In this document: positions 1-64,000 of the stretch, piece by piece
Layout of the letters: each line of letters starts with the position of its first letter
Numbering within the stretch: the first letter of the stretch is position 1
Notes under the pieces: model-generated
What the model was told of the DNA's origin: nothing
Seen by the model: the letters and a program-made list of their open reading frames with translations, nothing else
The model's database searches: none
Made by a program: the position numbers and the translations under genes
Origin: an uncultured Acidobacteriota bacterium
Lineage (GTDB): Bacteria; Acidobacteriota; Vicinamibacteria; Vicinamibacterales; SCN-69-37
Direction: 5' to 3'
Assembly (NCBI GenBank): GCA_963730095.1
Contig: CAVSQJ010000002.1
Span: 2,171,844 to 2,235,843, forward strand
Length of the DNA stretch: 64,000 nt

Positions 1-27
1 CCGATCCCCCCTTGCCCATTGCCGATG
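1..27. repeat. Right arm of a dispersed REP-like palindrome (family A), truncated by the window edge
   Basis: CCGATCCCCCCTTGCCCATTGCCGATG nearly matches the right arm of the palindrome at 38241-38305. Confidence 0.7.
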
Positions 28-31
28 ACGT

Positions 32-904
32 ATGTCGCTGCGCTTTGAAGACGACTTTCTCAAGAAGCTCGAGTACCTGCACGTCGTCTCGAAGCGGGCA
101 TTCGTGGGCCAGAACCGGGCCGATCGCCTCGCGCCGAAGCGCGGCCGCGGGCTCGAGTTCGCGGACCACCGGCAGTACGCGCCCGGCGACGATTTCCGCC
201 ACATCGACTGGAAGGCTTATCAGCGGCTGAACCGCCTGCTCCTGCGGCTGTTCGACGAGGAGCAGGACCTGCCGATCTACTTGTTCATCGACGCGAGCCG
301 ATCGATGGCCGAGAGCGCCAAGTTCGATCAGGCGCGGCGCATCGCGGCGGCCCTGACGTACGTCGGCCTTGCGCACCTCGATCGGATCACGATTCTTCCG
401 TTTGCCAGCGCGCTCGGCGACGAGACGAACCCCGGGCGCGGGAAGGGCCGCATCTTCCGGGTGTTCGAGCAGCTCGAGCGCCTGGATTCGAGCGGGCCGA
501 CCGATCTTCGCCAGGCGTTCTCGTCGTTCGCATCGCGCGGCCGGCAGCGCGGGCTCGCGGTCGTCATTTCCGACTTCCTCGATCCGAATGGATTCGAGCC
601 CGGTCTGAAGATTCTGGCGGCGCTCGGCCACGACGTGTTCGTCATCCACGTCGCGTCGAATCGCGACCGCGATCCGGGCGCGTTTGGCGAGGCCAGGTTC
701 GTCGACGCCGAGACGGGCGACGTGCGCGACGTCGACGTCACCCCCGCGCTCGCGGCCGCGTATGGCGAGGCGTGGCAGGCGCACGCCGACGAGCTCGAGC
801 ACTTCTGCGGCCGGTACAACATCGGTTTCGTGCGGGCCGACGCCGAGGCGCCGTTCGAAGACATCATCCTGCAGACGTTCCGGAAGGGCCGGTTCCTCGC
901 ATGA
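32..904 (+). CDS. DUF58 family vWA-domain protein (MoxR-associated)
   Basis: GLEFADHRQYAPGDDFRHIDWK, DASRSM MIDAS-like motif, VVISDF. Confidence 0.9.
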   Translation: MSLRFEDDFLKKLEYLHVVSKRAFVGQNRADRLAPKRGRGLEFADHRQYAPGDDFRHIDWKAYQRLNRLLLRLFDEEQDLPIYLFIDASRSMAESAKFDQARRIAAALTYVGLAHLDRITILPFASALGDETNPGRGKGRIFRVFEQLERLDSSGPTDLRQAFSSFASRGRQRGLAVVISDFLDPNGFEPGLKILAALGHDVFVIHVASNRDRDPGAFGEARFVDAETGDVRDVDVTPALAAAYGEAWQAHADELEHFCGRYNIGFVRADAEAPFEDIILQTFRKGRFLA

Positions 905-2658
905 GCTTCCTCGCGATGCCGGCGTGGCAGGCGTGGCTGCTCGTGGGCGGCGTCGGCGCGTTCGCCGCGTGGCTCTTCTTCCGCAAGGTCCGTCCGCCGC
1001 GGGTGGACGTGCCATCGCTGTTGTTGTGGCGGCGCGTGTTCGATCAGTCGCGCGCGCTCTCGTGGTGGGAGCGCGTGCGGCGCGCGGTGTCGCTCGTCGC
1101 GACCGTGCTCGTCGCCATCCTGCTTGCCCTGGCCGTCGCTCGGCCCGTGCCGGGGCCGGCCGCCGCGGCGCACGGCCGGCTGCTCGTCGTGCTCGACTCG
1201 TCGACGTCGATGCTCGCCCGCACCGCCGACGGACGCACGCGATGGCAGCACGCCGTGGCGCTTGCGCGCCGCCTGCTCGGGTCCGCCGGCGGCGCGGACG
1301 TCTCGCTCGCCACGACCGGCGAGGGCCTCGTCGAGGGCCCGACCGCTGACACCGCGCTCGTCGAGAGCGCGCTTGATCGCCTCGCGCCCGTCGGCGGCGA
1401 CGACGTGCCGTGGCCGCGCGTGTCTGGCACCGACACCGTGCACTTCGTCACCGATGGCGCGCGCGAACGGCCGATCGATCCCACGGTCGTCATCCACTCC
1501 GTTTTCGAATCGTCACCGAACGTGGCCGTGTCCGCGCTCGCCGTCCGGCCCGCGACCTCGCCGGCCTCGCCTGGGGAGGCCTACTTCGAGGTCGCCAACT
1601 ACGCGTCGGCGCAGCAGGTGCGCGTCACGCTCACGCGCGGCCGGGACACGCTCGTCGATCAATCGGTCGCCATTGGCGCCTCGGAAGTGGTGCGGCAGGT
1701 CGTGCCGCTGCCGGCCGGCGGCGATCCGCGCCTGCGCGCGCATGTGAGCGCGTCAGAGAACGCGCTCGCCGAAGACGATGACGCCGTGGCGTGGATTGCC
1801 GAGGCGCAGCCGCTGGCGGTCACGGTGGTGACCGAGCAGGCGAACGCGCTCGCGCCGCTGCTGCAGCACGCGCCAGGCGTGACGACGACCTTCGTCACGC
1901 CGGCGGCGTATCGAGCTGGCGTGGCCGATGTCCTGATCTTCGATCGCTGGCTGCCAGCCGAAGCGCCGAAGACGCCTTCGCTGGCTGTCGCGCCGCCAGA
2001 CGCCGCATGGCTCGGGCGCGCGGGGGGCGTCGAGCGCGCGCCGCGATGGACGAACGCCGGATCGCACGACGTGCTCGCCGGGATCGATCCGCTGACACTC
2101 GACGTTGCGCGCGCGGTCGCGTACGACGGCGCCGGCATCGACGCCATCGCCTCGTCCGATGCGGGCACGCCGCTCGTCGAGGTCGTCGATCGGCCCGACC
2201 GGCGCATGGTCATTCTCACGTTCGGGCTCGGCGACTCGAACCTCGCGGTCGCGCCGGCGTTTCCCGTGCTCGTCGGCAACGCGCTCGAGTGGCTGGCGCG
2301 TCCGGACGGCGGCGAGCCGCGCGCGCCTGGACTGGTCGCGCTGTCGGCCAGCACGAAGACGATCGCGGGTCCCGACGGAAGACCGGTCGAGATCGCGCGC
2401 GCCGGGCACGCGGCCTACGCGCGTTTCGTCGCGCCAGGGTTCTACGACGTCGACGCGGGCGGATCGCATCGGATGATCGCCGTCAACGCCGGCGCGCCGG
2501 CGACGTCGAATCTCACGCGCACGTCGCTGCCCGAGGCCGCCCGCGGCGCGGGCGGCGCGCTGCCGTCCGGCCGCGCGTGGTGGCTGTACCTGGCAGGCAT
2601 CGCCGTCGCGCTCGTCACCATCGAGTGGTGGACGTGGAATCGGCGGCTCACCGTATAG
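901..2658 (+). CDS. BatA-like N-terminal membrane domain + vWA protein
   Basis: ATG at 901 overlaps the DUF58 stop (ATGA); VPSLLLW...LALAVARP BatA-type N-terminus; LDSSTSM MIDAS; C-terminal TM ending IEWW. Confidence 0.8.
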   Translation: MSFLAMPAWQAWLLVGGVGAFAAWLFFRKVRPPRVDVPSLLLWRRVFDQSRALSWWERVRRAVSLVATVLVAILLALAVARPVPGPAAAAHGRLLVVLDSSTSMLARTADGRTRWQHAVALARRLLGSAGGADVSLATTGEGLVEGPTADTALVESALDRLAPVGGDDVPWPRVSGTDTVHFVTDGARERPIDPTVVIHSVFESSPNVAVSALAVRPATSPASPGEAYFEVANYASAQQVRVTLTRGRDTLVDQSVAIGASEVVRQVVPLPAGGDPRLRAHVSASENALAEDDDAVAWIAEAQPLAVTVVTEQANALAPLLQHAPGVTTTFVTPAAYRAGVADVLIFDRWLPAEAPKTPSLAVAPPDAAWLGRAGGVERAPRWTNAGSHDVLAGIDPLTLDVARAVAYDGAGIDAIASSDAGTPLVEVVDRPDRRMVILTFGLGDSNLAVAPAFPVLVGNALEWLARPDGGEPRAPGLVALSASTKTIAGPDGRPVEIARAGHAAYARFVAPGFYDVDAGGSHRMIAVNAGAPATSNLTRTSLPEAARGAGGALPSGRAWWLYLAGIAVALVTIEWWTWNRRLTV

Positions 2659-2670
2659 CGAAGTGAGCCG

Positions 2671-2708
2671 CATGAAGGGCATGAAGGCAATGAAGGACAT
2701 GAAGGGGG
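2671..2708 (+). repeat. 9-bp tandem repeat (CATGAAGGG-like x4)
   Basis: catgaaggg catgaaggc aatgaagga catgaaggg; the same unit recurs at 50642-50725. Confidence 0.75.
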
Positions 2709-2718
2709 CGAGCGAGGC

Positions 2719-5307
2719 GTGTTGACGCTGACGGCGCCCGCCGCGCTCTGGCTCGTCGCCGCCGCGGGCGCGGTGTGGGTCGTGATGCGCTTTGCGCGGA
2801 CGAACTTCAATCCGCGCCAGCGGCTGCTCCAGACGGCCGTGCGGTCGCTGCTCGTCATCGTGCTTGCGCTGGCGCTCGCGCGGCCGGTCGTCTCGCTGGC
2901 GACGACGCAGGAGTCGATGGTCTTTGCCGTGGACGTGTCGGCGAGCGTGTCGAGCAAGGCGATCGCCGGCGCCGCGGCGCGCATCGACGAGCAACTCAAC
3001 GCCGTTCATCCGGCGCACTGGCGGATCGTCGTGTTCGGCCGCGACGCGGCGCCGGTCGACGACACGGCGGCGCTCCGACGAATCGGCGAGCGCGACGTGC
3101 GCCCCGACCGGCAGGACATAGTCGATCGCACCGGCACCGATCTCGAGCGCGCGCTCGACGCCGCGCGCGCCGAGCTTCGGCCGGGCGCCGTCCCGCGGGT
3201 GGTGCTGTTCTCCGACGGCCGCGCGACCGAGGGCGACACGCGCGCGGCCACCGAGCGGCTTGCGGCGGCTGGCGTGCCGGTCTCGGTCGAGCCGCTCTCG
3301 CCGCGAGACCTGGGCGACACGTGGGTCGACGCGATCTCGCTGCCGTCGACCGTGGCGCCAGGCGCACTCGTGACCGCGACGGTCACGGCCGGCAGCCAGC
3401 GCGCGGCCTCCGCACTGGTCGAGCTGCGGGACGGGGCGCGCGTGCTCGGCAGCAGGATCGTTCAGCTCGCGGTCGGCGAGACCGGCGTGCCGTTCGACGT
3501 CACGTTCGATCGCTCGGGCTCGCACGTGCTGGACGCGACCGTCACCGCGTCCGGCGATCCGCTTCCGGTCAACAATGTGCTCCGCCGCGAGGTCGTCGTC
3601 GCGCCGCAGGCGCGCGTGCTGTACATCGACGGCACGCCCGACAGCGCGAAGTACCTGCAGAACGCGCTCACGCAGTCGGGATTTGCCGTCACCGCGGGCG
3701 GCCCGCCGCAACTGCCGACGACGGCCGACGCGCTCGAGCCGTGGGACGTGGTCATCCTCAGCGACGTCCCGCGATCGGCGATCCCGGATGCGGCGATGTC
3801 GGCGCTTTCGGCGTGGGTCGAGCAGCGCGGCGGCGGCCTCCTCGTCGCGGGCGGTGAATCCGTCTTCGGCGAAGGCGGCGCCGGCGGCTACCGAAAGACG
3901 GAGCTCGAGCGGCTGACGCCGGTCACGTTCGAGCGCAAGGACGAGCCCGAGGTCGCGCTCATCATCGTCCTCGACAAATCGTGGAGCATGGCCGGCCAGC
4001 AGATGGAGCTCTGCAAGACGGCGGCGCAGGCCGCGGTCGACGTCATGACCGACGAGCAGCTCGTCGGCGTCGTCACGTTCAACGACGAGCTGAACTGGGA
4101 CGTGACGCTCCGCAACGTCGGCAGGAACCGCGCGATGATCAAGAAGGCGATCGCGGCGATCGAGCCGAGCGGCCACACGCTGATCTATCCCGCGATCGAA
4201 CAGGCGTATCTCGCGCTCAAGAACGCGCGCGCCCGCGCCAAGCACGTCGTGCTGCTCTCGGACGGCCGGTCGTACCCCGACGATTACGAGGGGCTCGTGA
4301 AGAAGATGGTGAGCGAGAAGATGACCGTGTCGTCGATTGCCGTCGGCCCGGCTGCGGACCGCGAGCTGCTCGGCAACATCGCGACCTGGGGCCAGGGCCG
4401 CAGCTACGTCGTCGAGGACGCGAAGGAAGTGCCGCAGATCTTCGTCAAGGAAGCGAAGAGCTCGACCAATCCGAGCTTCGACGAGAAGCCGCTCAAGGCG
4501 GTGCTCAAGACGCGGGCGTTTCTCGAGGGCGTGGACATGGCGACTGCCCCGGCGCTGCACGGCCGCACGGCGACGGTGCTCAAGGACGGCGCGATCGAGC
4601 TCGTCGAGACGCCCGAGCACGATCCGCTGCTCGCGTTCTGGCCGATCGGGCTGGGCCGCACGGCGGTGTTTGCGTCGGATGTGAAGGATCGGTGGGCGAG
4701 CGACTGGATCAAGTGGCGCGGCTACGGTCCGTTCTTCGCGTCGACGGTGCGCGCGGTCCAGCGCCAGCGTCCCGCGCCAATCGCGCTCGAGGTCGAGCCG
4801 GGTCCCGCGCGAGGCGCGACGCGATCGATCGCGGTCGCGATCGAGGCGCGCGACGCGTCGGGGCGGTATCGCGACTTGCTCAAGCCGATCGTGCACGTCG
4901 AATCCACGCGCGGCCTCACGACGGACGTCGCCGCACATCAGACCGCGCCCGGTCGCTACGAAGCGAGCCTCGTCGTCGAGGCCGCCGACGGACTGACGCT
5001 CGCGGTTGCCGGCGAGCCGGAGACCACGCGCGTCGTCGTGCCTGACGTGAACGACGAATACCGCTTGCGGCCGCCGGACGAGCCTGGACTCAAAGCGCTG
5101 GCGGAGGCGACCGGGGGCGTGTGGCAGCCGTCGCCGGCCGCGCTCGCGAGCACCGGCGCGCATCGTTCGGCGCGGCGTGCGCTCTGGCCCGCGCTGGTCG
5201 TGCTCGCGCTCGGACTCTGGCTGCTCGACGTCTGGCTACGCCGCGTGCGCGTCTTCGAGCGCCCGATTGCCGCGGAGGTCAGTTCGGCGATCCGCCGCTC
5301 AGCTTGA
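2719..5307 (+). CDS. Double vWA-domain membrane protein with a class I glutamine-amidotransferase-like middle domain
   Basis: DVSAS and DKSWS MIDAS motifs, two SDG motifs, GGGLLVAGG, GLGRTAVFASD, terminal TM segments. Confidence 0.85.
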   Translation: MLTLTAPAALWLVAAAGAVWVVMRFARTNFNPRQRLLQTAVRSLLVIVLALALARPVVSLATTQESMVFAVDVSASVSSKAIAGAAARIDEQLNAVHPAHWRIVVFGRDAAPVDDTAALRRIGERDVRPDRQDIVDRTGTDLERALDAARAELRPGAVPRVVLFSDGRATEGDTRAATERLAAAGVPVSVEPLSPRDLGDTWVDAISLPSTVAPGALVTATVTAGSQRAASALVELRDGARVLGSRIVQLAVGETGVPFDVTFDRSGSHVLDATVTASGDPLPVNNVLRREVVVAPQARVLYIDGTPDSAKYLQNALTQSGFAVTAGGPPQLPTTADALEPWDVVILSDVPRSAIPDAAMSALSAWVEQRGGGLLVAGGESVFGEGGAGGYRKTELERLTPVTFERKDEPEVALIIVLDKSWSMAGQQMELCKTAAQAAVDVMTDEQLVGVVTFNDELNWDVTLRNVGRNRAMIKKAIAAIEPSGHTLIYPAIEQAYLALKNARARAKHVVLLSDGRSYPDDYEGLVKKMVSEKMTVSSIAVGPAADRELLGNIATWGQGRSYVVEDAKEVPQIFVKEAKSSTNPSFDEKPLKAVLKTRAFLEGVDMATAPALHGRTATVLKDGAIELVETPEHDPLLAFWPIGLGRTAVFASDVKDRWASDWIKWRGYGPFFASTVRAVQRQRPAPIALEVEPGPARGATRSIAVAIEARDASGRYRDLLKPIVHVESTRGLTTDVAAHQTAPGRYEASLVVEAADGLTLAVAGEPETTRVVVPDVNDEYRLRPPDEPGLKALAEATGGVWQPSPAALASTGAHRSARRALWPALVVLALGLWLLDVWLRRVRVFERPIAAEVSSAIRRSA

Positions 5308-6855
5308 GGTCCTGCGCCTTCTTCTCGCCGTCGGCCAGCCTGATCTTGAGCGATGCGGCCGCGAGCTGCTCGAGAAACGTCGCGTCGGACATGTCCGCCT
5401 GATCGAGGTCTGTCAGCGCGACCATGTAGTACTCGCCGGGCGGCAGTCCGACCATCCGAAACTTTCCATCCGCGTCGGGCCGCATCGTGCGCACGCGGCG
5501 GGAGCCGGGCGTCCAGAACGCGCGGTCCGTCGTGAACGTGACGACCCAGTACTCCGGCGTCGGCTTGCCCTTCGAGTCCAGCAGGTGTCCCGACAGCTCG
5601 GTCGGATGATCAGTGAACGTGATGACGACGCCGCTGACGTCACCGGTCGAGATCTCGAGGGCGCCATCCAGAGTCTCGACGCCCCCCGAGAGGACCGACC
5701 TGACCACCCATGTCGGCGTTGGTGATGCGGTCGTGGTCGTCGACGACGGCCCGGGCACGGAGGCGTTCAGTCGATACCGTCCTGGCGTCGCGCCCGTCAG
5801 TGTAAATGTGCCATCGGGATTGATCTCCGGCGGCGCGCCGCCCATCGTGATCGTCGTCGTGGTCGTGCCCGTACTCGGCGCCGGGCCGAGGTTCAGCCGG
5901 ACCTTCGACAGGTCAGGAGGCGGTGGTGTCCCGCCCTCGAAGACGAGGCGGCCGCTCACGCCGAGGGCGCGATCGGCAGCGCGCGCTGGCCCATCGTCTG
6001 TGCCTGCACCTGCTGATCTCCGATCCGGATGCCGCCCGGGCTCGGGAATGGCGCGTTGCTGGCGCTGATCTCCCTCATGAAGTCCGACGACGCGGAGCCG
6101 CCGGAAGTGATGGCGTTCATGTAGGCTTCGACGTTCGACGCGGGCACGGTGGTGGTGGTCTGCGGGATCGTCACGACGTAATCGGCGGGCGTCAGCGCGT
6201 CGAATCGATAGAGGCCGCGATCGTCGGTCGTCGCTAGCAGGCCCGGCACGAGCGTGCGCCGCGCGCCGATCGTCGCCGCGCGCAGGACCCTGACGTAGGC
6301 GCCAACGACGGGCTCGCCGGCTTCGTCGACAACGTGCCCGCTCAGGCTCGCGTACCGCCAAAGTTTGATCGTCGCATCGCCGACGTGACCGTCGTCGGGA
6401 AGATCGATCGCGCGCGATGGGCCGCCGATGACGTGCTGCCCGAACGCGCCCGTCACGTAGCCAGGCGCCGTCGCGGTCACGCGATACGAGCCGCCGCGCA
6501 GGTCGTGATACACGAACTGCCCGGAGCTGTTGGTCATGAGCCGCGTGTTGGCCCCGGCCGCCATCGCCTGCAGGATCGCAGGGTCGTCCGGCGCTGCCAG
6601 CGCTCCGTTGAGGACTGCCGCCAGCGGCGGCGCGGGTGAGCCGCCATTGACCGTGACGACCGCGCCGGCGATCGGCTGGCCTGTTGACGCGTCCACGACC
6701 TGGCCGAGGATGAAGCCGGTCGGCGGTTTCTGATACGGCTGCGGCATCGACGCCCCGGCGCCAGTTTGAGGCGGCGGGGTCTGGCCGGCGAGGGGCGGCG
6801 CGACACCTCCGGCCAGGGCGACCAGGAGTGTCAGCCGGACGAACCGTGTCGGCAT
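5279..6855 (-). CDS. Secreted carboxypeptidase-regulatory-like (Cna-B type) repeat protein, frameshifted near 5960
   Basis: Signal peptide; repeats of G-x-VVDxxGxP...TDDRGxYRF; ORFs 5956..6855 and 5279..6361 supply the N- and C-terminal halves. Confidence 0.75.
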
Positions 6856-6921
6856 TGGTCCTCCGCAGTAGGACGCGTGACCGGTCGTGATGGATTGCCC
6901 GACATTATCGCATCCACAATC

Positions 6922-6957
6922 GTTCGTTTTGACGAACTATCGACCGGCCGGTAGATT
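6922..6957 (+). promoter_or_regulatory. Sigma70-type promoter of marR with an overlapping inverted repeat (candidate MarR operator)
   Basis: TTGACG(6929)-17 nt-TAGATT(6952); GTTCGT-N4-ACGAAC palindrome over the -35; start codon 6 nt after the -10, suggesting a leaderless mRNA. Confidence 0.6.
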
Positions 6958-6963
6958 CTGCCT

Positions 6964-7422
6964 GTGACCATCGACCAGGCGATCGAGCGCGTCCAGTTCA
7001 GCTATCCGCAGGTCTACTACGCGTGTCATACGCGGCACGAGCGCCGACGCTCCAGCGCGTCGCGGCTTTCGGCCCGCGACGCCGAGCTTCTCGTTCACCT
7101 CGATCGCTCCGCGCCGACGACACTCTCCGAGCTGGCGCGGCACATGGATCTGGCGCGATCGACGCTGTCGGAAGCCGTGAGCGCGCTCGAGACGCTCGGC
7201 TACGTCACGAAGTCCGGCGCTGGTGTGCGCGACCGGCGGCACGTGGCCGTTGTCCTGACGACGCGCGGCGTCGACGCGGTGCGGTCGTCGTCGGTGCTCG
7301 AAACGTGGCGGCTGGGCGTCGTCCTCGGCCGTCTGGCGGAGCGTGATCGCGCGGCGGCGGTGCGCGGTCTCGACCTGCTCGCGCGCGCCTCGCGGCCTGC
7401 GCCGTCGCGGAAAGGCAGGTAG
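6964..7422 (+). CDS. MarR family transcriptional regulator
   Basis: TLSELARHMDLARSTLSEAVSALETLGYV...DRRHVAVVLTTRG winged helix. Confidence 0.9.
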   Translation: MTIDQAIERVQFSYPQVYYACHTRHERRRSSASRLSARDAELLVHLDRSAPTTLSELARHMDLARSTLSEAVSALETLGYVTKSGAGVRDRRHVAVVLTTRGVDAVRSSSVLETWRLGVVLGRLAERDRAAAVRGLDLLARASRPAPSRKGR

Positions 7423-7425
7423 CGC

Positions 7426-7929
7426 GTGCTCAAGTGGACACTCATCGTCGGCCTGGGGCTTGTAGCGATCGTAATCTTCGTCGCGATCGCCGGCGCGCTG
7501 CTGCCGAAGGGACATCGCGCGTCGCGCACGGCGACGATCGCCGCGCCGCCCGCGGTGATCTTCGGCGTGATCACGGATTTCGCGCGCGGAGCTGAATGGC
7601 GCCGCGACGTCAAGGAAGTCGAGGTCCTGCCCGATGATGGGCGAGGACGGATGATCCGCGAGCACGGATCGCACGGCGTCGTCCCGTACCGCGTCGAGGT
7701 CTTCGATCCGCCGGCGCGCCTCGTGATGCGCATTGCCGATCCGTCGCTGCCGTACGGCGGATCGTGGACGTACGAGCTGCGGCCTGACGCTGAGGGTGCG
7801 AGCCTGACGATCACCGAAGAGGGCGAGGTCTACAACCCGATCTTCCGGTTCATGCAGAAAGTGCTCTTCTCGCCGTACACGACGATGGACCAGTACATCG
7901 AAGACCTCAAGAAGCGTCTGTCGTCCTAG
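7426..7929 (+). CDS. SRPBCC / polyketide cyclase-like protein with N-terminal TM
   Basis: ATIAAPPAVIFGVITDF...W, GSWTYEL; co-oriented 3 nt after marR. Confidence 0.8.
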   Translation: MLKWTLIVGLGLVAIVIFVAIAGALLPKGHRASRTATIAAPPAVIFGVITDFARGAEWRRDVKEVEVLPDDGRGRMIREHGSHGVVPYRVEVFDPPARLVMRIADPSLPYGGSWTYELRPDAEGASLTITEEGEVYNPIFRFMQKVLFSPYTTMDQYIEDLKKRLSS

Positions 7930-8651
7930 GTCCTGAGCTCGCGCACCGCGAGTGCGAACGCCCGTCGCAGCATTGCCGGCGTCAGCCGGCCGGTGTTCGT
8001 GTTCTGTCGGCTGGGATGGTAGGCCGAGACGATCGATGGCGCGCCCGGCAGGCGAGCGACGCTGGCGTGCTCGAAGGGGGGCCGCTTCTTTGGCCACCGG
8101 CCCTCAGCACGCAGACGCGCGGCGTGATCTTCCGCGACGAGCCGCCAGCATGCGTCGTACGCGATGCGCCCGAGCGCGACGATCACCCGGACGTTCGGCA
8201 GCGCGCCGAGCTCGGCGCGCAGGTGCGGATGGCAGGCGGCGATTTCGCGCGGCGTCGGCTTGTTGTCCGGCGGCGCGCACCGCACGGCCGCGGCGATCCA
8301 CGCGTCGGTGAGCGCGAGGCCGTCGTTCGCGTGCCGTGACGTCGGCTGGCTGGCCAGGCCGTTGGCGTGCATCGCGGCCATCAGAAAATCTCCGGAGCCG
8401 CCGGGCCCGTCGCCCGTGAAATTCCTCCCCGTGCGATTGGCGCCGTGCGCGGCCGGTGCCAGGCCGACGATCGCGATGCGTGCGTGCGGGTCGCCGAACC
8501 CCGGCACCGGCTTGCCCCAATACGCGTCGTTCCGGTACGCCGCACGCTTCTCGCGCGCGACGCGCTCGCAGTAGCGGCGCAATCGCGGACATCGCTCGCA
8601 GTGAATGATGGCGTCGCGGGCTTCGAGCAGATTGAGCATGACGCTGGTCAC
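7926..8651 (-). CDS. Uracil-DNA glycosylase, family 5 (UdgB-like, 4Fe-4S)
   Basis: CERCPRL, GLAPAAHGANRTGR, VRCAPPDNKP, YHPSRQNTNTGRLT. Confidence 0.92.
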   Translation of the reverse strand: MTSVMLNLLEARDAIIHCERCPRLRRYCERVAREKRAAYRNDAYWGKPVPGFGDPHARIAIVGLAPAAHGANRTGRNFTGDGPGGSGDFLMAAMHANGLASQPTSRHANDGLALTDAWIAAAVRCAPPDNKPTPREIAACHPHLRAELGALPNVRVIVALGRIAYDACWRLVAEDHAARLRAEGRWPKKRPPFEHASVARLPGAPSIVSAYHPSRQNTNTGRLTPAMLRRAFALAVRELRT

Positions 8652-10417
8652 TGAAGATTGAGCACGTCGAGTCGCGGCGCGTCGTCCTCATTGTCGTCGA
8701 CGACGACGGTGGAGCGGCGCGCAAAATGCAGGGACATCGTACCGAGAACGATGACGCCGAGTACGACGAAGAGCGCGAGCGGCCGCTGGACGGCGAGCAT
8801 GCCGAGTGCCGGCGCGACGTTCGTAAACAGGAGGAACGCGAAGAAGTATGCGGGCCACCACGTGCGCAGATGTCCCGTGCGCGGCCGCCACGCTTCCGCG
8901 CAGGGCACCGCAAGCGTGCGCCACAGCAGCGCCTCGATGAGCAGAGCGCCCATGGCGAGCCCAGCGGCGAGATGGCTCACGGCGAACCACGCGCCCCAGG
9001 CGTGCCATGCGATGGGGAGGAACGCGAGCTGAGGCGCGACGACCGCGACCAGAAACATCACGCGCCACAGCGCCGCGCGCGCACGCCAGCGATCCGGACC
9101 GGTCACGTCGAAAATCCATGCCGCTCGCAGATCACCTGGCAGGACGGCGGCGAAGCGCAGGCCGGCCGCCAGGCACGCCATGACGTAGTAGGGAATGGCC
9201 AGCAGCGGAACCGATCGCCAGCTCAAGGGCTGGTCCAGGAGTCCTGCCGAGCCGATCGCGAGCGGCACGGCGAACGCAAGCGCGATCCCGACCGCCATCG
9301 CGACGACGAATCGATGCCGCTCGACACGCCCGAGCGTCGCCAGCAGGAATTGCGCGGCTGCGCGGGTCGTCGGGTCGCGAGCGAGGAGCTGCGGCAGAAA
9401 TCGTGACAGCCGCGCGCGCCGTGCGGTGCCGTCGTCAACGTTCTCGACCGCCGCGACCGCCATGCGACGGTACGCGAGCGGATAGGTCACGAGCACCAGC
9501 CCGAGCGCGCCGGCCAAGGCGAGCAGGCCCGTTCCGGCCAGCTCGCGCAGGCGCGGCTCCGTCGTCCCGGACACCTCCTCGTAGACGCCGAGAAACCAGA
9601 TGGGCGGCGTCCGCAGTGTCCACGGTCGGGCAATCGCCTCGGGTCCCGACGTCGGATGCGCCGTGCGCGTCCGGCCGTGAAGGTGCACGACGAGCGGCGG
9701 CACGCCTGCGTCCTCGAGCGAGCGGACCGCCGAGCCGCCGATGAGCGGCAGCGCGATCAGGCTTTCGAGCACGAGCACGGCGAGCAGCAGCTGGACGATC
9801 GGCGAGATGCGGGCGAACAGCCGTGGGCCGAACGTCGCGAGCAGCAGCCCCTGGAGGCCGCACACCGCGAGGAACACGAACGCCGATCCGAGCGACGAGG
9901 CCACGAAGTGCGCGACGATGCCGCGCAGCGCGAATGAGACGTCGCCGAAGTTGCCGAGCAGCACGCCATAGGAGAACGACGCCAGCGCGTGCATGCCGAC
10001 GATGAGCATGCCGGCGTACGCGCCGAGGGCGACGAGCTTGGCGGCGACGATCGTCCGACCGCGAAGCGGCTGCGCGCCGAGCACCAGCGTGTCGCGTCGA
10101 TCGACGAGCAGCGAGCTCCACACGATCGTGGCGGCCGCGCCGGCGACGATCATGCCGAGGCCGAGGTAGACCGTCTTGTCCATCCACGCCAGGCGGCGGA
10201 CGCCCTCGGCGCCAAGCACGTAGTTCATCGTGGTCCACTTCGTCAGCGCGATGAACGGAATGCAGAGCCCCGGCGGGACGATCACGCTCAGCAGCCACAG
10301 GAACGATCCGCGAAGATCGTTCGAGCCGGCCGTGATCTCGTTCTCGAAAAATCGAAACAGAAACGCACGCGTGAGCGCGCGGAGCTGGGCGCCTTCGCCA
10401 CGCGTGGGGCTGGTCAC
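8648..10417 (-). CDS. Multi-pass membrane protein, probable ABC permease
   Basis: 589 aa with more than 10 hydrophobic segments; coupled to the upstream ABC ATPase. Confidence 0.7.
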   Translation of the reverse strand: MTSPTRGEGAQLRALTRAFLFRFFENEITAGSNDLRGSFLWLLSVIVPPGLCIPFIALTKWTTMNYVLGAEGVRRLAWMDKTVYLGLGMIVAGAAATIVWSSLLVDRRDTLVLGAQPLRGRTIVAAKLVALGAYAGMLIVGMHALASFSYGVLLGNFGDVSFALRGIVAHFVASSLGSAFVFLAVCGLQGLLLATFGPRLFARISPIVQLLLAVLVLESLIALPLIGGSAVRSLEDAGVPPLVVHLHGRTRTAHPTSGPEAIARPWTLRTPPIWFLGVYEEVSGTTEPRLRELAGTGLLALAGALGLVLVTYPLAYRRMAVAAVENVDDGTARRARLSRFLPQLLARDPTTRAAAQFLLATLGRVERHRFVVAMAVGIALAFAVPLAIGSAGLLDQPLSWRSVPLLAIPYYVMACLAAGLRFAAVLPGDLRAAWIFDVTGPDRWRARAALWRVMFLVAVVAPQLAFLPIAWHAWGAWFAVSHLAAGLAMGALLIEALLWRTLAVPCAEAWRPRTGHLRTWWPAYFFAFLLFTNVAPALGMLAVQRPLALFVVLGVIVLGTMSLHFARRSTVVVDDNEDDAPRLDVLNLQ

Positions 10418-11179
10418 GAGCTGATCGTTTCGACGAGCGCTGACGCCAGCTCATCGACGTTCTCGCGGACGGCGAGCTGCGAGAACACGTCCTCGAGCGA
10501 CGGCGCCTGCGTCAGCTCGCGGAGCCGCGCCGCGGAATCGTCGGCCACGACGTGACCGTTGCGGAGGATGATCACGCGCGTGCTGATCTTCTCGATCGTC
10601 TCGAGCTCGTGCGAGCTGTAGAACACGATGCGGCCGTTCGCCGCGAGCATTCGCACGACGCCGCGCAGCACCAGCGCCGTCGACACGTCGAGACCAGACG
10701 CGGGCTCGTCGAGCACGAGGATGCGCGGATTGTGGAGCAGCGCGGCCGAGAGCAGCACTTTCTGCCGCATGCCCTTCGAGTAGGCGGAGAGCAGCGCGTG
10801 ACGATCGGTGTCGAGACCGAAGATCTTGAGCAGGCGATCGATCTTGCGCTCGAGCGCCGCCGGCTCGACGCCGCGGAGCCGCCCGACCAGCCGCAGGTAC
10901 TCCGGCCCGGTCAGGTACGTGTAGACGTGTGCTTCTTCGGGAACGTATCCGACGCCGGCTTTGTAGTCGGGCAGATGGTCCTGGATGTCCTCGCCCGTCG
11001 TGCAGGATCGCGCCAGTCGTCGGCGGCATCAGGCCGACGATCATCTTGACCGTCGTCGACTTGCCCGACCCGTTCGGGCCCAGATAGCCGAGCACTTCGC
11101 CCGGGCCGACCGCGAAGCTGACGTGGCTGACCGCCGTCAGCGCGCCATAGCGCTTGCTGACGTCCCGGACTTCAAGCAT
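10414..11179 (-). CDS. ABC transporter ATP-binding protein (frameshift near 10990)
   Basis: GPNGSGKST Walker A; YSKGMRQK signature; LVLDEP Walker B; H-loop SSH. Confidence 0.9.
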
Positions 11180-11194
11180 GCGAACTTAGACACT

Positions 11195-11316
11195 CAGGGT
11201 TCCAAGGGGTTCCGCACGGGTTCCAAGGGTTCCGAGGGGGTTCCAAGGGTTCACGCCCGCAGAACCCCAGGAACCTGGGCGAACCTTCAGGAACCTTCAG
11301 GAACCCGTGAAACCCC
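11195..11316. repeat. Palindromic array of ~10-bp units: (GGGTTCC..)n followed by (..GGAACC)n
   Basis: Five GGTTC units then five GAACC units; the right arm contains the lipA stop codon. Confidence 0.8.
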
Positions 11317-12232
11317 GTGCGTAGCTGTCCGCTTGTTCGTGCGCGTGGTACGACGACCGCACCAGCGGGCCGGACTCGACGTGGCCGAAACCCAGGTCGA
11401 GCGCGATGCGCTTCAGCTCGCGGAACTCGTCGGGCGTGTAGTAGCGCGCCATCGGCAGGTGAGCGAGGGACGGACGCGAGGTACTGACCGACCGTCAGAA
11501 TCTGGCAGTCGACCTTCCGGAGATCGCGGAACACGTCGACGATCTCATCCGTCGTTTCGCCCAGGCCGACCATCAGGCCGGTCTTCGTGGGAATGTCTGG
11601 CGCGCAGCGGCGCGCGCGGTCGAGCAGCTCGAGCGCGCGGGGATAGCGGCCGCCGGGCCGCGCGATGCGGTAGAGCCGCGGCACCGTCTCGGTGTTGTGG
11701 TTGAGGATGTCCGGTCTCGAGTCGAGCACCGTCGCGCAGCGACGCGTCGTTGCCCTGAAAATCCGGAATCAGCACTTCGACGCGGCACTCGGGCCGGCGC
11801 GCCTTGATCGCGCGGACGGTCTCGGCAAACACGCCGGCGCCGAAGTCCGTCGAGGTCGTCGCGATCGACCGACGTGACGACGACGTAGTCGAGCGCGAGG
11901 GTTTCGACGGCGCGCGCGAGGTTGCCGGGCTCGTGCGGATCGAGCTCGATCGGCGCGCCATGCGTGACGTTGCAGTACCCGCACGCGCGCGTGCAGACCT
12001 CGCCCATGATCATGAACGTCGCCGTGCCGTGGTGCCAGCACTCGCCGATGTTCGGGCAGTGCGCTTCCTCGCACACGGTGTGCAGCTTGAGCCCGCGCAT
12101 CAGCTCCTTGAGGCGCAGGTAGTTGGGCGAGCCGGGCGCGCGCACCTTCAGCCACTCGGGCTTCCGCTCCCGCGCGAGGACATCGTCCTTCACACGCCGG
12201 CCGCGGATGAACTGCAGGGGAGCGGTGGGCAT
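11297..12232 (-). CDS. lipA: Lipoyl synthase (several frameshifts)
   Basis: [32 protein letters not shown] radical-SAM motif, [43 protein letters not shown]. Confidence 0.95.
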
Positions 12233-12254
12233 CGGTTTTATTCTATCGGGTGTC

Positions 12255-12310
12255 GGGCTTGGGGGCTTGCGGCTTGGATTTGGAGCCCCAAGCCTCAAGC
12301 CCTAGAGCCG
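12255..12310. repeat. Palindromic 7-bp tandem array (GGGCTTG)n/(CAAGCCC)n between divergent genes
   Basis: gggcttgggggcttgcggcttgg...ccccaagcctcaagcccta. Confidence 0.7.
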
Positions 12311-12330
12311 ATCACCTATCATCGACAGCT

Positions 12331-13035
12331 ATGTCCTTATCCATTACCTGGCTTGGCCATTCGACGTTCCATCTGGTGCTTCCGAACACGAAGCGCATCG
12401 TCTTCGATCCCTGGCTCGGCAATCCGAATTGTCCGCCGGCGTGGTCGAAGCCGGATGCGCTGAAGCCGGTTGACGCCATCCTCGTGTCGCACGGCCACAA
12501 CGATCACACCGCCGACGCAATCTCGCTCGCGCGCGCGACCGGCGCGCCCGTCGTCTGCCCGCACGAGCTCGGGCTGTACTTCACGGACAAAGGCCTGCAG
12601 ACCGTGCGCGACATGGCGATCGGCGGCACGCAGGAAGTTGCGGGCCTCAAGGTCACGATGACCGCCGCGATGCACTCCGGGTCGATCGTCGACGATGGGA
12701 AAGCGGTGTACACGGGCGGGGCGACCGGTTACATCCTGCGCGTTGCCGGGATGCCGACGATCTACTTCGCGGGTGACACGGGCATTTTTGGCGACATGAA
12801 GATGCTCGGTGAGCTGTACAAGCCAGAGATCGCGTTCCTGCCGATCGGCGATCACTACACGATGGGCCCGGATACGGCGGCCATCGCTGCCAAGTGGCTT
12901 GGCGTCCGGCAGGTCGTGCCGATGCACTGGGGCACGTTCCCGCTGCTCACGGGCACGCCGGCGATGTTGAAGTCGGAGCTGGCGGGCACGGGAATTGACG
13001 TGCTCGAGCTGAAGCCGGGCGAGACGGCGAGCTGA
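12331..13035 (+). CDS. Metallo-beta-lactamase fold hydrolase (UPF0173)
   Basis: ITWLGHS, SHGHNDH, YFAGDT, LPIGDHYTMGP, PMHWGTF. Confidence 0.92.
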   Translation: MSLSITWLGHSTFHLVLPNTKRIVFDPWLGNPNCPPAWSKPDALKPVDAILVSHGHNDHTADAISLARATGAPVVCPHELGLYFTDKGLQTVRDMAIGGTQEVAGLKVTMTAAMHSGSIVDDGKAVYTGGATGYILRVAGMPTIYFAGDTGIFGDMKMLGELYKPEIAFLPIGDHYTMGPDTAAIAAKWLGVRQVVPMHWGTFPLLTGTPAMLKSELAGTGIDVLELKPGETAS

Positions 13036-13042
13036 AATGAAA

Positions 13043-13076
13043 ACGCGGCGTCGGGTGGCAAGCCCGGCGCCGCGTC
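13043..13076. terminator. Hairpin between convergent genes, possible bidirectional terminator
   Basis: ACGCGGCGTCGGG...CCCGGCGCCGCGT stem, preceded by an A-run (U-tail on the minus strand). Confidence 0.6.
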
Positions 13077-13095
13077 TGGATTGATTGTCTCGCGT

Positions 13096-16000
13096 CTACT
13101 TCTTGTCGAGCCAGATATCCTCGAGCACTTTGAACGTCTGTGACCCGGCTTCCTTGCCGTTAACGGTCAACGTGACCTTGTACGGTCCTGGCTGAAGTCC
13201 GCCACCACCACCGCCGCGGCCGCCGCCGCCACCGAAGCCGCGCCCGCCACCGCCCTGTGGGGCAAAGCACTGGCTCGGTCCAGGCGTCGGGTTGCCGGCA
13301 GCCGCCGCGCCGGCGCCACCGCCGCCAGCTGCGCCGCCACCGCCGCCAGCTGCGCCGCCGCCACCGCCGCCAGCCGCACCACCGCCGCCGCCGCCGCGGC
13401 CGCCACCACCGCCGCCCGCGCGGTCATCGGTGAACGCCCACTGGAAGCGATTCAGGCCCGCAGCCAGGCCGCCGTTGGTCGAATCGGCCGAGCAGCTGTG
13501 AATCACCGCGCCGCTCTCGAGATCGGTGACGGTAATCTTCGCGTCCGACGCGGCCGATTTCAGCCAGTACGCGATCGCCGTGCCGCGCGGCGCGTTCTCA
13601 CCTTCCCAGAACTTGTTGCCCGGCACTTCGGTCCTCTGGCGTGAAGTCGTTCTTCCACTGCACGGCGTCGCGCGGCTTGAACAGCACCGCGTCGCCGCTC
13701 ATGTCGGACGCCATCGCCTCGAGCGCGCGTGATGTCGTCCATGATCCACACGCTGAACGCATGGCTCGAGAGCATCAGGTCGTGCTCGCGCGGATGCACG
13801 AGCACTTCGTCCATCGTCCGATCGGCAGGTTCGGCATGAACCGGCTCCACGCCTTGCCGCCGTCGAGCGAGATGTAGAAGCCGAGCTCGGTCGGCGCGAA
13901 GAGCAGGTTGCGGTTGACCGGATCCTCGCGGATCGAGTTCACGTTGCCGACGGCCGGCAGGTTGCCGGACACGGACGTCCACGTCGCGCCGTAGTCGGTC
14001 GTCTTGAAGATGTACGGCTTCAGGTCGTCGTTGCGGTGGCCGTCGAGCGCGAGATACGCCGTGCCCGCGTCGAAGTGCGACGCCTCGAGGCCCGACACGT
14101 AGTACTCGTGGTTGACGCCCGGGACGTTCTTGCCGACTTCCGTCCACGTCCTGCCGCCGTCCTTGCTCACCTGGACGTTGCCGTCATCCGTGCCGACCCA
14201 GAGGATGCCCGGCACGACGGACGACTCCGCGATCTCCGTCGCCGTGCCGAACTCGTTCTGCGACGTAGCCGTCGTGACTTCGAGAGGATGCAGGCGACGC
14301 CCGGCGCGTTCGGCCGGCACACCGGCTCGGCGTACGAGACGCCGAGAATCTGACGCTTGTCGAGGTCGATCTTCTTGCCCAGCTCCTCGGTCATCGTCCA
14401 CGTGTCGCCCTGGTTGTGCGAGATGAAGAGCTGATGTCCGCCAAGGTAGAGGACGTTCGAGTCGTGCGGCGAGAGCAGCATCGGCGAGTTCCAGTTGAAC
14501 TGGATCACGGTGCCCTGCGCGGGTTCCGGAATGATGTTGCCGCGCCCGCCGCCGCCGAAGCCGCCGCCTCCGCCACCACCACCGCCGCCGCGCCCGCCGC
14601 CGCAGCTCGGGCAGATCGGCTTGATGCTGCGCGTCACGCCCGTGGCGAGGTCGTAGCGCTGGATGCCGGCGTTCTGCGACTCGGTGATGAACACGTTCTC
14701 GTTGCGTCGGATCGATCACGTTCTGGAACCCGTCGCCGCCGCCGACGCTCATCCAGTCCCACATCCGGATGCCCTGCGTGCTCCGCGTCGAGCTCGGTCC
14801 GCACCACGACCCGTTGTCCTGCAGACCCGTGCACACCATGTACGGATGGCCCATGCTCGACCGACGCGTGATACGCGAGGCCGACGCCGCTCAGACGCAC
14901 GGACTCGAACGTCGTCGCCGCCGTCCTACGAGACGTCCAGGCCGCCGTCGTCGCCGTACATCAGGTGCTTGCTGTTCAGCGGATCGATCCAGATCGCGTG
15001 GTTGTCGACGTGGCCCTTGCGGCCGTTCTCGATGTCGAACCAGGTCTTGCCGCCGTCGGTCGATTTCTGCGCGTTGACGCCGCCCTTGTAGACGATGTTC
15101 GCATCGTTCGGATCGACGCGGATCTGGCTGAAGTACATCGGGCGATCGTTGGTCGCCTCCATCTGCACGAGGAACTGCCACGTCTTGCCGTGGTCGATCG
15201 ACTTGAAGATGCCCGACGCCTGCGGGTCGGGCGGACCAGTGTTGCCGCCGCGTCCACCGCCACCGCCGCCGGGGCCACCCGCGCCGCCGCCCTGCGCGCC
15301 GGCCTGCGGATTGTTCGGGGTCGCGGCCGCGCCGGCGCCGCCACCGGCCGCTGCCGCGCCGCCGCCGCGACGTCCGCCGCGTCCTCCCGCCGCCTGATTG
15401 GTCTGGCCGGCCGGAGCAGCAGTCACGGCAGGAGCCGCGCCCGGCTTTTCCTTGTCCGGCGCGACTTCAATCTCCGCGTAGAGCACGTTCGGATTCGTCT
15501 TGCAGATGTCGAGCGCGATGCGGCCCATCGTGCCGTTCGGCAGGCCGTTGCCCGTCTGCTTCTTCCACGTCTTGCCGCCGTCGGTGCTCGCGTAGAGTCC
15601 GCTGCCCGGGCCGCCGCCGTTGAAGCCCCACGCCGTGCGCTGCCGCTCGTACATCGCGGCCCACAGGTTCATCGGATTCGCCGGGTCGATGATGATTTCC
15701 GTGGCGCCGGTGTTCTCGTCGACGTAGAGCGTCCTCGTCCACGTCTTGCCGCCGTCGGTCGTCATGTACAGGCCGCGCTCGGGATTCGAGCCGTAGAGAT
15801 GCCCGCCGACGGCGATCCAAACGATGTTCGGGTCCTTCGGGTGGACGACGACGCGCCCGAGCGTCTGGGCGCTATCGAAGTTGCCGATCTTGGTGAAGGT
15901 CGGCTGCTCGGCGAGCGCGTTCGTGCTCTTGTAGAGACCGTCGCCGTAGGACGTCGTCTGGCGGTTGTTCGCCTCGCCGGTCGCGACGTAGAGGATGTTC

Positions 16001-16366
16001 GGATCCGAGGGCGCCAGCGTCAGGTCGGCGATCGATGACGCGCCGTAGGTCTGGAAGATCGGTTCGAACGTCGTGCCGTTGTTCATCGTGCTTCCAGACG
16101 CCGCTCACGGCGTAGCCGATGAAGTAGGTCGACGGGTTCTTCTCGTCGACGGCGAAGTCATCGATGCGCGCGCCCTGGCCGACCGGCCCGATCGAGCGCC
16201 ACTTGAAACCGCGGAGCAGCGGGTTGTCGGGTTCGTTGATGATCGGCTTCGGGGGCGGGGCACCTCCTCGTCCCTGCGCCGCGAGATTCACCGCGAGCGC
16301 GGCGGAGGCGACAATCAACCCCCCAACAAGTGTCCAGACAGAGAACCGGGAACGTGCCGTGGTCAT
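13096..16366 (-). CDS. Secreted Vps10/sortilin-like BNR-repeat beta-propeller protein (glycosyl-hydrolase-like), several frameshifts
   Basis: FKWRSIGP..G.RI.D, multiple S/T-x-D-G-G-K-T-W Asp boxes, HVDNHAIWIDP, GLQDNGSW, C-terminal PGPYKVTL; Gly/Arg-rich linkers. Confidence 0.85.
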
Positions 16367-16468
16367 GAACCAGTCTCCTCAGAGTCAAGGGGGCAGGCGG
16401 ACGACCGCCCGCCGTCGCGGAAAAACGGACCAATCCTACCCCAAATAGGAGTTCAGGGCCGGGTCCGT

Positions 16469-17266
16469 TTACACGCGAGCCGCGGCCGCCGCGGAATTGT
16501 GGGGCGGCCGCTCGAGGAGTTTGACCAGCCGATCGACGGTCTGGGTGGGGGCCAGATTCGAGGTTTCGACCGCAACGGCGGCCCGCGCGTAGAGCGGGTC
16601 ACGGCGGGCGACGAGCTGCCGGAGCGCCTCGCGGGCGTGGGGGTGCTGCTCCATCGGGCGCCGGTCGCCCTGACGACTGACGCGGGTCCAGTAGTCGGCA
16701 GGCCGGGCCTTGAGCCAGACGGTGATGGTGTCCCGCAGGAGCAGTGCATAGGTATCCGGAGACGTCACGAGGCCGCCGCCGACGGTCAGGACCAGCGGCT
16801 GGCGCTGGGCGAGGAGGTCGACCAGCACCTCGCGCTCGAGGCGGCGGTAGTACTCCTCGCCGTGCAGCGAGAAGATCTCGCTGAGGGTCAGGCCGGCTCG
16901 CGTTTCGATCTGCCGATCCAGTTCGACGAAGCGCCGCTTGAGCCGGCGGGCGAGCCGGCGCCCAATGGTCGTTTTTCCGGCGCCGCGCAGACCGAGCAGG
17001 GCGATGGCGCGCGGGCCGTCGGCCTCGGCGGGGGGCGTCACGAGGTCGGCCGCCGTGGTCTCGAGCGCGGCGGCGAGATCGGCGAGCCGCCGGACGGAGA
17101 TGTTGCCGCGCCCGGCCTCGACGTCCATCAGAAAGCGCAGGGACAGGCCGGAGCGATCGGCCAGGCGGCGCAGGGTCAGGCCGCGCTGCACGCGCAGGGC
17201 GCGCGCGCGCTGGCTGAGCGTCGCGAGCACCGGGGCAGGGCGGCCGGATGCGGCAGTATGTTTCAT
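16469..17266 (-). CDS. boxR: BoxR/BzdR-type regulator (XRE HTH + shikimate-kinase-like benzoyl-CoA sensor)
   Basis: RGLTLRRLADRSGLSLRFLMDVEAGRGNIS HTH; LLGLRGAGKTT P-loop; GEEYYRRLE; RVSRQGDRRPM; divergent from boxC. Confidence 0.85.
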   Translation of the reverse strand: MKHTAASGRPAPVLATLSQRARALRVQRGLTLRRLADRSGLSLRFLMDVEAGRGNISVRRLADLAAALETTAADLVTPPAEADGPRAIALLGLRGAGKTTIGRRLARRLKRRFVELDRQIETRAGLTLSEIFSLHGEEYYRRLEREVLVDLLAQRQPLVLTVGGGLVTSPDTYALLLRDTITVWLKARPADYWTRVSRQGDRRPMEQHPHAREALRQLVARRDPLYARAAVAVETSNLAPTQTVDRLVKLLERPPHNSAAAAARV

Positions 17267-17340
17267 CACACGCGCCTGAGGTGCATTATACTGCCTTGAC
17301 ACCGCTCCGCGGCCGCCGGTAGGCTGGTCGTTGCACTATG
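17252..17340. promoter_or_regulatory. Divergent boxR/boxC promoters with three candidate BoxR operators
   Basis: TTGACA(17296)-18-TAGGCT on +; TATAAT on - at 17285-17290; TGCATTATACTGCC, TGCACTATG and GGCAGTATGTTTCA resemble the TGCA-containing BzdR/BoxR boxes. Confidence 0.6.
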
Positions 17341-19001
17341 GCCACCACCGCGAGCCGCACCCTCGGTCCTCTGTCCTTCGAGACCCACCCGAAGCGCTAC
17401 CGTCACTGGAAGCTCGCGTTCGACGGGCCGGTCGCCACGCTCTCGATGGACGTGCAGGAGGACGCGGGCCTCTCGCCCGACTACAAGCTGAAGCTCAACT
17501 CGTACGATCTCGGCGTCGACATCGAGCTCGCCGACGCCATTCAGCGCCTGCGCTTCGAGCATCCGGAGGTGCACGCCGTCGTCGTGACGAGCCTCAAGGA
17601 GCGGATCTTCTGCGCCGGCGCGAACATCTTCATGCTGCGCGGCTCGACGCACGCGTGGAAGGTGAACTTCTGCAAGTTCACCAACGAGACGCGGCTCGCG
17701 ATGGAAGACGCCAGCGCGCATTCCGGCATCGCCTTCCTCGCCGCGCTCAACGGCATCTGCGCGGGCGGCGGCTACGAGCTCGCGCTCGCGTGCGACGAGA
17801 TTCTGCTCGTCGACGACTCGAACTCGGCCGTGAGTCTGCCGGAGACGCCGCTGCTCGGCGTGCTGCCCGGCACGGGCGGGCTGACGCGCGTCGTCGACAA
17901 GCGAAAGGTCCGGCGCGATCTCGCCGACGTGTTCGGCACGCTGGCCGAGGGCGTCAAGGGCAAGCGCGCGGTGGAGTGGGGGCTGGTCGATGCGTCGCGC
18001 CCGCGAGCCGGTTCAAGGAGGCCGTGGCGAAGCGCGCGGCCGAGCTGGCGGCGAAATCGGATCGGCCCGCCGCGGGTCCAGGCATCGCCCTCAATCCGCT
18101 CGCGCTCGAGGCGTCGGCCGACGAGCTCGAGTACTCCTCGGTGGCGCTCACGATTCGATCGCGCGAAGCGCGTCGCGACGCTCGTCGTCAGGCGCCGGTA
18201 CAGCCGGTCGAGTCCACGCCCGAGGCGATTCTCGCGGCGGGCGACCAGTTCTGGCCGCTCCGCGCGTTCCGCGAGCTCGACGATGCGCTCCTGAGATTGC
18301 GCGTCAACGAGCCCGAGATCGGCACGGTCGTCGTCAAGACCGAGGGCGATCCCGCCGCTCGTCCTCGAGGCCGACAACGTGCTGCTCGAACACGCAGTCG
18401 CACTGGCTGGTGCGCGAGGTCGTGCACTTCATCAAGCGCACGCTCAAGCGCGTGGACCTGTCGGCGCGCAGCTTCTTCGCGGTCATCGAGCCGGGCAACG
18501 CGTTCGCCGGGACGCTCTTCGAGCTCGCGCTCGCCGCGGACCGATCGTACATGCTCGACGATCCCGATCAGACGAACGCGATTCAGTTGTCCGGCATGAA
18601 CGCCGGGCCGCTGCCGATGAGCAACGGCCTGACGCGGCTCGCGACGCGCTTCTACGGCGCGCCGGAGAAAGCCGGCGAGGCGCTCGCGCACGACGGGCCG
18701 TTCGATCCGCAGGCGGCGCTCGAAGCCGGGCTCGTCACGTTCGCGCCCGACGAAATCGACTGGGACGACGAAGTGCGCCTCGCCGTCGAAGAGCCGCGCC
18801 GCGCTCTCGCCCGACGCGCTGACCGGCATGGAAGCGAACCTGCGCTTCGTCGGCCCGGAGACGATCGAGACGAAGATCTTCGGCCGCCTCTCCGCGTGGC
18901 AGAACTGGATCTTCCAGCGGCCGAACGCCGTCGGGCCCAAAGGCGCGCTGACGTCGTACGGCACGGCGGACCGGGCGGAGTTCGACTTCGGGAGGACGTA
19001 G
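17338..19001 (+). CDS. boxC: 2,3-epoxybenzoyl-CoA dihydrolase (frameshifted)
   Basis: YRHWKL, KLNSYDLGVDIELADAIQRLRFEHPEV, HAWKVNFCKFTNETR, METKIFGRLSAWQNWIFQRPNAVG-type C-terminus. Confidence 0.95.
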
Positions 19002-19018
19002 GACGACCTGAGACGCAC

Positions 19019-19041
19019 CTTGGACGTTGGACCTTGGACCG
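19019..19041 (+). repeat. 7-bp tandem repeat (CTTGGAC x3)
   Basis: cttggac gttggac cttggac between boxC and boxB. Confidence 0.55.
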
Positions 19042-19050
19042 AGGACGACC

Positions 19051-20472
19051 ATGATCTCCGCCGACCGCATTCCCAACAACGTCGACCTGCACATGAACAA
19101 GCGCCTGCAGCGGGCGCTCGAGCATTGGCAGCCGCACTACATCCAGTGGTGGCACGACATGGGGCCGCAGGGCTTCCAGGACTACCACCAGGTCTACGTG
19201 CGCACGGCGGTGAGCGTCGATCCGTCCGGCTGGGCGCACTTCGAGTACGTGAAGCTGCCCGACTACCGCTGGGGCATTTTCCTCGCCGACCCGGTCGTCA
19301 ACCGCACGATCGGCTTCGGCGACTTCTTCGGCCAGCCGGTGTGGCAGGAAGTGCCGGGCGAGTTCCGCAATCAGCTGCGCCGCCTGATCGTCACGCAGGG
19401 CGACACCGAGCCCGCGAGCGTCGAGCAGCAGCGCTGGCTCGGGCATCGGTGCCCGAGCCTGTACGACCTGCGCAATCTGTTTCAGGTCAACGTCGAAGAG
19501 GGCCGCCACCTCTGGGCGATGGTCTACCTGCTGCACTCGTACTTCGGCCGCGACGGCCGCGACGAGGCGGAGGATCTGCTCGCGCGCCAGAGCGGCAATC
19601 GCGACAAGCCGCGCATCCTCGACGCGTTCAACGAGCCGATCGACACGTGGCTCGACTTCTTCATGTTCACGATGTTCACCGATCGCGACGGCAAGTCCCA
19701 GCTGCTGTCGCTCTCGGAGAGCTCGCTCGATCCGCTGTCGCGGACGACGCGCTTCATGCTCACCGAAGAAGCGCACCACATGTTCGTCGGCGAGACCGGC
19801 ATCGCGCGCATCGTCGAGCGCACGTGCCAGCTGATGAAGGAAGCGGGGTTCTCCGAGGACATCCGCCCGCTCGGCGGCATCGACCTGCCGACGCTGCAGA
19901 AGCACATCAACCTCTGGTTCTCGCTGAGCCTCGATCTGCACGGCAACGAGATCTCGACGAACGCCGCGGCGTACTTCGCCAACGGCCTCAAGGGCCGCGC
20001 CGAGGAGGCGAAGTGGGACGACCACCGCGTCGTCGACGACGAGCTACGACGCTCGAGACGGTGCGGGACGGGGCGGTCGTGGCGCGCCGAGATGCCGATG
20101 CGCAACGCGATGAACGAGGTGCTGCGCGACTGGTACGTCGAGGACTGCCAGGCCGGCGTGACGCGTTGGAACAAGATCTTCGAGCGCTACGGCATGTCCG
20201 ATCGCCTGCGGCTGCCGGACCGGAAGTTCAACCGCGGCATCGGCCAGTTCGCCGGCTTCCATTTCGATCCGGACGGCCGCATGCTGTCCGACGAGGAGTG
20301 GACGCGCCGGCGCGACGAGTGGCTGCCGAACGCCGCCGACAAGGCGTTCCTGCTCAGCATCATGAACCAGTCGATCTACGAGCCGGGACGCTTCGCCAAC
20401 TACATCGCGCCGCCGCAGCGAGGCGTCAAGGGCACGCCGGTCAACTTCGAGTATGTGAGAACGGAGCTGTGA
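19051..20472 (+). CDS. boxB: Benzoyl-CoA 2,3-epoxidase diiron subunit
   Basis: IPNNVDL, WWHDMGP, QGDTEPASVEQQ, VNVEEGRHLWAM, TDRDGK, TEEAHHMFVG diiron motifs; a compensated local frameshift near 20045-20090 is likely. Confidence 0.96.
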   Translation: MISADRIPNNVDLHMNKRLQRALEHWQPHYIQWWHDMGPQGFQDYHQVYVRTAVSVDPSGWAHFEYVKLPDYRWGIFLADPVVNRTIGFGDFFGQPVWQEVPGEFRNQLRRLIVTQGDTEPASVEQQRWLGHRCPSLYDLRNLFQVNVEEGRHLWAMVYLLHSYFGRDGRDEAEDLLARQSGNRDKPRILDAFNEPIDTWLDFFMFTMFTDRDGKSQLLSLSESSLDPLSRTTRFMLTEEAHHMFVGETGIARIVERTCQLMKEAGFSEDIRPLGGIDLPTLQKHINLWFSLSLDLHGNEISTNAAAYFANGLKGRAEEAKWDDHRVVDDELRRSRRCGTGRSWRAEMPMRNAMNEVLRDWYVEDCQAGVTRWNKIFERYGMSDRLRLPDRKFNRGIGQFAGFHFDPDGRMLSDEEWTRRRDEWLPNAADKAFLLSIMNQSIYEPGRFANYIAPPQRGVKGTPVNFEYVRTEL

Positions 20473-20556
20473 AGGTCGAAAAGTCGACAAGTCGACAAGT
20501 CGACAAGTCGGGAAGTCGAAGAATCGACAAGTCGTCTGAGTGCTGAGTCTGGAGTG
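20473..20556 (+). repeat. 8-bp tandem repeat (AAGTCGAC/AAGTCGGG) followed by TGAGTGC-like 7-mers
   Basis: aagtcgac aagtcgac aagtcgac aagtcggg aagtcg...; same family at 22912 and 40956. Confidence 0.85.
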
Positions 20557-20559
20557 CGC

Positions 20560-21358
20560 GTGAAGGTCACTCGAGAGATTCGAAACGGCGTCGCCATCCT
20601 GACGCTCAATGAGCCGCCGGCGAACACGTACAGCTACGAGATGATGCGCGAGCTCGACGCGGCGATGCTCGACGCGCGCATGGATGCGGCCGTGCACGTG
20701 ATCGTCCTGACGGGCGCAGGCGAGAAGTTCTTCTGCGCCGGCGCGACGATCGGGATGCTCAAGGACGCCGACGCCCGACGTTCAAGTACTACTTCTGCCT
20801 GCACGCCAACGAGACGCTGAACCGGCTCGAGCAGACGCCGAAGCTCGTCATCGCCGCGCTCAACGGCCACACCGTCGGCGGCGGACTCGAGGTCGCGATG
20901 GCCGCGGACCTGCGCATCGCCCGCGCTGGCGCCGGCAAGATCGGCCTGCCCGAAGTCAGCTCTGGGCGTGCTGCCGGGCACGGGCGGCACGCAGCGCCTG
21001 GCGCGGCTCGTCGGCAAGGCCCGGGCGATCGAGCTCATGGTCACCGGCCGGCTGATGACGATGGACGAAGCGCTGCGCGCTCGGCCTCGTCACCGACGTC
21101 TGGGACGATGCGAAGCTCGAGGGCCGCACGTTTCTCGACGCGGTCGTCGAATACGCGCGCAGTTCACGCCGCCGCACAAGGCGAGCATGGCCGTCGGCCG
21201 CATCAAGCGCGCCGTGCAATCGGGCGCCGAAGCGGGATTTGGCGAAGGCCTCGCGCTCGAGCGCGAGCTCCAGCAGCTACCTGTTCGAGAGCCGCGACGC
21301 CAAGGAAGGCATCGCCGCGAGTCTGGAGAAGCGGAAGCCGACGTTTACTGGCGACTGA
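20560..21358 (+). CDS. Enoyl-CoA hydratase/isomerase (frameshifted)
   Basis: EKFFCAGA, ALNGHTVGGGLEVAMAADLRIA, GLPEV, LPGTGGTQRLARLVG; GGAG RBS before GTG 20560. Confidence 0.9.
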
Positions 21359-21454
21359 CGCGCCCAGATGAGCGCGGGCCTGGCCCCGATTGGCGTCAGC
21401 CGGGCCTGACCCGTTGGACCGCTCGAAGCGTTACGCTGACCCAGAGGCAGACAC

Positions 21455-22910
21455 GTGACACTGCTCGGAAAGAAGCAACTGCTCATTGGCGGCGCGTGGC
21501 ACGACGCGGCCGGCGGCGCGACGATGCCGGTCATCAATCCGGCGACCGAAGAAGTCATCGCCGAGGTGGCGTCGGCCGGCGCGGCGGATGTCGATGCCGC
21601 GGTCGCGGCGGCGCGCGCGGCGCTCAGCGGGCCGTGGAGCAAGCTGTCGGCGCGCGAGCGGGGCCGCCTCGTGTGGAAGCTCGGCGAGCGGCTGACGGAG
21701 CAGATCGACGAGGTCGCGCGCCTCGAGACGCTGCACAACGGCAAGCCGATCATCGAGTCGCGGCACATCGAGATTCCGATGGCCGCCGAGTGCCTGCAGT
21801 ACTTCGCCGGGCTGGGCGGACAAGATTCAGGGCGAAACCGTGCCCGTGAAAGGGCAGGCGCTCGTCTACACGCTGCGCGAGCCGCTCGGCGTCGTCGCGT
21901 GCATCGTCCCGTGGAATTTTCCGCTGCTGCTGGCGATCTGGAAGGTCGCGCCGGCGCTCGCGACGGGGAACACCATCATCCTCAAGCCGGCGAGCCAGAC
22001 GCCGCTCACGGCGCTCGCGCTCGGGGCAGCTCGCGATCGAGGTCGGCTTCCCGCCGGGCGTGCTGAACATCATCACCGGCAGCGGCGCCACCGTCGGCGA
22101 CGCGACTCGTGCGTCATCCGGGCATCGACAAGATCGCGTTCACCGGCGACACGAGCACGGGCCGCGGCATCATGCGGACCGCGGCCGACACCGTGAAGCA
22201 CCTGACGCTCGAGCTCGGCGGCAAGTCGCCGAACATCGTGTTCGCCGACGCCGATCTCGACGCCGCGGTGCGCGGCGCGACGACGGGAATCTTCTACGGC
22301 AAGGGCGAAGTGTGCGCGGCCGGATCGCGGCTGCTCGTCGACAAGTGCGATCAAGGATCAGTTCATCGCGAAAGTCGCCGAGCGGACGAAGAAGATGGTC
22401 GCGGGCGATCCGCTCGATCCCAAGACGCGGCTCGGCGCGATCTCGTCGAAGAACCAGCTCGAGCGCGTGCTGAAGTACATCGAGCTCGGCAAGCAGGAGG
22501 GGGCGACGCTCGTCGCCGGCGGCAGCCGCACGGACATCGGCACCGGCAAGGGCTACTTCATGCAGCCGACGGTGTTCGCCGACGTGACGCCGGAGATGAC
22601 GATCGCGCGCGAGGAGATCTTCGGGCCCGTGCTGGCGGCGATCGAGTTCGCAGACGTCGACGAGGCGATCGCGCGGGCGAACGACTCGATCTACGGCCTG
22701 GCCGCCGGCGTCTGGACGCGCGACATCAAGAAGGCGCACTACGTCGCCTCGAAGCTCCAGGCGGGCACGGTCTGGATCAACACCTACAACGTCTACGACA
22801 CGGCCGCGGCGTTCGGCGGCTACAAGCAGAGCGGCGTCGGGCGCGAGATGAGCGTGCACGCGATCGAGTACTACACGCAGATCAAGACGGTCTGGGTCGA
22901 CTTATCCTGA
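21455..22910 (+). CDS. NAD(P)-dependent aldehyde dehydrogenase (frameshifted)
   Basis: [27 protein letters not shown] catalytic Cys, [14 protein letters not shown]. Confidence 0.93.
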
Positions 22911-22981
22911 AAGTCGGGAAGTCGAGAAGTCGGGAAGTCGCGAGAAGTCGGGAAGTCGGGAAGTCGACAAGTCGGAAAGTG
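22911..22981 (+). repeat. 8-bp tandem repeat (AAGTCGGG, about 8 copies)
   Basis: aagtcggg aagtcgag aagtcggg ... immediately after the ALDH stop. Confidence 0.88.
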
Positions 22982-22995
22982 AACAACTCGCATCC

Positions 22996-24155
22996 ATGAC
23001 TGACAAGACGCACGACTTGCTCGAGTGGCGCCGGGAGTTTCCCATCGTCGACACGTGCACCTACCTGGTGAGCCATTCGCTTGGCGCGATGCCGAAGCGG
23101 ACGAGCGGGTATCTCGCGAAGTTCGCCGACGAGTGGGAGCGCCGAGGCGTGCGCGCGTGGCACGAGGGCTGGTGGGAGATTGGCGTCGAGACGGGAAATC
23201 TGCTCGCGCCGATCCTCGGTGTGGCGCCCGGCACGATCACGATGCACCAGAACGCGACGGTCGCGCAGTCCATCGTGGCGTCGCTGCTTCGAGTTCGGCG
23301 GGCATCGCAACCGGATCGTCCTGCAGGATCTCGATTTTCCGACGAACCACTATCTCTTCGAGGGCCTGCGGCGTCAGGGCGCGGAGGTCATCGATCGTGC
23401 CGTCGGCCGACACGATGCGCGCGCCGATCGATCGGCTCGTCGACGCGATCGACGAGCGCACGGCGCTCGTGCCGATCTCGCTCGTGCTGTTCCGGAGCGC
23501 GTGCCTGCAGGATGTCCGGCCGGTCGTCGAGAAGGCTCACCGGGTCGGAGCGAAAGTCGTGCTCGACGTGTATCAGGCCGCCGGCGCGGTGCCGATCGAT
23601 CTCGCGGCGCTCCGTGTCGACTTCGCGGTCGGGGGATCGGTGAAGTGGCTGTGCGGCGGCCCGGGTGCGGGATACCTGTACGTCCGTCCCGATCTCGTCC
23701 ATGACCTGCACCCGTCGGTCGTCGGCTGGGCCGGACACGCCGAGCCGTTCAAGTTCGAGACGGGCCCGATTCGCTACGCCGACGGGACCGAACGCTTTCA
23801 GAGCGGCACGCCGAACGTGCCGTCGCTCTATTCGGCGCGCGGCGGGTACGAGATCGTCGCGGACATTGGCGTGTCCGCGATTCGCGCGAAGTCGCTGCGG
23901 CTGACGCGCCGGCTGATGGACGCCGCGGCGAAACGGGGCTGGCGGCTCAATACGCCGACCGACGACCGCGAGCGCGGCGGGACGGTCGTCGTCGACGTGC
24001 CAGACGCCGCGCGCGTGACCGATCGCCTGCTCGCGCAGAACGTGATCGTCGACTACCGGCCGAACGCCGGCATTCGCATCGCGCCGCACTTCTACAACAC
24101 CGAGGCGGAGATCGATCGCGCCGTCGACGTCATCGACGCCACCCTCGCTTCCTGA
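22996..24155 (+). CDS. kynU: Kynureninase-like PLP enzyme (aminotransferase class V), frameshifted
   Basis: YLVSHSLGAMP, W...GVRAW, DFPTNHY, DVYQAAG, GGSVKWLCGGPG, GTPNVPS, DYRP..GIRIAPHFYN. Confidence 0.78.
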
Positions 24156-24171
24156 GCGTGTGTCCCTGCAT

Positions 24172-25024
24172 ATGACCGTCACGCACCGTCACCGTTCTTG
24201 GCGCGGGCACGATGGGACACGGCATCGCGCACGCCTCGGCCGCCGCCGGCTACGAGACGCGGCTGTTCGACGTCTCGGCGACGCAACTCGAGCGCGCGCG
24301 CAGCCTGATCGACGGGATCTTCCTGAAGTCGGTCGAGCTCGGCAAGGCGACGCGGCCGGACGCGGACGCCGCGCGCTCGCGGCTCAGACGTCACCAGCGA
24401 TGTCGACGCGGCGCTCGCGGGCGTGGACTCGGTCATCGAGGCCGCGCCCGAGCGCATGGAGCTCAAGCTCGAGCTCTTCGCCGATATCGAGCGTTCGGCG
24501 CCGCCCGCGGCCGTCGTCGCGACGAACACGTCGGCGCTCAGCATCACGGAGATGGCCGGGTCGCTCAAGAATCCGGCGCGCGTCGCGGGCATGCACTTCT
24601 TCAATCCCGTGCACAAGATGAAGCTCATCGAGATCGTGCGGGCGCTCGAGTCGAGCCCGGAGGCGCTCGCGACGATCGAAGCCGTCGCGCGCGCGATGGG
24701 CAAGGAGACGGTGCTCGTGCAGCGAGGCGCCCGGCTTCATCACGACGCGCGTCAACGCCTCGATTGGCAACGAAGCGTTCTACATGCTGATGGAGGGCGT
24801 CGCATCGGCGCGCGACATCGACAAGGCGCTCAAGCTCGGCCTCAACCATCCGATGGGCCCGTTCGAGCTGGTCGATCTCGTCGGCCTCGACACGCGGCTC
24901 AGCATCCTCGAGTACCTGCACAAGTCGATGGGCGAGAAGTACCGTCCCTGCCCGCTGCTCGTGCAGTACGTGAAGGCCGGCCGGCTCGGCAAGAAGGTCG
25001 GCAAGGGCGTCTACGAGTACCTGA
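24172..25024 (+). CDS. 3-hydroxyacyl-CoA (3-hydroxybutyryl/adipyl-CoA) dehydrogenase, frameshifted
   Basis: GxGTMGHGIA, VIEAAPE, ATNTSALSI, GMHFFNPV, PMGPFELVDLVGLD, GRLGKKVGKGVY. Confidence 0.92.
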
Positions 25025-26362
25025 TGGCGATCCTCGAGCGACTGGGCGCGGCGGGATTCGCGCACGCCGAGGCCGAGAGCCGGGCGGCGCTCGTGGCCGA
25101 GGCGACGGCGGCATTCGTGCGGAAGACCGGCGGGCCGCCGCGCTGGGCCTGGTTCGTCCCCGGCCGGATCGAGATCTTCGGCAAGCACACGGATTACGCG
25201 GGCGGGCGCTCGCTCGTCGCCGCCGTGCCGCGCGGCTTCGCCATCGTCGCGGCGCCGCGCGATGACGCACGCGTGCGCGCGGTCGACGCGAAGTGGCGCG
25301 ACTCGACCGAGATCGATCTGGCCGACGACGACACGCGCTTCGTCGGCTGGTCGAACTACGTCGCCGTCGTCGCGCGCCGGCTTGCCCACAATTTTCCAGG
25401 CGCCACGCTCGGCGCCGATCTCGCGGTGCTGAGCGACTTGCCGCGGGCCGCCGGCCTCAGCAGCTCGAGTGCGCTCGTCGTCGGCGTGTCGCTGGCGCTC
25501 ATCCGGCGGGCCGGGCTGGAGCGCCGGCCGGAGTGGCACGCCGCGATTGAGAGCCGGCTCGATCTCGCCGGGTACCTCGGCGCCGTCGAGAACGGCCTCA
25601 CGTTTCGAACGCTCGCCGGCACGAGCGGCGTCGGCACGCACGGCGGCAGCGAGGACCACACCGCGATCCTGGCCGGCCGCGCCGACCGGGTGAGCGCGTA
25701 CCGCGTACGTGCCCGTCGAGCACCTCGGCGACGATCCGATGCCCGACGCGTGGCGCTTCGTCGTCGCGGCGAGCGGCGTGCAGGCCGACAAGGCGGGCAG
25801 CGCGAAGGATCGCTACAACCGCGCGTCGCTCGGCACGCGCGCGCTCGTGGCACTCGCCAACACGTCGGCCGGGGCGACATGGCCGACGCTGGCGGCCGCG
25901 CTCGCCAGCGCGCCAGACGCGATGGTCCGGCTGCGGGCGCTTGCGGCCGAGCGCGGCACCGACGGCTTCAGCGCCGCCGATCTGAGTCTCCGGCTCGATC
26001 ACTTCGTCGGCGAGGACGCACGCGTCCCGCTCGCCGCGGCCGCGTTTCGCGCGGCCGACGTCGCAGCGATCGACGAGCTCTCACGCGCCTCGCAGGACGA
26101 CGCCGATCGGCTGCTCGGCAATCAGACGCCCGAGACGCGCCTGCTGGCCGCGCTCGCGCGCGAGCAGGGCGCCTTTGCCTCGAGCAGCTTCGGCGCGGGC
26201 TTTGGCGGCAGTGTGTGGGCGCTCGCGCCCGCATCTGACGCTGACGCGTTTGCGGCGCGATGGCTGACTGCTTACCGCGCGGCGTATCCCGCCATGGTCC
26301 GCGCCGAGGTGTTCGTCACCAGGCCGGGGCCGGGCGCCGTCGATCTTTCCCTCAGTGAATGA
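25024..26362 (+). CDS. Galactokinase-like GHMP kinase (frameshift near 25705)
   Basis: PGRIEIFGKHTDYAGG, LPRAAGLSSSS, SSFGAGFGGS. Confidence 0.8.
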
Positions 26363-26738
26363 TGATCTGTCCCTGCAGGTTCTGCTGGCTGAAATCGTCG
26401 TGATCGTGGAAGCCGCATGTGCGCACGGTCACGAGATTGCCGGTCTCACGGCTCTGGCCGGGCGTCAGAAATCCAACTTGATTGATCTCCGGGCAGTCGG
26501 TGTGGTCAGGATGCGGGTCGGACGCCATGTTGTGCGTGCGTGAGTCGCTGTTGACGAACAGCACGCGCGTGCCCAGCGTCACCTGCACGACCTTCGGGCT
26601 GACGCCCGACGACGTGATCGTGATCGTGTTGGTCGACACGGGCGGAGCAGGGGAGGGCGACGTCGAGGACGTCGACGATCCGCCACACGCGCCGGCGAGC
26701 AGCACGACGGTGGTGAGGGTCCACGCTCGCGCGGTCAT
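26352..26738 (-). CDS. Cupredoxin-fold lipoprotein
   Basis: Lipobox LAGAC; [16 protein letters not shown]; HPDHTDC; CGFHDH. Confidence 0.75.
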
Positions 26739-26785
26739 CCTTCGAACATCTTAGCGCTCGAGCGCACGCAGCGGATCCGACGAGA

Positions 26786-26945
26786 CAGGCCCCGAAGGGA
26801 GCGAGGTATGGGAGGCAACGCCCGGCGATCGTTCCAGCGGCCTCGGCACGGCACCGAAACCGAGGCACCGTCGGTCCCCCAATCACGACGAGCGCGGCAC
26901 CACCTCGCCCCCTCCGGAGCCTGGCCGGGTACGCACCGGCATTTG
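26786..26945 (-). ncRNA. Putative sigma54-dependent structured sRNA (5' hairpin + long rod)
   Basis: 22-bp terminal helix 26786-26807/26902-26923 (19 Watson-Crick pairs; the 3 mismatches are all G-U on the minus strand); inner helices of 7, 6 and 7 bp; 5' hairpin 26924-26940; starts about 12 nt below a -24/-12 promoter. Confidence 0.6.
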
Positions 26946-26956
26946 CGCACTAGATG

Positions 26957-26972
26957 AGCAAGGTTGATGCCG
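26957..26972 (-). promoter_or_regulatory. Sigma54 (-24/-12) promoter
   Basis: Minus strand CGGCATCAACCTTGCT = GG-N10-GC with TTGC, directly downstream of a sigma54 activator gene. Confidence 0.75.
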
Positions 26973-27023
26973 CGCGAGAACGCGGACGAAATCATGGGCC
27001 GCTCGGCGCGTCGATGCCGATCC

Positions 27024-27057
27024 TTACGCGCGCGGTAAACGCTTACATGCGGCGTAA
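27024..27057. promoter_or_regulatory. Tandem TTAC-N7-GTAA palindromes, candidate enhancer (UAS)
   Basis: TTACgcgcgcgGTAA (27024-27038) and TTACatgcggcGTAA (27043-27057), about 80-110 bp upstream of the predicted start site. Confidence 0.55.
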
Positions 27058-27066
27058 AGCCGCGCG

Positions 27067-28443
27067 TCAGTCGTCTGGCGCGTCGATGCGGTGCTTGGCG
27101 AGGTAGTAGCTGAGCGCGCGCTGGCTGATGCCCATGGCTTCGGCTGCGTCCTTCTTGACGCCGCGCGCGGCTTCGAGCGCCCGTCGAACGGTCTCGCGCT
27201 CCGTCCATTCGAGGTTCTGCTTGAGCAGCAGCGACGGCAGGCCGGTCGGTCCGGGCGCCGAGGCGCTCACGATCATCACGTCGCGCGGCCGGATGACGGG
27301 CTCGGGCGTGAGCACGACCGCGCGCTCGATCGGTGTTCTCGAGCTCGCGCACGTTGCCCGGCCATGGCGCACCGGCGAGCAGCGCCATCGCGTCGGGCGC
27401 GATGCCGTCGATGCGCTTGCCGGCGCGGCTGGCATGGCGCCGCACGAAGTGCTCGACGAGCAGCGGGATGTCCTCGGGCCGCTCGCGCAGCGGCGGAATC
27501 GTGATCGGGATCACGTTGAGCCGGTAGTAGAGATCCTCCTGGAACTTGCCCTCGGCGACGAGCTGCCGCAGGTCGCGGTTGGTCGCCGCGATGATCGCGC
27601 ACGTCGACCTTCACGGTCCGCTCGGAGCCGAGCGGCTCGAATTCGCGTTCCTGCAGCACGCGTAGGAGCTTGGCCTGCACGGTCGGCGCGATCACGGCGA
27701 TCTCGTCGAGCAGGATCGATCCGCCGTCGGCCAGCGCGAACCGGCCCTTCTTGTTCGCGACGGCGCCGGTGAACGCGCCCCGCACGTGGCCGAACAGCTC
27801 GGATTCGATCAGCGTGTCTGGCAGCGCCGCGCAGTTCACCCGCACGAGCGGCAAGTCGCGCTGCGCGCTCCAGTCGTGAATCGCGCGGGCGACCAGCTCC
27901 TTGCCCGTGCCGGTCTCGCCCGACGATCAGCACGGTGCTGCGCGACTGCGCGACGATCTTCGCCATCCCCACGACGTCCTGGATCGCGCGGCTGCGCCCG
28001 ACGATGCCGTAGTGGTCGAACTGCTCGTCGCGCTCGGTGATCAGGTAGTCGTGGTGCGTGCGCAGGCGCTCGTGCTCGACCGCACGGCGCACGACGACGA
28101 GGAACTCGTCGATCTCGAACGGCTTCTGCAGGTAGTCGATCGCGCCGAGCTTCATCGCTTCGATCGCGCTCTCGACCGTGGCGTGCGCCGTCATCATGAG
28201 GATCTGCGGCCGCTCGCCCTTGCCCGTCGCCGCCAGCACCTCGCGGATGAGTTCGAGCCCGCCGAGCTCGGGCATCAGGTTGTCGACGACGAGCAGGTCG
28301 AACGGGCGCTCGGTGACGACGCGCAGCGCCTCGCGCGGGCTGCCGGTCGCGAACACCTCATGGCCTTCGTCGCGGAGCGCGGCCGTCAGCGCCTGCCGGA
28401 TCTTCGGCTCGTCGTCGACGAGCAGTACGGAGCCTCTGGTCAC
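27067..28443 (-). CDS. NtrC/AtoC-family sigma54-dependent response regulator (frameshifted)
   Basis: Receiver LLVDDE...DNLMP...MTAH...KP; GETGTGKEL; [15 protein letters not shown]; [10 protein letters not shown]; C-terminal Fis HTH. Confidence 0.93.
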
Positions 28444-30178
28444 GCGGATGCCTCGCTCGCCGGCGCCCGGTCCGGCAGCTCGATGCGGACGACGGTCCCG
28501 ACGTTGGGGCGGCTCTCGATGACGATCGTGCCGCCCAACCCTTCGATGATGTTGCGCGCGATCGCCAGGCCGAGTCCCGACCCGGTCCGCCGCGTCGTGA
28601 AGAACGGCTCGAACAGGCGCGGCAGATCCTCGCGCGCGATGCCCGGCCCGCGATCCTTCACCTCCACGCGCCAGCGGCCCGGCGCGGCCGACCACGCCCG
28701 CAGCTCGATGGGCGGCTGGCCGTTCGCCGCGCGCGGCGTCGATTTCACCGCCTGCTGCGCGTTCGCGAGGACGTTCACGAGCACCGACCGGACACGCTCG
28801 GCGTCGGTCACGAGCGGCAACCGGGCCTCGCTCGCCTCGAGCCGCACCGGCACGTCATCCGCGCCCGCCTGCGTGGCCTGCGCCGCGTTGCGGCAGATCT
28901 CGACGAGATCGGCCGGCGCAAGGTCGTAGCGAATCGGGCGCGCGAAATCGAGCACGTCGGACACCACGCGATTCAGTCTGCTGCACTTCCTCGTCGATGT
29001 TCGCCGCCACCGCGACGACATCCGCCGACTCGTGCTTGCGGAGGTTCCGGACGGCACTCTTGATGATCATCAGCGGATTGCGGATCTCGTGCGCGACCAC
29101 CGTCGAGAGGCGCCCGAGCGACGACAGCCGCTCGCGCTGCGCGGCCTCGCGCTGGAACCGATCGAGCGCGCCGGTGAGCTGGCGGAACGTGGCAGCCAGC
29201 GCCAGCGCATCTTCGTCGTCCCACGGCCCGCCGGGCGGGACGGTTCTCGCCAGGTCGCCCGTCGCGGCCATTTCGCTCATCGTCGCCGTCAGCGCGCGCA
29301 GCGGGCGCGTCACCGTCCGGGCAATGGCGTAGGCGACGATCGTCGCGAGCAGCACCGCCGCCAGCCCGGTGACGACGATCTGCCAGTGCAGCGCCGTCAG
29401 AAAGGCGAGGCGCTGCGTGCGCGATCGCAGCACGAGCGCCACGGGCTCCTGCGGCCCGCTCGTCGTGCCGAGCGGCTGCACCTTGCCGATATAGCGCTCG
29501 CCGCCCAATTGTCTGTCGAACTCGCCCGTCGGGCTCGTCGGTTGGAGGAGCCCGGCAGTCCGATCGGCATCGAGCGTGGACGCCACGATCCGGCCGTCGG
29601 CCACGATCGCGATGTCGCTGTCGGTCACGGCCTTGATCCCCGAGACGAACTCGCGATCGAGCCCAAACCCGACGATGAGCGTACCGGAGTGGATCGAGCG
29701 AGAACGCCACGGCGTGAACGACGCCACCGGGCACGACGCGGAACGACGTGTTGTCCGCACTCTTGCGGCAGGCGGCCGCGATTTCCGCGATATCGTCGGG
29801 CGCCGGCTGGATGCGGCCGGTGTTCGCGAGCACGAGATCCTCGCGGCCGAGCACGACGAACAGGTCGGCCGCGATTTTCTTCTGATAGTCGACCGCGATC
29901 GGCAGCACCGTGGGCGGGTCGTCGACCTGCGCTGCCGCGCTGAGCTTCGGCAGGTCCGCGATGAGCGAGCCCTTCGCCGCGAAATCCGCGAACTGCCGCC
30001 GGCCGAGCTGGTCGACGAGCGACGCCGACTCGGACAGCCCGTCGCGCAGATCCTTCTCCGCCTGGTCGGTCACCGCGGTGTTGACGCTGTAGATCGCGAT
30101 GCCGATCGCGATCACGACCACGACGGCGCTCGCGAAGAAGATGCGGTTGGTGAGCGACGAGATGAAGCTCATCGCCAT
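28440..30178 (-). CDS. Sensor histidine kinase with periplasmic domain and HAMP (frameshifted)
   Basis: Two TMs, TRPLRAL HAMP, VAHEIRNPL H-box, NVLANA, DRGPGI, FEPFFTT, GSGLGL. Confidence 0.92.
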
Positions 30179-30846
30179 CAGCGGGTCACCCGGAAATCGG
30201 CATCGACAATCTCGCCGTCGGTGACGGTCACTTTCCTCGGCTCGGCGCGGCCCAGCTCGCTCCAGACCACGAGCGAGTACGTGCCCGCGGGCACGGAGGC
30301 GATCGAGTACTTGCCGTCATCGTCGGTCACCGCGAAGAACGGGTGGCTGAAGACGAGCAGGTACGCGCTCATGTGCGAGTGGATGTCGCAGGAGATCGGG
30401 ACGATGCCCGGCGTCTCGAACTTGCGGCCGCCGGTGCGCCCGGGCGGGTACCGGCCAAGATCGAACGAGTTGCCGCGCGCGAACGAGAAGACGTTGTGGA
30501 ACGTCGTGTCGCTGTTCGGGAAATCGACAGTCGTGCCGACGGTGATCGCGAGCAGGTGCGGCACGAATTGCTCGTTGCGCTGGTCCATCCGCACGTGCCC
30601 CGCACGCAGCTCGCCGAACGCCTCGCGCGGCGCCGACTCGAGGTACACGACGCACCGCCGCCGATCGATCGGGTCGTTGGCCGGCGCGGAGAGCTCGGCA
30701 ATCGCCGGGCGCCCACCCGCGCGCGGGACCGTCGTCACCTGCACGCGGCCGCGAATCGTGCCGGTGTCGCGCGGCGCCGACGCGGCGGAGCCCAGCAGCC
30801 CAACGCCGGCGGCGACGATGGCGATGGCCGCAAGCCCTCGGCGCAT
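30178..30846 (-). CDS. Secreted cupredoxin / carboxypeptidase-regulatory-like domain protein
   Basis: Signal peptide; FPNSDTTFHNVFS and CDIHSHM (His, Cys-x2-His-x2-Met type-1 copper ligands); VTDDDGKYSIASVPAGTY. Confidence 0.8.
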   Translation of the reverse strand: MRRGLAAIAIVAAGVGLLGSAASAPRDTGTIRGRVQVTTVPRAGGRPAIAELSAPANDPIDRRRCVVYLESAPREAFGELRAGHVRMDQRNEQFVPHLLAITVGTTVDFPNSDTTFHNVFSFARGNSFDLGRYPPGRTGGRKFETPGIVPISCDIHSHMSAYLLVFSHPFFAVTDDDGKYSIASVPAGTYSLVVWSELGRAEPRKVTVTDGEIVDADFRVTR

Positions 30847-32084
30847 CAGAACCAGATCGACGCGAGGAGCGCGGGGTAGCCCCGTTCGCGCACTCGACCG
30901 CCGTCCCGCCAGTTGTACTGATAGCCCGCCCGCACGTCGAGGTTCCGCAGCACGCGATAGCCCACGCTCGCTTCGGCGCGATCGACCGGCGCGTCCCACG
31001 ATGTCGGCAGGCCGCCGTTGAGCGTGCCGACAATGTCGCTGAAGCCAAGATGGTCGATGCGCCCGGAGACTTCCCAGCGTGGCCGGAACCGGTAGCGCGT
31101 CTCGACGAAGGCCGAGGACGTCGAGAGCGGCCCGGGATCGGGCGCGCCGACGAACGGCAGCACGAACACCGCGTGCAGCCATTCGCCGCGCACGAGCCAC
31201 GGGCCGACGCCGGCTTCGGCGTCCATGCCGACGAGCGTCTCGCTGTTCAGGTCGTGCAGGTGCGCAGGCAGCAGGTCCATCACGCTGCGGTTGATCCACG
31301 CGCCGCGCGCGGCCGAGAAGCCGAGCGTGATCGCGCCGGGCAGGTGCGCCGCGACGCGCCCGGAATACATCAGGCCATCGCTCGGGTCGCGGACGACTGG
31401 CGTGGCTGGCGAGCCGAGCGTGACCGCGCCAGCGACGTCGAGGGCGCGCATCGTCCAGCTGGCCTCCGCGCCGGTGTCCCACCGCGATGAGGAGATCACG
31501 GGGATGCCGGTGGCGATGCTCTGCGATCCCAGTGGATAGCTGGGCTGCCAGCCGCGGCCGCGCATCTTCAGCAAGTCGTCGGCGTTGGTCGGGAGCGCGT
31601 CCGGCCGAAGCGTGGTGAGGTACTGATAGCCGAGCGGCGAGCCGATGACCGGATTGTCTCGTCCGTAGGCGCGCCGCCCGAATCCACCGATGACGGGCGG
31701 AATCCGGCCGACCTGTACGGTGAAATCGCGCTGGCTCCACGGCTGCCAGCGCGCGTAGAGCGCCGGAATCTGCACGCCGTCGCCGTTTTCCGTCCGCGCC
31801 TCGCCGAGCATCGACAGCCGCGGCACGATGCGCCACTCACCGAGCAGCCGCACGCGCGCCAAGCGCAGCTCGTTGTGTTCGTAGTCGGTGTAGTTGAAGA
31901 AGGCTTCGTCGTCGACCGGGCCGGCGACGGCCGTCACCTCGCCGCCGCCGACGAGGTGACGGACGGGCGGGGGAGCCGTGGTATCAGGCGTCTGCGTCTG
32001 CCCCGCGCCGGCCGCGGCCGGCAGCAACGCCAGGACGCCCAGGACGAACACCGGGCACGCGCTCCAGCGACGCATCCATGGCAT
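30846..32084 (-). CDS. Probable outer-membrane beta-barrel (porin-like) protein
   Basis: GGAGG RBS, signal peptide, alternating aromatic beta-strands, QVGRIP..G porin-like motif, C-terminal W-F. Confidence 0.65.
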   Translation of the reverse strand: MPWMRRWSACPVFVLGVLALLPAAAGAGQTQTPDTTAPPPVRHLVGGGEVTAVAGPVDDEAFFNYTDYEHNELRLARVRLLGEWRIVPRLSMLGEARTENGDGVQIPALYARWQPWSQRDFTVQVGRIPPVIGGFGRRAYGRDNPVIGSPLGYQYLTTLRPDALPTNADDLLKMRGRGWQPSYPLGSQSIATGIPVISSSRWDTGAEASWTMRALDVAGAVTLGSPATPVVRDPSDGLMYSGRVAAHLPGAITLGFSAARGAWINRSVMDLLPAHLHDLNSETLVGMDAEAGVGPWLVRGEWLHAVFVLPFVGAPDPGPLSTSSAFVETRYRFRPRWEVSGRIDHLGFSDIVGTLNGGLPTSWDAPVDRAEASVGYRVLRNLDVRAGYQYNWRDGGRVRERGYPALLASIWF

Positions 32085-32111
32085 CTTACCTCCGAGGCCG
32101 GTGCGGGCCTG

Positions 32112-32139
32112 TTGAACGGCCAACTGCTGAATGTACAAT
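32112..32139 (+). promoter_or_regulatory. Sigma70-type promoter for ferredoxin-coaA
   Basis: TTGAAC-16 nt-TACAAT. Confidence 0.5.
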
Positions 32140-32221
32140 GCCCTTTCGACTGACGGACGGCCTGGTCCGCCGGTCACGGCCGCTCGCGCGTCGCGGCGGG
32201 CGACTGCCTTCGGAGGAGAGA

Positions 32222-32482
32222 ATGGCCTACGTCATCACCGAGCCCTGCATTGGCACCAAGGACACGGCCTGCGTCGACGTGTGTCCGGTGGACTGCATCC
32301 ATCCGCGCAAGGACGAGCCGACGTTCGAATCGGCGACGATACTCAACATCCATCCCGACGAGTGCATCGATTGCGGGGCCTGCGTGCCGGCGTGTCCCGT
32401 CGAGGCGATCTTCGCGCTCGACGAAGTTCCGGAAAAGTTCAAGAGCTACATCCAGCAGAACGCCACGTTCTTCAAGAAATAA
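32222..32482 (+). CDS. 7Fe-type dicluster ferredoxin
   Basis: MAYVITEPCIGTKDTACVDVCPVDC...CIDCGACVPACP; GGAGGAG RBS. Confidence 0.95.
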   Translation: MAYVITEPCIGTKDTACVDVCPVDCIHPRKDEPTFESATILNIHPDECIDCGACVPACPVEAIFALDEVPEKFKSYIQQNATFFKK

Positions 32483-32518
32483 CGGCGCGTCCCGCCGCCG
32501 GGAGCAGCTGAGACCGCC

Positions 32519-33450
32519 GTGGCGTCTCCGTATCTCGACTTCGATCGCGCGGCGTGGGCCCGGCTGCGCGCGGCCACGCCGCTGACGCTCGGCGAGTCCG
32601 ACCTGGCCGAGCTGCAGGGCCTCAACGAGCGCGTGTCGATCGCCGAGGTCGAGACGATCTACCTGCCGGTCTCGCGGCTGCTCAATCTGCACGTCGCCGC
32701 GACGCAAACGCTGCACAAGGCCGCGGACACGTTTCTCGGCCAGCTGCCGCAGCCCACGCCGTACGTCATCGGCGTGGCCGGCAGCGTGGCCGTCGGCAAG
32801 AGCACGTTCGCGCGGATCCTGCGCGCGCTGCTCGCGCGCTGGCCCGCGCACCCGCGCGTCGATCTCGTCACGACCGACGGATTTCTCCTGCCCAATCGCG
32901 TGCTCGAGGAGCGGCGGCTGCTCGCGCGCAAGGGGTTCCCCGAGAGTTACGACCTCAAGCGGCTCGTGCAGTTCATGGTGGCGGTCAAGGCGGGCGAGCG
33001 CGCCGTCGGCGCGCCGGTCTACTCGCACCAGCGTACGACATCGTCCCCGGCGAGTCGCAGGTCGTCGACCGGCCCGACATCCTCATCGTCGAGGGCCTGA
33101 ACGTGCTGCAGACGGGTGACAGCCAGCCGGGAAGGCCCGCGCGGCTCGTCGTCTCCGACTTCTTCGATTTCTCGATCTACATCGACGCCGAGGAGGCGCA
33201 CATCGAGTCCTGGTACATCTCGCGCTTTCTGGCGCTGCGCGAGACGGTGTTCCGCGATCCCACGTCCTACTTTCATCGCTACTCGGCGCTCGACGACGCC
33301 CAGGCGGTCGAGACGGCGCGCGACATCTGGCGGACGATCAACGGCGTGAACCTGCACGAGAACATCAAGCCGACGCGCGAGCGCGCGCGCCTCGTCCTCG
33401 AGAAGGGCCAGGATCACGCCGTCGAGCGCGTGCGGCTGCGTCGGCTCTAG
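32519..33450 (+). CDS. coaA: Type I pantothenate kinase (frameshift near 33030)
   Basis: [51 protein letters not shown]. Confidence 0.95.
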
Positions 33451-33920
33451 CCCAGGTGTTTCTTGGCGGCGAGGCGCGCCGCGCGGCGGACTTCCGCCTC
33501 ACGCGCGACCTGGCGTTCGGCGTCCGTTTCGAGGAGCAGCGGCGTCACCGCGACCCGTCCGCCAGCGCGATCGATCGCGACGAACGTCAGGAACGCCTTG
33601 CTCGTGAGCCGCCGCTCGCCGGTCAGCGTGCCCTCGGAATACACGTCGACCTCGACCTCGAGCGACGTCTTGAACGCGGCCGTCACGGTCGCGCGCAGGA
33701 TGATCAGGTCGCCCACCTTGATGGGGCACAGGAACACCAGGCCGTCCACCGCCGCCGTCACGAGCAGGCTGCGTGTGTGCCGGTGCGCGGCAATCGCGCC
33801 GGCGATGTCGATCAGGTGCATCACCGTGCCGCCGAGGATGAACCCGAGCGGGTTCGCGTCGTTCGGCAGCACCACCTGGACCATTTCGGTGAAGGAGGCT
33901 GACGGTGGTTTGGGGGACAT
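33447..33920 (-). CDS. Acyl-CoA thioesterase (YciA-type hotdog fold)
   Basis: [34 protein letters not shown]. Confidence 0.92.
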
Positions 33921-33924
33921 TAAT

Positions 33925-34056
33925 GGATGGGAGATGGGAGATGGGAGATTGGGAGATCGATTGAGTGATTGATTGATTGAACGATTGAAGGATCGATAAT
34001 CTCTCAATCCCTCAATCGTTCAATGCCATCTCCCATCCCCCATCTCACATCATCAA
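33925..34056. repeat. Nested palindrome of two tandem repeats: (GATGGGA)n(GATTGA..)m / complements
   Basis: gatggga x3-4, then gattga units, then tcaatc units, then ccatc units. Confidence 0.85.
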
Positions 34057-34062
34057 ATGATC

Positions 34063-37000
34063 CTAGAAGTCGTAGCCGATCCAGAACGCGAACTTCATGT
34101 TCCGGAACGCCGAATGGCCGCCGGCCGAGGCGAAGAGGGCGTCCTCCCACGACTTGTTGAACAGCGTCTTCCACGAGAAGTCGAAGTGCATCGGAAAGCC
34201 CAGGAGGAACGTCTCGAGGCCGATGCCGTATGACGCGCGGCCATCGACGAGGCGGAAGCCGGAGACCGTCACCGGCGGACCATAGATCGGGGCCGTGTTG
34301 CCGATCGCGTCGATGATCTGGAACCCGACGATCGGGCGGTACTGTCTGTGTACTGTTCGACGCGAACGTGAATGGCACGCCGTTGAACGACGCGCCGCCA
34401 ATGTTCGCGTAGAAGACGCCGCGCAGGCCGCCCACGACGCCAATCGGGGTGAGCGCGGCCTCGATGATCGGGAACCGCAGCTCCGCGTCCGCGAACCAGC
34501 CCTTCTGCCCGACGAACTGGAGGTAGTCGTAGCCCCGCATCTCGGAGTTGCCGCCGAAGTACAGGAAGTCCGGGTTCGTTCCCCAGCTGTTCAGCCCGCG
34601 CAGCCGCACGGCGAAGACGCCGTTGGCCGCGAGCCGCGCGTAGTAGCGGACGTCGCCGTCGAGCGTCTGGCGCGCCAGCCACGCGTCGGTGAAGTGCGGT
34701 GACGCGTTGTAGGCGAGCCGGAACGTGCTGCCCGACACCGGCCCGTACTCGCGGAACACCGTCGTCTCCTGGATGAACGTGACGCCGACCGGCAGCATGC
34801 TGCCGTTCCGGAAGAGCGGCTGGCCGTACTGGTCGACCTGATACTGCTCGGCCAGGGCCTGCGAGCGTCGGATCCGTGTACGACTCGGACAGATGGATGT
34901 AGCCCGTGAACAGCTCGATGCGCCGGTACTTGTTGAACGGATAGATTACGAACGCCGTGCCGCCGCGCTGGCTCGATTCGGCCTCGGCGAGGTCGCGATC
35001 GATGTACGGCGCGATCGACGGATCGTAGAACGCCGTGTTCTGCCCGTAGAAGAAGTTGTCCTGCGAGAATCCCTGCAGCGCGTACCTGCCACCGGCGCTC
35101 GATGTTCTCGTAGGTGAAGGCGAGCGTGCGGAACTGCGACACCGACTGGAAGTAGAAGCTCATCTGCTTGTCGCCGAGCACGTCGGTGAAGGAGACCGCG
35201 GTGTTGCCGTAGAAGTTGCCGCTGCTCGAGACGCCGAGGTTCACCGGCGGCCGGCCCGCCATGCTCATGCCCTCGAACGCGCCCTTCTTGTGGATGTTGT
35301 CGCGGAGCAGCGTGTGGCTGATCGGCGCCGGAAAGTCCATCAGCGGGCCCGGCGATCCGAAGTCCGCGGAATCGACCGTCGCAATCGGCTTGTCCCCGGT
35401 GATCTCGTGGATGCCGTACTGGCTCTTGTAGTACGAGATGAACGCGACCTTGAGGCCCGCTGTCTGATGCAATACGACCGGCGAGACGTTGCCCGTCGCC
35501 GCGTCGGTCCACTGCTTCAGCACGCCGGTCGTCAAATCGAGCGTCCAGACGTTGGGGATGTCGCCGTTCTTGAGGACCTCGGCCGGGAGCGGCAGCTTCG
35601 GATCGACCGCCGTCGACGTGAAGACGATGATGTGGTCGTTGTAGAACTTCGCGGCCGCATCATCGTGCGCGCCGAACGTGAGCTGCTTCTTCTGGCCGGA
35701 CGCGAGGTCGACCGAGAACAGCTTGTGGTTGCCGCCGACGCGCGCCGTGTACACGATTGACTTGCCGTCGAGCGAGTACGTCGGGGCATAGTCCGCGAAG
35801 GTGTCTTTCGTGACGTTCACGACCTTGCTCGAGCCCAGCTCGACGGTGAAGATATCGCCGACGCCGTTCTGCAGCGCCGAGAAGGCGATCGACATGCCGT
35901 CGGGGCTGAACGCCGGAGATTCCGGCTCATCGACCGACGAGAGCTTCATCCGGTACTCGATCTTCCGGTTCACGACGTTCTCGACGATGAGCGTCTTGTC
36001 CTTCTCGGTGCGCACGAAATACGCGACGCGGTCGCCGACTGGCGACCACGCGATCCAGGGCACGACGTTGCCGCGCAGGCCGCCGGCCGTCGCGATGTAC
36101 TCCAAGCCGCATGTTCTTGTCGAAGCCCGGCGTCAGGCTGCGGATGATCTGGCCGTCCTTGGCCGAGATCAGGATGATGTCCAGCTCCTGGTCGTGCGAG
36201 TTGCCCACGACGGCCGCGAGGATGTCGCCGGTCGGCGATGGCTCGAGGCTCACGACCGACACGTAGTCGGACCGGTCGGGGCGCGGCGCCAGATTGCGGC
36301 CGTAGTCGGCGGGCCGCTCCTTGTCGCGGAACGGCTTGAAGCGTTCCTTCAAGTAGTGATCGAACGCATCGTCGAAATCCTCGGCCTTCATCTTGAAGGC
36401 TTCCTCGTACGCGCTCTCCCCGCCGCCAATGGCGCTCTTGCGGAGCGAGAAGAGGAACTGCCGCAGGCCGTCCTTGCCCCAGCGCGACTCGATGAACTCC
36501 CACGTCGCGTGCCCGAGCGCGTAGGGTGTCCGGCCCGACATCGGCTGGCTCTCGAGCTCGCTCATGCGCGGCACCGTGTCCGAGATGGCGACGTCGCGCA
36601 CCATCATCAGGTCGAGCGGGTTCCACGCGCCAGCCATGTAGTCCGACAGTCCCTCATCCATCCAGAGCGGCAGCGAGCTGGCGAGCCCGAGGCCGCGCGG
36701 GATGATGTCGAACTCGAAGATGTGCGTCAGCTCGTGGGTGATGAGCTGGTAGAGCTGGTCGGAGGGCTGATCGATCGGCAGCACCATCCGGTTGCGCTCG
36801 GGCTCGGCAAACGCGAGCACGCCTTCCGGCATGTCGCCGCCGATGTGGTTCTCCTGGAACTCGCTCTCCGTCTTGAAGATGATAAGCGGCACCTTCTCGG
36901 CGAGGTCATGTTTCAGCTCGGCGCTGACGTGCTGGTACGCGCTCTCGGCGTAGGACGCCACGCGCTCGAGGTGCTGCTCGAGCGCCGGGTAGTAGAAGAT

Positions 37001-37177
37001 CTCGAAGTGGTCCGTCTTGTAGATATGCCAGTCGAAGCGATCGTATCGAACCTGGTTTTTCCCGAAGTACGGCACGAAGGGCGTCTGGCCATCCACCGGG
37101 CTGGGGACCAGCCCCGCCGTCGCGAACGTCAGCGCCCCAAGGAGCAGGGGAGAAATGCGCAGGAAGCGCATCCGCAT
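34063..37177 (-). CDS. Peptidase-MA-like + PD40/TolB propeller + Omp85(BamA/TamA)-type barrel protein (frameshifted)
   Basis: YFGKNQVRY, HELTH...WMDEGLSDY gluzincin motif, PAFSPDG repeats, MRGYD, ELRFP, C-terminal IGYDF. Confidence 0.82.
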
Positions 37178-37306
37178 AGAGTCACCTCGACTCGAACAAG
37201 CTGCCAGAGGACCGTTCCCGCATCTTACACCCGGACCCCGAGCCGCTCTTGTGTTCCGCCGCAGGCACTGGCTCGACCGGCCGGACGCGTTGCCCGATGA
37301 CCCTGC

Positions 37307-37322
37307 AGCAAAGGTCATGCCT
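37307..37322 (-). promoter_or_regulatory. Sigma54 (-24/-12) promoter candidate for the peptidase-Omp85 gene
   Basis: Minus strand AGGCATGACCTTTGCT = GG-N10-GC, about 130 bp upstream of the ATG. Confidence 0.6.
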
Positions 37323-37438
37323 CGGCGCGACGCCGGAGCGCCCGCATGTGTTTACGTCGGCGCGTGGCCGAACGAGGACAGTGACGCCTCCGCAAGATGG
37401 CGTGCGACCGCCACGCGTACCTGTAGTAATGTGATGAC

Positions 37439-37990
37439 ATGGACGTGCGGACGTCGTCGCGGGCGGCTTGGACCCGTCAGATCGCGCTCGCGGGCCTCGT
37501 GGCCGCAGCGATTGCCGCATGGCCGGGCGCCTGCGCGCGCAGCGCGCCACCGGCCAGCACCGCCGACAGCAAGCCCGAGCGGGTGAAGCTCGACTACACG
37601 CTCAAGGACATGTCCGGCAAGGACGTGCGTCTGGCCGAGTACGTCGGCAAGCCCATCATCCTCAACTTCTGGGCGACCTGGTGCGAACCCTGCAAAGAGG
37701 AAATTCCGAGCCTGATCGCCATCGCTGACAAGTACAAGGATCGCGGGCTGACCATCCTCGGCGTCTCGATCGACGACTCGCCGGCGGACCTGCAGAAGTT
37801 CGCGGCCGAGCACGGCATGACGTATCCGATCCTGGTCGGCCAGGGCCATGACGACATGCTCGAAAATTTCGAAGCGACGTTCGCCGTGCCGGTGTCCTGG
37901 TTTATCAAGGCCGACGGCAGCGTCTTCCTCAAACACGAGGGCGCGGGATCGCGCGACTGGTTCGACGAGCAGGTGAAAGCGCTGTTCTAA
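37439..37990 (+). CDS. TlpA/ResA-family thiol-disulfide oxidoreductase
   Basis: LNFWATWCEPCKEEIP, signal/anchor sequence. Confidence 0.93.
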   Translation: MDVRTSSRAAWTRQIALAGLVAAAIAAWPGACARSAPPASTADSKPERVKLDYTLKDMSGKDVRLAEYVGKPIILNFWATWCEPCKEEIPSLIAIADKYKDRGLTILGVSIDDSPADLQKFAAEHGMTYPILVGQGHDDMLENFEATFAVPVSWFIKADGSVFLKHEGAGSRDWFDEQVKALF

Positions 37991-37993
37991 TCG

Positions 37994-38236
37994 ATGGCTC
38001 ACCGCAAACCCTCTCCCGTTGACGCACCGACGACCGCCCGTCTGGGCTGTGGCTGCACCGTGGCCTTTCGGACGGGCGTCGAAGGCAGCCCGGTGACGAT
38101 CGTCCTCGCGCGCAAGGCCGAGGCCTGTTCTATTCCGATTCACGTCGGCGGCCTGCCGCTCTACGACCATCGCGAGGCGCTGCGTCCAGCCACGCGCGTC
38201 CCGCTTCCTCCGCAAGCCGACGTCGACGAAAGCTAA
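37994..38236 (+). CDS. Small hypothetical Cys/His-containing protein
   Basis: 80-aa ORF 3 nt after tlpA; LGCGC and C-x3-H; coding-like codon usage. Confidence 0.6.
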   Translation: MAHRKPSPVDAPTTARLGCGCTVAFRTGVEGSPVTIVLARKAEACSIPIHVGGLPLYDHREALRPATRVPLPPQADVDES

Positions 38237-38240
38237 ACAG

Positions 38241-38305
38241 CATCGGCAATGGGCGATGGGGGATCCGCGATGGCAGAGCCGATCCCCCGTTGCCCATTGC
38301 CGATG
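38241..38305. repeat. REP-like palindrome (family A), full copy
   Basis: CATCGGCAATGGGCGATGGGGGATC...GATCCCCCGTTGCCCATTGCCGATG; partial copies at 1-27 and 58363-58406. Confidence 0.8.
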
Positions 38306-38320
38306 GCCGTATGATGTGCC

Positions 38321-38623
38321 ATGGCGAAGCTCCGAACCGAATATGAGGTGACGTGTCCCTGCTGCCATGCGACCCTCGTCATCGACGAGGGGTTGCGCCG
38401 CGTCGTCCGACACGTCGAGGTCGAGCGCGCCGACAAGCCGAAACTGGACGAGGCGCACCGCATCCTCGAGGAAGCCAAGGCGCGCCGCGAGGCCCTCTTT
38501 TCGCAGTCGGTCGAATCCGAGCGCACGCGCGGCGATGCGCTGTCCAAGCGCTTCGAAGAAGCCCTGAAGCAGGCCAAGGACGAACCGGTCAGCAAGCCGA
38601 AGCGCGACTTCGACCTCGATTGA
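38321..38623 (+). CDS. Hypothetical protein with CPCC zinc-ribbon-like N-terminus and charged helical tail
   Basis: EVTCPCCHATLVID; ends KRDFDLD; TATGAT 5 nt upstream. Confidence 0.75.
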   Translation: MAKLRTEYEVTCPCCHATLVIDEGLRRVVRHVEVERADKPKLDEAHRILEEAKARREALFSQSVESERTRGDALSKRFEEALKQAKDEPVSKPKRDFDLD

Positions 38624-38630
38624 GTGCAGA

Positions 38631-39269
38631 TCAGATCGGCAGCGCGCTCCAGCGGCTCTCGTCGTAGTACCGCGGCTGCTGGCCCGGGTGCGCGCGTCTG
38701 AAGGCGATGTAGCGGGCTCGCAGCCGCCGTACGCGCGCGTTCGAGCTCGCGATCTTCCGGTGCGGGACGTTGAGCAGATACCGTTCGACTTTCCAGACGT
38801 TCTCGTCCGACAGGCGCCAGTCGTACGGATCGAGGGCGCGCAGATCCACGACCGCGTAGCCCTTCACGCGCCCGCTGAAATCCACGAACGGATCGAAGTA
38901 GCTCAGCGCGAGCTGCCGCGGCGTGACGAAGACCGGCCGGCGTCCGTGCAGACCCAGGTCGCGCGAGCGCGCGACCGATCCCCACCGCCCGCGCCGGCGG
39001 TAGACGAAGATCACGTGGTCGAGATGATCGATCGACTCGAGGCTCATCACGAGCGGCGGATACCCGTGCTGCTCGAGGATCACGGCCGCCGTGAGGCCGC
39101 CTCGAGGCAGTGCGCCGTGTGATGCCGGATCGACGCCCCGAAACGATCGCAGCGTTGCGCGGCCGGGCGGTGGCTCGGTGTTGTACGGCAGCGTGTTGAG
39201 AAAGCCCTGCACGGCCTCGGGCGTGCGATAGCGGTCGATGGCTCGGCGCTCGGCCGGCGAAAGGCGCAA
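38631..39269 (-). CDS. Conserved hypothetical protein, possibly transglutaminase-like (frameshifted; start uncertain)
   Basis: TPEAVQGFLNTLPYN, TAHCLEAA, DHVIFVY, WGSVARS; Cys and His could be catalytic (inference). Confidence 0.6.
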   Translation of the reverse strand: MRLSPAERRAIDRYRTPEAVQGFLNTLPYNTEPPPGRATLRSFRGVDPASHGALPRGGLTAAVILEQHGYPPLVMSLESIDHLDHVIFVYRRRGRWGSVARSRDLGLHGRRPVFVTPRQLALSYFDPFVDFSGRVKGYAVVDLRALDPYDWRLSDENVWKVERYLLNVPHRKIASSNARVRRLRARYIAFRRAHPGQQPRYYDESRWSALPI

Positions 39270-39332
39270 AACAACTCCGGGAGTCTTTTCAGAGGACACT
39301 GTCACCGCAAAAAAGGCTCCCGGAGTTATTTC
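39269..39332. repeat. REP-like palindrome (family B)
   Basis: AACTCCGGGAGTCTTTT...AAAAGGCTCCCGGAGTTATTT; second copy at 51701-51756. Confidence 0.8.
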
Positions 39333-40185
39333 ACGGCGGCGCGAAGGTCCGAGAGCACGGCGCCAGGCGTCCAGTCGTTGCCGTCGTAGAACTTCACGAT
39401 CCGCCCGTCGGCGTCGATGAGCGTCGTGCGCAGGCTGTGGGTGATCTGGGTCGGGTCGGGCGCGCGAATGACGTCGACGCCGAACTTGCCGGCCAGCCGA
39501 TCGATCGTCACCCGGTCGCTCGTCGCGAACGTCCAGACGGCCGCGTCGGCCTTGAGCGCGCGGCGTGGGCCGCGAGCACCTCCGGCGTGTCGTGCTCGGG
39601 GTCGAAGGAAATCGACAGCAGCTTGACGTGCCCGGCGAGCTTCGGGTCCTTCGCGATCGCGCGCTGCGAGCGCGGCGAAGTTCTGATCCATCAGCGGGCA
39701 GAAATTCGGCAGCGGGCACCGCGTGTAGATGAACGTGATCAGCGTCGAACGATCCGCGCCAGTCGTTGAACGAACGGCGCGCGTTCGTCTGGTCGATGAG
39801 CGCGACGTCCGGCACGATCTCGCCCGTCTCGAGCAGGCCCGCGGCCATGCCGACTTCGTTCGGCCGGCGGCAGCGGCGCGTCGCCGGCGTGCGTCGATGG
39901 CGACCAGGCGTGGTCCGGCGTCGCTGACTTCGAGCGTGCCGTTGATGAGCTCGCCCGGCGTCCGGCCCTCGATGCAGCGCCTTCGACGCGACGCCGATAC
40001 GTCATCGTCATCGCCGGCATGAAACCCGGAATGTCGCCGTGCTTGATCGTGAGCGCGAGGCTGTCGGCGCTCGACCGCGAGGACCTGGCCGCTGATCGGG
40101 TAGCGCTTCGGCGCCGGCGTCCGATCGCAGCCAGCGGCGACAGAGCGGCGAGCAGCGCGATCAACGAGACGAGACGATCGGCCAT
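39326..40185 (-). CDS. SCO family copper chaperone with N-terminal CusF-like copper-binding domain (frameshifted)
   Basis: IKHGDIPGFMPAMTMTY; FIYTRCPLPNFCPLMD; SISFDP; ITHSLRTTLIDADG. Confidence 0.85.
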
Positions 40186-40196
40186 TCGATGGCGAT

Positions 40197-40925
40197 TCAA
40201 CTGACCACCCATCCGTCCTTGAGCTCGATGACGCGCGAGCCGTACGACGCGTTGGTCTCCGAGTGCGTGACCTGCACGATCGTCGTGCCCGTGTCGTTGA
40301 GCTTCTTGAAGAGCTCCATGATTTCGCGGCCCTGGCTCGAGTGCAGGTTGCCGGTCGGCTCGTCGGCGAGGATGACCTTCGGATTCGCGATCACCGCGCG
40401 CGCGACCGCGACGAGCTGCTGCTGGCCGCCGGACAGCTGGTTCGGATACAGGTCCTTCTTGCCGACGATGGAGAAGCGGTCGAGGATGTCGCAGACCATG
40501 CTGTCGCGATCGGCCTTCTTGATGTCGCGATACGACAGCGGCACGTCGAGGTTCTCGTACACCGTCAGGTGGTCGAGCAGGTGGTAGCTCTGGAACACGA
40601 AGCCGATGTGCTGCTTGTGCAGCCGCGCGCGGTCCTTCGGGCCGAGGCGATGCACGGGCTGGCCGGCGAAGTAGAAATCGCCCGTCCACGCGCTGTCGTG
40701 CATGCCGATGATGTGCAGCAGCGTCGACTTGCCGGCGCCCGACGGCCCCATGATCGACACGAACTCGCCGTCCTTGATGTCGAGCATGATGCGGCGCAGC
40801 ACCCACGTGCGGCTCGTGCCGTGCGCGTACGACTTCTCGAGGTTGCGCAGCGAGACGAGCGCTTCGCCGCCGAGTCCTTCGGACTCCACGGGCGCGGATT
40901 GCGGGCTGCGTGAGAACAACGCCAT
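40197..40925 (-). CDS. ABC ATP-binding protein (LolD/MacB type)
   Basis: GPSGAGKST, IGFVFQSYHL, LSGGQQQ, ILADEPTGNL, VTH. Confidence 0.93.
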   Translation of the reverse strand: MALFSRSPQSAPVESEGLGGEALVSLRNLEKSYAHGTSRTWVLRRIMLDIKDGEFVSIMGPSGAGKSTLLHIIGMHDSAWTGDFYFAGQPVHRLGPKDRARLHKQHIGFVFQSYHLLDHLTVYENLDVPLSYRDIKKADRDSMVCDILDRFSIVGKKDLYPNQLSGGQQQLVAVARAVIANPKVILADEPTGNLHSSQGREIMELFKKLNDTGTTIVQVTHSETNASYGSRVIELKDGWVVS

Positions 40926-40953
40926 CGGGCCTCCTCCACAGTCGATTCTACTG

Positions 40954-40990
40954 AAAGTCGGGAAGTCGGGAGGTCGAGAAGTCGAGACGT
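40954..40990. repeat. 8-bp tandem repeat (AAGTCGGG family)
   Basis: aagtcggg aagtcggg aggtcgag aagtcgag. Confidence 0.75.
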
Positions 40991-41107
40991 GAATGCGTCC
41001 GAATCCGCACGGGGCGCCATTCACCGAGTGCCCGCCTCCGCTCGCCGGATCTGTCGAGGACAGGCCCGAGCTGGCCTCGTATCGTGAGAAAGCAAGGAGA
41101 GGGCACG

Positions 41108-41242
41108 ATGACTCGCAGGCACATCTGGATGGTGGCGGTTGCAACGGCAGGGTTGATTTCGAGCGCAGTGGCGGCCTGCCTCCTGTGGCTTCTTCTGACG
41201 CATCCGGTGGCCGTCGCCACGTTCGTCGGTCGGGGGCTGTAG
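41108..41242 (+). CDS. Small 44-aa single-TM membrane protein (not in the ORF track)
   Basis: AAGGAGAG RBS; MTRRHIWMVAVATAGLISSAVAACLLWLLLTHPVAVATFVGRGL*. Confidence 0.6.
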   Translation: MTRRHIWMVAVATAGLISSAVAACLLWLLLTHPVAVATFVGRGL

Positions 41243-41277
41243 TCGGAGTTGACTGACGCCTGAGGAGGCAACGTCCC

Positions 41278-41621
41278 ATGAGCTCCAGACGCGATCGCAG
41301 GTCGTCCCGGGTTGCTCCTGATCGCGCTCGGGTCTGATCCTCCTTGGCGAGCGGCAGCACGTGCTGCCCATCGTCGACATCGGCCGACTCTGGCCCGTGC
41401 TCCTCATCATCCTGGGCGTCGGCCGCTTCACGGCGCCGCGCGAGGACGGCACGCACCGCAACGGGCTCTGGCTCGTGTTCATCGGCGGCCTCTTCCTGCT
41501 CAACAACTACGACATCTTCGTCCTGCATGACTCGTGGCCGCTCTTCATCGTCGCCGGCGGCCTCTCGCTCGCGTTCGGCCGCAAGTGCCAGCGTCAGGCG
41601 GAGAACAAGGTCAAGTTGTGA
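41278..41621 (+). CDS. LiaF/LiaI-like (DUF5668) membrane protein (frameshift near 41345)
   Basis: GAGGAGG RBS; GLLLIALG, RLWPVLLIILG, WPLFIVAGG repeats. Confidence 0.75.
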
Positions 41622-42356
41622 CGCTCGATACCCGGTCGCACGCCGCGCATCACGCCGAAGGTCGTCGTCGGCCTCGGCATCTGCGTGTTCGGCCTCCTGC
41701 TGACGGCAGGCAATCTCGGCTGGCTCGATGCGGAGGAGCTCTGGCGGTACTTCCCGATGGTGATCGTCGCGGGCGGCCTGGCGAAGTTTTTCAGCTCCAG
41801 CACGACGTCCGGCCGGATGACCGGCGTAGTCGGCGTGTGCATCGGGGCCTGGTGGACCGCGGACAACCTGGACCTGGTCCACGCGCACCTCTGGGACTGG
41901 TGGCCCCTGATCTTCGTGGTCATGGGCTTGCGCGTGATCTTCGCCTCGCAACGTCAGGCTGCGCGCGACAGCGCGCGGGCGCAGCAGGTGGCGCCCGACG
42001 GGTCCGGCGCCGTCCAGTCCACGCCTGACCAGTACGTCACCGCGTTCGCGTTCTGGTCGTCGGTTCGGCGGCGGATCGTGTCGGCGGCGTTCAAGGGCGG
42101 CGATCTCACCGCGCTCATGGGCGGCGTGATGCTCGATCTGCGCGGCGCGTCGCTCGCGGGCGGCGAGGCGACGGTCGACATGTTCGCGATTTGGGGCGGC
42201 ATCGAGATCCGCGTGCCGCCCGATTGGAGCGTCTCGAACCAGGCGATCGCCATCATGGGCGGCGTCGACGACAAGAGCATGGCGACCGCCGATGCGCGCC
42301 AGCGGCTCGTTGTTCGCGGCTTCGTCATGATGGGCGGCGTCGAGATCAAGCCGTAA
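41618..42356 (+). CDS. LiaF-like cell-envelope stress protein (TM region + DUF2154-like beta domain); start approximate
   Basis: WDWWPLIFV; GGDLTALMGGVMLDLR, AIWGGIEIRVPPDW, MGGVEIK. Confidence 0.82.
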
Positions 42357-42381
42357 GGTTCCTGGGACACAATGCACCCAC

Positions 42382-43441
42382 ATGGCATCGAGTCTGGCGG
42401 ACCGCTGGCGGCTTGAGCTGCACCTGGCCGCCTGGGTGGCGGTGGGCGGGTTGCTGGGCGTGATGGTTCACGTGTTGATGGACCTGCCCTGGGTCCGCTC
42501 GATGCTGTTCGGCGTGCCGCTCGGCATCGCGGCGGCGCCTGTCTCGCTCTCCGCGGCCTTCATTTGCCGGACGATGCCGGTGCCCGGCACGCCGATGCTG
42601 CGCGTGGCGGCGACCAGCCTCGCGACGGCCATCGTCACGGCCGCGGTCTGGGCATTTGTCGGACGCGCGTGGTGGCAGTGGCTCATGCGCTCCGATCCGG
42701 CGTTCGCCTCCAGGCCGGTCACGCCGATCGTCACGTTGCTCGTGAGCGTCGGTGCGCTCGCGTATCTGCTGGCGCTCGCCGTGCAGTTTCTCGCCCAGGC
42801 GTTCGAGCAGTCCGCCGAAGTCGCGCAGCGCGCGCTCGCGTCGCAGGTCGGCCAGCGCGAAGCCGAGCTGCGCGCCCTTCGCGCGCAGCTCGATCCGCAT
42901 TTCCTGTTCAACAGCCTGAACTCGATCTCCGGCCTCATCGCCGCCGATCCGGAGAAGGCGAGAAAAATGTGTCAACTGCTCGGCGATTTCCTGCGCGACA
43001 GCCTGAGCCTCGGCGGCGCCGCGCGGATTCCGCTCGGCCGCGAGGTCGCGCTCGCCGAGCAGTACCTCCGGATCGAGCAGGTGCGATTCGGCGATCGCCT
43101 GCGCGTGCAGACGGCGCATCGCCCCCGAGGGCCAGGCCCTCAGCGTGCCGGCGCTCATCCTGCAGCCGCTGGTCGAAAACGCCGTCCGCCACGGCATCGC
43201 GACCCGGCTCGACGGCGGCGCGATCGAGATCGACGCGCGACGCTCCGGCGATCGCGCGCTCATCGTCGTCTCCAACCCGCGCGACCCGGACGCGGCGCGG
43301 AAGGGGAGCGGGCTGGGCCTGGACATCGTCCGGCGGCGGCTCGCGGCGGCGTTCGGCGACCGCGCCGCGATCTCGATCGAAGCCGCGCCCGAGTCCTACC
43401 GCGTGTCGCTGTCGTTGCCGGTGGAGGAGCCTGCCGCATGA
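42382..43441 (+). CDS. LytS/YehU-type sensor histidine kinase (frameshift near 43120)
   Basis: ELRALRAQLDPHFLFNSLN, YLRIEQVRFGDRL, LQPLVENAVRHG, GSGLGL. Confidence 0.92.
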
Positions 43442-44184
43442 CCGACGAGCCTCGTTCGCTTCGCGTGATCATCGTCGACGACGAGGAGCCGGCGCGGATG
43501 GCGCTCAGCCACGATCTTTCGGCCGCAGGCGGCGTGGAGATCGTTGCCCGGTGCGCCAACGGGTTCGAGGCCGTGAAGGCCGTGACCGAGCTCGCGCCCG
43601 ATCTGCTGTTTCTCGACGTGCAGATGCCGAAGCTCGACGGGTTCGACGTCCTCGATCTCGTCGGCCGCGACGTGCCGGTCGTCTTCGTCACGGCGTACGA
43701 CGAGTTCGCGCTGCGCGCGTTCGAAGTGCACGCCGTCGATTACCTGTTGAAGCCGGTGAGCCGTGAGCGGCTGGCCGAAGCGCTCGGCCGCGCGCGCGCC
43801 CGCCGCACGCCGCGTCCCGCGCCCGCGGCGCTGCGCGAAGCGGCCCGCCCGCCGGGTGCGCCGCTCGAGCGCATCGTGATCCGCGACGGCGCGAACGTCC
43901 ACGTCGTGCCCGTCGACAAGATCGACTATGTCGAGGCACAGGACGACTACGTCGCGTTTCGCACGGGCGGCAAGGCCCTCCTCAAGGAGCAGCCGCTCGG
44001 CGAGGTGGAGACGCAGCTCGACCCGCGGCGCTTCGTCCGCATCCACCGCTCGTACCTGCTGAACATCGATCGGCTCGCGAAGGTCGAGCTGTACGCGAAG
44101 GACAGCCGAATCGCAATTCTCGTCGATGGCACGAAGCTGCCGCTCAGCCGGGCCGGCTATCAGCGCCTGCAGCAATTGCTCTGA
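43438..44184 (+). CDS. LytTR family response regulator
   Basis: IVDDE, FLDVQMP, VTAYD, DYLLKP, FVRIHRSYLLN. Confidence 0.95.
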   Translation: MTDEPRSLRVIIVDDEEPARMALSHDLSAAGGVEIVARCANGFEAVKAVTELAPDLLFLDVQMPKLDGFDVLDLVGRDVPVVFVTAYDEFALRAFEVHAVDYLLKPVSRERLAEALGRARARRTPRPAPAALREAARPPGAPLERIVIRDGANVHVVPVDKIDYVEAQDDYVAFRTGGKALLKEQPLGEVETQLDPRRFVRIHRSYLLNIDRLAKVELYAKDSRIAILVDGTKLPLSRAGYQRLQQLL

Positions 44185-44232
44185 GCACGCCGGCGGCTGG
44201 CACGGTCTGTGGATATACCGCACAGACCTGTC

Positions 44233-44748
44233 ATGAACGAAGATGTCGCCTACCAGTTACGTCGCCTCGAGTTCGGCGAGGCCCGCGAGATTCTCGAGGC
44301 CGCGAAGCATCTCGAATCGCTGAACCTCGACATCACGTCGGGCGTGCTCGCCCTGCTCGGGTCGGCCGATCGGGCCGAGACGCGCGCGGCGGCCGCCTAT
44401 GTCCTCGGCTTCGCCCGTTGCGCGATCGCGCGACCGGACCTCGAGGAGTGCGTGCGCGACCGCTGGGAAGAGCCCACCGTGCGCGGGCACGCGGCCGAGG
44501 CGCTCGCGTACCTCGGCCACCCAGGATCGATCCCGGCGCTCGTCGACTGTCTCGACGATGAGCACGCGTGCGTGCGGTATTGGTGCATCTTCGCGTTGGG
44601 GCAGATCGGCGATCGCGACGTGCTCGCGACCCTGTCCGCCCTCGTCGACCAGGTCGGCCAGGAAGAGTGCGACGGCCGGCTGCTGAGAGACGAGGCGGCC
44701 GCCGCGATTGCGGAGATCACGCGGCGGCTGCACGACGGCACCGACTAG
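44233..44748 (+). CDS. HEAT-repeat protein
   Basis: TRAAAAYVLG, VRGHAAEALAYLG, VRYWCIFALGQIG. Confidence 0.8.
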   Translation: MNEDVAYQLRRLEFGEAREILEAAKHLESLNLDITSGVLALLGSADRAETRAAAAYVLGFARCAIARPDLEECVRDRWEEPTVRGHAAEALAYLGHPGSIPALVDCLDDEHACVRYWCIFALGQIGDRDVLATLSALVDQVGQEECDGRLLRDEAAAAIAEITRRLHDGTD

Positions 44749-44803
44749 CGCCACTCGCGGTACTATCTTTGGCGGCGTTCCGGTCGCACAAGAGGGCGTA
44801 GGC

Positions 44804-45523
44804 ATGCGCGTACACGTCGGCACGTCCGGCTACAACTACCCGGAATGGCGAGGCACGTTCTATCCGGCGGAATTTCCGGCGGGGAAGATGTTCGCGTACT
44901 ACGCCGAGCGATTCCGCACGGTCGAAATCAACTACACCTTCTACCGCATGCCGACGACAAAGCTGACGGCGGGCTGGCGCGATCAGGCGCCGCCAGGATT
45001 CAGCTACACCCTCAAAGCGCCACGGCGCATCACGCACGAGCAGAAGCTCAAGGGCAGCGAGGACACGGTGCGGTTCTTCAGCGAGGCCGCGCGCGTGCTC
45101 GAGGCGCATCTCGGGACGCTGCTGTTTCAGCTGCCGCCGACGTTCAAGGCCGATCCGGCCCGCCTCGAGGGCTTTCTCGGGCTGCTGCCGCACGACTTGC
45201 GGACCGCGTTCGAGTTCCGTCACGACTCCTGGCTGACCGACGACGTGTTCGGCCTGCTAAAGGCCCACCGTGCGGCGTTGTGCATCGCGGACTTCGGCGA
45301 CAAGACGACGCCCCTCCAGGCCACGGCGCGTCACGGGTATTTCCGGTTGCGCGACGAAGGGTATACGCCCGCCGATCTCGATTCGTGGGCCGATCGCGTC
45401 GCGGCGCAGGCGGACGTATGGGACGACGCGTTCGTGTATTTCAAGCACGAGGAGGAAGGCAAGGGGCCGGAGTTCGCCCACGCCTTTCTCGATCGGCTGG
45501 CGTCGCGCCACCTCACGCCATAG
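44804..45523 (+). CDS. DUF72 family protein
   Basis: VGTSGYNYPEWRGTFYP, VEINYTFY, LKAPRRITH, LFQLPP, FEFRHDSW. Confidence 0.93.
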   Translation: MRVHVGTSGYNYPEWRGTFYPAEFPAGKMFAYYAERFRTVEINYTFYRMPTTKLTAGWRDQAPPGFSYTLKAPRRITHEQKLKGSEDTVRFFSEAARVLEAHLGTLLFQLPPTFKADPARLEGFLGLLPHDLRTAFEFRHDSWLTDDVFGLLKAHRAALCIADFGDKTTPLQATARHGYFRLRDEGYTPADLDSWADRVAAQADVWDDAFVYFKHEEEGKGPEFAHAFLDRLASRHLTP

Positions 45524-46520
45524 CCGACGCCAGGAACTCGATCGCCCGCGCTTCGGCCCAATACGTGTCGTTGCCCGCGGTGGCAGCGGCGACAAAGCCG
45601 CAGTGTCCGCCGTCGTGCTCGAGGCGGAGCGTAATCGACCGATTGCCGGCAATGGCCGGCTCGCGAAATTGCGCCGAGGGCACGAACGGATCGTCCTCCG
45701 CCGTGATCACCAGCGCCGGAATGCGAATGCGGTCGACCACGCGCATCGCGCTGGCGCGATGGTAGTAGTCGGACGCGCCGTCGAACCCGTGGTACGGCGC
45801 GGTGTATACCTCGTCGAACTCTCGAATCGTTCGGATGCGATCGAGCGGCGCGAGGTCGAACGCGTGTGGCCAGCACACTGCCTTGCGCCGCATCCGCGCC
45901 TTGAGATGCCGGACGAAGTTCCACTCGTAGGCGATGTTGACGCGCCGCTCGATCGCGCGCACGCATACCTCGAGCTCGATGGTCGGACTGATCGCGGCGA
46001 CGGCCAGGATCGGCACATCGGGATGCTCAGCCAGCTCGCCGGCGAGCTTCACGGTGAGGTTCCCGCCGAGCGAATATCCGACGACGCCAAATGCCTTCAG
46101 CCGCTCGCTTGCGGCGAGGGCGCGCATGACGGCGCGGGGGTCGTCGGTGAGCCCCGAGTGGTACAGGCCCGGCGTGAGCTGCTCGGTGCCGCCGCAGTTG
46201 CGCTGGTTCAGCAGCACGGCATTCCAGCCGCGCCGCCAGGCCTTGTCCGCGAGCCCGCGCATGTAGTGCGCGCCGCTCGATCCCTCGAGGCCGTGCAAGG
46301 CGAGAATCGTCGGCCGGCCCGATCGATCGGGCTGCCAGTAGCAATGCGCGAGCACCTGCGTGTCCGGCGTCACGCGAATCAGCCGCGGCTCGGCGGGCGG
46401 CAGCGCCGGAAAGCTTCGCGGGCGCGCCCACGCGTAGACGGTCATCGCGTGGCCGTTCTTCAACCAGCGACGGGCGGCAAATGGCGCGGCAGAGAGGCGC
46501 GGGCGGTCGGCGACCATCAT
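45513..46520 (-). CDS. Alpha/beta hydrolase, YheT family
   Basis: HGLEGSS, GYSLGGN nucleophile, AEDDPFV, GGHCGF. Confidence 0.92.
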   Translation of the reverse strand: MMVADRPRLSAAPFAARRWLKNGHAMTVYAWARPRSFPALPPAEPRLIRVTPDTQVLAHCYWQPDRSGRPTILALHGLEGSSGAHYMRGLADKAWRRGWNAVLLNQRNCGGTEQLTPGLYHSGLTDDPRAVMRALAASERLKAFGVVGYSLGGNLTVKLAGELAEHPDVPILAVAAISPTIELEVCVRAIERRVNIAYEWNFVRHLKARMRRKAVCWPHAFDLAPLDRIRTIREFDEVYTAPYHGFDGASDYYHRASAMRVVDRIRIPALVITAEDDPFVPSAQFREPAIAGNRSITLRLEHDGGHCGFVAAATAGNDTYWAEARAIEFLASAMA

Positions 46521-47986
46521 CGGAGGTCGTACACCGCGAAATCGGCGTTCTGGTACAGCACGGGCAGGTCCAGCGCGAGCCCGCGCCGATCGACGAGCAC
46601 GTCGAGGTGATACCGCACCGCGAGCGCGCGCGCGCGGCTGGCATCGATCCGATCGAAATCAGCGAGCGCGACCGTTCGATCTTTGACGCGCCGGGCGACG
46701 TTGCGGTCGTACATCGCCATCGAGGAGTCCTTGCCGGATTCGAGCAGCGTGTCGCGGTGCGCGCCCACGCGCACGCTGACGCCGTATTTCCATGCGTGAC
46801 CGGGGTCGGCCAGGACGAACCAGTCCGCCGGCTGGGCCCGCAACCACGCGAGCGCGTCCATCCACGTTGTCTGGGGCAGCGTCGCTTGCGCGAACTGCCG
46901 ATTCGCCTCGACGCGCAGCACGTAGCCCCCGCGTGCGATCGCTATCGCCGCCAGCACCGCGACGATCCCGAATCGCGCGCGCGCGCCCGCGACGTCGATG
47001 AGCCACCACGCGACGTAGACGGCGGCGACGAAGTCCGCGATCCAGAAGATGCGATTGATCTGGAGTTGGACGACGAGCGCGACGCGTGCGGAGGTGAGCG
47101 GCACCGAGACGAGGAAGACCGCGACGAGCGCCATGACGCCCGCCACGAGCGCGCGCTCGCCGGGGTGGACCACGCCCCGCCGCACCCGCGCGCGATACGC
47201 CAGGGCAATCACGACCGGATACGCGAGGTTGATGAGCCACGCGTAGGCCGGCCAGGCGGTCGGGAAGAGATAGTCCTTCTCGGTCAACACCGACAGCCAC
47301 TCGGCATCCATCGTGATCGCACGGCCGGTGAGCGGTCCCGAGGTGATGAGCCAGACGCCGGCGACGACGACCACGACGACGATCAGCGCCAGCCCGCGCC
47401 GCCATGCCGGCCGCGCCACCGCCGCGCCCGCGACGAGCACGATGCCGAACCACAGGCCCGTCGTCGGATGCATCACGGCGGCGAGGGCCGTCCAGAGCGA
47501 TGCGCGCAGCGGGCGCAGCGACGCGAGCGCCGCGCACGACGCGAGGCCGCACGCAAACGCGAGCATGCGCGGATGCATGTAGCCCTCGAGCGAGTTCGCG
47601 CCAGTTTTCGCGATGCGATGCCGCAGCGTGGCGAGGACGAGCAGTCCGGCAACCGCCCACCAGGACAGCCCGAGCCGGCGGGCGAGCGCGACCGCGGCTG
47701 CGAACAGTCCCGCCATCGTGACGATGTAGATCGCGAGAAAGAGCGCAGGCAGCCCGATATGCGTCAGCCGCGAGATCGCGGCAATGAGATGGACGGACCC
47801 GAGGAAGCGCGACTGGACGTCGAGCAATGCGGCGTCGTGCGGAAAGAGCGCGGGGTCGATGAGCTTGGCGATCGCGGGCTCGTAGTAGGCCTGATCGGAA
47901 ATGCCGAACCGGTAGCCGCCGGCGTTGGCCGTCGCGACGAGCCCGAAAGCGATCGCCGCAACGACGAGCGAGACGCGCTGCCTCAC
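46517..47986 (-). CDS. Polytopic membrane protein (possibly GT-C glycosyltransferase-like)
   Basis: GYRFGISDQAYY, LFPHD, many TM segments; GTG overlaps the dinB stop. Confidence 0.65.
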   Translation of the reverse strand: MRQRVSLVVAAIAFGLVATANAGGYRFGISDQAYYEPAIAKLIDPALFPHDAALLDVQSRFLGSVHLIAAISRLTHIGLPALFLAIYIVTMAGLFAAAVALARRLGLSWWAVAGLLVLATLRHRIAKTGANSLEGYMHPRMLAFACGLASCAALASLRPLRASLWTALAAVMHPTTGLWFGIVLVAGAAVARPAWRRGLALIVVVVVVAGVWLITSGPLTGRAITMDAEWLSVLTEKDYLFPTAWPAYAWLINLAYPVVIALAYRARVRRGVVHPGERALVAGVMALVAVFLVSVPLTSARVALVVQLQINRIFWIADFVAAVYVAWWLIDVAGARARFGIVAVLAAIAIARGGYVLRVEANRQFAQATLPQTTWMDALAWLRAQPADWFVLADPGHAWKYGVSVRVGAHRDTLLESGKDSSMAMYDRNVARRVKDRTVALADFDRIDASRARALAVRYHLDVLVDRRGLALDLPVLYQNADFAVYDLR

Positions 47987-48483
47987 ATCGTCTCGTCGGC
48001 CGACGGGCCGTAGATGGGCGGCAGAGGCACGTTCCGCATGCGCAGGTAGATGGTCAGCTGGCCGCGATGATGGATGACGTGGCTCAGCAGGAAGCTGCGG
48101 AACGCGGACGCGCGCGGCAACGACATCACGACGCGAGAGCCCTGTGTGAGCGTCCACGGCGCGGCGAGGTCCGCCTCGTTGCAGTTGACGAGACCCCGCC
48201 GCACTTCGGCAACGTTGCGATCGAACAAGTCGATGACTTCAGCGCGGGAGTGGCGCTCGGCGGGCGGCTGGCCGTTACCCTCGCGAAGCTCATGCCGGTC
48301 ATGATTCAGGATGGCCAGGCCCCAGTGCGGGAGCCGCGCGAGGTGCGTCGCCAGATCGCCGAGGTCGAACGCCTTCTCGTGCGGCTTCCACGCCAGGTCG
48401 GCATCCGGCACGCGCTCGAGCAGGCGACGCGTGATCGCCATCTCGTGGTCGAACTCCGGAAGCAGCCAGTCCTTGAGCGTCAT
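47983..48483 (-). CDS. DinB/YfiT family protein
   Basis: EFDHEMAITRRLLERVP, WKPHEK, LATHL, HVIHHRGQLTIYLR. Confidence 0.9.
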   Translation of the reverse strand: MTLKDWLLPEFDHEMAITRRLLERVPDADLAWKPHEKAFDLGDLATHLARLPHWGLAILNHDRHELREGNGQPPAERHSRAEVIDLFDRNVAEVRRGLVNCNEADLAAPWTLTQGSRVVMSLPRASAFRSFLLSHVIHHRGQLTIYLRMRNVPLPPIYGPSADETM

Positions 48484-48503
48484 GAACGGACGAGCGAGGC
48501 GTG

Positions 48504-49092
48504 CTACTCGCCGCCGCCTCCACCGCGGCCGAAGTTCACCTTCGGGACCGCCTTCGCGTCGTTCGGCACCTCGAAGTACGGATATTCCTTGAAGCCGAAC
48601 ATCTTCGCCGTGATGTTCGCCGGGAACTGCCGGCGCGACGTGTTGTACTCCTGCACCTTCTCGTTGTAGCGCATGCGCTCGGTGGCGAGGCGATTCTCGG
48701 TGCCGGCGAGCTCGTCCTGCAGGCGCATGAACTGCGCGTCGGACTTGAGCTGCGGGTAGTTCTCGACGACGACGAGGAGGCGCGAGAGCGCGCTCGATCT
48801 CGGCGTTGGCGGCCGCGATCTTGTCCGACGGCGTCTGCGCGCCGGCCATCTTCGCCCGCGCGTCGGCGATCGACTGGAAGACGCTCTGTTCCTGCGTGGC
48901 GAAGCCCTTCACGGTCTCGACGAGGTTCGGGATCAGGTCGTTGCGCCGCTGGAGCTGGTTCTCGACCTGGCTCCACTGCGCCTTGATCGCCTCTTCCTGC
49001 GTCGTGAACTTGTTGTACGAGCAGCCGCTGCCGAACCACAGCGTGCTGGCGAGCACGGCGATGCCGAGCACGCGCGTCGAGCGTTGTCTCAT
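48504..49092 (-). CDS. lemA: LemA family protein (frameshift near 48795)
   Basis: WSQVENQLQRRNDLIPNLVETVKG, ENYPQLK, ELAGTENRLATERMRYN. Confidence 0.93.
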
Positions 49093-49139
49093 GGTCGTAC
49101 TCCTACGTGAGTCACTGTACTGCGGAGCGCGCCGCCACG

Positions 49140-49931
49140 CTACCAGCCGCCAGACGCGCCGCCGCCTCCGCTGCCGCCGCCGCCGAATCCGCCGAAGCCC
49201 CCGCCGCCTCCGCCAAATCCGCCGCCGAATCCGCCGCCGCCAAATCCGCCGCGTCCAAATCCGCCGAGGCCGCCCATCCAGAGTCCCGGTCCGCCCCAGC
49301 CGCCGCGGCGGAATCCGGGCGGGCCCTGGTTCTTCCGCACGATCAACAGAATGATGATGATGACGATGATGATCGCGCCGATCGGAATCCTGGGTCCGCT
49401 CGTGGCGGACGCCGCCGGCGCGGCCGCCGGCACGTCCGGCAGCGTGACGCCGCGCTTCTCGGCGATCCGCTGAATCACACGTGTCGCGCCGGCGAGCAGC
49501 CCCGGGCCGTACCGTCCCGCGCGGAACTCAGGCAGCATCGCCTGCCGGATCGTGTCGCCGGCGAAGCCGTCGGTGATGTACTCCTCGAGGCCGTAGCCGA
49601 CCTCGATCTTCACGCGGCGCTCCTTGAGCGCGAGGACGATGAGCAGGCCGTTGTCCTGGCTCTTCTGGCCGATGCCGGCGCGCTCGAAGAGCTTCACGGC
49701 GTATTCCTCGATCGATCCGTACGGGGCGAACGAGTCCACCGTGGCCACGACGACGACGTCCTTGGTCGTCGATTGCAGCGATCGGATGCGGCGATCGAGC
49801 TCGCGGGCACTGTCGGCGTCGATGACGTGCGCGAAGTCGTTGACCGGTTCGGTCAACTGCGGCAGCGTTTGCGCGGCGGCCGGGCCGACGACGAGCAGCG
49901 CGAGGACGCTCGCGGCGACGAAGCGGCTCAC
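49140..49931 (-). CDS. TPM domain (YgcG-like) protein
   Basis: PVNDFAHVI, GIGQKSQDNGLL, IEVGYGLE, Gly-rich tail GGGGASGGW. Confidence 0.92.
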   Translation of the reverse strand: MSRFVAASVLALLVVGPAAAQTLPQLTEPVNDFAHVIDADSARELDRRIRSLQSTTKDVVVVATVDSFAPYGSIEEYAVKLFERAGIGQKSQDNGLLIVLALKERRVKIEVGYGLEEYITDGFAGDTIRQAMLPEFRAGRYGPGLLAGATRVIQRIAEKRGVTLPDVPAAAPAASATSGPRIPIGAIIIVIIIILLIVRKNQGPPGFRRGGWGGPGLWMGGLGGFGRGGFGGGGFGGGFGGGGGGFGGFGGGGSGGGGASGGW

Positions 49932-50625
49932 CGCGCCCGCCACGCGTCGACGAACTGCCACAGGCGCTCGGCCGTCGCCAGGAGCTCTGGCAGCCGTTTG
50001 ACCACGGCGTGCGCCGATTCGGGCGCGGTCTCGAGCGCCAGCACGGCCTTGAGGAGATCGCCGGGCAGGCCCAGCCGCTCCACACCGAACGTCGTCACAT
50101 CGGCGGCCGTCTGGGCCTGCGCGCCCTCGAGGCCGGCGACGTGCGCAAGCAGCCGGCGGAGCGGCGCGGCTGCGTGCTGCGACGAGCTCGGCCTGATGAT
50201 TTGCGTGGCCGGCGGCCTCGAGCCAGCCCTGGCGCAGGTGGATCAGCAGGCCGCGCGCCTGCACCTCGCAGGCGCGGCGGATGTCGTCGCGCTCGACCGT
50301 CGCGCCCGCGAATGGATCGCGGCCGGCGATCGACGACATGCGATTCGAGGATCGCCGCGTACTCGAGCGGAAAGGTGTCGAGCGATCGCCGGAACTCGTC
50401 GGGCGTCATCACGAGCGGCGGCGCGAGCCGTTCGCGGTGCCAGCTCTCGACGAGCGCCGCGCACGCGTCGAGATCGTCGGCGGTGAGCGTGGACGCGAAC
50501 GCGACGCTCGCCGACGGGCCGAACGCGACGAGCGCGACGAGGCGCGGACCGAAGATCCGCGTCAGGTCCGCGGCGAGGTGGTCGAACGCGCGGCGGGACG
50601 ACTTCGAAAGCTCGAGAGGCGTCAT
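49928..50625 (-). CDS. Nucleotidyltransferase-like protein of lemA/TPM operons (frameshifted)
   Basis: IFGPRLVALVAFG, EFRRSLDTFPLEY, CEVQARGLLIHLRQG. Confidence 0.6.
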
Positions 50626-50641
50626 CGGGGGCTATTGTCAG

Positions 50642-50727
50642 ACATGAAGAACATGAAGGGCGTGAAGGTCATGAAGGTAGGCCTTCCTTCACCTCTTCCA
50701 CTTGCTTCACGTCCTGCATCTTCCCCA
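50642..50727. repeat. Palindromic 9-bp tandem array (CATGAAG..)n/(CTTCAC..)n between divergent genes
   Basis: catgaagaa catgaaggg cgtgaaggt catgaagg ... cttcacct cttccactt gcttcacgt. Confidence 0.75.
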
Positions 50728-50737
50728 CAATAGCCGC

Positions 50738-51707
50738 GTGCGTCTGCGCGTTCTGAAGATCGGCTGCTTCGGCGGCGGGACCGGATTGCCGAGTCTGCTC
50801 GGCGGCCTCAAGCACAATCCGTGGGTGGACCTGCACGCGATCGTCACGATGTTCGACAGCGGCGGATCGTCCGGCCAGTTGCGCGACGAGCTCGGCGTGC
50901 TGCCGCCGGGCGACGTGCTCAAGTGCGCGCTGGCGCTCGCGCGCAACGAGCGCGAAGCGCGCGAGATACTCCTGGCGCGGCTGCCGATGCTCGAGCACGG
51001 CGCGGCTCGCGGGCCACACCGGCGGCAACCTGCTGCTCTCGATGATGGAGCAGTACAGCGGCGACTTTCTTCTCGCGGTCGACGGCCTGCGCGCGCTGCT
51101 CGGCTGCCGCGGCCACGTCTGGCCGATCACCGTCGAGCGCGCGTCGCTCTGCGCCGAATACGCCGACGGATCGACGACGCGCGGGGAAGTCGAGGTCGAC
51201 GCCGGCCAGGCCGGCGGCCTCGCGATCGGGCGGCTCTGGCTCGACCCGCCGGTGTCGGTCCATCCACGCGTCGCCGATGTGCTGCGATCGCTCGATGCCG
51301 TCGTCATCGGGCCCGGCAGCTTCTACACGAGCCTGCTGCCGATTTTTCTCGTGAACGGCGTCCGCGAGGCCCTCGCGAGCGTGCGCGGACCGGTGATCTG
51401 CATCGCGAACCTGCTGACCGAAGGCCGCGGCATGGCGGGATTCACGGCCGGCGACGAGGCCGCGCGCCTGGCCGAGGCGATCGGACGGCCGATCGACGTG
51501 CTCGTGTTCAACATCGGCGCGCCGAGCGACGACGTGCTCGAGCGCTACGCGCGCGAGCACAAGGCGCCGCTGCCGCTTGGCACGCTGCCGAGCGGCTGTC
51601 AGGTGGTCGAGGGATCGTTCTGGCGGCGGCCGATCGCGCGCCACGATCGCCGCCGGCTGCGCGCGGCAATCTGGGCCGTGCTCGCGGACCGACTCTTGAT
51701 GAAATAA
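50738..51707 (+). CDS. Gluconeogenesis factor YvcK/CofD family (frameshift near 51000)
   Basis: FGGGTGL, DSGGSSGQLR, LPPGD, IGPGSFYTSLLP, RHD. Confidence 0.9.
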
Positions 51708-51756
51708 GCTCCGGGAGTCATTGCAGAAATTGCGAAATGACTCCCGGAGTCTTTTC
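51701..51756. repeat. REP-like palindrome (family B) between convergent genes
   Basis: CTCCGGGAGTCATT...AATGACTCCCGGAG; overlaps both stop codons. Confidence 0.8.
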
Positions 51757-52157
51757 ACTTTTTTACCTCGCGCTTGGCGGTCCAGGTCGCGTCGCCGAGT
51801 CCCTCGATCGTGGCCGGCCCTTCATCGATTGCGCGTCGGCCGCGACCTCGCCGCTGAAGTTCATCGCCGCCGTCTGGCCCTCGGCGTTGATCTCGCACGA
51901 GAACTCGAGCGCCCGGCCCTTGAGCGTGCCCTGGATCGGCGCCGCGCCGTAGCGTCCGGTGTAGGTGCCGGTGATCTTCTCACCGTCCTGCTTGACCTCG
52001 AGCGCAGGCGTCGCCGTGCCGATCGACAAGTCGAGCGTCATCGTCCACTTGCCGGCGATGTCGAGCGGCTTGGGCGCGGGCGTGCGGCGTCTGCGCGGAA
52101 CCGGCGATCGCGGCCACGAGGATCGACGATCGCGACAAGCCACGTGCGCGCTCGCAT
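51755..52157 (-). CDS. Small secreted beta-rich hypothetical protein (paralog 2, frameshifted)
   Basis: DIAGKWTMT...VKQDGEKITGTY...GDATWTAKR. Confidence 0.65.
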
Positions 52158-52160
52158 GGC

Positions 52161-52584
52161 CTAGCCCTTGGCGCGCGTCGCGTGCCAGGGGACCTGGCCC
52201 TGACCGAAGTCCAGCGTGCCGGTGAACGTGTCGTCCTTCAGCGTGGCGCTGAAGGCGATGCTCATCGAGCCGTTGGGCGAGTCGAAGGCCATCGAGAACG
52301 TCAGCTTGTTGTCGGCGAACTCGCCCTCGATCGGACCCGCGCCCTGCGGGCCGGTGAGCGTGCCGCGTGACCTTCTTGCCGTCGAGCTTGATTTCGAGCA
52401 GCGTCTGCATCTGGCCCTGATCGGTTTCGACCGTCATGTCCCACTTGCCGGCGATCGAGGCCGGGGCCTTCTGCTCTGGTTTCTGGCCCTGCGCGGGCGG
52501 CGGCGTTTGCGGCGACGGCATCGCGCGCGCCTGGAACGTCGTCGCGAGCGCGAGGCCGATGGCGACCAGAAGTGCTCTCCTCAT
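52161..52584 (-). CDS. Small secreted beta-rich hypothetical protein (paralog 1, frameshifted)
   Basis: AGGAGG RBS, signal peptide, SIAGKWDMT...IKLDGKKVT...PWHATR. Confidence 0.7.
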
Positions 52585-52603
52585 ACGTACCTCCTGAAAC
52601 ATT

Positions 52604-53389
52604 TCAATCCGCTGACCGACGACGACGTCCACGCGGCGCCGGCCCGCGGCCCTTTGGGGCCGCACGCGCTTTCTTGCCGGCCGGTACCGCGTGCAGGGGA
52701 GTCCCGCGTCGTGCTTCAGCGCGGCGGCCTTTTCGATGACCTCACGAAGCATAGCATTGGCCGTGCCGGTGGCCGGACGGTTTGTCTGCCAGGTCGCCGG
52801 GTTGTCGTGCGCGAGGATCTCGGGGAAGTCTTCGTTGCTCTTGACGCTCAGCGGGGCGAACGTCGTGATGTCGAGCTCGCCCGAGGACCACTCGTCGCGG
52901 TGCTTGATGAGCAGCCAGCTCTTGCCCTCGCCGCGGCTGCCGCCGTAGCCGTGCGTGCGGACGAGCACCCACGAGCCCTTGAGCTTGTAGCCGTCGAGCG
53001 TGAACTTGAGGTCGCCCTTGGCGAGGGCGGCGTCGACGTCGGGCACCGACGGCGTCCACGTGCCGCGGTCCCAGAGCATCACGATGCCGGCGCCGTAGCC
53101 CTCGGGAATCACGCCTTCGAAGGCGCCGTACTCGAGCGGATGATCCTCGACGTGCATGGCGAGCCGCTTGATCGACGGGTCGAGCGACGGGCCTTTGGGC
53201 ACCGCCCACGAGAGCAGCACGCCGTGGTGCTCGAGCCGGAAATCGTAGTGCAGCTGGCTGGCCAGATGCTTCTGGACGCAAAAGAACAAGGGCTTGTGCG
53301 CCCGTTTCTTCTGCGTCTTGCGTCTGATCGCCTGCCGGCTCGGGCGACTTCGTGAAGTCGCGCTTCCGGCGATATTCGTCGAGAGGCAT
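52604..53389 (-). CDS. Stand-alone LigD 3'-phosphoesterase domain protein (frameshifted)
   Basis: LDEYRRKRDF..SPEP, QKHLASQLHYDFRLE, SWAVPKGPS, VEDHPLEY, WDRGTW, WLLIKHRD. Confidence 0.88.
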
Positions 53390-53390
53390 C

Positions 53391-54895
53391 TTATTTCACG
53401 CCGTGCATCAGCTTGGTGACGAGCGGCGCGGCGAGAAACAGCACCACGCCGGCGCCGACGAGCGTCCAGAAGCCGAACGTGTAACCGTTCAGCGCGGACG
53501 CCGTCGTCAGCCCGCTTTCGCCGCTGACGGAGCTGGCGAAGATGCCGGCGAGGTTGTTGCCGATGCCGGTCGAGAGGAACCAGCCGCCCATGCCGAAGCC
53601 GACCAGGCGCACCGGCGCGAGCTTGGTGACCATCGACAGGCCGATGGGCGAGAGGCACAGTTCGCCGACCGACTGGATGAAGTAGACGGCCACGAGCGTC
53701 CAGAACGGAATCTTGTTGTCGGCGCCGACGAGGCTCGAGAGCGCATACATCAGCAAGCAGGAACGCGAGCCCGTTGAACAGCAGGCCGAGGCCGAACTTG
53801 CGCGGGATCGACGGGTTCGCCTTACCCATGCGGATCCAGATCCACGCGATGATCGGCGCGAGCAGGATGATCGCGACCGAGTTCACGCTCTGGAACCAGG
53901 CCGTGGGGAATACCCAGCCGCCGAGATTGCGGTTCACGATCTCGTCGGCGAGGAAGGTGAACGAGCTGCCGGCCTGCTCGAAGAACATCCAGAACAGGAT
54001 GTTGAAGGTGAAGATGATCATCATCGCGATGACCTTGTCGCGCGCGACCGGGCCTTCGCGGACGCCTTCGACGATCAGCATCACCGCCAGCGCGATGAAC
54101 AGCACGCGTGAGCGCATACTGGATGACGTCGCGCGCCTGCCGCCAGCAGAAAGTAATAGATCGGAATCATCGCGAGGGCGCCGATCGCGACGTAGCACGA
54201 CCGACTGCATGCCCGCTTTGTCCGGCGCCGCGACGCCGATGCCCTGGAGCTGCGCGCGTCCGATGTAGAACCACACGAGGCTCACCAGCATGCCGACGCC
54301 CGACGCGATGAACACCATCTTGTAGGCGGGCGCCGCGTCGGTGCCGAACACCGACTGCGCGAGCCACTGCGTCACGATCGGCGCGGCGAACGCGCCCGGC
54401 GTTGATCCCCATGTAGAAAATCGTGAACCCGCTGTCGCGCCGCTCGTCGCCAAGCGAGTACAGCCTGCCGACGATCGTCGAGATGATCGGCTTGAACATT
54501 CCGTTGCCGACGATGATCGTCGCCAGGCCGAGCTTGAAGATGCTCGCGCTCGGCATCGAGATCAGAAACAGGCCCGCCGCCATGAACACGGCACCGGTCA
54601 GGATCGATCGCTGGTAGCCGAGAATCTTGTCGGCGATGTACCCGCCAAAGATCGCCGCCGCGTAGACGAGCGCGAGGTACGCGCCGTAGGTGCGATTGGC
54701 GTCGGCCTGGCCGGTCGCCGACCCGCCGTGGAACTGGGCGACGATGTACAGCACGAGCGCCCAGCGGATGCCGTAGAACGCGAACCGCTCCCAGAACTCG
54801 GCCATGAAGAGCATCCACAGCGGCTTGGGGTGGCCGAGAATCTGTCCGAACTGCGGGATCACGTCTGTCCGAGGCGCGTCAGCGGTTGGGCCCAT
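53391..54895 (-). CDS. POT/PTR family proton-dependent oligopeptide transporter (frameshifted)
   Basis: EFWERFAFYG, GNGMFKP, FTIFYMGIN, FEQAGSS, WFQSVN, GELCLSPIGLS. Confidence 0.93.
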
Positions 54896-54934
54896 GCGGT
54901 GTCTCCAGCAAGACGACGAGAGGTCCGGAACAGC

Positions 54935-55234
54935 CTAGGAGTGCTTGCCCTCCGGCGTGAACCCCGGCGGCAGCGCCGCGCCCTCGCCGAAGAAGAACTC
55001 TTCCATGTGCTTGGCGATCAACTGCTGCGCCTCTTTTTGAAAGGGCAGCAGCCGGTACTCGTTCAGGATCATCTTCATCCGCTCTTCCCACATCTCCCAC
55101 GCCTCGGCGGAGACGTGCTCGTAGATGCGCTGACCGAGCGGACCGGGCCAGGGCGGAGCGTCGAGGCCGGGCAGGTCGCGCTGCAGCTTCACGCAGTGGA
55201 CGATGCGCGGCGTGGAATGCTCGGCGGCGGACAT
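54935..55234 (-). CDS. yggX: Fe(II)-trafficking / oxidative damage protection protein
   Basis: VHCVKL, PWPGPLGQRIYEHVS.EAW..W...MILNEYRL, MEEFFF. Confidence 0.92.
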   Translation of the reverse strand: MSAAEHSTPRIVHCVKLQRDLPGLDAPPWPGPLGQRIYEHVSAEAWEMWEERMKMILNEYRLLPFQKEAQQLIAKHMEEFFFGEGAALPPGFTPEGKHS

Positions 55235-55314
55235 GTGCGTGATACTCCCTGCCCGTTGGGTGGGCGATTGGCTCGTGCATCTTACTGCGAGACAGTGGTA
55301 TCTGTAGAACTATC

Positions 55315-58300
55315 GTGGCGACGCGAGGATGGTGGCGGGCGTCTCTCGGGGTGATCCTCCTCGCCGCGTGCCTGCCCGCCTCCGTGAACGCGCAGTACTT
55401 CGGCCGCAACAAGGTGCAGTACCGCACGTTCGATTTCAAGGTCCTCAAGACCGATCACTTCGATCTCTACTACTACCCGGAGGAAGCCGACGCCGCAGCG
55501 ATCGTCGCGCGGATGGGCGAGCGGTGGTACTCACGGTTCTCGCGCTTCTTCAATCATCAGCTGCGCGGCCGACAGGCGGTGATTCTCTACGCGGCGCCGG
55601 CGCACTTCCGCCAGACGAACGTGATCGAAGGATTGATCGGCGAGGGCACAGGCGGCGTCACCGAGGCCGTCAAGCGCCGCATCGTCCTGCCGGTGTCCGG
55701 ATCGCTGGCCGACACGGACCACGTGCTCGGCCACGAGCTCGTGCACGCGTTTCAGTTCGACATCACCGGCGACGATCCGACGGGCGCGCCGGGGACGGCA
55801 CCCGGCGTGCTCGCCTATCCGCTCTGGTTCGTCGAGGGCATGGCGGAGTACCTGTCGCTTGGCCCCGTCGACGCGCAGACGGCGATGTGGCTGCGCGACG
55901 CCGCGTTGCGCGAGAAGCTCCCGAGCGTGCGCGACCTCGACAACCCGAAGTACTTTCCGTACCGCTGGGGGCACGCGTTCTGGGCGTACATCGGCGCGAA
56001 GTACGGCGATCGCGCGGTGGCGTCGCTCATTCGATCGGCGGCCAATCCACGCTTCGATCTCGACGGCCTCGCGCGCCAGCTCGGCACCGATCCGGATGCG
56101 CTCGACGCGGATTGGCACGCCGCGATCGTCAAGTCGGCCAGCGAGGTCGCCGCCAACCGCTCGTCGATCGAGAGCGAGCCCCGGGTGCTCGTCAACCACG
56201 AAACCGGGAGCGGCCGCTACAACATCGGACCGCGCGTGAGCCCGGACGGGCGGCAGGTGGCCTACTTTTCAGAGCGCGATCTCTTTTCCATCGATCTGTT
56301 CATCGCCGACACCGAGAGCGGCCGCGTGCTGCACAAGCTGTCGAGCTCGGCCACCGATCCCCACTTCGATAGTCTCGAGTTTCTCGATTCGGCCGGCGCG
56401 TGGAGCCCCGATGGCCGTTCGCTCGTGATCACGGTCGTCCGCTCGGGCAAGCCCGAACTGGCGCTGCTCGATCCGTCGTCGGGCAGCGTCCGGCGCGAGG
56501 TGGCGCTGCCCGGGCTCGACGATGCGATCAACCCGTCGTTCTCGCCCGACGGCCAGTCGATTGTCTTCAGCGGCAATCAGGGCGGGTTGATGGATCTGTT
56601 CCTCGTTTCGCTCCGGACTGGCACGGTCGATCGGCTGACGCACGATCCGTTCGCCGATCTGGAGCCGATGTTCACGCCCGACGGCAAGTCAATCGTGTTC
56701 GTCACCGAGCGGTTCAGCACGGACCTCGCGACGCTCGAACCCGGGCCGCTGCGCCTCGCGCGCCTCGACCTCGCCACGCGCGCCGTCGTCGCGATCCCCG
56801 GCTTCCTGCACGGCAAGCACCTCAGCCCCCAGGTCTCAGCCGACGGCCGCACGCTGACATTCATCGCCGAGCCGGACGGCATCAGCAATCTCTACCGGAT
56901 GGCGATCGACGGCGGGCCGATCGAGCAGATCTCGTCGTTTCTCACGGGCGTCGCCGGCATCACGACGTCCAGCCCCGCGCTGAGCCAGGCCACGGCGGGC
57001 CGGCTGGCGTTCAGCGTGTTCGAAGACGACGGCCAGTCAATCTACGTGCTCGATCCAAACAAGGAGGCGGCGCTGGTGCCGCCGCCCGCCAACGGACGAG
57101 CCGCGCTGCTGCCGGGCCGCACGGTGTCGGACGGCGATGTCGCGCGGCTGCTGAACGACTTCACCCACGGTCTGCCGCCGCTCTCGTCCACGCCCGAGAC
57201 GACGACGTATCCGCAGCGCCTCACGCTCGACGCGATCGGCCAGCCGTCGGTCGGCGTCGGCGCCAGCTCGAACGGCGCGTACATCGGCGGGAGCGTCTCG
57301 TTCCTCTTTGGCGACATGCTGGGCGATCGCGCGCTCGGCCTCGCCGTGTCGGTGAGCGGGACGTTCCAGGACATCGGCGGCGAGCTCTTCTACGCCAATC
57401 GAAAGCATCGGTGGAACTGGGCGGCGTCGATCTCGCAGATTCCCTATCGCGCCGACTACCTGCAGCTCACGTCGCCGCCCGGCGGCCAGACTGTGCAGCT
57501 GACCGAGATCATCCAGCGCCAGACGAGCCGCGGCGTGTTCGGGCTGGCGGCGTACCCGCTCAACGCGGCGACGCGGATCGAGTTCAGCGGCGGCTCGCGC
57601 CAGCTGACGTTCACCGAGGAGCTGCACACCGCCATCTACGACGGGGTGAGCGGCGTGCTCCAGAGCCAGACGCAGACGGACTCGACGCTGGCGGCGCCGA
57701 TGTATCTCACGCAGGCCGGCGCGGCAATCGTGCACGACACATCGTTCTTTGGCGCGACCAGCCCCATCTACGGCGAGCGTTACCGGATCGAACTGGATCG
57801 CAGCGTCGGCTCGCTCAACTACAACACGCTGCTCCTCGACTGGCGGCGGTACTTCATGCCGAAGCGTCCGTTCACGCTCGCGTTCCGCGCCTTGCACTAC
57901 GGCCGGTACGGCGCCGACGCGGAGGACCCGCGGCTCGTGCCGCTGTACGCCGGCTACCCCGAGCTCGTGCACGGCTACGGGTTCGGATCGTTTACGTCGG
58001 CGGACTGCACGATCACCCCGGCCGTGAATCAGTGCACGGTGTTCCAGAGCCTGATGGGCAGCCGCATGGTCGTCGGCAACGTCGAAGTCCGCGCGCCGCT
58101 CTTCGGCCTGTTCCATGGCGGCGACCTGCAGTACGGGCGCATTCCGATCGAGGTCGCGGGCTTCTTCGATACGGGCGTGACGTGGAGCCAGGATACGCGG
58201 CCGGCCGTGCTCGGCGGTACGCAGGACCTGCTGCGCAGCTACGGCGGCGCCGCGCGCGTCAATGTCTTCGGCTTCCTCGTCCTCGAGGCCGCGCTCTCAC

Positions 58301-58362
58301 ACCCGATCGACCGACTGAGCAATCACTGGTACTGGCAGATCGGGCTCAGACAAGGCTTCTAG
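55315..58362 (+). CDS. Peptidase-MA-like + PD40 propeller + Omp85-type barrel protein (paralog of 34063-37177)
   Basis: QYFGRNKVQY, HELVH...WFVEGMAEY, SPDG repeats, GNVEVRAP, FFDTG, C-terminal RQGF; intact 1015-aa ORF. Confidence 0.85.
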   Translation: MATRGWWRASLGVILLAACLPASVNAQYFGRNKVQYRTFDFKVLKTDHFDLYYYPEEADAAAIVARMGERWYSRFSRFFNHQLRGRQAVILYAAPAHFRQTNVIEGLIGEGTGGVTEAVKRRIVLPVSGSLADTDHVLGHELVHAFQFDITGDDPTGAPGTAPGVLAYPLWFVEGMAEYLSLGPVDAQTAMWLRDAALREKLPSVRDLDNPKYFPYRWGHAFWAYIGAKYGDRAVASLIRSAANPRFDLDGLARQLGTDPDALDADWHAAIVKSASEVAANRSSIESEPRVLVNHETGSGRYNIGPRVSPDGRQVAYFSERDLFSIDLFIADTESGRVLHKLSSSATDPHFDSLEFLDSAGAWSPDGRSLVITVVRSGKPELALLDPSSGSVRREVALPGLDDAINPSFSPDGQSIVFSGNQGGLMDLFLVSLRTGTVDRLTHDPFADLEPMFTPDGKSIVFVTERFSTDLATLEPGPLRLARLDLATRAVVAIPGFLHGKHLSPQVSADGRTLTFIAEPDGISNLYRMAIDGGPIEQISSFLTGVAGITTSSPALSQATAGRLAFSVFEDDGQSIYVLDPNKEAALVPPPANGRAALLPGRTVSDGDVARLLNDFTHGLPPLSSTPETTTYPQRLTLDAIGQPSVGVGASSNGAYIGGSVSFLFGDMLGDRALGLAVSVSGTFQDIGGELFYANRKHRWNWAASISQIPYRADYLQLTSPPGGQTVQLTEIIQRQTSRGVFGLAAYPLNAATRIEFSGGSRQLTFTEELHTAIYDGVSGVLQSQTQTDSTLAAPMYLTQAGAAIVHDTSFFGATSPIYGERYRIELDRSVGSLNYNTLLLDWRRYFMPKRPFTLAFRALHYGRYGADAEDPRLVPLYAGYPELVHGYGFGSFTSADCTITPAVNQCTVFQSLMGSRMVVGNVEVRAPLFGLFHGGDLQYGRIPIEVAGFFDTGVTWSQDTRPAVLGGTQDLLRSYGGAARVNVFGFLVLEAALSHPIDRLSNHWYWQIGLRQGF

Positions 58363-58406
58363 CATCGGCAATCGGCAATGTAGGATCGGCCATGGCAGAG
58401 CCGATG
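58363..58406. repeat. Partial family-A palindrome
   Basis: CATCGGCAATCGGCAATG...GATCGGCCATGGCAGAGCCGATG shares its arm and loop with 38241-38305. Confidence 0.6.
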
Positions 58407-59960
58407 AACCGCCGCGAGTTCCTTGAGGCGTCGACCGTGTTGACTGGCGGGGCGCTGCTGGCGGGGGTGCCGACGGCGGCATCGGAGACGCGCGAGGCGC
58501 AGGCGGCCGCGCCCGCCGACGCGCGCATGATCGGCATCCAGGCCGGCGCCGTGTCGTTCGTCGACGAGGGCACCGAGCGCGTGCTCGACATCTTTCAAGA
58601 CACGGCGTCGATCAACACGATTTTTCTCGCGACGTTCACGTACGGCCGCGGCATCGCCGGCCGCCAACTGCCATCGCAGCCGCTGCCCGACCATGGGAAA
58701 CAGCAATACGACGCGGACACGTTCCATGGCGGCAACTACGCCACTCCGCATCCGCAGTACTACCGCGACACCGCGCTCGTTCCGGAAAAGGCGCCGGATC
58801 ACCCGGACTATGACGTGCTGGCCGACGTCCTGCCGGCCGCGCACAAGCGCGGCATCAAAGTCATTGCGTGGTTCGAGGACGTGCTGCGGTACACGGCGAA
58901 CATCGCGGCGCCAGGTTTTGATCGTGCGCGCGAGGTCGTGCTCGCAGGGCCCGAATCCGACTTCGCCTGCTCGCGCAATCCGAACACGCGCCACTTCTGG
59001 CTTGGCCTCGTCGAGGATTACCTGCGATCGTACGACGTCGACGGGCTGATGTGGGGGAGCGAGCGGCAGGGCCCGCTCGGCAACGCGCTGGTCGCGAACC
59101 ACGGCGGCGCCGGTGCGGGCGGGCGCGTGGCCTGCTTCTGTCAGTACTGCGTGGCCGACGCGCGATCGCGCGGCATCGACGTCAAGCGCGCGCAGGCCGG
59201 CTACACCGAGCTCATGGCGTGGGCCGACGCCGTGCGCAGCGGACGCAAGCCGACCGACGGCGCGTTCGTCACCTTCTGGCGGCTGCTCGTCAAGTATCCG
59301 GAAATCCTCGCGTGGGAGAAACTCTGGAATGATGCGCTCACCGATACGTACCGCGACATGCACGCGCTCGCGAAATCGATCGCGCCCGCCAGGGGCATCG
59401 GCTGGCACATCTGGCACAACAATTCGTTCTCGCCGTTCTATCGCGCCGAGCAGGATTACGCGGACTACCGTGCGCACTCCGATTTCCTGAAGGTCGTCAT
59501 GTACAACTTCTGCGGCGGCGAGCGGCTGGCGCAGTACGTGCGGAGCACGCAGCGCTCGATCTTCGCGGACCTCACGGCAGAGCAGGTGCTCGAATTCACG
59601 TACGACGTCCAGCAGTATCACGACCAGCCCCTCGACAGGCTCGCCGCCGCGGGTCTCGGGCCCGACTACGTGCGGCGCGAGACGGCGCGCGCGATGGCGG
59701 CCGCCGGACCGACGATGAAGATCTGGCCCGGCATCGACATCGACATTCCCACCGCGGCCTCGAGCAAGAAGACGACGCCCGACGATGTGTATCAGTCGGT
59801 GCGCGCGGCGTTCGAAGCCGGCGCCCACGGCGTGCTGCTGTCGCGGAAGTACTCCGAGATGCGCCTCGACAACCTGCGCGGCGCCGGCAGGGCGGTCCGC
59901 GAGACGGCGCGCAGCGCTGGTGTCAGCGTCGACGCCAGGCAGTGGACGCCTACGCGATGA
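58404..59960 (+). CDS. Tat-exported hypothetical protein, glycoside-hydrolase-like TIM barrel
   Basis: MNRREFL twin-arginine signal; YDVDGLMWGSE; CFCQYC cluster. Confidence 0.7.
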   Translation: MNRREFLEASTVLTGGALLAGVPTAASETREAQAAAPADARMIGIQAGAVSFVDEGTERVLDIFQDTASINTIFLATFTYGRGIAGRQLPSQPLPDHGKQQYDADTFHGGNYATPHPQYYRDTALVPEKAPDHPDYDVLADVLPAAHKRGIKVIAWFEDVLRYTANIAAPGFDRAREVVLAGPESDFACSRNPNTRHFWLGLVEDYLRSYDVDGLMWGSERQGPLGNALVANHGGAGAGGRVACFCQYCVADARSRGIDVKRAQAGYTELMAWADAVRSGRKPTDGAFVTFWRLLVKYPEILAWEKLWNDALTDTYRDMHALAKSIAPARGIGWHIWHNNSFSPFYRAEQDYADYRAHSDFLKVVMYNFCGGERLAQYVRSTQRSIFADLTAEQVLEFTYDVQQYHDQPLDRLAAAGLGPDYVRRETARAMAAAGPTMKIWPGIDIDIPTAASSKKTTPDDVYQSVRAAFEAGAHGVLLSRKYSEMRLDNLRGAGRAVRETARSAGVSVDARQWTPTR

Positions 59961-61404
59961 TCTCGTGAATCACGTTCCCTGACACGTCCGTCAGCCGGAA
60001 GTCGCGGCCGCTGTAGCGATACGTCAGCTTGGTGTGATCGATCCCGAGCAGGTAGAGGATGGTCGCGTGCAGGTCGTGCACGTGGACGGGCTTCTCGATC
60101 GCCTTGAACCCGAAGTCATCGGTGGCGCCGTAGGTGAGGCCGCCTTTCACGCCGCCGCCGGCGAGCCACATCGTGAACCCGAACGGGTTGTGGTCGCGGC
60201 CGTTCTGCGCCGTGCCCGCGCCGCCGCCGATCTCGACGACAGGCGTTCTGCCGAACTCCGATCCGCACACGACGAGCGTGTCCTTGAACAAGCCGCGCGA
60301 CTTCAGGTCCTTGATGACCGCGGCGAACGGCTGGTCGGAGTCCTTCGCGTTCTTGCGATGGAGCTGGATGTCGTTGTGGTGATCCCAGGGATCGCCCTTC
60401 GCGTAGTAGACCTGCACCATGCGTACGCCGCGCTCGACGAGCCGGACGGCCATCAGGCACCCGCGCGCCGTGCTGCCAGGCCCGTAGAGCTTGAGTGTCG
60501 CGTCCGTCTCCTTGCGGATGTCGAAGACGTCGGGCGCCTCCGTCTGCATCCGGTAGGCGACCTCCATCGAGCTGATCGCCGCGTCGAGTTGCGGGTCGGT
60601 CGGCTGGCCTTGCTGCCGGAGCTTGTCCAGCGTCTCCATCAAGTCCAGCTCGCGGCGCTGCTCGGGCAGCGTGAAGTCCGCGTTGTTGATGAAGGAGACG
60701 AGCTTCTTCGGGTCGAAGTCCTTGCCGATGATCTGATCCGGGCGCTCGACCTTGTCCGAGATGTACGTGCCCTGATGCACGGCCGGCAGGAACGCGTTGT
60801 TCCATAACGGCGGCCCGACCGTCGTCGGCACGTCGGGGCAGAGGACGACGAATCCGGGCAGGTTCCTGTTGTCGGTGCCGAGGCCGTAGGTGAGCCACGA
60901 ACCGAGCGACGGGCGGCCGACCTGGCTGTGCCCCGTGTTCATCATGAGCATCGACGGCTCGTGATTGGGGATGTCGGTGTAGACCGAGCGGATGAAGCAG
61001 ATGTCGTCCGCGCACTCGCCGACGTGCGGGAACAGCTCGCTGACCTCGATGCCGCTCTCGCCGTACTTCTTGAACGTGAACGGCGACTTCAGCAGCGTGC
61101 CGGTCTTGCGTTCGGTCGCCACGCTTCCGCCCGGCAGCGGCTGCCCGTGGTACTTCTCGAGCATCGGCTTCGGGTCGAAGCTGTCCACCTGCGAGAGTCC
61201 GCCGTTCATGTAGAGAAAGATCACGCGCTTGGCGCGCGCCGGGTGATCGAGCGGGCGGAGCGCGTCCTGGGCCTGACCGTCGACGAAGCCCGCGGCTTCG
61301 AGCGACTGGCCGACCAGGCTCGCGAAGGCGAGCATGCCGAAACCGTTGCCGATGCGGCAGAGCGCATCGCGGCGGGTGACGGGACGAGGGCGTTCGTGGG
61401 ACAT
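59950..61404 (-). CDS. DUF1501 family protein
   Basis: TRRDAL signal, AKRVIFLYMNGGLSQVDSFDPKP, WDHH, SEFGRTP, GRDHNP, VHDLHATIL. Confidence 0.93.
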   Translation of the reverse strand: MSHERPRPVTRRDALCRIGNGFGMLAFASLVGQSLEAAGFVDGQAQDALRPLDHPARAKRVIFLYMNGGLSQVDSFDPKPMLEKYHGQPLPGGSVATERKTGTLLKSPFTFKKYGESGIEVSELFPHVGECADDICFIRSVYTDIPNHEPSMLMMNTGHSQVGRPSLGSWLTYGLGTDNRNLPGFVVLCPDVPTTVGPPLWNNAFLPAVHQGTYISDKVERPDQIIGKDFDPKKLVSFINNADFTLPEQRRELDLMETLDKLRQQGQPTDPQLDAAISSMEVAYRMQTEAPDVFDIRKETDATLKLYGPGSTARGCLMAVRLVERGVRMVQVYYAKGDPWDHHNDIQLHRKNAKDSDQPFAAVIKDLKSRGLFKDTLVVCGSEFGRTPVVEIGGGAGTAQNGRDHNPFGFTMWLAGGGVKGGLTYGATDDFGFKAIEKPVHVHDLHATILYLLGIDHTKLTYRYSGRDFRLTDVSGNVIHEIIA

Positions 61405-61418
61405 GCGGCCTCGGTGTC

Positions 61419-64000
61419 TCAACTGATGAAGATGAACTCGTTGGAACTCATCAGCAACTTCAGGTATCGGCCGAACGGCGTCACCGGCAGCTTCTTGACC
61501 GCGTCGTCGTTGGCCGCCGCGCCCGGCTTGACGCCGGCCATCATGCCGTCGGCCTGGACCGGTGGTGCAGCCGCCGCGGCCGGCTCTGCGGCTGGCGCCT
61601 TCGTCTCGTCGCCCTTCTTGGCGGCGTCCGTCTTCGCCTTTTCGGCGTCCGCCTTGGCCTTGCTGGCCTCGGCTTTGGCGTCGTCGTACTGACGCATCGG
61701 CTCGGCGGCGAGGAAGTCACGTCCCGCGGTCAGCTCGGCGGGAGTCGGCGAGCGGGCGAAGATGAGGCGATAGGCCTTCCGGATTCGCGCGTCGTCGGTG
61801 GGCTCGGTCGCCATGCGTTCGGCGAGGCGCTCCGCCTGCTGCTGCATGAAGTCACTGTTCATGAAGAACAGGCGCTGCAGCGGCACGTTCGTCGAGAAGC
61901 GCTTCTCGGCGCTCTGGCTCGCGCTCGGGAAGTCGAAGAGCTGCAGGTACTCGTCGAGCCGATAGCGGCTCACGCGGCCGTAAATCGTCCGCCGCATGTA
62001 GTACGGCGTGAGCGGCGCGGACAGGCCGCCCATCTTGAGGTCGAGCGAGCCCGACACGAAGAGCACGGCGTCGCGGATCTGTTCGGCGGTCATCCGCCGC
62101 TCGTTCGCGCGCCAGTAGAAACGATTCCCGGCGTCCTTTTCCATGTTGGCCGGCGAGGACGAGGCGCTCAGCTGGTACGTCGCGCTCAGCATGATCTCGC
62201 GATGCAGCGCCTTGATCGACAGCTTGTGGTCGACGAAGAACCGCGCGAGGTAGTCGAGCAGCTCGGGATTGGTCGGACGCTCGCCGTTGGCGCCCAGGTT
62301 GCTCGGCGTGTCGACGATGCCCGTGCCGAAGTGGCCCTTCCAGATGCGATTGACGATGACGCGCATCGCGATTGGCTGCTCGAGGATCGCGTCGGCGAGC
62401 TCGAGCCGACCGCTGCCCTTGATGAATTCGCGCGGCTCGTCCCCGCCGAAGACCGACAGGAATCCTCGCGGCACCTCGTCGCCAAGCCGGTACGGGCTGC
62501 CGCGAAGATTGATCTTCGGTTGCACGGGTTTCTCGACGTCGCGTACGCCGTGGACGTACGCGAACTTCTCCGGCATGGCCTTTTCCATCGACTCGACGTC
62601 GTCGCGCAGCGCCTGAATCAGCGCGCGGCGATCCGGGCCCAACTGCCGCTCGAGGCCCCAGCCGTTGAACACGAGCAGCGCAGGCTTCGGATCCTGGCCC
62701 GGCACGGGCGCCGCGTCGAGGTCGCGCTGGAAGACGTCCATCCAGAGGCTGTTCTGCTCCGCCGGCAGGCTCTTGAGCTCGAGGCCGCAGCCCGGGCAGA
62801 AGTCGTCGTTCGTGATGAACTCGTTCGGCAGATTGGCGCGCTCCTTCGGCTTGGTGCCGGGCAGCGCCTTCGCGCGGATGATGTCGTTCTCGTCCTTGAT
62901 CGCACGGCGGGCGAGGACGACGTCGACGAGCGTGGACTGGAACGCGTCCGCGAGCTTCTTCGCTTCGTCCTTGGTGCCGCCGCGCTTGATCATCGCCTGC
63001 CAGGGCGCGAGGTACGAATAGAATGCCGGAGGCTTGTCGAGGAAGCGCAGCCAGCGATCGAACAGCTCGTAGTCGAGCTTCTCGGACTCGATGACGCGCG
63101 CCCTGTCCTTCTTCGGCTCGCCGGTCACTTGCCAGGCGGCCTGCATGTATTTCGACGCCTGGAACACGAGCGTCTGGGCGAGTTGATCGGATTCCTTGTC
63201 GAGATAGTCGTCGAGCAGGTCAGACTTTTTTTCGACTTTCTTTTCCTCGGCCTTGTAGTCGTCGACGACGGCCTTCGGCGCCAGCGGATATTCGTGGTAC
63301 TCCGTGTTGAGGAACACGCCGCCGAGCGCGTAGTAGTCGCTCTGCGGAATCGGATCGTATTTGTGGTCGTGGCAGCGCGCGCACGCGATCGTCAGCCCCA
63401 GCAGCCCGCGCCCCACGACGTCCACGCGGTCGTTGCGCTCGTCGGCGTGCGTGATTTCCACGGCCCCGTTGTCGTAGTACCACGGCCCGAGCCCGAGAAA
63501 GCCGAGCGCCGGCAGGTTCCGCACGCGCGTGCGCTCGTCGCCGAGATCGGCGGCCAGTTGAGCGCGAACGAACTGATCGTACGGCAGGTCGTCGTTGAAC
63601 GCCTTCACCACCCAATCGCGGTACAGGTACGCATTGGGGTACGGATTGAAGCCGCGGCCTTTCGGATCCAGGCTGCGATAGTCATCTTCGCCGTAGCGCG
63701 CGACGTCGAGCCACACGCGTCCCCACGCCTCGCCATATTGGGGAGACGCGAGCAGGCGATCGACGACCTTTGCGAACGCGTTGGCGGAATTGTCTTTGAG
63801 GAACGCGTCGACCTCGTCGGGGGTCGGCGGCAGACCCGTCAGGTCCAGCGTCGCGCGGCGAATCAGCGTGGGCTTGTCGGCCAGTGCGACCGGCTTGAGC
63901 CCTTCGCCTTCGAGCCGCGCGAGCACGAAACGATCGACATCGTTCTTCGGCCACGCCGGGTCGTGAACCGCCGGCGCGGCGATCTGCTGGAGAGGCCGGA
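61419..64000 (-). CDS. PSD1/DUF1549-DUF1553 (planctomycete cytochrome c-associated) protein, 5' end beyond the window
   Basis: LIRRATLDLTGLPPT, YGEAWGRVWLDVARY, CARCHDHKYDPI, VNRIWKGHFG, PTNPELLD, PLQRLFFMN. Confidence 0.93.
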   Translation of the reverse strand, partial: RPLQQIAAPAVHDPAWPKNDVDRFVLARLEGEGLKPVALADKPTLIRRATLDLTGLPPTPDEVDAFLKDNSANAFAKVVDRLLASPQYGEAWGRVWLDVARYGEDDYRSLDPKGRGFNPYPNAYLYRDWVVKAFNDDLPYDQFVRAQLAADLGDERTRVRNLPALGFLGLGPWYYDNGAVEITHADERNDRVDVVGRGLLGLTIACARCHDHKYDPIPQSDYYALGGVFLNTEYHEYPLAPKAVVDDYKAEEKKVEKKSDLLDDYLDKESDQLAQTLVFQASKYMQAAWQVTGEPKKDRARVIESEKLDYELFDRWLRFLDKPPAFYSYLAPWQAMIKRGGTKDEAKKLADAFQSTLVDVVLARRAIKDENDIIRAKALPGTKPKERANLPNEFITNDDFCPGCGLELKSLPAEQNSLWMDVFQRDLDAAPVPGQDPKPALLVFNGWGLERQLGPDRRALIQALRDDVESMEKAMPEKFAYVHGVRDVEKPVQPKINLRGSPYRLGDEVPRGFLSVFGGDEPREFIKGSGRLELADAILEQPIAMRVIVNRIWKGHFGTGIVDTPSNLGANGERPTNPELLDYLARFFVDHKLSIKALHREIMLSATYQLSASSSPANMEKDAGNRFYWRANERRMTAEQIRDAVLFVSGSLDLKMGGLSAPLTPYYMRRTIYGRVSRYRLDEYLQLFDFPSASQSAEKRFSTNVPLQRLFFMNSDFMQQQAERLAERMATEPTDDARIRKAYRLIFARSPTPAELTAGRDFLAAEPMRQYDDAKAEASKAKADAEKAKTDAAKKGDETKAPAAEPAAAAAPPVQADGMMAGVKPGAAANDDAVKKLPVTPFGRYLKLLMSSNEFIFIS

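Follow-up and report, generated by a model that had tools for sequence, protein, structure and literature searches.

A candidate sigma-54-dependent structured RNA encoded behind an NtrC-type activator gene in Vicinamibacterales

Introduction

The described RNA closest to the one analysed here is NrsZ of Pseudomonas aeruginosa. As set out in the NrsZ report, this sRNA depends on NtrB/C and RpoN, has a -24/-12 promoter and is encoded in the intergenic region right behind ntrC, where the next gene lies in tail-to-tail orientation (PMC4253122). The same report describes a product processed from a longer transcript, with three repeated stem-loops carrying a loop seed, whose expression and targets were shown experimentally (PMC4253122). 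The sigma-54 sRNAs CrcZ (CbrAB, Pseudomonas) and GlmY (QseEF, also called GlrKR, Enterobacteriaceae) are reported to have promoters with UAS for the response regulator of the adjacent system (PMC6075780, PMC8745638, PMC6296734).

The locus described here lies in a 64-kb stretch of DNA (the window), from an uncultured bacterium of the Vicinamibacterales, and the coordinates of all its elements refer to the minus strand of that window. Vicinamibacterales are widespread soil Acidobacteriota, represented in this study by metagenome-assembled genomes alone, and we found no paper on a regulatory RNA in this order. A preliminary description, made from the sequence of the window, had proposed that an sRNA analogous to the sigma-54 sRNAs found beside two-component systems is encoded behind an NtrC-type regulator gene and is the output of this kinase/regulator pair. 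The layout is already known from NrsZ, CrcZ and GlmY, and the RNA matches no described family.

Results

A two-component system, tandem palindromes and a sigma-54 promoter precede the RNA

The elements of the locus are the following.

28443..30178, minus strand: sensor histidine kinase gene, in three frame pieces (shifts near 29685 and 28985).
27067..28443, minus strand: NtrC-family sigma-54 activator gene, in four frame pieces (shifts near 27910, 27596 and 27331), with its stop at 27069-27067.
27043..27057, minus strand: UAS1, a TTAC-N7-GTAA palindrome read from the sequence, starting 86 nt upstream of the promoter GG.
27024..27038, minus strand: UAS2, a TTAC-N7-GTAA palindrome read from the sequence, starting 67 nt upstream of the promoter GG.
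26958..26971, minus strand: predicted sigma-54 (-24/-12) promoter GGCATcaaccTTGC, of the form GGCAT-N5-TTGC.
26924..26940, minus strand: 5' hairpin P0, 5 bp, GCCGG-N7-CCGGC, read from the sequence.
26783..26925, minus strand: conserved RNA core, a 143-nt irregular rod (covariance model match, 145 bits).
26923-26903 paired with 26806-26786, minus strand: closing helix P1, 21 bp with three G-U pairs.
26884-26872 opposite 26835-26827, minus strand: module GAUUG-GGGGA-CCG opposite GG-AA-CGAUC, formed by invariant alignment columns.
26859-26847, minus strand: apical loop UUUCGGUGCCGUG, part of the RNA core.
26754..26765, minus strand: GC-rich palindrome GCGCTCGAGCGC, separating the RNA from the -10-like element.
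26748..26753, minus strand: TAAGAT, a -10-like element read from the sequence, 9 nt before the ATG (26738) of the lipoprotein gene.
26352..26738, minus strand: gene for a 128-aa lipoprotein with a lipobox and a weak cupredoxin-like domain (Cupredoxin_1, E = 6e-4, under the Pfam cut-off).

The kinase comprises a transmembrane segment, a periplasmic domain of ~230 aa, a second transmembrane segment, and HAMP, HisKA and HATPase domains, a topology taken from the intact orthologue in genome G029, to which its pieces are 86-94% identical; HAMP, HisKA and HATPase_c are matched by Pfam in the kinase gene itself. The activator, assessed by three-frame translation and Pfam searches on its pieces, has a REC domain, a Sigma54_activat AAA+ domain with GAFTGA, an AAA_lid and an HTH_8 domain. 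Its pieces are 94-98% identical to a 456-aa orthologue, which stays under all NCBIfam equivalog cut-offs, with AtoC, NtrC and ZraR as top matches. The same genome encodes RpoN (Sigma54_DBD match, 215 bits). The kinase and activator genes contain five frame breaks in total, which are absent from the preliminary description. They are probably assembly indels; if real, they would mean that the two-component system is dead in this genome.

Behind the activator gene, at 27057-27043, 27038-27024 and 26971-26958, stand the two TTAC-N7-GTAA palindromes and the -24/-12 promoter that had been reported there. The palindromes, whose fuller form is CTTAC-N7-GTAAG, have their centres 19 bp apart. In the promoter cGGCATcaaccTTGCt, GG occupies 26971-26970 and GC 26959-26958, and the usual -24/-12 spacing predicts a start near 26946. 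At the sequence level, 39 of 46 distinct loci have a GGYRY-N5-YTGC promoter no more than 260 nt before the core, and 36 have at least one exact TTAC-N7-GTAA, with a predicted UAS-to-GG spacing of 85-87 nt in 19 instances and 66-67 nt in 29. Since the GG lies 23-34 nt before the core in 17 loci, the predicted start there coincides with the base of P1 or falls within ~10 nt of it. No promoter was seen within 260 nt of the RNA in 6-7 loci, in which a DUF5777 gene precedes the RNA. The C-terminus of the activator is coded upstream of the RNA in 42 of the 46 loci, the other four having just 162-983 nt of upstream sequence. The core begins 109-439 nt past the last aligned codon of the activator, with the promoter in between.

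Within its own genome this arrangement is rare. There are 23 TTAC-N7-GTAA sites, among which UAS1/UAS2 form the sole tandem pair, and only two of 92 GGYAY-N5-TTGC sites have such a palindrome 30-250 nt upstream. A second UAS-plus-promoter site (C1:2264259), before a PEP-CTERM protein gene, was not taken as regulon evidence: its upstream DNA is kept in just one of 70 other family genomes, where half of the palindrome is kept.

The RNA is a conserved rod whose base pairs covary

The predicted folding energy of the 207-nt stretch is -113 kcal/mol (z = -3.2), a stability that none of 200 shuffles reaches. RNAalifold, run on a MAFFT alignment of 18 family loci, returned 42 pairs, 21 of them with compensatory changes. 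Across 46 distinct sequences, 95.0% of pair cells are paired (84.6% in shuffles), compensatory changes occur in 27 of the 42 pairs (15.2 in shuffles), and the covariation score is 0.378, a value that none of 500 shuffles attains (0.181 in shuffles) and that compares with at most 0.096 in slid controls; these values come from an alignment fitted to the covariance model, which favours the model's structure, and most of the sequences were gathered by a pattern fixing two conserved blocks. P0 is genus-specific: its length differs among congeners (L001, L003-L007), and in other genera it is absent, with the predicted start at the base of P1.

These comparisons also bear on the strand. On the promoter strand there are 251 G-U cells and only 29 A-C cells, an excess that fixes the strand of the RNA; pairing falls from 95.0% on that strand to 83.4% on the opposite one, and the covariance model gives 74-150 bits forward and about 30 in reverse. 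The preliminary description had seen a 5-bp 5' hairpin followed by a long rod, and had argued for selection on RNA structure from three closing-helix positions that form G-U pairs on the promoter strand only. Both structural parts are present and conserved with covariation in relatives, the excess of G-U over A-C agrees with the argument, and the three G-U pairs are borne out, the closing helix measuring 21 bp rather than the 22 given. A kink-turn reading of the GGGGA/AA internal loop, made by eye, was set aside, its non-bulged strand being AA (AU in two loci) instead of GA.

Stop-free frames are frequent at the local GC content and hence uninformative on coding. The core is 134-146 nt long among the 46 relatives, and the differences are not multiples of three, which upholds the earlier view that the stretch has no credible ORF. 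Comparative sequence analysis supports a conserved, strongly base-paired, non-coding RNA of ~140-165 nt.

The RNA is a single-copy feature of one family

Within one Vicinamibacterales family the RNA was detected in 19 of 71 genomes, and a covariance model search of 138 genomes sampled across 18 sister families of the order found it in none. There is one full copy in its own genome and one covariance-model match per genome in the 19 carriers. It is therefore not a REP or MITE, the kind of dispersed repeat that had been named as fatal to the sRNA call, and at orthologous loci, where conservation had been called for, promoter, UAS and structure are all kept, the last with covariation. With filters off, the covariance model revealed no divergent hidden copy downstream of 12 activator orthologues in RNA-less genomes, the best matches (E = 0.009-0.9) being short unrelated hairpins. 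Six loci from the pattern scan, carrying two unrelated sequences (L043 and L065; L054, L073, L074 and L083), fail the covariance model and were discarded as chance matches.

Sequences of the RNA are present in RNA libraries. In each of four metatranscriptome runs, from four studies, one contig covers 26784/92-26923/28 with 4-5 differences. These contigs are 244-408 nt long, overhang the core by 25-98 nt on its upstream side and 32-170 nt on its downstream side, and give neither ends nor strand. A discrete 165-nt RNA would not reach so far, so that read-through transcription or DNA carry-over may account for them. Depth is zero over 26937-27053 in all four runs; as the contigs derive from relatives whose flanks differ, this gap has no bearing on the start site. 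Small word shares in 13 further runs were left out of account.

The downstream gene is a frequent but dispensable neighbour

The -10-like TAAGAT that had been noted 9 nt ahead of the next gene's ATG is present at 26753-26748; if it is a promoter, the lipoprotein mRNA would be nearly leaderless. In 21 of 46 loci, the 260 nt downstream of the core contain TA[AGT][AG]AT with an ATG or GTG 5-11 nt after it. A generic sigma-70 and terminator scan of 26000-27500 returned nothing, TAAGAT included, and no intrinsic terminator was found within the window. The tail after P1 is not T-rich at this locus; a T-rich tract marks the end of P1 in 10 of 46 loci, compared with 8 such tracts in 173 control windows. 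The palindrome GCGCTCGAGCGC, similar hairpins to which occupy the same place in congeners, could be a terminator stem or an operator.

Downstream of the RNA, the 46 loci have a co-oriented cupredoxin gene (29), a convergent gene (11), an unclassified arrangement (3) or too little sequence (3). The RNA ends 16-17 nt before the ribosome site/gene of the cupredoxin in L071 and L072. In the 11 loci with a convergent gene the core is intact (74-136 bits), and in five carrier genomes, three of them at least 95% complete, no cupredoxin homologue was detected. Because the downstream gene varies and five carriers lack a detectable cupredoxin homologue, the RNA appears to work on its own and not merely as a leader. 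Together with the -10-like elements and start codons in 21 loci, this agrees with the earlier suggestion that it need not be a 5' UTR. The lipoprotein/cupredoxin gene is thus a frequent but dispensable neighbour of the RNA. A riboswitch or other cis-regulatory leader class, which would always lie upstream of, and co-oriented with, one gene class, was rejected on the same counts, 29 of the 46 loci having a cupredoxin gene downstream and 11 a convergent one.

Relatives that lack the RNA use the same promoter for protein genes. The g17 genomes (L106-L108) have this UAS and promoter directly before a cupredoxin gene, with no RNA between, and the g13 genomes (L103, L104) have them directly before a DUF5777 barrel gene. 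This suggests that the RNA sits inside an older sigma-54 unit. The g17 arrangement makes an origin as a leader, or a continuing leader role, plausible, and the protein genes on this promoter in relatives, together with the 16-17-nt gap in L071 and L072, make a leader role possible in some lineages. The RNA may have been gained, or may have been lost in g17 and g13; either course would fit this comparison.

The RNA matches no described family

Among the 4227 models of Rfam 15, a set expected to cover NrsZ, CrcZ, GlmY, Qrr and Pxr if these were curated, none matched the 64-kb window at gathering score, and at E <= 10 the region 26700-27100 gave just two noise matches (E about 7). The novelty that the preliminary description had made conditional on this search is therefore retained. 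Its own alternative, a divergent 6S-like RNA, is rejected: 6S RNA (RF00013) has no match here at E <= 10, and the canonical 6S RNA of this genome sits elsewhere (C1:1175533-1175716, 88.5 bits).

The RNA has only two conserved GGA words, both in or beside helices. They prompted us to consider a CsrA sponge, which was dismissed, as CsrA (PF02599) was found neither in this genome nor in any of six genus genomes. An Hfq-dependent base-pairing sRNA is unlikely, Hfq (PF17209) being detected in 0 of 13 family genomes, compared with 7 of 8 genomes of the other families of the order. When three conserved segments were searched against their own genome for perfect 11-12-nt complementarity, only the locus itself and a few chance-level matches were returned.

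Discussion

Our preferred explanation, which we consider likely, is that a structured regulatory RNA is encoded here by a stand-alone gene, under a sigma-54 promoter of its own. Activator linkage in 42 of 46 loci and the conservation of promoter, UAS and structure support the original proposal of a sigma-54 sRNA as the output of this kinase/regulator pair. In the mechanism that we envisage, the membrane kinase would sense a periplasmic signal and phosphorylate the NtrC-type activator encoded just upstream of the RNA, which would bind the two predicted CTTAC-N7-GTAAG sites, starting 86 and 67 nt upstream of the GG, and open the sigma-54 promoter. The rod-shaped RNA, whose transcription and both ends we infer, would then act independently of the downstream gene. 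Here, with the predicted start at 26946, it would be ~165 nt long if the closing helix marks its end; a 3' end at the following hairpin would give up to ~200 nt. Our best guess for its mode of action is regulation in trans that involves neither Hfq nor CsrA: either the conserved apical loop may pair with targets or a protein may recognise the sequence-invariant helices, and we do not choose between these routes. Where the RNA follows a DUF5777 gene or directly precedes a cupredoxin gene, it would need to be excised from a longer transcript, for which the 21-bp closing helix would offer a plausible RNase III site.

The rival that deserves most attention places the rod in a sigma-54 operon (promoter, optional DUF5777 gene, rod, cupredoxin gene), as a 5' leader or intra-operon element that would act in cis, and not in trans, by controlling how the envelope gene downstream is terminated, stabilised or translated. 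It would account for the promoter and UAS lying directly before a cupredoxin gene (g17, L106-L108) or a DUF5777 gene (g13, L103, L104), for the co-oriented cupredoxin gene in 29 of 46 loci (16-17 nt away in L071/L072), for the absence of a detected terminator in the window and for RNA-library contigs that pass the core by 32-170 nt. We nevertheless judge it unlikely. The core stays intact, at 74-136 bits, before the convergent genes of 11 of 46 loci, and persists in five carriers with no detectable cupredoxin homologue; it is linked to the activator gene (42 of 46) and to no particular downstream gene. The -10-like elements 5-11 nt before start codons in 21 of 46 loci, and the enrichment of T-rich tracts after P1 (10 of 46 against 8 of 173), also speak against it.

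Far less probable still is a 6S-like RNA or another decoy for RNA polymerase holoenzyme, sigma-54 or the activator. The long irregular rod with its conserved internal loops would suit such a role, and GGUGCC in the apical loop complements GGCACC, a -24-like word, a match that is resemblance only; against this, the Rfam 6S model is silent here at E <= 10, the canonical 6S RNA is encoded elsewhere (C1:1175533-1175716, 88.5 bits), the structure has no large central bubble, and the TTGC-like word of the 3' half is not conserved. That there is no RNA gene at all, the locus being a palindrome at the DNA level, a repeat element, the activator gene's terminator or a gene for a small protein, is largely refuted, and we give it the least credence. 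GC-rich palindromic DNA is common behind genes and stop-free frames do cross the region (for example ORFs 26751-26882 and 26506-26886), but a single copy per genome does not suit a repeat, and the core begins 109-439 nt past the last aligned activator codon with a promoter between. The count of 251 G-U against 29 A-C indicates that one RNA strand is under selection, the core varies in length (134-146 nt) by steps other than multiples of three, and compensatory changes would hardly be sensible in a coding frame.

A more specific version of the stand-alone RNA gene is possible, and we put it forward tentatively. The rod may be a lineage-specific riboregulator that arose in the leader of an older sigma-54 envelope operon (DUF5777 barrel, cupredoxin lipoprotein) and is now the only conserved output of the two-component system, acting as a protein-binding RNA excised by RNase III. 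In several genera the protein genes would be gone and the promoter would serve the RNA alone. A partner protein would recognise the invariant helices GGGNGCGAGG/CCUCGCNCCC and GAUUG-GGGGA-CCG/CGG-AA-CGAUC, and the setting would be a family without Hfq, in genera without CsrA.

The locus is of interest as a complete module, in which a periplasm-sensing kinase, an activator, two predicted binding sites, a sigma-54 promoter and a structured RNA lie together, and the RNA family is well defined: it comprises 46 distinct sequences, shows clear covariation and has a working covariance model. Since the family apparently lacks Hfq, the RNA must use another route, and since sister genera put protein genes on the same promoter, the locus may show how a two-component system acquires an RNA output.

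Among described RNAs, 6S RNA (RF00013) resembles the one reported here in being a long irregular rod of 140-190 nt, and differs in promoter type and genomic context; its model is unmatched at this locus and the canonical copy is encoded elsewhere in the genome. CrcZ sequesters Hfq/Crc via A-rich motifs, GlmY is a decoy for RapZ, and crcZ adjoins cbrB, with a TTAC/GTAA-like half-site in the CbrB site. Our RNA shares with CrcZ and GlmY a sigma-54 promoter with UAS, predicted here, beside a two-component system; in contrast to them, it has no A-rich motifs, belongs to a family without detectable Hfq (0 of 13 genomes) and shows no Rfam homology. NrsZ differs in having three stem-loops where the present RNA forms one long rod with no Rfam match, the activator here is not an NtrC equivalog, and this RNA is known from sequence and four RNA-library contigs. 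NrsZ is nonetheless the closest analogue: in both cases an RNA with a -24/-12 promoter, predicted here, lies behind an NtrC-type activator gene, and the tail-to-tail neighbour of NrsZ has its counterpart in our 11 convergent loci.

Gene order at the locus

The window (68% G+C) comes from contig 2 of a host genome of 4.8 Mb, which is assembled in 3 contigs, is rated 82.5% complete and contains an rpoN gene. The features of the locus are listed here in minus-strand order.

First in order, before the kinase gene, minus strand: CarboxypepD_reg-domain gene
30178-28443, minus strand: sensor kinase gene (HAMP/HisKA/HATPase)
28443-27067, minus strand: NtrC-family sigma-54 activator gene
Spacer of 328 nt between activator and lipoprotein genes: holds the activator palindromes, promoter and RNA
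26738-26352, minus strand: lipoprotein gene, 128 aa, weak cupredoxin-like domain
24784-26362, plus strand: galactokinase gene, convergent to the lipoprotein gene

The kinase, whose two membrane helices flank a periplasmic domain of ~230 aa that matched no Pfam family, and the activator are encoded (27067-30178, minus strand) in three and four frame pieces (two and three breaks), each 86-98% identical to intact genes of a congener (G029). The galactokinase gene is likewise split across frames, again with 86-98% identity to intact orthologues. Given the low completeness for a three-contig genome and the identity to intact orthologues, these breaks look like long-read assembly indel errors rather than pseudogenes, although real gene decay could also produce them. 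In its intact form the activator orthologue scores under every NCBIfam equivalog cut-off and is best described as a generic member of the NtrC family.

Sequence features of the spacer

The preliminary description had proposed a sigma54-driven sRNA placed behind its own activator gene. The two TTAC-N7-GTAA palindromes that it reported are found at 27057-27043 and 27038-27024, and the -24/-12 promoter (cGGCATcaaccTTGCt) has its GG at 26971-26970 and its GC at 26959-26958, the usual spacing from which places the predicted RNA start near 26946. Also present are the 5-bp 5' hairpin (26940-26924) and the long rod, in which 26923-26903 pairs with 26806-26786 with three G-U pairs; we count 21 bp in this closing helix (P1), not 22. 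The stretch folds better than 200/200 shuffles (z = -3.2). The genome contains 23 such palindromes, the sole tandem pair being that at the RNA locus, and of its 92 promoter-like sites only 2 are preceded by a palindrome at 30-250 nt.

The only other palindrome upstream of a GGCAC-N5-TTGC promoter in this genome (G000:C1:2264130-2264360, minus strand; L095), also 86 nt away, is followed by the gene of a secreted protein whose C-terminus is PEP-CTERM-like. Its upstream DNA is kept in just one other family genome, where half of the palindrome is retained.

A conserved structured RNA

BLAST within the family identified spacer positions 141-281 (window 26926-26786) as the best-kept part, 96% identical among congeners and 72-85% identical across genera, far above its flanks, and the order of activator gene, spacer and core was preserved in 18 loci. 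A covariance model built from these 18 loci found one copy per genome in 19/71 family genomes (11/24 genera); under stricter Infernal filters, it gave no match in a sample of 138 genomes that covers 18 further families of the order. Scanning with a two-block pattern yielded 17 loci among 185,579 species genomes and 39 on metagenome contigs, of which 16 and 34, respectively, match the model; the remaining six represent two unrelated sequences that fail it. The relatives bearing the element are metagenome-assembled genomes that carry the label Acidobacteriota or Vicinamibacterales. Rfam gave no match at gathering score across the window and noise only at E <= 10 in 26700-27100, which leaves the suggested novelty intact, and our literature search found no description of the RNA.

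RNAalifold on a MAFFT alignment of the 18 sequences, which is independent of the model, yielded 42 pairs, 21 with compensatory changes. In a model-based alignment of 52 matches (46 distinct), which is biased towards the model's own structure, 95.0% of pair cells do pair (84.6% in shuffles), 27/42 pairs show double changes, and covariation scores 0.378, compared with 0.181 in shuffles (0/500 reach the observed value) and at most 0.096 for slid partners. As for the strand, G-U cells outnumber A-C cells by 251 to 29, and the model scores ~30 bits on the reverse strand versus 74-150 on the forward. The core varies from 134 to 146 nt, its length changing by steps not divisible by three. GGnGCGAG and CUCGnnCCCU in inner P1 and GAUUGGGGGACCG opposite GGAACGAUC are invariant, as is most of the apical loop; pattern-based retrieval inflates the conservation of two blocks, but the 18 loci obtained by BLAST showed no variation in any of the blocks. 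A conserved structured RNA encoded on the promoter strand is well supported by these comparisons.

Promoter, palindromes and structure are retained among the 46 distinct loci, upholding the earlier proposal at orthologous sites: a sigma-54 promoter lies at most 260 nt upstream of the core in 39, and at least one exact palindrome is found in 36. The distance from palindrome start to GG is 66-67 nt (29 instances) or 85-87 nt (19 instances). In 17 loci the GG precedes the core by 23-34 nt, which puts the predicted start at, or at most about 10 nt from, the base of P1; a variable extra 5' hairpin is found in the window's genus. One metagenome contig (L066) carries, ~10-45 nt past the core, a five-fold tandem 7-nt repeat containing the CTTAC half-site of the palindrome.

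Relatives without the RNA

Some genomes without a model match nevertheless encode an activator orthologue (at least 70% identity). When the DNA downstream of 12 of these was compared, a filter-free covariance-model search found nothing convincing. Three genomes of genus g17 have one palindrome and, ~87 nt later, a sigma-54 promoter directly before the cupredoxin gene, which starts 13-17 nt past the TTGC and would give a nearly leaderless mRNA. Two of genus g13 have a palindrome and a GG-N10-GC site, picked by eye and missed by the standard promoter pattern, before a DUF5777 gene. One of genus g22 has a palindrome behind the activator gene and no promoter that we could find; the other six have neither there. 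Because the g17 and g13 sites precede cupredoxin or DUF5777 genes, the RNA is located within a sigma-54 unit whose counterparts in these relatives express envelope proteins.

Independent sRNA or part of an mRNA

The activator C-terminus is encoded upstream of the RNA in 42/46 loci, the other four having little upstream sequence. Downstream lies a co-oriented cupredoxin gene in 29, which the RNA could serve as a leader, and in 11 a convergent gene at 6-330 nt (MBL-fold hydrolase-like, galactokinase-like or cytochrome c-like, judged from translations); three have no clear class and three are too short. A genome-wide search (E <= 0.001) found no cupredoxin homologue in five carriers without that neighbour, three of them at least 95% complete; this search had no internal positive control, although in a separate search the window's own protein, a homologous cupredoxin query, matched homologues at 46-80% identity. 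The TAAGAT -10-like element is where it had been reported (26753-26748, 9 nt before the ATG), and TA[AGT][AG]AT occurs 5-11 nt before an ATG/GTG downstream of the core in 21/46 loci. A T-rich tract follows P1 in 10/46 loci, the window's not among them, versus 8/173 control windows. Together, these findings support the view that the RNA need not be a 5' UTR. At the cupredoxin-like lipoprotein gene (26738-26753, minus strand, and relatives), TAAGAT, TAGAAT or TAAAAT is conserved 5-11 nt before the start codon, which points to an mRNA with little or no leader. A perfect 12-nt GC palindrome (26754-26765, minus strand), replaced in congeners by other GC hairpins, abuts this element and could terminate the RNA or serve the following gene as an operator.

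Other loci speak against full independence of the RNA. In two (L071, L072), 16-17 nt separate the end of the rod from the ribosome site of the cupredoxin gene. In 6-7 loci no promoter is near the RNA; palindrome and promoter come first, then a DUF5777 beta-barrel gene and behind it the RNA. In this layout (L017/L046, L047 and L070, probably also L061, L084 and L089), the RNA comes immediately after the stop codon of the outer-membrane protein gene and would either derive from a 3' UTR or be a processed species. No terminator was found at the RNA locus in the window. Metatranscriptomes are compatible with transcription, but also with read-through or DNA carry-over: 17 runs (13 studies) contain 4-10% of the words sampled from 1149 nt surrounding the element, and in four runs from four studies one contig each (408, 244, 310 and 260 nt) covers 26784/92-26923/28 with 4-5 differences, running past the core by 25-98 nt on its upstream side and by 32-170 nt on its downstream side and showing neither strand nor ends. 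The independent sRNA of the earlier proposal is supported, not proven, whereas its conserved structured RNA is well supported.

Mode of action and known systems

We found no CsrA in this genome or its genus, and Hfq (PF17209) in 0/13 genomes of the family (several 99-100% complete) versus 7/8 in sister families, which makes a family-wide loss of Hfq possible. A divergent 6S-like RNA, the alternative raised earlier, is rejected, since the genome has its canonical 6S RNA at another place (L098, G000:C1:1175533-1175716, minus strand; RF00013, 88.5 bits). A complementarity scan for RNA targets returned nothing. Because of these results, we favour an RNA that would be made upon a signal from the adjacent two-component system and would act in trans, independently of Hfq and CsrA, by base-pairing through its conserved apical loop or by protein binding through its invariant helices.

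The RNA makes up a new family within a kind of regulator that is already known. Its locus layout matches that of NrsZ of Pseudomonas aeruginosa, which is an RpoN- and NtrBC-dependent processed sRNA from the tail-to-tail ntrC-PA5126 spacer (PMC4253122). CrcZ/CbrAB and GlmY/QseEF match the layout more loosely.
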